IMG/VR virus record: IMGVR_UViG_3300013126_002685
Location: 1 to 30,101 of that record
DNA: 30,101 bases
DNA from: a virus
Lineage: Duplodnaviria; Caudoviricetes
Strand: one strand, 5' to 3'
Below the pieces are notes generated by a model. That model made no database searches, was not told the DNA's origin, and worked only from the letters and a program-made list of their open reading frames with translations. Positions 1-30,101 of this stretch are shown one piece after another. Within the stretch, counting starts at the first letter, position 1. Every line of letters starts with the position of its first letter. Position numbers and translations under genes: made by a program.

Positions 1-177
1 AAAACATAATCCAAAACCAAAGGCAGGGAAAAAGGTTCCTGAATGGATGTCTTATTCAGAAATTTTTGGATCAGAACCATTCACCAAACCAGCACCCGTG
101 AAACCGGATGTTGCTCCGTCAAAACCAAAGCCTGGAAACCCATTTAAACCAAAACATAATCCAAAACCAAAAGCAGG
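1..177 (+). repeat. 27-bp near-perfect direct repeat AAAACATAATCCAAAACCAAA(G/A)GCAGG at 1-27 and 151-177 (encodes KHNPKPKAG)
   Basis: Directly visible; 1 mismatch; 150-bp spacing keeps the frame. Confidence 0.9.
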
Positions 178-193
178 AGGTGATGAAAAATAA
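2..193 (+). CDS. 3' end of a Pro/Lys-rich protein (truncated by window edge), ...KHNPKPKAGKKVPEWMSYSEIFGSEPFTKPAPVKPDVAPSKPKPGNPFKPKHNPKPKAGGDEK*
   Basis: Hand translation from position 2 is open to TAA at 191-193; carries two copies of KHNPKPKAG; not in the ORF track. Confidence 0.8.
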   Translation, partial: KHNPKPKAGKKVPEWMSYSEIFGSEPFTKPAPVKPDVAPSKPKPGNPFKPKHNPKPKAGGDEK

Positions 194-1469
194 TTTAAAA
201 TCAAGACTCAGAAGGGCTTTATTAGAAGCTCCAATCAGATATGACGGACCCGAAAAAATGGATCCTTCTTTAGAAGCTGCATTTAATATGGGTCAAACCC
301 CTTATAGTAAAAACCCTGCGCTTCCTGATATGAATGCCGATGGTGTTCCTGATTCTTTTGAGCAGATTATGGCTAGGAAAAGATTCAAGGATGTGGTTGA
401 AAATTTAAAACGACTTACGGGAATTACTAATATCTCAAACATGAGTGCAATGATGCAACTTCAAACTTTGGCGATGGGTGCTTCACAAAAAATCATTCAA
501 ATACAGAATCAGCATAAAGAGTATTTAGAAAATTTGGCAATTGATCTTGTCAAGAAAGAAACAGGGATTGTCGATGAATTTAACTTTGAAGCCGACCTTG
601 TATCTCCAGGTGATATTACAAGTCGAGGTATGAGTGATAAACCTCAGGACTACGAGGAAGAAGAAATACAACAACAATTTGGAGGTGAAGAAGAGGATTT
701 TGAAGAAGATTTTATGTCTTTTATGGGTGCCATGGAAAACTTCAATAATGAAACTGCCAAGAGAAGAATATTGAACGCATTAATTCAGGGTGGTGCTAAA
801 AAAGGTCACTATATGTACCAACTCGTTGTTCCCGAACTCGATCGATTAGATCCTGATTTAGTGAAATTATACGGTATTATTATGTCTTTCGCTGATTATA
901 TTTATTGGATTATGCCAAACCAACAAATGTTGAACATGGCTGGAAGTGGGCAGGGTATAATGGGTAAAGAAGAAGTTGATAAGGATACAAATCCTCCAAC
1001 AATAAAGGCACAAGCTGTTTGGTTTCCTTTATTAATTCATGAATTATTGAAAGGTATTAATGATGCAGTTATGACTCAAGGTTTACCTGACGACGAAAGA
1101 GCTGCTGAAATGGTTATGGGTGTTGCTGACACATTACCAGATGAAGTTTGGGATATGAGAGTCGGACCAATCATTTATGAAAAATTGGTAAATTCTTATC
1201 CTGATCAATTATTCGATGAAGATAAGAAAATCATACAATTGTATTTAAAATCAAGATTGGCCGAACTTACGGCTGAGGAGTTCTTCGAAACTATGAGAGA
1301 GATTTTGAAAGAAACACCTAAAGGAAAAAAATTGGTGGAAAAAATGGTTCAAGAAATTATCCAAGAATTAAAACAACAAGAATACGAGGACGCGATGGGG
1401 TCAGAGGATGATGATGAAGATGATGATTTGAATAATTTATTATCTAATCTTGGAATTAGTTTAAATTAA
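183..1469 (+). CDS. Hypothetical head-module protein upstream of TerL (428 aa; acidic; IHELLKG degenerate zincin-like motif)
   Basis: Track start 108 lies well inside the preceding CDS; ATG 183 (MKNNLKSRLRRALLE...) overlaps only the end of that CDS and gives a basic leader ending in LLE, typical of protease-processed head proteins. Confidence 0.75.
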   Translation: MKNNLKSRLRRALLEAPIRYDGPEKMDPSLEAAFNMGQTPYSKNPALPDMNADGVPDSFEQIMARKRFKDVVENLKRLTGITNISNMSAMMQLQTLAMGASQKIIQIQNQHKEYLENLAIDLVKKETGIVDEFNFEADLVSPGDITSRGMSDKPQDYEEEEIQQQFGGEEEDFEEDFMSFMGAMENFNNETAKRRILNALIQGGAKKGHYMYQLVVPELDRLDPDLVKLYGIIMSFADYIYWIMPNQQMLNMAGSGQGIMGKEEVDKDTNPPTIKAQAVWFPLLIHELLKGINDAVMTQGLPDDERAAEMVMGVADTLPDEVWDMRVGPIIYEKLVNSYPDQLFDEDKKIIQLYLKSRLAELTAEEFFETMREILKETPKGKKLVEKMVQEIIQELKQQEYEDAMGSEDDDEDDDLNNLLSNLGISLN

Positions 1470-1472
1470 TGA

Positions 1473-3239
1473 ATGGGTTTAACAAGAGAACAAGTATTAT
1501 TAGAATACGCAAAATGTGTTAAAAATCCAGAATACGCTTTAAAAACGTATCTAAAAACTTATGACCAAACAGTTCAGGGGTTCGTACCCCTGAAGTTGTT
1601 TCCTGACCAAGTGAAATTGATTCAGGATTTCGAAGATCATGAAGAAAATATAGCTTTGAAATATAGACAAGCGGGAGTATCAACAGTCACGGCAGCTTGG
1701 ATTTCAAAAAAATTAATAACAGCACCGAAAGGGAAACCCGAAAAAATTCTGATTATTGCCAATAAGTTGGACACCGCTGTAGGTATGGCGGATAAAATTA
1801 GATCTTTTCAAGAACAATGGCCAGATTGGTTTGGAGTGTCTTTTTCAAGTGAAAAAAATTCTCAAAGACATTTCAGACTAACGAATGGTTGTGAAGTAAA
1901 GGCGGTTGCAACTTCCAAAGACGCATTGAGGGGTTACACCCCCACCATTCTTGTTTTTGACGAAGCCGCATATATCGAAGCTGACGATGATTTTTGGGCG
2001 GCATGTATGGCCTCCCTCTCAACAGGGGGTAAAGTTATTGTGATCTCAACACCAAACGGATTTGACCAAATTTATTATTCGATTTATGATCAAGCTTTAA
2101 GAGGTATGAATGATTTCAAAATCTCAGAAATGTATTGGTATAGAGATCCAAGATATACAAAAGAAATGTATCTTGTGAAAACAAAAGACATTGTTCATTA
2201 TCTGTTAAACAAAGATGATTATAGTGAAGAAGAACATGTCATAAGATTAGACAAATCGGGTTGGGATTTAGATTTAGATTTTGTAGTTTCAAAAATTAGT
2301 GATGGTTATAAACCATGTTCTTCGTGGTTTGAAACTATGGTTAAAAAGTTGAAATACGATCGAAGAAAAGTATCCCAAGAATTGGAGTGTAATTTCCTTG
2401 GTTCTGGAGATAATGTTATTGATTCCGGAACTATGGAAAAGATAAAGAAAAATGACATAGCCGAACCCAAAGAGAGGATGATGGGAGGGGCGTTGTGGAT
2501 TTGGAAAGAACCCGTGATGGATCACAAATACATAATGGGTATTGATGTTTCTCGTGGGGATTCCGAGGATTTCACAACATTCAACATAATTGATTTTGAT
2601 ACAAGAGAACAGGTAGTTGAGTTTTTGGATAAAGTCCCACCCGATATTGCCGCAGAAATTGCACTTAAATGGGCACAAAGATATAACGCATTTGTGGTTA
2701 TTGATATTACAGGTGGGATGGGTGTTTCAACATCAAGAAAGATGCAAGAGTTGGGTTATAAAAACATGTATATCGATGGACAAGTTCAATCCGATGTGTG
2801 GAAGTATGATCCTAAAACTTTAGAAAAAATACCTGGTATAAATTTTAATAATAAAAGAGTTCAAATTATCGCAACTTTTGAAGAATGGATCAGACATGGG
2901 TTTAAAATCAAATCTACAAGACTTTATAACGAACTTTTGACATTTGTTTATATCAACGGACGACCAGACCACATCAAGGGACAACACGATGATTTGATCA
3001 TGTCTTGTGCAATGGCAATGTATATTGGAGAAAGTAGTTTCTCAAAACTTACAAAAGTAACCGAACAAGCAAAAGCGATGATTGATTCTTGGACACTCAA
3101 TGAGAGTGTAAAATATAAAACAGATCTTATGAATCCGAGTGTTCCATCTTACTATGGAAGTTCAAGTAATGACAGTAAATCTATTTCTCAAAAAGATGTA
3201 GAAAAATATTCTTGGTTATTCGGTGGGATGAGAAGATAA
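1473..3239 (+). CDS. terL: Terminase large subunit (T4 gp17-like)
   Basis: Q motif (LFPDQ), variant Walker A (LKYRQAGVST), Walker B (ILVFDEAAY), motif III (ISTPNG), RNase H-like nuclease (MGIDVSRG...HDDLIMS); directly upstream of portal. Confidence 0.96.
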   Translation: MGLTREQVLLEYAKCVKNPEYALKTYLKTYDQTVQGFVPLKLFPDQVKLIQDFEDHEENIALKYRQAGVSTVTAAWISKKLITAPKGKPEKILIIANKLDTAVGMADKIRSFQEQWPDWFGVSFSSEKNSQRHFRLTNGCEVKAVATSKDALRGYTPTILVFDEAAYIEADDDFWAACMASLSTGGKVIVISTPNGFDQIYYSIYDQALRGMNDFKISEMYWYRDPRYTKEMYLVKTKDIVHYLLNKDDYSEEEHVIRLDKSGWDLDLDFVVSKISDGYKPCSSWFETMVKKLKYDRRKVSQELECNFLGSGDNVIDSGTMEKIKKNDIAEPKERMMGGALWIWKEPVMDHKYIMGIDVSRGDSEDFTTFNIIDFDTREQVVEFLDKVPPDIAAEIALKWAQRYNAFVVIDITGGMGVSTSRKMQELGYKNMYIDGQVQSDVWKYDPKTLEKIPGINFNNKRVQIIATFEEWIRHGFKIKSTRLYNELLTFVYINGRPDHIKGQHDDLIMSCAMAMYIGESSFSKLTKVTEQAKAMIDSWTLNESVKYKTDLMNPSVPSYYGSSSNDSKSISQKDVEKYSWLFGGMRR

Positions 3240-3244
3240 TATTG

Positions 3245-3252
3245 TATTTATA
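3245..3252 (+). promoter_or_regulatory. Candidate late promoter TATTTATA (portal)
   Basis: Same motif precedes many structural genes. Confidence 0.6.
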
Positions 3253-3276
3253 GAAAAATCTATTATTTTATATAGC

Positions 3277-5136
3277 ATGGCACAATCCAATCAACAATAT
3301 ACAATTTGGCAAAGACTATCAAGGGTCTTTGGTCCTGATTCAACACTAAATCAACAAGTACCCCAATATCGGTTCGATAAAAAAGAAATATTACGAACAA
3401 AATCAAAAGGGGAATATGAGAAAGAAAAACTACAAGCTCAACAGAGTTTGTATTTGGCAAACCAATGGTCAAAAGTAGAAAATAATCTTTATACCCAAGC
3501 GGTTTATTACGAACCAACCCGTTTGGCATCATATTATGATTATGAATCAATGGAGTTTACTCCCGAGATTTCAGCGGCCTTGGACATTTACGCGGAAGAA
3601 TCCACAACTCCAAACGAAAATGGATATATTCTTCAGATTTACTCAGAATCAAATAGAATCAAAAGTATCTTAGCTGATTTGTTCAATAACAAGTTGGATA
3701 TCAATACAAATTTACCTATGTGGACGAGAAATACTTGTAAATATGGTGATAATTTTGTGTATTTGAAAATTGATCCCGAACAGGGTGTCGTCGGTGTTCA
3801 ACAATTACCAAACATTGAAATTGAAAGATTTGAAAGAGGTATGGTTGTCAATACCGCAGCTCAAAATACAGGTGTGGAAAACAAACATCTTACCTTTACT
3901 TGGAAAAACAAAAATATAGAATTTAACACTTGGGAGGTTGCTCATTTCAGATTACTCGGTGACGACTCAAAATTACCATATGGCACTTCAATGTTGGAGA
4001 AAGCCAGAAGAGTTTGGAAACAATTATTACTATCGGAAGATGCTATGTTGATTTATAGAACATCAAGAGCACCTGAAAGAAGAGTTTTCAAGGTTTTTGT
4101 TGGAAATATGGACGATAAAGATGTTGAATCATATGTCCAAAGAGTTGCTAACAAATTTAAAAGAGATCAGATTGTAGATCCCAAGAATGGAAACGTGGAT
4201 TTGAGATATAATCAAATGGCGGTCGATCAAGATTATTTTATTCCTGTAAGAGATCCAAATGCCCCCAACCCAATTGACACATTACCGGGGGCTCAAAATC
4301 TCAGTGAAATTGCCGATATAGAATATATTCAGAAAAAACTATTAACAGCATTGAGGATCCCAAAAGCCTTTCTAGGATTTGAAGAAGTGGTTGGGGATGG
4401 AAAAAACTTGGCTCTATTGGATATAAGATTCGCAAGAACCATCAATAGAATTCAACAAGCAATGGTTCAAGAACTCAATAAAATCGCAATTGTTCATTTA
4501 TATATTTTGGGATTTGAAGATGAATTAAGTAATTTCACATTAGGATTAACCAATCCATCCACCCAACAAGATATGTTGAAATTGGAACAACTCCAATCCA
4601 AAATTCAACTTTATAGAGACGCTGTTACGGATCCAGGTAATGGTATTCAAGCGGTTTCCGCTTCATGGGCTAAGAAGCATATTCTTGGATTTAGTGATGA
4701 AGAAATCAAATTAGATATTCAACAACAGAGAATTGAAAAGGCGGTTGCTAAGGAGCTTGAAGAAACACCTAATGTCATCACGAAAACAGGATTATTTGAT
4801 AATATTGACAAACTTTATGGTAACGGAAAACCAAAAGAAGGTGGTGAAGCTGGTGCGGGTGAGGAAACCACACCAGGTGGAGGTGAAACAACTTCACCAC
4901 CAAGTTTAGGAGGATTAGATTTGGGAACACCATCACCTGATGCGGGTGGAACAGAAACACCAGAAACACCCGCACCTGAAGCGGGAGGAGAAGTAACCCC
5001 TGAATCAAGAGATCGAGACGAAAATTTAATTTTGGAAGAGGATATGATACAGGGTAGAGTTGAATTGAATTTTAACAAAGCAAAAAAATCAATCTATGAA
5101 ATTGATCAGAAATTGAACGAGTTATTAAAATCATAA
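3277..5136 (+). CDS. Portal vertex protein (T4 gp20-like) with Pro/Gly/Glu-rich C-terminal extension
   Basis: gp20 signatures PEISAALDIYAEE, PYGTSMLEKARR, EDAMLIYRTSRAPERRVF, IDTLPGAQNL, ALRIPKAFL. Confidence 0.96.
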   Translation: MAQSNQQYTIWQRLSRVFGPDSTLNQQVPQYRFDKKEILRTKSKGEYEKEKLQAQQSLYLANQWSKVENNLYTQAVYYEPTRLASYYDYESMEFTPEISAALDIYAEESTTPNENGYILQIYSESNRIKSILADLFNNKLDINTNLPMWTRNTCKYGDNFVYLKIDPEQGVVGVQQLPNIEIERFERGMVVNTAAQNTGVENKHLTFTWKNKNIEFNTWEVAHFRLLGDDSKLPYGTSMLEKARRVWKQLLLSEDAMLIYRTSRAPERRVFKVFVGNMDDKDVESYVQRVANKFKRDQIVDPKNGNVDLRYNQMAVDQDYFIPVRDPNAPNPIDTLPGAQNLSEIADIEYIQKKLLTALRIPKAFLGFEEVVGDGKNLALLDIRFARTINRIQQAMVQELNKIAIVHLYILGFEDELSNFTLGLTNPSTQQDMLKLEQLQSKIQLYRDAVTDPGNGIQAVSASWAKKHILGFSDEEIKLDIQQQRIEKAVAKELEETPNVITKTGLFDNIDKLYGNGKPKEGGEAGAGEETTPGGGETTSPPSLGGLDLGTPSPDAGGTETPETPAPEAGGEVTPESRDRDENLILEEDMIQGRVELNFNKAKKSIYEIDQKLNELLKS

Positions 5137-5148
5137 TATTTATTTAGT

Positions 5149-5820
5149 ATGAAAACATTAGGAAGTTATATTACAAAATTTGAGAATAATCTCGTGGAAG
5201 GTTACAAAACAAATACCTTTAAAAAGTCATTGACTAAATTCAAGAATGAAGTTCTTAAAAATAACGACCTAAAAGAGGCGACAAATATTTATTATGAACT
5301 CTCATCAAAAAAAGGGTATGATAAAGAATTTGCCGAAATGTTTTTGGTTGAATCAATTAATAGATTGAAAGAAATTTATAAGAGTGAGAGAATTCAAGAT
5401 TATTTGACCGAAGGTGAAAATAACTACACCCAAATAGATGAACTAATATTTTCAAAAAATCTTGAAAAGAAAGTAAAAAATAGAATTTCTATTATTGAAA
5501 ACCTACAACAAAAACAAGAAATTACTGAAACAATTTACTTACCACTATCAATTCAAGTAGATATTGCAAATTCCAAAATAAAACCTTTGTTGGAAAATTT
5601 GTCTGAAGAAGAACTTTCTTTATTAAAAGAAATGAAAGAAATATCAGATAAAGATTTGGTGAATTTGGTTATAGAAACTAAAGAAGAAATTATGAATGTT
5701 TTTGAGAAAAACTCAATCCAAGAAAACAAACTGGATGAACTCAAAAATAAATTAGGATCATATGACAATTCCCACCGTTCGTTATTCGAACTCAGAAGAT
5801 TTTTGAATGAGTTGGTTTAA
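5149..5820 (+). CDS. Hypothetical helical protein downstream of portal
   Basis: 223-aa ORF tightly packed after the portal and preceded by TATTTAT; no recognisable motif. Confidence 0.7.
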   Translation: MKTLGSYITKFENNLVEGYKTNTFKKSLTKFKNEVLKNNDLKEATNIYYELSSKKGYDKEFAEMFLVESINRLKEIYKSERIQDYLTEGENNYTQIDELIFSKNLEKKVKNRISIIENLQQKQEITETIYLPLSIQVDIANSKIKPLLENLSEEELSLLKEMKEISDKDLVNLVIETKEEIMNVFEKNSIQENKLDELKNKLGSYDNSHRSLFELRRFLNELV

Positions 5821-6002
5821 TTGTTATTAAACTTCTGATTCACATAGATTGCTTTGTTCATTTTCTCTCTGTTGATTTCGGAATCTTTTTTATATTCCTT
5901 GTTTTCCCAAAGATTTTTATGAATTTGAGTCTTATAAATTTTATATTTATAAGTCTTCAAAGCCGCCTCTATGTTTTTTTTGTTTACAGGAACTATGATC
6001 AT
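5817..6002 (-). CDS. rpsU: Phage-encoded 30S ribosomal protein bS21 homolog
   Basis: 61 aa, basic; IIVPV...NIEAALKTYKYK..KT....L...KEYKK(D)S...R....KAIY aligns with Bacteroidia bS21 (IIPIK..ENIDRALKRYKRK..KT....L....FxKPS...R....KAxY); antisense location between portal and prohead protease matches described bS21-encoding phages. Confidence 0.85.
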   Translation of the reverse strand: MIIVPVNKKNIEAALKTYKYKIYKTQIHKNLWENKEYKKDSEINREKMNKAIYVNQKFNNN

Positions 6003-6022
6003 AGATTGTTAATTTCGTAATG

Positions 6023-6029
6023 ATAAATA
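6023..6029 (-). promoter_or_regulatory. Candidate late promoter TATTTAT (bS21)
   Basis: GTATTTATC on - strand, 20 nt before bS21 ATG. Confidence 0.55.
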
Positions 6030-6048
6030 CTATCCTATTTTTCTAAAT

Positions 6049-6082
6049 TTTGACAATACCCCCTTTTTTTCATATAATTTTG
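6049..6082 (+). promoter_or_regulatory. Host-RNAP promoter: TTGACA(6050-6055)-17 bp-TATAAT(6073-6078), overlapping Bacteroidota TTTG(6049-6052)...TAATTTTG(6075-6082)
   Basis: Exact matches to both consensus types, ending 33 bp upstream of ATG 6116. Confidence 0.75.
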
Positions 6083-6115
6083 TAAAAATAAACAATTATT
6101 ATATGAAGGGATTTT

Positions 6116-6568
6116 ATGAAGAAGGGTAAATCAATTAAAATAAGTGGATTTAAAGATTATAAAATAAACTATGGAACGGTAGATTTTAAATCAATGAAAT
6201 CTGTTTATTTGGTGATACAATCTTGGGTTGAACCAATTATGGATCTTGAGTCTTGGTCGTCAGTTGTCAATACATTAAGAAGAGATATTAAACACAAATT
6301 GTTGGATGCGATTGATTCAACAATATTTAACGGAAGAACAATTGTGGATTTAGATTTGAGAACATCAGGAATTCAAGAAGGTAAAAGGAGTTTTATGAAT
6401 TTGGAAATTACCTTGTTCTTGGATGAGTACATAGACTTCAAATCGGAAGATTTAAAGAAATCTCTACAGAATATCTGTAAACACATAATTAGAAATAGTT
6501 TTAGATCAAGTAGGTATTTTTCATTTCACTTATCGAAATCTTCACCACAACTCAAATTAATCTGCTGA
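6116..6568 (+). CDS. Hypothetical protein divergent from bS21 (alpha/beta, 150 aa)
   Basis: ORF with strong upstream promoter; motifs YGTVD..K.SVY, IVDLDLRTSGI...KRSFMNLEITLF; function unknown. Confidence 0.75.
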   Translation: MKKGKSIKISGFKDYKINYGTVDFKSMKSVYLVIQSWVEPIMDLESWSSVVNTLRRDIKHKLLDAIDSTIFNGRTIVDLDLRTSGIQEGKRSFMNLEITLFLDEYIDFKSEDLKKSLQNICKHIIRNSFRSSRYFSFHLSKSSPQLKLIC

Positions 6569-6583
6569 ATCATATTTATTTAT

Positions 6584-7456
6584 ATGATTGAAAAATTTCT
6601 TAAGATTTCAAACGAAGTAGGTGTTCTTAAACTTATAAATACATATTTTTTGGGAGATGCTGACCTTTTCATAAAAACTCTCACAAAAAAAGGGGAAAAA
6701 GTTCCTATAGGTTTATTGAAAGAACTTTCTTGGCTTGGTTTCACAGATAGTTGTATTAGATACTTGGAATCGGTTGACAGAGATGAACTTGAGAAGTTTA
6801 TCTTAGAAATGATGAATGGAGATTCGCAAATATTGTATATATCTAAAGTGGATGATCGGTATATTTGGGAGGCGAATGTTTGGGATTTAATTTCATTAAT
6901 TGAGTTGGAAAGTGTTTATTTCGTAAGATATTTTTTGGAGCGTGATGAAATAGATTTTAATTATAGTGAACGAAAATTCATCTCAAAAGAAAATGAAAAG
7001 AAAATTAACACACTTGAACTCAAATCCAAAAAGAGTGAGCATTTTTCTCAATATTTGAAAATTAAGGAAATTCTTGAAAAGAGTATGAATAAAGTATTTT
7101 ACGAAGAAGTAAAAGATATGATATACGAAAAATTTGCTAAATTTTTTGGAACGGATCAAAATTCAATAGTAAGGAAATTTATTCCTCCCGATACGGTTGT
7201 TTTCGAAATAGATATTACAAACACTATAAAAGAGCTGGTGGAAAAAACATTGGAAATTTCACACTCGAATCAAAAAAAACGTTATTCAAAAGATTATGTG
7301 TGGGAGGGGGGTTCATTTGCACATAATTTAGTAAAATATAAAGGTGAAATCATATTTCCCCACGAATTTTATTATGAAGAGGGTCTGAAAGAAGGTGAAA
7401 AACTATTCAACAAAGAATTAGGTGAGTTTTTGGATACAGAATTACAAAAACTATAA
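6584..7456 (+). CDS. Hypothetical protein (290 aa)
   Basis: Long ORF, co-directional, preceded by tandem TATTTAT; no motif recognised. Confidence 0.7.
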   Translation: MIEKFLKISNEVGVLKLINTYFLGDADLFIKTLTKKGEKVPIGLLKELSWLGFTDSCIRYLESVDRDELEKFILEMMNGDSQILYISKVDDRYIWEANVWDLISLIELESVYFVRYFLERDEIDFNYSERKFISKENEKKINTLELKSKKSEHFSQYLKIKEILEKSMNKVFYEEVKDMIYEKFAKFFGTDQNSIVRKFIPPDTVVFEIDITNTIKELVEKTLEISHSNQKKRYSKDYVWEGGSFAHNLVKYKGEIIFPHEFYYEEGLKEGEKLFNKELGEFLDTELQKL

Positions 7457-7465
7457 AATCAATAA

Positions 7466-7473
7466 TATTTATA
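7466..7473 (+). promoter_or_regulatory. Candidate late promoter TATTTATA (prohead protease)
   Basis: Recurrent motif, 11 nt before ATG. Confidence 0.6.
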
Positions 7474-7484
7474 TATAAAAAAAT

Positions 7485-8213
7485 ATGAAAGAAAATTTGA
7501 GAGTTCTTGAAGCTCACGAGTCGGGTAAAGGTATATTGGTTGAACACGACGCTGGATATATATCACCAACACATCCTGAAAATCAAAAAATAATAAATGA
7601 ATCAAAAAGTCTAAGAGATCATTCAAAACCATTTATTTTTTACGCCGTTCTTCAAAAATCTGATACTCCAAACAGAAACGGAAGATTATATCCTGAAAAA
7701 ATATTGAGAAGGGAAGCTGACAATTATAAAAGAATGATTCAAAAGGGAACATCCCTTTCCGAACTCAATCACCCTGAATCTTCAATTGTAGATTTGGAAA
7801 GAGTGTCACATATTATCGATGATGTGTGGTGGGATGGAAAAACTTTGATGGGTAAATTGAGACTCCTCACCTCACCAGGTTTTCATGAAAGAGGGATTGT
7901 CTCAACACCAGGTGATATTGCGGCAAACCTTATGAGACAGGGTTGTACGATGGGTATTTCATCAAGAGGAGTTGGCACTCTTAAGAAGAAGGGGGAACAA
8001 AATGAAGTTCAAGATGATTTTGAACTTATTTGTTTTGACCTCGTTTCTTCACCTTCAACACCTGGAGCATATCTTTTTGACAAACCTGAAGATAAAAATA
8101 ACTACGAAGAAAATATAGAAGAAGAAAAAAATCTTAGAAAACCTGAATCGGAAAAAGGGATGGGTAAATCACTTGATTTAATGAACAAACTTTCCGACTT
8201 TTTGGGGAGATAA
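7485..8213 (+). CDS. Prohead core protease (T4 gp21-like)
   Basis: NRNGRLYP, ELNHP (catalytic His), GISSRGVG (catalytic Ser), FDLVSSPSTPGA. Confidence 0.95.
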   Translation: MKENLRVLEAHESGKGILVEHDAGYISPTHPENQKIINESKSLRDHSKPFIFYAVLQKSDTPNRNGRLYPEKILRREADNYKRMIQKGTSLSELNHPESSIVDLERVSHIIDDVWWDGKTLMGKLRLLTSPGFHERGIVSTPGDIAANLMRQGCTMGISSRGVGTLKKKGEQNEVQDDFELICFDLVSSPSTPGAYLFDKPEDKNNYEENIEEEKNLRKPESEKGMGKSLDLMNKLSDFLGR

Positions 8214-8224
8214 AACTTTATATT

Positions 8225-8437
8225 ATGGATGAGAAATATTTTATTGTAAAAATCCAATTTGAGACCGTGGATATCCAAACAGGAAAAACCAAAAAAACAC
8301 GGGAAGAAAAATTGGTGAGGGGTTACAATGTAACAGATGTGGAAGCAAAGGTTACAAAACTGTTTGAGAAATCAACAGAAGATTGGAGAATCACAAGTGC
8401 CACGGAAAGCAAAATCAACGAGGTAATCGAGAAATAA
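8225..8437 (+). CDS. Small DUF4494-like protein
   Basis: YFIVKIQF...GKTKKTREEKLVRG..VTDVEAKV...WRITSATESKI resembles the Bacteroidota/phage DUF4494 pattern (recalled, not searched). Confidence 0.65.
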   Translation: MDEKYFIVKIQFETVDIQTGKTKKTREEKLVRGYNVTDVEAKVTKLFEKSTEDWRITSATESKINEVIEK

Positions 8438-8461
8438 AAGGAGGTGAAAACCTCCTTTTTT
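8436..8461 (+). terminator. Intrinsic terminator AAAAGGAGGT-GAAA-ACCTCCTTTT
   Basis: Perfect 10-bp stem, GNRA loop and T tract immediately after stop 8437. Confidence 0.9.
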
Positions 8462-8513
8462 ATTTATATCTTTTCAATATAACACAAAAACAGAATTTTT
8501 CTATATATCGGTA

Positions 8514-8520
8514 TATTTAT
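8514..8520 (+). promoter_or_regulatory. Candidate late promoter TATTTAT (scaffold-MCP operon)
   Basis: Lies between terminator 8436-8461 and ATG 8551, where a promoter is required; second copy at 8461-8468. Confidence 0.65.
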
Positions 8521-8550
8521 TTAGAAAAAATAAATCTACTAAAATAGAAA

Positions 8551-9768
8551 ATGAGCAAAAAAGAAATTTTATTGGATGATACACTTCTTCAGTTGAAAAA
8601 CTTGGAGGAGTCTATCTCAAAAAACACAAAAGGAATACTTGCTTCAGTAATGAAGGAAGAAATCGCATCTTTAGTAAAAGAATCTTTAGGTGATGACACC
8701 GAAGAGGTTAAAGAACAGGTTGAAGACGATGAACTCGAAATGGATCTCGGAGACGAAGGAAGTGAAGAGGAAATTGAATTTGACATGGAAGACGAAGGTG
8801 ATGAAGAAGAAATGGACGTTGACCTTCCTGCGGAATTCGGTGACGAAGAATTAGACTTCGACATGGAAGACGAGTTTGAAGGAGAAGACGAAGATTTGGT
8901 CGACATCACAAATATGAGTGACGAAGAACTCGTAAAGGTTTTCAAATTGATGGGTGATGAAGATGGAGTCGTTGTTCAAAGAGAAGACGATGAAATTCAC
9001 CTCAAAGACGAAAACGAAGGTGTAGAATATGAAATTCAATTAGAAGGTGAAGATCTCGAACTTGAAGAAATGATGGACATGGAAGAAATGGAAACCGAAG
9101 AAGAGGTTGAAGAAACTGAAATGGATGGTGAAGTTTCAGAAATGGAAACTGTCGATGAAGAAGAAGTGATGTACGAAATTGAATTTAACGAAGAAGAAGA
9201 CGAGGAGGAAGAGGAAGAAGTTGAGTTAGAAGAAACTTACGAAGAGGCTCACGAAGGTGAGGCACACAAAGAAGAAGCCAAGGAAGCGGCTAGAACCTTG
9301 GGTAATGGAAGAGCTTTTGGAAGAAAAGGTTTACCAAAACCAAAAGCAGGACCTTTTAATTTAAAAGAGGTTGAATCTTACAAAAGACAAATTGCTAACC
9401 TCAAAGAAAAAAATGAGGAATACAAAAAGGCACTTGATCTTTTCAGAACTAAATTAAATGAGGTTGCCATTTTCAACTCAAATTTAGCTTACGCTACAAG
9501 ATTATTCACTGAACACTCAACAACCAAAAAAGAAAAAATTAACATCCTTAAGAGATTTGATAATGTAGAAACTTTGAAAGAATCAAAGAACTTATACAAG
9601 TCAATCAAGAATGAATTGGTTGGTTCAGAAACCGTTGTAACCGAATCAGTGGCTAACAAAGTACAAAAAACACCACAGAGAGGTTCAACAAATCTCGTTG
9701 AATCAAAAACATATGAGAACGCACAGTTCCTCAGAATGAAAGATTTGATGAACAAAATAAATAAATAA
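8551..9768 (+). CDS. Prohead core scaffold protein (gp22-like), very acidic
   Basis: Lies between protease and MCP; Glu/Asp-rich middle; C-terminal coiled coil LNEVAIFNSNLAYATRLF...EKINILKRFD; many (L/I/V)xE sites. Confidence 0.8.
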   Translation: MSKKEILLDDTLLQLKNLEESISKNTKGILASVMKEEIASLVKESLGDDTEEVKEQVEDDELEMDLGDEGSEEEIEFDMEDEGDEEEMDVDLPAEFGDEELDFDMEDEFEGEDEDLVDITNMSDEELVKVFKLMGDEDGVVVQREDDEIHLKDENEGVEYEIQLEGEDLELEEMMDMEEMETEEEVEETEMDGEVSEMETVDEEEVMYEIEFNEEEDEEEEEEVELEETYEEAHEGEAHKEEAKEAARTLGNGRAFGRKGLPKPKAGPFNLKEVESYKRQIANLKEKNEEYKKALDLFRTKLNEVAIFNSNLAYATRLFTEHSTTKKEKINILKRFDNVETLKESKNLYKSIKNELVGSETVVTESVANKVQKTPQRGSTNLVESKTYENAQFLRMKDLMNKINK

Positions 9769-9790
9769 ACTAAACAAAAAAAAAATTAAT

Positions 9791-11596
9791 ATGGGAGCAT
9801 TATTAGAAAGTGGTTTAGTTGGTAACATTGGTCTTAAGCACCTTAAAGTTATCAAAGAAGACACTATAAACAAATGGGACAAATTAGGATTCCTTGAAGG
9901 GTTGGGTGGTCACTTAAAAGAAAACATGGCTCAACTTTATGAGAACCAAGCGTCTCACTTAATCAACGAAGCGGCATCAACAGATTCATCAGGTTCTTTT
10001 GAAACTGTTGTTTTCCCAATCATCAGAAGAGTTTTCTCTAAGCTTTTGGCAAACGATATCGTTTCTGTCCAAGCGATGAACTTACCTATCGGTAAACTCT
10101 TCTACTTCGTTCCTAAAATTCAGGGATACACCGGATCAAGCGGTTATCATTATCCACCAGTTGGTTCACCACAAGCTGCTCAATCAGGATTGGACAACCC
10201 TAACCAAGGGTATTCAACAGGTAAAAACCTTTATGATAGATTCTATGAAGGTAATGAGGCGGCTTTAGATCCTCCCGGATTGTTTGACTATTCAAGAGGT
10301 GCTTTCACATCATTTACATCTACAGCGGTTGGAACACAAGCTTGGAGTAGTGGTGAGTTAGTTTCATCAGGATACGGAGCTGGTGAATATAGAAAAGTCC
10401 TTATTGCACTTTCAGGATTTACCAACGGAGGTTATGGAAAACTTTTAGGTCCTGATGGTAACTTGGTTGATAATGAAACCTTCCTTTCGGATCTTAGAGT
10501 TAACGCTAGAACCGCTGCGGGTGGTGCTTTCTCTGGTGCTGGTTCGGGTGACCTTCTTTTCAGAGTTGTAACTCAAAAATATGGTAAAGGTATTGTGCAA
10601 TACGGTTCTCAAACAGCAACTGTTTTTGGAAATACTAATACAGCTAACGGTGGTACATTTGATAGTATTTGTGATGCGGACGGAAAAATTTATTTAGAAG
10701 TCGATCTTCAAGTCCCATGTTCAATTGGTGCAGGATCATTTGACGGTTATTCAGGTTTAACTACTACCATTGCAGGATCGGCGGTTGCCGGTTCCGCATT
10801 CACCGCAACATACAGAATTTATCAGGAGCTCGAATTCGAAGATCAGATCGGTGAAGTTTCTTTCGACCTCGAGTCAGTCACTGTTTCTGTTGGTGAAAGA
10901 AAATTGAGAGCACAATGGTCACCTGAACTCGCTCAGGACGTTGCGGCTTTCCACAACATCGATGCTGAGGCTGAATTGACAGCATTGTTGTCAGAACAAG
11001 TTGCAGCTGAAATCGATAGAGAAATCCTGAGAGACCTTAGAAAAGGTGCGGCGTGGAACTTAAGATGGGATTACAACGGATGGAAGAGAGGTACATCCGC
11101 TAACCCATTGACACAGTACACACAGAAGGATTGGAACCAAACATTGATCACTGCGATCAACCAACTTTCTGCACAAATCCACAAGTCAACTTTGAGAGGT
11201 GGTGCTAACTGGATCATCGTTTCTTCTGAAATTTCAGCAATTTTTGATGATTTGGAATACTTCCACGTTTCAAACGCGGCTCCTGAACAGGATCAGTACA
11301 ACATGGGTATCGAAAGAGTAGGTACACTTTCTGGAAGATATCAAGTTTACCGTGACCCATACTTCCCACCAAACCAAATCTTGATTGGTCACAAGGGAAC
11401 GTCATTACTTGACACAGGTTACGTTTACGCACCATATGTACCCCTTCAGTTGACACCAACTATGTATAACCCATTCAACTTCACCCCAATCAAGGGTATC
11501 ATGACTAGATACGCTAAGAAAATGGTGAACAACAGATTCTACGGTAGAATCACTGTTGATGGTGTTAGAACATTCGACCTCAACGAATTGAGATAA
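9791..11596 (+). CDS. Major capsid protein (T4 gp23-like) with long insertion domain
   Basis: FPIIRRV...ANDIVSVQAM, RKLRAQWSPELAQD..AFHNIDAEAELT, EIDREI, GYVYAPYVPL, GIMTRYA. Confidence 0.97.
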   Translation: MGALLESGLVGNIGLKHLKVIKEDTINKWDKLGFLEGLGGHLKENMAQLYENQASHLINEAASTDSSGSFETVVFPIIRRVFSKLLANDIVSVQAMNLPIGKLFYFVPKIQGYTGSSGYHYPPVGSPQAAQSGLDNPNQGYSTGKNLYDRFYEGNEAALDPPGLFDYSRGAFTSFTSTAVGTQAWSSGELVSSGYGAGEYRKVLIALSGFTNGGYGKLLGPDGNLVDNETFLSDLRVNARTAAGGAFSGAGSGDLLFRVVTQKYGKGIVQYGSQTATVFGNTNTANGGTFDSICDADGKIYLEVDLQVPCSIGAGSFDGYSGLTTTIAGSAVAGSAFTATYRIYQELEFEDQIGEVSFDLESVTVSVGERKLRAQWSPELAQDVAAFHNIDAEAELTALLSEQVAAEIDREILRDLRKGAAWNLRWDYNGWKRGTSANPLTQYTQKDWNQTLITAINQLSAQIHKSTLRGGANWIIVSSEISAIFDDLEYFHVSNAAPEQDQYNMGIERVGTLSGRYQVYRDPYFPPNQILIGHKGTSLLDTGYVYAPYVPLQLTPTMYNPFNFTPIKGIMTRYAKKMVNNRFYGRITVDGVRTFDLNELR

Positions 11597-11617
11597 TTAA
11601 TTTGTAGTGTAAAATAG

Positions 11618-11644
11618 AAAAGGGAACTTCGGTTCCCTTTTTTT
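11618..11644. terminator. Intrinsic, probably bidirectional terminator AAAAGGGAAC-TTCG-GTTCCCTTTTTTT
   Basis: Perfect stem with C(UUCG)G tetraloop, between MCP and a convergent ORF. Confidence 0.93.
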
Positions 11645-11867
11645 ATTGTTCTGTTTTATGAAGATTTCGTATTGATTTTGATATAACTTCAGCCTCTTCC
11701 AAAGTCAAAATCCCCCTCTTCTGAGCATAAACACAACATTCAATAAGGCAAAATAAAGATTGATCATAATTCAAATTATCAATAAATTTTTCTAAATCCG
11801 ATACCGAATAGTAATTTATCGAGTTAAATAATGTACCTATTGGTTTTTCTTCTTCTATGTTCTCCAT
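11643..11867 (-). CDS. Small hypothetical protein (74 aa, MENIEEEKPIGTLFNSINY...)
   Basis: Track start 11984 overlaps the + strand gene at 11912; ATG at 11867 avoids the overlap; ends at the shared terminator. Confidence 0.7.
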   Translation of the reverse strand: MENIEEEKPIGTLFNSINYYSVSDLEKFIDNLNYDQSLFCLIECCVYAQKRGILTLEEAEVISKSIRNLHKTEQ

Positions 11868-11892
11868 AGGTAAAAAATACAATTTTTGTAGA

Positions 11893-11899
11893 TATTTAT
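11893..11899 (+). promoter_or_regulatory. Candidate late promoter TATTTAT (gene 11912)
   Basis: Downstream of the MCP terminator, 12 nt before ATG. Confidence 0.6.
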
Positions 11900-11911
11900 C
11901 AATAAAAAAGT

Positions 11912-12811
11912 ATGTCGCAGTTAAAAGAAGATTTAGCAGTTTGGTTTGGAAAGAAGAAAAAAGGAAAAGGATCAAAACAACCACAAGGTCCGTGGGTTAA
12001 TATATGTAGAAAAAAAGAAGGGGGAGGGCATCCTCCTTGTGGAAGAGAAGAGGGTGGCCAGAGAGGTTATCCTGTGTGTAGAGCAAGATCTGTAGCATCG
12101 AAGATGAGTGAGGAGGAAAAGAAATCGGCCTGTGCAAGAAAAAGAAATAAAGAAAAGAAAGACCCTCAAACAGGTAAAGGTCAAAAACCAACAAGAATAC
12201 AAATTAAAGGATATAAAAAAGAATCAGTTATGGAAAAACCAATTTTTCAATGGACAACACTTAACGAAAACAAAACCATCCTCAGTGAAGGTATGACATA
12301 TCATATTGAAAATCACATTCCTTTACATGAGAATGTTTTCAGGATGGGGTCTGAAAGTTATTTTTCATTATTTAGAGAAGCTAGAAGTTTGGGTTACGAA
12401 AACTTCACGAATTCTATCGATAGATGGTTAATCAAAAACACTGATATTGGAATTTTCGAATTATATGAAGACGAATTGGTTCCTTTGGATATTCCGATGT
12501 TATATGAGGCCGAATATCAGGGTAAAAAAGTTCAATTAAACAAACCCATGAGAGGTGGAAGTGGAGGTAAAAAATTTAAGGTTTATGTTAAGGATCCCAA
12601 AACAGGAAATGTTAAAAAGGTTTCATTTGGTGCTGCAGGTGGTGGTGGATCTTTGGCTGTTAAACTCAAAGATCCCGCAGCTAAAAGATCTTTTGCGGCT
12701 AGACACAAATGTCACACAACAAAAGACAAAACAACTGCGTCCTATTGGGCTTGTAGATTACCGAGATATGCAAAGTCTTTGGGTTTAAGTGGGGGTGGAA
12801 CATGGTGGTAA
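11912..12811 (+). CDS. Basic, Cys-rich three-module putative capsid-internal protein
   Basis: Module 1 WVNIC...PCGR...YPVC...AC; module 3 KKFKVYVK...KVSFG...RSFAARHKC...YWAC (common small phage domains); modules bounded by LKE/LNE/LSE/LYE; TATTTAT upstream. Confidence 0.65.
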   Translation: MSQLKEDLAVWFGKKKKGKGSKQPQGPWVNICRKKEGGGHPPCGREEGGQRGYPVCRARSVASKMSEEEKKSACARKRNKEKKDPQTGKGQKPTRIQIKGYKKESVMEKPIFQWTTLNENKTILSEGMTYHIENHIPLHENVFRMGSESYFSLFREARSLGYENFTNSIDRWLIKNTDIGIFELYEDELVPLDIPMLYEAEYQGKKVQLNKPMRGGSGGKKFKVYVKDPKTGNVKKVSFGAAGGGGSLAVKLKDPAAKRSFAARHKCHTTKDKTTASYWACRLPRYAKSLGLSGGGTWW

Positions 12812-13071
12812 ACCCTTATTCTGAAGAAGTTCGAGATGATGTAATCCTTCGTGTATTCAAAGAAGAAGTGGAGAATGAAGAACTTGTTTGGCATCGTGAT
12901 CGTAGAGACAGAAAAGTAGAGATTATAGAATCCAATAAGTGGTATTTTCAATTCGAAGATCAGTTACCTATAGAGATGAAAAAAGGGGATGTATTGAACA
13001 TCCCCAAAGAAAGTTATCACCGAATTATCAAAGGTAATAATGATTTAATTGTTAAAATTTTTGAGTATTGA
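12802..13071 (+). CDS. Small cupin-fold protein
   Basis: EELVWHRD...W.FQF...P..MKKGDVLNIPKESYHRIIKG matches cupin motif 1/motif 2 spacing. Confidence 0.7.
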   Translation: MVVNPYSEEVRDDVILRVFKEEVENEELVWHRDRRDRKVEIIESNKWYFQFEDQLPIEMKKGDVLNIPKESYHRIIKGNNDLIVKIFEY

Positions 13072-13219
13072 ACTTTTTTTGTCTTATTGAATAATTTTTT
13101 GTTGAAAAAAAGTCTTTGTGGTATAAATTAAAGTAATCCACTGCTGAATCTGCACTTTGTGCTTCTGTTTCGTTGATAACTTTTCCGTCTTTCAGTAATT
13201 CGTAGGTTTTGAAATTCAT
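13052..13219 (-). CDS. Unannotated 55-aa protein MNFKTYELLKDGKVINETEAQSADSAVDYFNLYHKDFFSTKNYSIRQKKFNTQKF
   Basis: Hand-translated ATG 13219 to TAA 13052; fills the gap downstream of the TBDT; TATTTAT motif upstream at 13237-13243 (- strand). Confidence 0.65.
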   Translation of the reverse strand: MNFKTYELLKDGKVINETEAQSADSAVDYFNLYHKDFFSTKNYSIRQKKFNTQKF

Positions 13220-13266
13220 TGGTCAAAATCTTTCCAATAAATACTCCATATCGTGTAAAAATTACA

Positions 13267-16050
13267 TCAATTGAAGTTGTATTTGAAACTAAAATTCATT
13301 GTTGATCCGAATCTTGTTTCTTGCCAATTGTTATCAACTTCATCTAATTTTTCATTACCGTTGAGGTCTTGGAACATCACCAAATCCTGCGATAATAAAT
13401 CTCTAATATTCATTTTAAATTCCAAGTTGTCAAACTTTTTGGAAACTTGTAAATCAATTAAATTTCTTCCATTTTCCCAAACTGAAGGTTCTTGCACATT
13501 CCCAACCACAAATATTCTTGGACCCACCACATTGTATGTTGTGGATAGATTCCAACCGTTTGGTGTATTGTAAAATAGTCCAACATTATATACATATGGT
13601 GATTGACCTTGTAATGGTCTCCCATCCTCCGATCCTGCAAAACCATTCAGATTGACCTTGGAATCAATCAATGAAATATTGGAACTTAAATCCAAATTTT
13701 CTATCAAATTTACTTTCCCCTCTATTTCAACCCCTCTGATATATGCTGATTCAACATTCGAATAGTAAATTTCGGGAGCTCCTGAAACACCGGTTCTATT
13801 AATGGCCTCTATGGGATTTGTTAAATTCTTATTAAAAAATGAAACAGAGATGATTTCACTCAAGTCGGGATAATATTCAAACCTAATTTCTTGGTTGTTA
13901 ATCCTCGTTCTTTCAAGATAAGGATTCCCCGTGATTATATTATCTTGTATGAAATTATAAAAGGTGAATGGTGCAAGTTCTCTGAATTCAGGTCTTGAGA
14001 CACTTGTATATACCGAAGATCTTACTTGTGTTTTTTCATTTATAGAATAAACCAAGTTCAATGAGGGTAAAACATCCGTTACATTACTATTGATGTGGAT
14101 TGGTTTGTTCGAACCAAATTCTGTGTAATAAAAATTCTGATTGTAATTTTCCAATCTCAAACCACTTATCAATCTCAAAGACCTCCATTTTGAATCTAAT
14201 GAAATATAACCTGAATTCAGGTTGGAGTTCGCGTTATAACTATCATCCACATTTGTTGATTCATCAAGTTTAAAACCACCCATCCCATTGGATAAATCAC
14301 CCATATTCTCTTGTGAGAATATTTGACTTGGATCAAGTAGTAGAAGAGAACTATCAAACACCCCACCTTGAGGTCTGTATTGTGAATACCCTAAATTCCG
14401 TGACACAAAATTTCTTTCTCTGTATTGATGATATGAACCGAACTTAACTTCGTTCTCCAGTTTCAATAAAGAAAAACTACGAGACCAATCAAATTTCCCT
14501 GAATAAAGATTTTCGTCAGAATATGACCAAAACATATTTCCCGCAGCGGTGGGTATGGTTCCATTGGTTTGAATTACAGCTGCGTATTGTGAATTTGGAT
14601 CTTCTTCAGTAAGGGAATATTTTCTATACACAATTCTTCTCAAGTTTGGAATGTCTCTTTTCACATTGTTATAACCCAAAGTCCAAACAAGTTTCGATTT
14701 ATCAAAAGTATGATTTCCAATTAATTGTTGTGATAAAAAATTATTTTGTGTATACCAAAAATTGGTTGATCTTTCCCATTGCCTTGGGTCATTATCCATT
14801 TCACGAACTCCGATTCTGACATTCACTCTGTCTTCAGAATTTATTGTATAAAAGTTTTTTAATTTGATTGTATGATTCGGATTTAACAACAATGAAAAAT
14901 TCAAAAGACCACTGTTTGCAATTGTTTGAACAAATACTGAATCGTTCAACTCCATCTTTTGAACAACTCCGAGTTCTTGTTCTTCAAAATCTCGTCTTGT
15001 GGTTGTGGTTGTATTGTATTGGTTTGAGTAGTTATATGCCCCAGCCACAAGTAATGTTCTATTCCCGATTGAATAATTTCTACCAATCGTATATTGAATT
15101 GTTGAAGAAGGGGGTGCGACCCTATAATGTGTTGACCAATCTGTTTGAATGAGTGTTGCAAGGGTTGCTCTTTCTTGTCTTGACAAATTCACAAATTCCG
15201 ATGTATTCGGAATATTATCAGGTAAACACCTGAATTCAGAACCCAAACCCAAAATATCCATCGGACTTCCTTGATATGTTCCGAATCTCTGAAATGATGT
15301 CATTCCATTGACGGAGGTTCCAATCTGTAAAGTTTGATATGTAATTTCTTTTGGTTCAGTCGTGTTGATGTTGATCAAACCACCGGTAAATTCCCCCGAA
15401 AGATCTGCAGATGCTGATTTATTGATATATAAATTATCAATCATATTGGATGGAAAAAGATCAAAAGAAAATGCTCTTCTATCCGATTCGGTGGATGGAA
15501 GTGGAGATCCGTTAATTAATGCAAAGTTATACCTATCATTTAGACCTCTGACAATCACGAATTTGTTTTCTTGAATCGTCACCCCACCTACGCGTTTAAA
15601 TACATCAGAAGCTCTTGAATCAGGTGTTTTACTGAATGTTTCTGACGAAACTCCATCAATAACCGATGCTGATTTCCTTTGAAGGGAAACCATTTGTGTT
15701 GCCGATTGTTGATTTGCTTGAGCAACAACCGTTGCTTCACCTATTTCCATAAGGGTGGATTTCAAAGAAATATTCAAAACCCCATCCCGATTAACCAAAC
15801 TTATATTTTGAATTTGATTATCATATCCGATAAAACTCACCCGAACATCATAATTTCCCGATGGAATTCCTTTGATCACAAAATTACCATCCAAATCACT
15901 CATGGTTCCCTTACCGAGTTGTTCCACATATATCGTTGCACCAATCAACGACTCCCTTGTTTGAGAGTCGTTGACCGTGCCAGATAAATTATATTGGGAA
16001 AAACAACCTAATGAAAAGAATAAAAATATAAGTAGGTTAAAATATCTCAT
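13267..16050 (-). CDS. TonB-dependent outer-membrane receptor (signal peptide, carboxypeptidase-regulatory-like N domain, plug, beta-barrel)
   Basis: Signal peptide; GTVNDSQTRESLIGATI...GTMSDLDGNF...SFIGY N domain; plug VIVRGLNDRYN...FTGGLININT; barrel SRPEFRELAPF, GNPYL, RPLQGQSPY; C-terminal FSFKYNF(N). Confidence 0.93.
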   Translation of the reverse strand: MRYFNLLIFLFFSLGCFSQYNLSGTVNDSQTRESLIGATIYVEQLGKGTMSDLDGNFVIKGIPSGNYDVRVSFIGYDNQIQNISLVNRDGVLNISLKSTLMEIGEATVVAQANQQSATQMVSLQRKSASVIDGVSSETFSKTPDSRASDVFKRVGGVTIQENKFVIVRGLNDRYNFALINGSPLPSTESDRRAFSFDLFPSNMIDNLYINKSASADLSGEFTGGLININTTEPKEITYQTLQIGTSVNGMTSFQRFGTYQGSPMDILGLGSEFRCLPDNIPNTSEFVNLSRQERATLATLIQTDWSTHYRVAPPSSTIQYTIGRNYSIGNRTLLVAGAYNYSNQYNTTTTTRRDFEEQELGVVQKMELNDSVFVQTIANSGLLNFSLLLNPNHTIKLKNFYTINSEDRVNVRIGVREMDNDPRQWERSTNFWYTQNNFLSQQLIGNHTFDKSKLVWTLGYNNVKRDIPNLRRIVYRKYSLTEEDPNSQYAAVIQTNGTIPTAAGNMFWSYSDENLYSGKFDWSRSFSLLKLENEVKFGSYHQYRERNFVSRNLGYSQYRPQGGVFDSSLLLLDPSQIFSQENMGDLSNGMGGFKLDESTNVDDSYNANSNLNSGYISLDSKWRSLRLISGLRLENYNQNFYYTEFGSNKPIHINSNVTDVLPSLNLVYSINEKTQVRSSVYTSVSRPEFRELAPFTFYNFIQDNIITGNPYLERTRINNQEIRFEYYPDLSEIISVSFFNKNLTNPIEAINRTGVSGAPEIYYSNVESAYIRGVEIEGKVNLIENLDLSSNISLIDSKVNLNGFAGSEDGRPLQGQSPYVYNVGLFYNTPNGWNLSTTYNVVGPRIFVVGNVQEPSVWENGRNLIDLQVSKKFDNLEFKMNIRDLLSQDLVMFQDLNGNEKLDEVDNNWQETRFGSTMNFSFKYNFN

Positions 16051-16051
16051 T

Positions 16052-17644
16052 TCACTTATTGATTACAACCTTCTGGACATCATTTGATGTTTGAACGAAA
16101 TAAATCCCGTTTGAGAAGTTTGTGGTGTTAATTGTTACAGGTGCAAAATCTTCATAAACTCTTTGACCAACTTGGTTTGTGATAACAATTGGAGTTCTTT
16201 TTGGAGAAGTGACAATCAAGAAATCTGAAGTAGGATTTGGATAAACATTGAACGTAACTTCATTTTGATCTTCGACACCAATGACAATTGGATTTGCAAG
16301 AAGTGGGTGGGTAAAGTCAGCTCCGAGGGCGAGTGAACTATTTTCACTCAATCTAGCATCAGGTGTAATCCCAAGATCAACAAACAAATCAACCCAATCA
16401 ATTTGATCAATGGTTGTAAGTGAATCATTGTAATTTACACCAAAAAAGGAATTATAGAAATCTTCAGTCCCTGAAACACAATTTGATCCAACGGGAAGAT
16501 CTGATAAAATATTGTGAGCAAAAACCAAATTACCTGTTTGAAGATTTACTTGAGTTGAAATACCCTCAATTGACACCCCCTTTTCCCATCCCGAGACAAG
16601 TGAATTGAAAATAGATGTTGAGGTATTTCTTCTCAATCTGAAAGCCTTTTCAAAAGTTTCTCCAACAGGAAGGTCTTCTGTGTTATTATCACCTTTTGGA
16701 CCAACCAATGTCACATTTGAAAATACAGGAGCGGTTTTGGGAGTATTTTCAGACCCTTGACCATCATTGTCTGACTCAAAAGCGTTTGAATCTCCAACCG
16801 CGTCATACATAAATTTGTTTCTGATGGACAAAAGAAATTGATTTTTACCTCTGTAACCAAAGTCAGTATCAAAGTCATCATCAATACCACTGTAAGCGAT
16901 GAGGTGTTTTCCATTTACAGTCCCACCAAACCACTCAAAGGAGTCATCTCCCGAATATGAAACTTGAACAAAATCAACTAAAGTCCCCGACCCAACTGAT
17001 CCAAAGGTAAGACCGTTAATCTCTTTGTTCGGTTCAAGAGCAATACCACAGAATTCAATTCTTATATACTTTATAACACCCGAATTGTCAGAATCATCCG
17101 TTCCACCATATTCTGTGTCTAAAGAGGCGGGAATTCCTTCAATATTTGCAACACCACTTGGTTGATTATTGATTGCGTTTCCCAAAATTACCAAACCACC
17201 CCAATCACCTTCTGCTCTTTCACCTACAGGTTGGTTCGAAGTAAAAACAATCGGACTGGATTGAGTTCCTTCTGCATAAATTTTGGAACCTTTAGTGATA
17301 ATCAAAGTTGCCTGAGTTGATGCATCACCACGAATAATTGTTCCGGGTTGAATTGTCAAAGTAGCACCATTTTTTACATAAATTTTGTTTTGAATCTCAA
17401 CAACACCCCCGATGGTTGTATTTGTTGTAATATCTGAATTTAGAACCATAGATGGGGTTGGATATTCGGTATTTTGTGGATCCCAATTCGACCAACCGTA
17501 AGTCCAATCTGTTGCGGAAGTATTATCCGTAACAGGAAAAGCTCCTTTGTAATTTACATAATCCCAAGTCCATTCTTGGGCGTTTGCGGCAAAAAGACCC
17601 ATAAATACCGCGAGGGTCATCAAAATTTGTTTTCTCATAATCAT
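16052..17644 (-). CDS. Secreted acidic beta-helix protein with T9SS type-A C-terminal sorting domain
   Basis: SPI signal (...AANA/QEW); LTIQPGT..., PIVFTS, GDWGGLVILG, DNSG..KYIRIEF, DDSFEWFGGTVN, DDDFDTDFGY; CTD VYPNPTSD...NQVGQ...GIYFV...KVVINK. Start could be 17638. Confidence 0.88.
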   Translation of the reverse strand: MIMRKQILMTLAVFMGLFAANAQEWTWDYVNYKGAFPVTDNTSATDWTYGWSNWDPQNTEYPTPSMVLNSDITTNTTIGGVVEIQNKIYVKNGATLTIQPGTIIRGDASTQATLIITKGSKIYAEGTQSSPIVFTSNQPVGERAEGDWGGLVILGNAINNQPSGVANIEGIPASLDTEYGGTDDSDNSGVIKYIRIEFCGIALEPNKEINGLTFGSVGSGTLVDFVQVSYSGDDSFEWFGGTVNGKHLIAYSGIDDDFDTDFGYRGKNQFLLSIRNKFMYDAVGDSNAFESDNDGQGSENTPKTAPVFSNVTLVGPKGDNNTEDLPVGETFEKAFRLRRNTSTSIFNSLVSGWEKGVSIEGISTQVNLQTGNLVFAHNILSDLPVGSNCVSGTEDFYNSFFGVNYNDSLTTIDQIDWVDLFVDLGITPDARLSENSSLALGADFTHPLLANPIVIGVEDQNEVTFNVYPNPTSDFLIVTSPKRTPIVITNQVGQRVYEDFAPVTINTTNFSNGIYFVQTSNDVQKVVINK

Positions 17645-17702
17645 CTTTTTTTTATTTTATTGTAAATTATACGAATATAATTACAACAAGACAAAGCAAG
17701 GT

Positions 17703-17720
17703 TGTTAAGAGAATGTTAAG
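17703..17720 (-). promoter_or_regulatory. Pho-box-like direct repeat CTTAACA-N4-CTTAACA (11-bp period)
   Basis: TGTTAAG at 17703-17709 and 17714-17720 on +; about 60 bp upstream of the T9SS/TBDT operon and just upstream of a TTG-17-TATATTCG Bacteroidota-like promoter. Confidence 0.6.
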
Positions 17721-17737
17721 TAGTAAATAATATTTTA

Positions 17738-17992
17738 TTATTTTTTCCCCCTACAATAAGAACCAGAACATCTTTTTTTACCATCAAGACCTGCAATTTT
17801 ACCTTTACAGACTTGAACCGCATATCCATTTGCGTAAGCACTTGGATAAACATCATATTTGGACTTCGCCGCAGATATTCCACGAGCACATAATTTGTTT
17901 GATTTTTTCTTTTTTTCAGTGAGATATGCCTCCAAAAGAAATCTTCTCATAATTTCTTTGAGATCGTCACTTGTTAAATTGATTCTATTCAT
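17738..17992 (-). CDS. Small basic Cys-containing phage protein with head-targeting-like leader
   Basis: Leader INLTSDDLKEIMRRFLLE..LTE followed by KLCARG..AAKSKYDVYPSAYANGYAVQVCKG (common phage PSAYA family). Confidence 0.7.
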   Translation of the reverse strand: MNRINLTSDDLKEIMRRFLLEAYLTEKKKKSNKLCARGISAAKSKYDVYPSAYANGYAVQVCKGKIAGLDGKKRCSGSYCRGKK

Positions 17993-19464
17993 TTTTTATT
18001 TACAACTTGAAAGTTTATTTCGTTTTTATATGTGACAATATTATTATTTTGGTTTAGTTGTAAATCGATAAAGTATTCGTTTGGAATTTTATCTCTCATA
18101 TCCAATAGGAAGAAATATTCTTCAGGAGTTCTGTTGAGTTCTGTCCAATCTGTTACTTGAACCTCGGTTTGACCCTCCTTTACATAGATCCTGTATTGAA
18201 TATCTATATCGTCAACAATATGTGATTTTGTATAAGCTCTTTTAGGTATTACTGAAATTTTTCTTTGATCTGTGTTCAATATTTTTTCTGAATATTTAAC
18301 ACCGTAGAAAGTAAATCCATACTCTTGGGTGTTTGGTAAAGAAGTATCATATTGAAGACTATCTGTAAATGATTTTAGTTCAAATTCATTTTCAATATCA
18401 TTAAGATTATTTCCATTATAAACTAATCCTGTCCATTTATCAGAATAAAGACAATTTAAAGAACCTCCTGTGAATGCGGGAACTGTTACTGTATAAATTC
18501 CTTTTGTAACTCGACATGAGGACAGACCTGTTAAACCAGAAAGAGCGTCACCATTTGGATCTAAAATATTTACGGTCGGATTTGAATCCAAGTTAATTGG
18601 AGAACCATTTTTGGAAATATACAAATAAAGATCATTTGATGTTCCTTCGGTAAAGTTGGTTCGACTGTCATTTATAATGTCATCCCATTTTGAATATAAG
18701 AATGGTTCATAAAAAGTCTGAGTGTGTCTTGTGAAGAATCCAACCGAATATGACTCACTCAACCCTGTTAGGTTTTCGACTTGTGGGACAAATGCGATTC
18801 CCCACCCTACACTATCAGTTGTCCCACCTGTTAATATATTGTTTATCTCATTTGTCATATCAAATGAAATATCCTCATCACCAAATTCGAAATGTTGTGT
18901 ATCAACTATGGTAAGTGCTGAATAATTGACCAATCCACCTGTTCCTGAATTATCGTTAATATAAATTCCATCAGTACTCCAATCATTTATTAATTCTCTT
19001 TGGAAGTAATTTGATGGTCTCAAAGAATACGCTTTATCGGTTAGATCGAAGTCGTCAGTTGTGTTTTGAACATAGTCATAACCAACCCCCTCATCCCAAC
19101 TTTGTGTAGTTCCTGTAGCACCTGCGGATTTGGGTATTCTGAATAGAATAAGGTCGAATGATGTTGCCCGTCTTCTTCCATCACTTGTTGTTTCATTTAA
19201 CAAATCAGAAAACGCAGAACTATTGGTCATTCTCAATTCATGAGTGATGTTGGTATTACAACCAAAATTCAAATATCCATCGGTTATTTTTTCTTCTAAA
19301 CCCGTTAAATCTAAATCAAAGATAAATCTTGAGAAGTTTTTTGTTCCGATTGCGGGAAAGTTTGAACCAAAAAATAATTCAGTAACAGGATTTCTTCCCG
19401 TATTTACTTCTGAATTGAATAAAATGGTATTATTTCTTTTAAAATACGAACGATAATCAGACAT
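17989..19464 (-). CDS. Putative virion structural protein (beta-rich, SRFIFDLD / SWDEGVGYDY / FFTRHTQTFYEP)
   Basis: 491-aa ORF; TATTTATA upstream; adjacent to baseplate gene; function inferred from context. Confidence 0.6.
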   Translation of the reverse strand: MSDYRSYFKRNNTILFNSEVNTGRNPVTELFFGSNFPAIGTKNFSRFIFDLDLTGLEEKITDGYLNFGCNTNITHELRMTNSSAFSDLLNETTSDGRRRATSFDLILFRIPKSAGATGTTQSWDEGVGYDYVQNTTDDFDLTDKAYSLRPSNYFQRELINDWSTDGIYINDNSGTGGLVNYSALTIVDTQHFEFGDEDISFDMTNEINNILTGGTTDSVGWGIAFVPQVENLTGLSESYSVGFFTRHTQTFYEPFLYSKWDDIINDSRTNFTEGTSNDLYLYISKNGSPINLDSNPTVNILDPNGDALSGLTGLSSCRVTKGIYTVTVPAFTGGSLNCLYSDKWTGLVYNGNNLNDIENEFELKSFTDSLQYDTSLPNTQEYGFTFYGVKYSEKILNTDQRKISVIPKRAYTKSHIVDDIDIQYRIYVKEGQTEVQVTDWTELNRTPEEYFFLLDMRDKIPNEYFIDLQLNQNNNIVTYKNEINFQVVNKK

Positions 19465-19474
19465 ATTGATATTT

Positions 19475-19486
19475 TATTTATAAATA
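19475..19486 (-). promoter_or_regulatory. Candidate late promoter within palindrome TATTTATAAATA (gene 19464)
   Basis: Perfect 12-bp palindrome in a 22-bp intergenic gap. Confidence 0.6.
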
Positions 19487-21013
19487 TCAATTTATCTTGA
19501 AGTTCTGACTTAAAACTTTTTGATATGCGTCCATCATTTTTTTCATCAGTTCTGTTGTCGTGGATCCATTTGTTGTGGTTGGAGTTGGTGGTAATCCATG
19601 AAAGGCATGAACATGAGTTATTAAGTATTGTATGATATAATTCAATAATTCCAATAACTCTTCACCCCTCACCATAGATGAAACATTTCCATCAACATTT
19701 TCTGAAATAAAATCCCCCGAAACACCATAATTTGTTCCCTCCAAATTAATTTGTTTTTTTCCTGGTATTACGGAATTATGTGATAAAAAGTAAAATTTAT
19801 CAGCTCCGAAAATCTGCACAGTTGAATTGTCCGATGTTGTTTTTACATCCTCCAAATTTATTAATTTTGGTTGAACAGGAGTCCCCTTTTTATTTTTGGA
19901 GAATATAAGACCAAAACCACCAAAAGTTTTAGATTCGGTCGTACTCAAAGACAAACCAACCTGACTTTGAAATGACAGAGCATTGACCAAAGAAAGAGGA
20001 TCTGAAGTTTGTGTGGAAACATTTAATACATTTTGTGTCGGTCTATAGTAGAAAGGAAAAACATTACCAAGAGAAGGTGATATAGTTAAGGTAGAATCTT
20101 TGAAATTAGTCAATAATGTATTGATAAAATCAACAGCACCTGACATCGAAAGACCTTGGAAATTTTCAGTATATGCTAAACTTTTGTTTTGTATTTCGGT
20201 GTCCGGTAACACACTCTTAATTTTAATATTCTCACCTTCATTTATCCTGTAAAAATAAACACTACCTGTAAAATTTGATGAACTATTCAAATTCAAAATA
20301 TCCCACTCAACAAGATAAACAAGATTTGCATCTGTTTGTTCTAATTTAATAAGTTTTTTTAAAGTTTTTTCCGAAGATGTTGTTTCAAGATTAGATAATT
20401 GAATGAAAGACCTTCTTGGGTTTTCATAAGGGAAGGTAGATCCATTTGCATTTCTTAATCCGATTGATTTTGATTTACCAGAACGAAGAATGATGTCTTC
20501 ATCTTTTAGAACAATATCTGTGTTGTATCTTCCAAGGATTGCAATATCTTCGGGGTTTGGAAATATGGATTGAGTCTTCGGGTTTTTATAACTTCCGTCG
20601 GGGTTTTTGAGGTCGGGAGACATTTTATTTCTATCCCCCGTATTCAATAAAGTTTCCGCATTCGCTGAAACATCTTTGTATTGTAATGTGGGCGAAGAAA
20701 TCGGACCTTGCATATAAAACTTATTCTTATCATCCTGAAATTCTGGATTGGAATAGACTATATGAACATACTCCCCAACTTTTGGGATTTGCCTGAAGAA
20801 ATAAGGCATCAAAGAATTAAAAACGAAGGGGTCTTTTTTTGTCCAAAAATATTTTGAAGGAATGTCACCAGGAATATCATAAACCTCGTTTGGGAAATTT
20901 GCTTTTACAATGTCATTCACATACCTCGTTGTTGGGAATGCTCTTATCCTCCCCAACACAAGGGGATCATCCACCGAAACACATACACCAGGATAAATTA
21001 TTTTTTTCGACAT
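19487..21013 (-). CDS. Baseplate hub / central spike protein (gp5-like OB fold)
   Basis: N-terminal VSVDDPLVLGRIRA...PKVGEYV OB-fold signature; LGRYNTDIVL; C-terminal VRGEEL...THVH (spike HxH motif). Confidence 0.78.
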   Translation of the reverse strand: MSKKIIYPGVCVSVDDPLVLGRIRAFPTTRYVNDIVKANFPNEVYDIPGDIPSKYFWTKKDPFVFNSLMPYFFRQIPKVGEYVHIVYSNPEFQDDKNKFYMQGPISSPTLQYKDVSANAETLLNTGDRNKMSPDLKNPDGSYKNPKTQSIFPNPEDIAILGRYNTDIVLKDEDIILRSGKSKSIGLRNANGSTFPYENPRRSFIQLSNLETTSSEKTLKKLIKLEQTDANLVYLVEWDILNLNSSSNFTGSVYFYRINEGENIKIKSVLPDTEIQNKSLAYTENFQGLSMSGAVDFINTLLTNFKDSTLTISPSLGNVFPFYYRPTQNVLNVSTQTSDPLSLVNALSFQSQVGLSLSTTESKTFGGFGLIFSKNKKGTPVQPKLINLEDVKTTSDNSTVQIFGADKFYFLSHNSVIPGKKQINLEGTNYGVSGDFISENVDGNVSSMVRGEELLELLNYIIQYLITHVHAFHGLPPTPTTTNGSTTTELMKKMMDAYQKVLSQNFKIN

Positions 21014-21015
21014 AA

Positions 21016-21228
21016 TCAGACGTTGGTTCTTTGTTTATATTTATTTAACAATTCATTATAAACTGTTTCTGTAATCACCATATGTTCGGAAATTTTTTCA
21101 ATAAATTTCATAGATTCATCATAATCTTTTCTCAATATATCCAATACCTCCGTAACTTTTTTGTTCGGAGAATTGTCAAAATCCGAAATTACGGATTTTA
21201 TTAATTTTTGTTCTTGTTCTGTTATCAT
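21016..21228 (-). CDS. Small helical hypothetical protein
   Basis: 70-aa ORF translationally coupled (ATGA overlap) within the operon. Confidence 0.7.
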   Translation of the reverse strand: MITEQEQKLIKSVISDFDNSPNKKVTEVLDILRKDYDESMKFIEKISEHMVITETVYNELLNKYKQRTNV

Positions 21229-23165
21229 ATCAGTTTTCCGAATAAAGATGCTGGTGATAGGTATGGTCCCGCAATCGGAACTAAAGGTTGTGAAGGTAAT
21301 CCTAAATTAATTGTTGAGATTTGAACTTTTGAATTCTCATCCATCTCTCTCTTATATGAGCTTATTAATGAAAAGTCATGGATCAAACCTAAATTGGGGG
21401 AACCATCGGGTAAATCACCTGTTGGAAACCCGAGTTTATCCAATGTTTCTGTATGATTGTTAAATGCTCGGACCGCTGAAAACCCTTCTAATAGAGAAGA
21501 GAAAGCGAGTGCCGGTAACGGAATCCTCAATTTTGGAGCTAATAACCTTAATAATGTTAATAATTCATCAGTTATACTTCTACATCGTTTATAGTCACGA
21601 ATAAGATTGACAACAACAAAAGCAATAGACAAAAGTTTCGTTATTATAATAATATAAGTATTTTTACTTTTTTCACTAATGTCTTTGTTGAGATTAACTA
21701 TCAAATTGTAAATTTGTTTTTTTATCAAAACGACTAACACTTCCTTAAATTTAGCTTGAATTTCCGAAATTAAAACAACCATTATATTTCTCATTTCTTT
21801 GAGAAAACTTCTAAAATCTTCTACAGCATCAACAAAATTTTGTTTAAGGGCTTTGAACATTATGAATATTGGTAACAAAACTTTGGGACTAATCAAAGAC
21901 ATAGTTATGATCTTCGGTAACTGTTTGATAATTTCTAAATTCAGAACAAGATTAAAATCAATCGTTGGTAAGTTAGGACCCCACTCTGGATTCTGTGAAA
22001 TATCCTTGATACTCTCTAAAAACTGTTCTTGTAATTCCTCATCAGTTTTATCAGAAGCATTTTCCCATATGTTTAATATGTTATTAACAACTTGGTTATA
22101 ATCTACGGGCAATTTTAAGTTTCCACAATCCTCAAACTCAACAACACGGTTTATGGTATTGTTGATATCATTATCTACATCCCTTAATTCGAATTCTGTG
22201 AGTTCAAAAAAAGAATCATTAATTTCTTCCAATATGGAAACTTTTGAAGTACCACCAACCTCTATTTCTTGTGTATTGTCAAAACATAAACCAAGTATTC
22301 TTTGAATTATCTTCAGAGCCACTGACACATCCTCCAATTTTTTTGACCCAACCTCCAAGTCCATATCTACGGACGAGGTAATTATATTCATTGCGTTTTT
22401 TACGATGTCTGAAAAATCAAATATTTTTATCGATTGGTAATAATCAACTAAAAAATCAGCAACTAAAGTTGGCGAATTTAATTTTGGTTGTAAAGTAATT
22501 TCATAGAAATCACCGAAATTTCCCGTGTTTTGATCTTGAACAACATATTTTATATCAAAAAGATCTTGGTTCGAAAAACCTTTGTAGAATTGTCCATATT
22601 GTTCCGAATAAGACTGATTACTTTGAGTTCTGTTATATAACTCCCTATTCATAGAAAAAGGGTTGTTCTGAATAGATAAACTTTCTTTTTCATACAGAAT
22701 CTTTGTTTTATTATCATCAGGAGAGTATTTCAGATAATCTAATAAATCAATCGAATCAATTTTAATGTATATTTTTTCGTTGGGTATGTATTGTTGTTCT
22801 TGTTCACAACCCAAGGCTTTTATAGTAGAATCAGTAAGAAGTGTTGGAAGTTGATTTTTAACTTCCCTTGCAGCATCAAACATTGCCTTAAGAAGAATAT
22901 CGACAGTTTCATTACCACTCTCGGGATTCCTTACTAAATCGATTAATTTATCATATTGGTTTTTGACGGCAGACGAATTATAGGCTTCAGATGCTTTTCC
23001 TTTGGCCGATTTCAGAGATTCAGAGAAAAACTTGTCACTTACAGTTTCAGCGTCTCCAGCTTTTTTTTCAATATCCTTTATTTGTTTGGATATTTTTTTG
23101 TACTTTTGACCACTTTTGATCTTACTCTTTATCTCACTAAATTCGTCGTTTAAATCAAGTGCCAT
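21225..23165 (-). CDS. Large hypothetical protein (646 aa), probably baseplate/tail associated
   Basis: Long ORF in operon with the gp5-like gene; C-terminal hydrophobic helices and G.PTGDLPDGSPN motif. Confidence 0.65.
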   Translation of the reverse strand: MALDLNDEFSEIKSKIKSGQKYKKISKQIKDIEKKAGDAETVSDKFFSESLKSAKGKASEAYNSSAVKNQYDKLIDLVRNPESGNETVDILLKAMFDAAREVKNQLPTLLTDSTIKALGCEQEQQYIPNEKIYIKIDSIDLLDYLKYSPDDNKTKILYEKESLSIQNNPFSMNRELYNRTQSNQSYSEQYGQFYKGFSNQDLFDIKYVVQDQNTGNFGDFYEITLQPKLNSPTLVADFLVDYYQSIKIFDFSDIVKNAMNIITSSVDMDLEVGSKKLEDVSVALKIIQRILGLCFDNTQEIEVGGTSKVSILEEINDSFFELTEFELRDVDNDINNTINRVVEFEDCGNLKLPVDYNQVVNNILNIWENASDKTDEELQEQFLESIKDISQNPEWGPNLPTIDFNLVLNLEIIKQLPKIITMSLISPKVLLPIFIMFKALKQNFVDAVEDFRSFLKEMRNIMVVLISEIQAKFKEVLVVLIKKQIYNLIVNLNKDISEKSKNTYIIIITKLLSIAFVVVNLIRDYKRCRSITDELLTLLRLLAPKLRIPLPALAFSSLLEGFSAVRAFNNHTETLDKLGFPTGDLPDGSPNLGLIHDFSLISSYKREMDENSKVQISTINLGLPSQPLVPIAGPYLSPASLFGKLI

Positions 23166-23536
23166 TATTTGAGATGGTATTTACCATCGTCAAGTTTGTC
23201 TATGTCTTTCCCAATCAAATTTTGAAGAACATCATCATCAATTTCACTCAAACTAAAGTTTTCTTCACTATTATTGTTAGATTTTTCCCAAATTTGAGAT
23301 TGAAGTTTTGACAAACTTAATTTTTTCTCGATGGTGTCATTTATTATTTTTTGTTGTTCTTTGATAATAGGTCCGAGAACTGTAAGATCCTCCGCGTCTT
23401 TCATCAAAGAAGCCATTTTGTTCTGTAATCTTATGGCTGTATTTCTTTGCTCAACCAATTCGTTGTAAATTTCTTGCATCAATCCCAAGATGGAATCCTT
23501 GGATAGTTTGATTTCTTTTCTACGAGGTTTTGTCAT
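23165..23536 (-). CDS. Coiled-coil hypothetical protein
   Basis: 123-aa ORF; TAATG overlap with the next gene. Confidence 0.7.
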   Translation of the reverse strand: MTKPRRKEIKLSKDSILGLMQEIYNELVEQRNTAIRLQNKMASLMKDAEDLTVLGPIIKEQQKIINDTIEKKLSLSKLQSQIWEKSNNNSEENFSLSEIDDDVLQNLIGKDIDKLDDGKYHLK

Positions 23537-23544
23537 ATATATAA

Positions 23545-24288
23545 TTATTCAGAATTCAATTTATTTAGGAATTCAAAATAAAGACCCCTGTATTTTTTAA
23601 TTGAACTTCTTACTTCTTTGGTTGACATATTTGTCATTTCACGGATGGATAACAAAATAACATTTTTGTTGAATTTGTTGTTGTCGTTTCCCAAAAAAAC
23701 TCGTTCATAGTTCTTTAATAGTTCCACTAACGCATAACCCAACTTTATTTCGTTTGTGTTTAAATCTGATTTTTCGATAAAGTCCTCTAATTTTTCCACA
23801 TACATCTCAATAATTTCCGTAGTCTCGACATTTTCGTATTCTAAATAATATATTAAGTCAGGACGATTTTCCAAATTGGATGAAATATCTTCATACGAGA
23901 TTCTACGGTTCTGATCTTTTTGGTCTTTTATAATTTGACCCATAAGGTAATTCTTACATATGGTTCCAAAATAAGAATACGCTTTTTTGTTTTTTTCGGG
24001 TTTAAATTTATCAACTTTTGTTAATAAAAAAGAATGGGTATCACTGTGAATATCAGCAAAATCCATGTCTTTTCTATATAACTTATATCTTCTTATGATT
24101 GAGGAAATCATCTTATCCAAAGGTGCGTGGAGAAATTCATCATAAATACGATTCTTTTCACCCCACGATTTCGCTTCAAGGAACATGCGCACGGCATGTT
24201 CCTCTCTTTCTGCGAAATAATTCTTTTCTTTTGGCTTTCGCCCTTTTTTTACCTTTTCTGTGTTAGTTGTCGCTGAGGCTGGGTTCAT
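23545..24288 (-). CDS. Late-transcription sigma factor (T4 gp55-like)
   Basis: KNYF N-terminal motif and sigma region 2-like KVDKFKPEKNKKAYSYFGTICKNYL (cf. FDPEK..KF/AF.TY/AYF). Confidence 0.7.
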   Translation of the reverse strand: MNPASATTNTEKVKKGRKPKEKNYFAEREEHAVRMFLEAKSWGEKNRIYDEFLHAPLDKMISSIIRRYKLYRKDMDFADIHSDTHSFLLTKVDKFKPEKNKKAYSYFGTICKNYLMGQIIKDQKDQNRRISYEDISSNLENRPDLIYYLEYENVETTEIIEMYVEKLEDFIEKSDLNTNEIKLGYALVELLKNYERVFLGNDNNKFNKNVILLSIREMTNMSTKEVRSSIKKYRGLYFEFLNKLNSE

Positions 24289-25096
24289 CCACTAATTCAG
24301 GTTCGTATTTTATTTCCCTATCCTGAATGAAGAAGTATTCTTTTTTTGCCACTTCCAACCAAAACTTTGCTTCATCAGGACTCAAGGGATTGTCACCGAA
24401 CTTATAATTCCAAAAGATGGATCCCAATCTCATATTCGTATGTTTGTAACCAATTCTAGGAATGGTTCTTATTATTGCGGAATTATATGTCATTCTCATT
24501 AAGAATTCATATACAAATGTCAATTTCATAGACTCTTTAAAACCCCCATAGTTTAAGAAAGTTTCTTTTTTGATTACCATACCGCTACTTTGGAAATTTT
24601 GAAAACGAGCAAGAAGATCGTTTGTTAAAAGAGCGTAATCCAAATTAAAATTTGCAGCAAAGGTTGCTTCGTTGGTAAAACCAGCAAACTGATTTTTCTC
24701 ATCAACATCTACAACAACAGGTAAGAAACCTTGAGAATCAGGATATGCGTTTTTGTGAATCTCGACATGTTTAAACCAAATTGCGGAATATTCATCATCA
24801 AATTCACAAAAAGAAACCCATTCATTTTTTGCCTTTGAAACTCCATAATTGACTTGTGATTGGAATGAAGGATCACCTTCAAATGTTTCAATTCTTACAA
24901 TATCACTTAAATCTCCAAAATCATAGTCAGTCAAAAAAGTTTGTAGTGATTCCTCCTCTGTAGGAACAATCAATAATTCAGTTGGTAGTACCTTTTGATT
25001 TTTTATTGATTCGATCAATTTACCAAAGTAGTCATCGAAATCTTTACTCTTAGATGATTTGATTGGTAATATAATACTTGTATTTGAGGTTTCCAT
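24263..25096 (-). CDS. Glycosyltransferase, GT-A fold (GT2-like)
   Basis: TSIILPI...SIKNQ...ELLIV; VNYGVSKAKNEWVSFCEFDDEY (variant DxDD); GGFKES. Confidence 0.85.
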   Translation of the reverse strand: METSNTSIILPIKSSKSKDFDDYFGKLIESIKNQKVLPTELLIVPTEEESLQTFLTDYDFGDLSDIVRIETFEGDPSFQSQVNYGVSKAKNEWVSFCEFDDEYSAIWFKHVEIHKNAYPDSQGFLPVVVDVDEKNQFAGFTNEATFAANFNLDYALLTNDLLARFQNFQSSGMVIKKETFLNYGGFKESMKLTFVYEFLMRMTYNSAIIRTIPRIGYKHTNMRLGSIFWNYKFGDNPLSPDEAKFWLEVAKKEYFFIQDREIKYEPELVDEPSLSDN

Positions 25097-26157
25097 TATT
25101 CTACTTCTACGGGTTTAAGTTTATTAAGTTGTTGTTCTAAAGATTCTATTCTAGCATCTACATATTCATTGAAAAGATTCAAAGCGGTAGTATTGAATTT
25201 TTCTTCATTTTGATAATTTTGAGCGGTGATTATCCCTTCCTCAATCAAACCTTCAGAAACATTATCTTCCAACCAATTTTTGATATAGTCGGCCAAAATA
25301 TCAACAATTTCAAAGTTATTGGTTGTCCAAATACCATTCTTTTCATTGATCCATTCGGGTTCAATGTAAGGGATTCTACCTATTACAGGAGTTCCTGTGG
25401 ACATGGATTCAAGAGGGAATGTTCCAAAACTTGATTTCTCATCAATCCAAACCGAAACACACGCATCTCTCAATGGTTCGAAAAATTGATCCTGATTCAT
25501 TGATCTCATATCTCTGAAAGTGAACCAACGATATTGTGGATATTTCTGATAAAAAGTTTTGATCAAATTTAAAGAATCTCTTTGTTCTCTTGAATGAATT
25601 GCAATAATTGGTTTTGCTGGTTTGTCTTTTTCAGTTGCATATTTTGACAAAGAGACTGGTAAAATATCTACAGAAACTCCTCTGAAAACATCACGAACTT
25701 TTTCAGCAAGTTTTTCCGAAGTTGTAAGACATTTATAAACACCAAAACCTGTCCAACTCTGACCTGGCTTCAAAGTTTCAAATATGTGGTCATATGCCTG
25801 AGTCAAAACAATTTTACCACACGGTAAGGATTGAACTTGTTCAATGATATAACCAAGTAATTCAGGAATAATTAGAAAATCCTCAACACCAACCTGTAGG
25901 TTTTGACCATTTACATAATTCTCTTCCAAATCCTCATAACCGTCACCCAACCAAGATTTATGGGATGTGAATCCCTTCTCTTCAAATAAGATTATGGCGT
26001 TCTTTCCATTCTCTTTAAGAGCTTTTGCAATATCATAAATGTATTTTATTGATGCCTTTGCATTACCCTTTGTATCTTGTACAAAAAAATAGAATTTGTT
26101 TGTTCCATTTTTTAGCGACAAGATTGTTTTTTCAATTTTTACTGTATTATCTGTCAT
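25096..26157 (-). CDS. Glycosyltransferase, GT-B fold (GT4-like)
   Basis: SSFGTFPLESMSTGTPVIG matches E.FG...LEAMA.G.PVI; DFLIIPE. Confidence 0.8.
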   Translation of the reverse strand: MTDNTVKIEKTILSLKNGTNKFYFFVQDTKGNAKASIKYIYDIAKALKENGKNAIILFEEKGFTSHKSWLGDGYEDLEENYVNGQNLQVGVEDFLIIPELLGYIIEQVQSLPCGKIVLTQAYDHIFETLKPGQSWTGFGVYKCLTTSEKLAEKVRDVFRGVSVDILPVSLSKYATEKDKPAKPIIAIHSREQRDSLNLIKTFYQKYPQYRWFTFRDMRSMNQDQFFEPLRDACVSVWIDEKSSFGTFPLESMSTGTPVIGRIPYIEPEWINEKNGIWTTNNFEIVDILADYIKNWLEDNVSEGLIEEGIITAQNYQNEEKFNTTALNLFNEYVDARIESLEQQLNKLKPVEVE

Positions 26158-26440
26158 CGTCTTCCGATTTTTTCAATATATTATCTTTAACTAAAGTATT
26201 AAACGCTAATTTAAATGGTATTGGAACATCACTTCCTCTAATTCCCATCGCTTCATCTACATCATCTTTTTCGGTCATTAAGACCTCGATCAAAAATTTA
26301 TAAACTTCATAACTAACAACATTTATCGTCTGACCTTGTTCTTCATCATCCTTTGGATTCTTTGAATCGAAGTCAAGACGCAATTTTGTATCTAAATAAT
26401 TCAAATCTAAATACCATTCATCACCAAAAATTTTAAACAT
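26147..26440 (-). CDS. Hypothetical protein (97 aa)
   Basis: Overlaps both neighbours by a few bases within the operon. Confidence 0.7.
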   Translation of the reverse strand: MFKIFGDEWYLDLNYLDTKLRLDFDSKNPKDDEEQGQTINVVSYEVYKFLIEVLMTEKDDVDEAMGIRGSDVPIPFKLAFNTLVKDNILKKSEDDDR

Positions 26441-27047
26441 TCAATATATTATTTTTATAATAATTTATAAACTCTTCCAAAGAGTAAATCTTTTTATCGT
26501 GTTCATAAGAGGAGTTCTGTTCATTTGAGAATAAAATTATGTGTTTCATCCATTTTTTATACTCAGTTATTAGAGCAGTGTTACAAGTTACCAACACATC
26601 AATGTCTTTGAAAATTTTATCAATTGTTTTGTTATTATAGAAAATAACCTCCTCAATTTCACATCCAAACTTGGATAGGAAAAAAAGTGTCGATGGTTTT
26701 GATTTACCAAACTCATCAGAAACAATTACGATTTCATTTTCATCCCTTAATTCCTTATAGATTTTATCCAAACTCACAAAGGTATTCATCTCAGTGGAGG
26801 GGGCATGACCAAAAATTGTCATGGGATTTTCCACATAAATGAAATCATAAAGTTCTTCGTCGGATTTGAACTTGAAGTGGTTTTTAATTATCTCGGTATT
26901 AATTGGTCTAACAACCTCATATTTGAAGTCATCCTCAACTTCTTCTACTCCGACCTCCAACTCCTCGACCATCAATTTTTCGTAAGTGAATTCCAATTTT
27001 TTAATGGTGTCCCGAAGAACACCATTCACTTCAAAAGCAATTCTCAT
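26433..27047 (-). CDS. HAD-superfamily 5'(3')-nucleotidase-like protein with degenerate motif I
   Basis: MRIAFEVNGVLRD in place of DxDGV; IVIVS motif II; TLFFLSKFG. Confidence 0.65.
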   Translation of the reverse strand: MRIAFEVNGVLRDTIKKLEFTYEKLMVEELEVGVEEVEDDFKYEVVRPINTEIIKNHFKFKSDEELYDFIYVENPMTIFGHAPSTEMNTFVSLDKIYKELRDENEIVIVSDEFGKSKPSTLFFLSKFGCEIEEVIFYNNKTIDKIFKDIDVLVTCNTALITEYKKWMKHIILFSNEQNSSYEHDKKIYSLEEFINYYKNNILNV

Positions 27048-27760
27048 TGTTCGTATTTATCCAATATTTTATTGATAAGAGGGTTACGAATAATATCTTT
27101 ATTGTCAAAACTAAAAACACCAATATCCTCCACATCTTTGAACTTCATAAGTGCATCATAAAGACCTGAATGTGTTTTATCCTTATATCGGTCAGTTTGT
27201 TCCAAATCACCCGAAATAAAGAACTTACTGTTAAATCCAATTCTTGTTAAAAGAAGTTTCATTTGTTTTGGGGTGGCATTCTGACCTTCCTCAAAAATTA
27301 ATATGGAATTATCAATATTCATACCTCTCATGTAAGCCAAAGCAAATACCTCAATGATCTCAACCTCCTTCAATTTTTCTCTAGCTTCTTTTCCGATAAT
27401 TTTATTCATAAGGTAATAACTCGGAAAAATATAAGGATCTAACTTTTCTTCCACATTACCAGGAAGAGAACCAAGTTTTTCTTCTGCTTCAACGGCGGGT
27501 CTTACAATAATAATTTTTTCATAACCATTTTCGGGATCACATAAAAGATCTATCGCAGCTCTCATAGCAACAAATGACTTACCAACACCTGCAGGACCTG
27601 AACAAATCGTAATTTGATTCTTACAAAGAATATCATAATATTCCTTTTGAGAATCGGTCAAAAACTTTTTTCGGGGTCTTTTAGTTACAATTGAATTTAT
27701 GAGATCCTTTTTATTAACATAAACTTCTCTTGGTTTAACTTCTTCTTTTTTTCTTTGCAT
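27044..27760 (-). CDS. phoH: PhoH-like ATPase
   Basis: SQKEY, GPAGVGKS, RPAVEAEEKLGSLPG...EK..PY, AYMRG, EEGQN, LLTRIG, GDLEQTD, IIRNPLI. Confidence 0.95.
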   Translation of the reverse strand: MQRKKEEVKPREVYVNKKDLINSIVTKRPRKKFLTDSQKEYYDILCKNQITICSGPAGVGKSFVAMRAAIDLLCDPENGYEKIIIVRPAVEAEEKLGSLPGNVEEKLDPYIFPSYYLMNKIIGKEAREKLKEVEIIEVFALAYMRGMNIDNSILIFEEGQNATPKQMKLLLTRIGFNSKFFISGDLEQTDRYKDKTHSGLYDALMKFKDVEDIGVFSFDNKDIIRNPLINKILDKYEQ

Positions 27761-27769
27761 TTTTTTTTA

Positions 27770-28339
27770 TTATATACCGGTTGATCCGAACCCGTTGGCA
27801 TTTCTGTCCTTCTCTGTCAAATCATCCACTTTATTCAAACTAACAGAATCACCATTCACAACAGGTGTTAGAACCACTTGAGCTATTTTCATACCTTTAT
27901 GAATGCCAACTTCTATAGTGCTTGTATTATACAATATAACCTTAATTTCACCATTGTAACCAGAATCAACAGTTCCTGGTGAATTTAGAACAAAAAGACC
28001 TTTATTTAACGCTAGACCACTTTTGGATCTCACTTGTATTTCATATCCATACGGAATATCAAAAAACAAACCAGTTGAAATTATTGTTCTTGATCCCGGT
28101 GGGAGTGTGGTTTCTTGGTTTGACAAGAGATCAAATCCCGAATCACTACCATAGTGATATGATGGATCAGGATTTTCAGATTTATTGACAAATGAAAGAC
28201 TCATTTTAGGTCTATAATTTTTCATTTGTTCCTCCAAATGATTCAATGTTTCATTGATTTTACTCTGATCAGATGACATATCCATTAAATCCTTGAGTAC
28301 TGACATGGTACTTGTAAAGTTTTTTATATCTTTTATCAT
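27770..28339 (-). CDS. dut: Trimeric dUTPase with ~45-aa N-terminal helical extension
   Basis: Motifs SGFDL, RSKSGLA, GTVDSGYNGEI, IAQVV, RNANGFGSTG. Confidence 0.95.
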   Translation of the reverse strand: MIKDIKNFTSTMSVLKDLMDMSSDQSKINETLNHLEEQMKNYRPKMSLSFVNKSENPDPSYHYGSDSGFDLLSNQETTLPPGSRTIISTGLFFDIPYGYEIQVRSKSGLALNKGLFVLNSPGTVDSGYNGEIKVILYNTSTIEVGIHKGMKIAQVVLTPVVNGDSVSLNKVDDLTEKDRNANGFGSTGI

Positions 28340-29040
28340 TTTAGTTCGAATATTTTTTTTATTATGTGAGCAAGTGCTACAGTATCTTTTTCACAATACT
28401 CAGAAATCACATCTAAATTCTTTGTTTTATAATATAATTCATTCAAGTTTTCACCTGTAATTTCCATTTCTTTTGGTGACTCAATACCCATACTCACACA
28501 TAGAAGGTCAAGTGACCCGATAGAATAAGGGTTGTTATAATTCCAAAGATCCTTTGTGTCAATAGCCTTCACCTCCCAAGGTTTGGTATTATATATCGGG
28601 AAAATCTTTGGTGGTTTCATGTCGTTGATGACAAACCTTTTACCAAGAGTTGGTATGTCAAACAACTTAATATTATGACCACACATATAAAAATCCAATC
28701 GTTCAATACGATTGAACAAGGTTCTGATTTCATTCAGTAATTCAACCTCATCATGATTTGAAAAAGTAGTCTTATGTAATTCTCCTTTTGTATCATAGAA
28801 ACAAAAAGAAGCGGCAACCACCCTTGAGAACTCAGGAACCAAAGCTGCTCTTTTGAAATACCTCTCCTCAGGAGTTATATCACCATCTTCAGGATACCTT
28901 CTTTTGAAGAAATCAATGTAATCAAAAAAAACCTTATGTAACTTCGGTTTTTTTTCTTCTAACTCTTTAAGAGTTTCAAATTCAGAGACTGTTTCAATAT
29001 CGAAAAACAGAATCTTGTCGAGGGGTTTATCTAATGTCAT
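28336..29040 (-). CDS. Stand-alone PolB-like 3'-5' exonuclease (DnaQ/DEDDy)
   Basis: ExoI FFDIET, ExoII GHNIKLFDIP, ExoIII YCEKD. Confidence 0.9.
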   Translation of the reverse strand: MTLDKPLDKILFFDIETVSEFETLKELEEKKPKLHKVFFDYIDFFKRRYPEDGDITPEERYFKRAALVPEFSRVVAASFCFYDTKGELHKTTFSNHDEVELLNEIRTLFNRIERLDFYMCGHNIKLFDIPTLGKRFVINDMKPPKIFPIYNTKPWEVKAIDTKDLWNYNNPYSIGSLDLLCVSMGIESPKEMEITGENLNELYYKTKNLDVISEYCEKDTVALAHIIKKIFELK

Positions 29041-30053
29041 ATTGAATTATAGAAATTTCTACGGTTTTCAGAAAGTACCTTCAAATGGTATTTTGAATTT
29101 ACGGTTTCATAAAGTTGTTCCCCCAAGTCTTCAACCCAACTCGGATTTTCAATCAATTTTTTCATGAATTTACTCCAATCTTTATGATTTTTGTATTCAT
29201 CAACTAACAAACCATTTGCACCTTTTACAAAATTACCTTGATCAAGACCGTGTTTGATGTCGATTGTGTATGGACCAATGTTTGAAGCGATAATTGCTTT
29301 TTTGTAGAATCCAGCTTCGATAACCTTAAGTTGTGACTTCATACGATTAAACATCGTGTTTTTAATCGGGGCCAACGAAACATCAAACTTACTATAATTT
29401 TTAGCGTAAGATGTGACAGGTGCGGTCCAAACTCGTGTGTAAAATGGATCAGGTTCTCCTGTATATTCTTCTTGTTTCCACTTTGTGAGAAATTCTCGTT
29501 GTTTGTCAGAAACAAACTTATAATTTGATGTGAATATTTTTTCGTATTTAGCCCAAACAGTTTCTTCAGGTAAAATTGGTCTTTGTGTTTGTTTTCCCGT
29601 TGATTTATCAATTTCTGTAACAGTACCACGAGTGTCGAATCCACAGATGTAGAGACGATACTTATCCTTCAGTTCTGAAATTTTATCAAAAGTACCTTCA
29701 AGCAACATCAAGTCATGAAGGTGGGAAGACCCCCCAAGCCATCCAAAACGAATTTTATCTGAAGGAATAGTCGGTTCTTTGAATTGTGGTTCTTCGGGAT
29801 CAATACCATTTGCAATTACATGAACATTCTTATTAACATTTTTTCTGATTTCATTTGCGAATAAATCAGTGGTTGTTATGACCCATTCCGCAGCTCTCAA
29901 ATTATTAATAATAAGTTGATCGAACTTCCTTTCTACAACCATTGCATGAGCAGGGTGTTCCATACCAGGCATCCAATAGTCGTCAATATCGCAAACAGTT
30001 TTGATCCCCATATCTTTGAGTTTGAGAATCATTTGTCTTGAACCTTCATAGTC
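29037..30053 (-). CDS. Glycosyltransferase, GT-B fold (GT4-like); N-terminus apparently missing or interrupted
   Basis: VCDIDDYW, RFGWLGGSSHLHDL, DVSLAPI...FNRMKSQLKVIEAG...IIAS; track start ATG 30032, but protein-like frame extends to D-Y-E at 30053 and hits TAA at 30087-30089. Confidence 0.85.
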   Translation of the reverse strand, partial: DYEGSRQMILKLKDMGIKTVCDIDDYWMPGMEHPAHAMVVERKFDQLIINNLRAAEWVITTTDLFANEIRKNVNKNVHVIANGIDPEEPQFKEPTIPSDKIRFGWLGGSSHLHDLMLLEGTFDKISELKDKYRLYICGFDTRGTVTEIDKSTGKQTQRPILPEETVWAKYEKIFTSNYKFVSDKQREFLTKWKQEEYTGEPDPFYTRVWTAPVTSYAKNYSKFDVSLAPIKNTMFNRMKSQLKVIEAGFYKKAIIASNIGPYTIDIKHGLDQGNFVKGANGLLVDEYKNHKDWSKFMKKLIENPSWVEDLGEQLYETVNSKYHLKVLSENRRNFYNSI

Positions 30054-30101
30054 CGTTTTTAAATTCTTATAAAGGGAAACATTACATTAATTTTTAAAAA
30101 A

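Follow-up and report, generated by a model that had tools for sequence, protein, structure and literature searches.

A phage-borne TonB-dependent transporter and T9SS-type beta-helix protein as a predicted phosphorus-scavenging module behind a candidate Pho box

Why would a tailed phage carry genes for the outer membrane of its host? The window analysed here, a stretch of 30,101 nt of a large phage of Bacteroidota type (Caudoviricetes record IMGVR_UViG_3300013126_002685), contains two adjoining genes on its reverse strand: a 530-aa ElpS/FII/BT4056-like beta-helix protein (P0002, 16052-17644), followed after a gap of 1 bp by a 927-aa non-SusC TonB-dependent transporter (TBDT; P0001, 13267-16050). 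Both are intact ORFs, as an initial sequence-only reading had described them. They lie between a conserved 84-aa phage gene upstream (17738-17992, reverse strand) and a 55-aa phage gene downstream (13052-13219, reverse strand). The head module on one side was recognised by profile matches to TerL, portal, bS21, protease and MCP. The bS21 gene (5817-6002; PF01165, E 7.8e-6, just under the cut-off) is on the reverse strand inside the TerL-portal-protease-MCP region, as it is in relatives, which is the placement known from bS21-encoding Bacteroidetes phages (PMC9723584). The ORFs of the region 17989-23536 are conserved in related phages and gave no informative Pfam, PHROG or NCBIfam match, one weak Pfam match being below the cut-off; for a 646-aa ORF, the only resemblance was to viral clusters without names. 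Of the proposed location between a head and a baseplate module, the head module is confirmed, whereas the baseplate label could not be verified.

The pair is missing from 75 of the 77 related phage loci that span the insertion site. In these empty-site relatives, the 84-aa gene is followed directly by a small gene or by homologs of w12802/w11912, and a ~57-aa ORF, judged similar by eye, occurs where the window has its 55-aa gene (e.g., L105, L146 and L153). Seven further IMG/VR contigs whose sample ids differ (L001, L003, L005, L006, L008, L009 and L021) run across both junctions with the same gene order, so that the chimeric join against which the sequence-only reading had warned was not found. 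A repeat search of each junction region by itself detected no clear terminal repeat. The cassette is also covered by contigs from three lake runs of one study, which are possibly DNA and silent on expression, and one 2,964-bp contig from these runs bridges the boundary between P0001 and P0002.

P0001 scores above the cut-offs of PF13715, PF07715, PF00593 and PF14905 and is composed of a signal peptide, a CarbopepD-like N-terminal domain (aa 22-108), a plug (125-222) and a 22-strand barrel (238-925). Its structural model (pLDDT 82.5), in which the N-terminal domain, the plug and all 22 barrel strands could be counted, matches solved TonB-dependent transporters (Foldseek E 4e-26 to PhuR), and the combination of plug and 22-strand beta-barrel bears out its earlier designation as a TBDT. 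A SusC/SusD system was rejected, since P0001 falls far below the cut-off of the SusC model TIGR04056 (63.5 vs 368 bits) and its partner P0002 has no SusD Pfam. P0001 is also below the cut-off of TIGR01782, the TonB-Xanth-Caul subfamily (183.8 vs 310 bits), as are the PUSIV-type TBDTs discussed below. Because no TonB_C was found in the five phage records searched, host TonB is assumed to serve the transporter.

The partner P0002 ends in a T9SS type-A C-terminal sorting domain (CTD; aa 467-528, 16061-16246, reverse strand), which is above the cut-offs of both PF18962 (32.9 vs 27 bits) and TIGR04183 (28 vs 23 bits) and which Foldseek matches to T9SS CTD structures. A signal peptide was recognised by eye at the N-terminus, where the model has a hydrophobic helix (residues 3-20), and P0002 thus combines the Sec signal peptide and type-A CTD of T9SS type-A cargo, in agreement with its first description as a secreted protein. 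Like its Crocinitomicaceae relatives, it has the CTD and no lipobox cysteine; lipoprotein forms of the beta-helix protein are present in other phages. The predicted beta-helix was likewise recovered in the model (pLDDT 83.6), which is right-handed (PF28492, Beta_helix_4) and extends over about aa 62-415 according to the model and the VIA-align range (16400-17461, reverse strand). It bears an acidic ladder (D233, D234, E237, D255-D257, D259, E290 and D292) whose residues are kept in at least 0.9 of 169 aligned rows, equally in phage and bacterial members, which places P0002 in the pectin-lyase-like right-handed beta-helix family. The fold is common to tailspikes, NosD and pectate or alginate lyases; no structural match of the beta-helix stood out by Foldseek/VIA (Z 16-22), and a PDB sequence search returned domain fragments only. 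Despite this tailspike-like fold, a virion tailspike or depolymerase was rejected on account of the signal peptide, the T9SS CTD and the 44-66% identity of P0002 to bacterial chromosomal genes. The beta-helix core was found in 105 of 151 sampled Bacteroidota genomes.

In FastTree phylogenies, each of the two window genes groups with phage sequences only, in a clade surrounded by Crocinitomicaceae/Flavobacteriales rows, and the two topologies largely agree; most of the closest bacterial pairs come from Crocinitomicaceae-like Flavobacteriales. Among the best 79 bacterial loci, a TBDT match is present in 74 and a regulator at least 55% identical to the PUSIV-type PhoB in 61; the best NCBIfam matches of the neighbouring regulators are PhoB and PnpS/PhoR, below cut-off. 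Three loci (L286, L290 and L296) repeat the layout of Flavobacterium johnsoniae PUSIV, the genes of which are reported to be induced under Pi limitation and not under Fe or N limitation (PMC8115612). A Sphingomonas plasmid has the order beta-helix-TBDT-gsp, reminiscent of Caulobacter elpS-cc0171-gsp, where elpS induction is described as PhoB-dependent (PMC2996285, PMC5172544), and an Alteromonas plasmid has the order phoB-phoR-pstS-beta-helix-TBDT-exbBD-tonB. Gene order and 24-41% identity, the latter through genes in the same positions, support a link of the phage pair to PUSIV and ElpS/CC0171.

We also found a direct repeat with an 11-bp period, TTAACA-N5-TTAACA (17703-17719, reverse strand), 75 bp ahead of the ATG that starts the beta-helix gene. 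It is the sole perfect copy in the window (at one mismatch or fewer, there are five matches vs 0.88 expected), and it is kept in L001, L005, L008 and L009 and absent at the equivalent position in one phage lineage (the L063-L080, L085 group). With a matrix trained solely on bacterial promoters, the window repeat scored 18.0 bits, in the top percentile, and of the 18 regions upstream of phage beta-helix genes that were left after dereplication, 13 scored higher than the 95th percentile of other phage regions (n = 302). A dyad found de novo occurs upstream of bacterial TBDT genes in 34 of 41 regions, against 18 of 177 other regions, and upstream of OprP (2/2) and PhoU-like (3/3) genes. In five large phage records, the repeat precedes the beta-helix gene once per record, thereby accounting for five of the eight intergenic sites; another of the eight precedes a pair of glycosyltransferase and PlcP-like genes. 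Genome-wide, the repeat was no commoner than its reversed control, either in three bacterial genomes (14 vs 14) or in the five phage records (31 vs 35), and 10 of the 14 perfect bacterial sites precede genes without an evident phosphorus link. TTTAACA is the core reported for the PhoP of a member of the Flavobacteriales, Riemerella; as this motif is ArcA-like, with 583 peaks (PMC9603813), another OmpR-family regulator could read the repeat. Taken together, the repeat is likely a candidate binding site for the host phosphate regulator, a host PhoB (OmpR-family) box. The phosphate-starvation link drawn in the sequence-only reading thus gains PhoB/PhoR-like neighbours, PUSIV and elpS-cc0171-gsp gene orders and a Pho-box-like repeat, and its interpretation as a whole is partly supported.

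Both cassette genes are under purifying selection, with overall dN/dS values of 0.04-0.11 (0.062/0.043 vs L003, 0.089/0.086 vs L005 and 0.111/0.088 vs L008), and the relaxed dN/dS that would have spoken against a function was not seen. The cassette dS of 0.7-1.8 is similar to that of neighbouring genes, which, together with dN/dS far below 1, rules out a recent passenger. Unlike what their description as a pair might imply, the two genes need not occur together: they adjoin in the window, and an adjacent cognate TBDT is also present in 21 of 63 viral loci, but the beta-helix gene has no transporter beside it in 37 of the 63. In two genomes that are 98-99% complete (G006 and G007), the beta-helix gene is kept and the transporter is absent from the genome, and the same context occurs with and without the TBDT (L034/L035/L045 vs L055-L057). 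In a second phage lineage, TBDT and lipoprotein stand together in 22 of 25 loci, the remaining three being truncated at contig ends. In summary, phages have gained the beta-helix gene several times and have often kept it without the transporter.

We know of no substrate for any member of the TBDT/beta-helix family. From its probable origin in a host phosphate-starvation locus and its likely regulator site, we consider it fairly probable that the cassette is a phosphorus-scavenging module switched by host PhoB, with which starved infected cells would take up organic phosphorus. The module was likely captured from a phosphate-starvation locus of a Crocinitomicaceae-like host, and host PhoB would switch it on through the retained candidate repeat. 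By analogy with their families, the transporter would need host BAM for its insertion and host TonB-ExbBD for energy, and the beta-helix protein would be exported through Sec and then the host T9SS. The beta-helix protein may have an acidic, metal-lined groove in which a phosphorylated polyanion is bound, and it may serve the transporter of the phage or of the host as an open lid or a capture protein. The infected cell would likely import organic compounds that contain phosphorus, from which periplasmic phosphatases of the host would free the phosphate, to the benefit of phage DNA synthesis. Further genes of phosphate economy, a PlcP-like phosphoesterase and an MJ1255-type glycosyltransferase, co-occur in phages, in one case behind the same repeat; no PstS-type family (PF12849) was found in the five carrier records searched.

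A different role, to which we give a small chance, is receptor masking or superinfection exclusion, where a phosphate-induced host transporter that serves as receptor for these or competing phages would be covered or displaced, just when it is produced, by a lid from the phage, accompanied or not by a variant barrel. This would account for the retention of lone beta-helix genes and for Pho-type timing. The Llp/Cor lipoproteins that block FhuA are a precedent. Receptor interference has been raised for phage outer-membrane proteins in general (bioRxiv 10.64898/2026.10.24.761521). However, masking fits poorly with a complete plug-and-barrel transporter under purifying selection, with an acidic ladder equally conserved in phages and bacteria, and with the co-occurring phosphoesterase and glycosyltransferase. 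There is a similarly slim prospect that the main effect comes from the exported beta-helix protein, acting through a host transporter or by boosting host extracellular phosphatase, with the phage transporter being optional. The 37 loci with the beta-helix gene alone, among them the two near-complete genomes, and the shared context with and without the TBDT agree with this, as does the report that ElpS overexpression raised phosphatase activity (PMC2996285, PMC5172544), but the TBDT, where present, is equally strongly selected (dN/dS 0.04-0.10), and the second lineage holds TBDT and lipoprotein together. Improbable in our view is a ligand other than organic phosphorus, such as a glycan or metal complex, or control by another OmpR-family regulator, the phosphate link being inherited context only; the widely shared fold, the generic ArcA-like motif and the perfect bacterial sites without a phosphorus link would allow it, yet PhoB-like neighbours in most of the best bacterial loci, the Pi-specific induction of PUSIV and the PhoB requirement of elpS argue against it. 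An assembly chimera or neutral passenger DNA, suggested by the bacterial type of both genes, is practically ruled out by seven independent contigs across both junctions, by dN/dS far below 1 at the dS given above and by cassette GC3 values (0.27 and 0.29) inside the phage range (0.23-0.36).

If the phosphorus-scavenging module is real, phage phosphorus scavenging would reach beyond the periplasmic pstS/phoA of cyanophages and would include energised outer-membrane import and use of the host T9SS in Bacteroidota. In lakes, polymers are degraded mainly by this group. That phages captured the beta-helix family repeatedly and keep it under strong selection would also mark this very widespread family as important under phosphate stress, for which the phage supplies a compact two-gene unit with a promoter that can be used for substrate finding. 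More tentatively, and with rather less than even confidence, large Bacteroidota phages may have built a Pho regulon of their own, in which host PhoB would control an importer, a T9SS-exported protein and, in some, lipid-remodelling genes; the family of importer and lid would have entered phages on at least four occasions, in a T9SS and a lipoprotein version, and would be to Bacteroidota phages what pstS is to cyanophages.

TonB receptors encoded by phages have been described before, in a 2026 preprint on 22-stranded outer-membrane proteins of huge phages, which includes a Lak phage TonB-dependent receptor and notes that some phage TBDTs belong to aquatic phages and lie near phosphate-acquisition genes (bioRxiv 10.64898/2026.10.24.761521). 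Its main text mentions no T9SS, type IX or beta-helix partners, although supplementary Table 7 may list the genes in question, and its section on outer-membrane proteins and its discussion mention no Pho-type box; the pair and its T9SS export are absent from that main text. Among cellular systems, F. johnsoniae PUSIV consists of Fjoh_0545 (TBDT) and Fjoh_0546 (FII lipoprotein) in a phoBR cluster (PMC8115612). It shares with the phage pair a non-SusC TBDT with PF13715, PF07715 and PF14905 and a pectin-lyase-like beta-helix partner, and same-position homologs in PUSIV-layout loci are 24-27% (TBDT) and 30-41% (beta-helix) identical to the phage proteins. Unlike PUSIV, the phage partner has a T9SS CTD rather than a lipid anchor, together with a circularly permuted end motif, and the pair is phage-encoded, has the beta-helix gene first and a gap of 1 bp, and brings no phoBR with it. 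Caulobacter ElpS (CC0170) and CC0171/CCNA_00170 (PMC2996285, PMC5172544) share the order beta-helix then TBDT, and the gene in the ElpS position of the Sphingomonas locus is 37% identical to the phage beta-helix over 281 aa. ElpS is described as a lipoprotein released by the T2SS, whereas the phage protein is predicted T9SS cargo, and elpS deletion is reported to leave phosphatase activity unchanged (PMC2996285, PMC5172544). The Bacteroides TBDT-lid pair BT4055/BT4056 is described as belonging to the pectin-lyase superfamily and as present in 621 genera; over 519 experiments it showed no fitness phenotype, and confident predicted contacts were few (bioRxiv 10.1101/2023.03.17.533168). By description, it belongs to the same family through that paper's links to Fjoh_0546 and ElpS, and it differs in being a lipoprotein lid in a cell genome. 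Finally, cyanophage pstS (PMC10976474) is a precedent for host PhoBR control of a gene in a lytic phage: it too is a host phosphate-starvation gene, and a Pho-type control site accompanies it, whereas here an outer-membrane importer and an exported protein are carried by Bacteroidota phages.

We found the cassette to consist of two intact minus-strand ORFs with a 1-bp gap, as the sequence-only reading had described: the beta-helix gene P0002 (530 aa, 16052-17644) and the TonB-dependent transporter (TBDT) gene P0001 (927 aa, 13267-16050). The identification of the latter as a TBDT is borne out by Pfam matches to PF13715, PF07715, PF00593 and PF14905 and by a predicted structure with an NTD, a plug and 22 strands that resembles solved TBDTs. 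A SusC identity was ruled out by profile search. Phage TBDTs of 853-864 aa (loci L010-L025 and L055-L057) have lost the N-terminal CarbopepD-like domain and kept purifying selection. The 530-aa protein carries, as claimed, a type-A T9SS CTD (matches above cut-off in profile searches) and is predicted, from a model and a family match, to fold as a right-handed beta-helix. Across 169 aligned rows, conservation of its acidic ladder is 90% or higher, and the end motif of the lipoprotein forms sits N-terminally in P0002, a circular permutation. Further phage proteins with T9SS CHU_C (type B) signals lie near a beta-helix gene (L083:14956-19497, 1513 aa with PKD repeats; L074:11550-13133, 527 aa), and phages may encode a broader range of T9SS cargo.

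The window covers 30.1 kb of the virus record (CheckV completeness 9%), and profile searches gave the order TerL, portal, bS21 (5817-6002, minus strand), prohead protease and MCP, then PhoH (27044-27760, minus strand), dUTPase and glycosyltransferases. The head module expected beside the cassette was found, and these searches gave no support for calling the genes on the right a "baseplate" module. This layout matches bS21 phages predicted to infect Bacteroidetes in PMC9723584, the main text of which mentions neither "TonB" nor "secretion". A sigma-70-like gene (23545-24288, minus strand) is among the most conserved (dN/dS 0.004-0.025). As regards a chimeric assembly, both junctions are spanned in the same gene order by seven other contigs, at 76-95% identity, which tracks that of the flanking genes. 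The insert lies between genes of 84 and 55 aa. Out of 595 relatives of the 491-aa flanking gene that were scanned, the 80 best were retrieved; the site is spanned in 77 of them, of which 75 are without the cassette and two, both from the window's own clade, have it. Pairwise dN/dS for the two cassette genes was 0.062 and 0.043 against L003, 0.089 and 0.086 against L005, and 0.111 and 0.088 against L008 (related phage loci), showing no relaxation; dS (0.7-1.8) is similar to that of neighbouring genes, GC3 lies inside the phage range, and dN/dS in other phage lineages is 0.05-0.18. In summary, the cassette is real and maintained in phages. The point where the head and minus-strand genes converge (window 13052-17992; L088-L165) is a variable site, with extra ORFs in relatives of, for example, 679, 918 and 590+1179 aa; it is flanked by basic, cysteine-containing genes (11912-12811 and 17738-17992), the lengths of which vary strongly among relatives (124-618 and 80-273 aa, respectively).

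A TBDT adjoins the beta-helix gene in 21 of 63 viral loci and does not in 37, while five loci are cut short; many of the loci are repeat samplings of one phage. Two genomes 98-99% complete also hold the beta-helix gene without a matching TBDT; such cases bear on the rival reading of the beta-helix as a stand-alone effector. An MCP match was found in nine of 27 carrier records, six close (78-90%) and three distant (43-46%). Of 25 more distant viral loci, 22 show a second type, in which the TBDT precedes a beta-helix lipoprotein, and three stop at contig edges. In this second lineage (L371-L395), the TBDT has 725-825 aa and the lipoprotein about 400 aa, with the repeat upstream in several members. 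A pair of the lipoprotein type is also present in a 635-kb GenBank phage. On the beta-helix tree (FastTree, 83 of 169 rows), the phage label needs six changes, at least four forced by strong branches, and the window protein belongs to a phage clade of 15 rows placed among those of Crocinitomicaceae/Flavobacteriales. In the tree built for the TBDT (39 of 91 rows), nine phage rows form one clade with the same placement and largely matching branching. The simplest reading of these trees would be that the pair was captured once and then spread from phage to phage with repeated TBDT loss.

A single perfect copy of TTAACA-N5-TTAACA in the window (17703-17719, minus strand), a candidate box for host PhoB, lies upstream of the beta-helix gene and is retained across the window's clade. 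Because circularity was to be avoided, a motif was learnt de novo from upstream regions of bacterial TBDT genes only, phage regions being excluded. Its top dyad is present in 34 of the 41 regions versus 18 of 177 others, its consensus is the same repeat, and by score the site in the window ranks in the top percentile. Thirteen of 18 dereplicated phage beta-helix regions exceeded the 95th percentile of 302 other phage regions, a count over related rows from a set that excludes genes with a gap below 60 bp and so drops most of one lineage without the repeat. Five carrier records (990 kb) hold 31 sites at no more than one mismatch; eight of the 30 examined are intergenic, and for five of these, a single one in each record, the gene that follows is the beta-helix gene. 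One intergenic site precedes an MJ1255-type glycosyltransferase and a PlcP-like phosphoesterase, a kind of pair that serves phosphate-starvation lipid remodelling (PMC4796936, available text). The phosphoesterase was found in three of 12 phage records searched, in record G009 together with the glycosyltransferase behind the same repeat, and phage-borne lipid remodelling of this kind is possible. PlcP/LpxH-like phosphoesterases lie in L344:3856-5545 (G009), L034, L035, L055-L057, L080, L082 and L085. In a distant T4-like lineage (L069:15014, L064:7911, L080:10555), a TTAACA-type repeat precedes a gene of about 715 aa or an AAA ATPase gene, not the beta-helix gene.

A TTTAACA core is bound by Riemerella PhoP, also at a TBDT promoter (PMC9603813), and PhoB is required for elpS induction (PMC5172544, available text). 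Against a phosphate-specific reading of the repeat, the PhoP motif is ArcA-like with 583 peaks (PMC9603813). Genome-wide, the repeat was not commoner than a reversed control in bacterial genomes or the five phage records, and of 14 perfect sites in bacteria, 10 lie ahead of genes with no evident tie to phosphorus; a substrate other than a phosphorus compound is a rival to be weighed here. Beyond the observed genes, selection, bacterial context and repeat, we infer the regulator, the export, the pairing of the two proteins and the substrate, and consider a PhoB-switched uptake course most likely. When an infected cell is starved of phosphate, the phage promoter would be activated by PhoB of the host, the host's Sec, BAM and T9SS would insert the barrel and secrete the beta-helix protein, the acidic groove of the latter would capture a phosphorylated polyanion, host TonB would drive uptake, and host phosphatases would free phosphate to feed a phage genome of about 300 kb (size from CheckV estimates). 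Profile searches of five carrier records found neither TonB_C nor a PstS-type family. Receptor masking by the cassette is a rival account that we place behind PhoB-switched uptake.

The bacterial pair is already described in the literature, as are cyanophage genes under PhoBR control (PMC10976474, available text), and a 2026 preprint (bioRxiv 10.64898/2026.10.24.761521) describes OMPs of 22 strands from huge phages, a TBDT of Lak phage and neighbouring genes for phosphate acquisition. Its main text contains no T9SS and no beta-helix partners, and its supplements may list these genes; in the open-access literature we found no paper on the beta-helix and TBDT pair in phages. The best 79 bacterial genome loci, mostly from Crocinitomicaceae or Flavobacteriales MAGs, hold a TBDT match in 74, a histidine kinase in 49 and, in 61, a regulator that shares 55% or more identity with the PhoB of PUSIV type (the F. 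johnsoniae phosphate-starvation locus). The top NCBIfam matches are PhoB and PnpS/PhoR, below cut-off. In these loci the TBDT precedes the beta-helix gene, the reverse of the window order. Price et al. (bioRxiv 10.1101/2023.03.17.533168) group BT4056, Fjoh_0546 and ElpS as a single family of lids without a fitness phenotype, and gene position and homology would put the phage beta-helix in this family.

The proposed likeness to phosphate-starvation loci of Flavobacterium and Proteobacteria holds for gene layout and PhoB-like neighbours, but less so for sequence, since identity of the phage proteins to those of the PUSIV layout is just 24-27% (TBDT) and 30-41% (beta-helix). An Alteromonas macleodii plasmid (L298, NZ_OX359244.1) bears a full phosphate island, in the order phoB-phoR-pstS-beta-helix-TBDT-exbBD-tonB, which includes the pair and an ExbBD-TonB of its own, and a nuclease adjoins the pair on a Hymenobacter plasmid. 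In F. johnsoniae, phosphate limitation induces the TBDT and FII genes, and iron or nitrogen limitation does not (PMC8115612, available text). Three genomes place OprP-PhoR-PhoB beside a divergent TBDT and beta-helix lipoprotein, two of them with a glycosyltransferase too, an arrangement shared with F. johnsoniae Fjoh_0541-0546 according to the same source, and a Sphingomonas plasmid has the order beta-helix-TBDT-gsp, the elpS layout (PMC2996285, available text).
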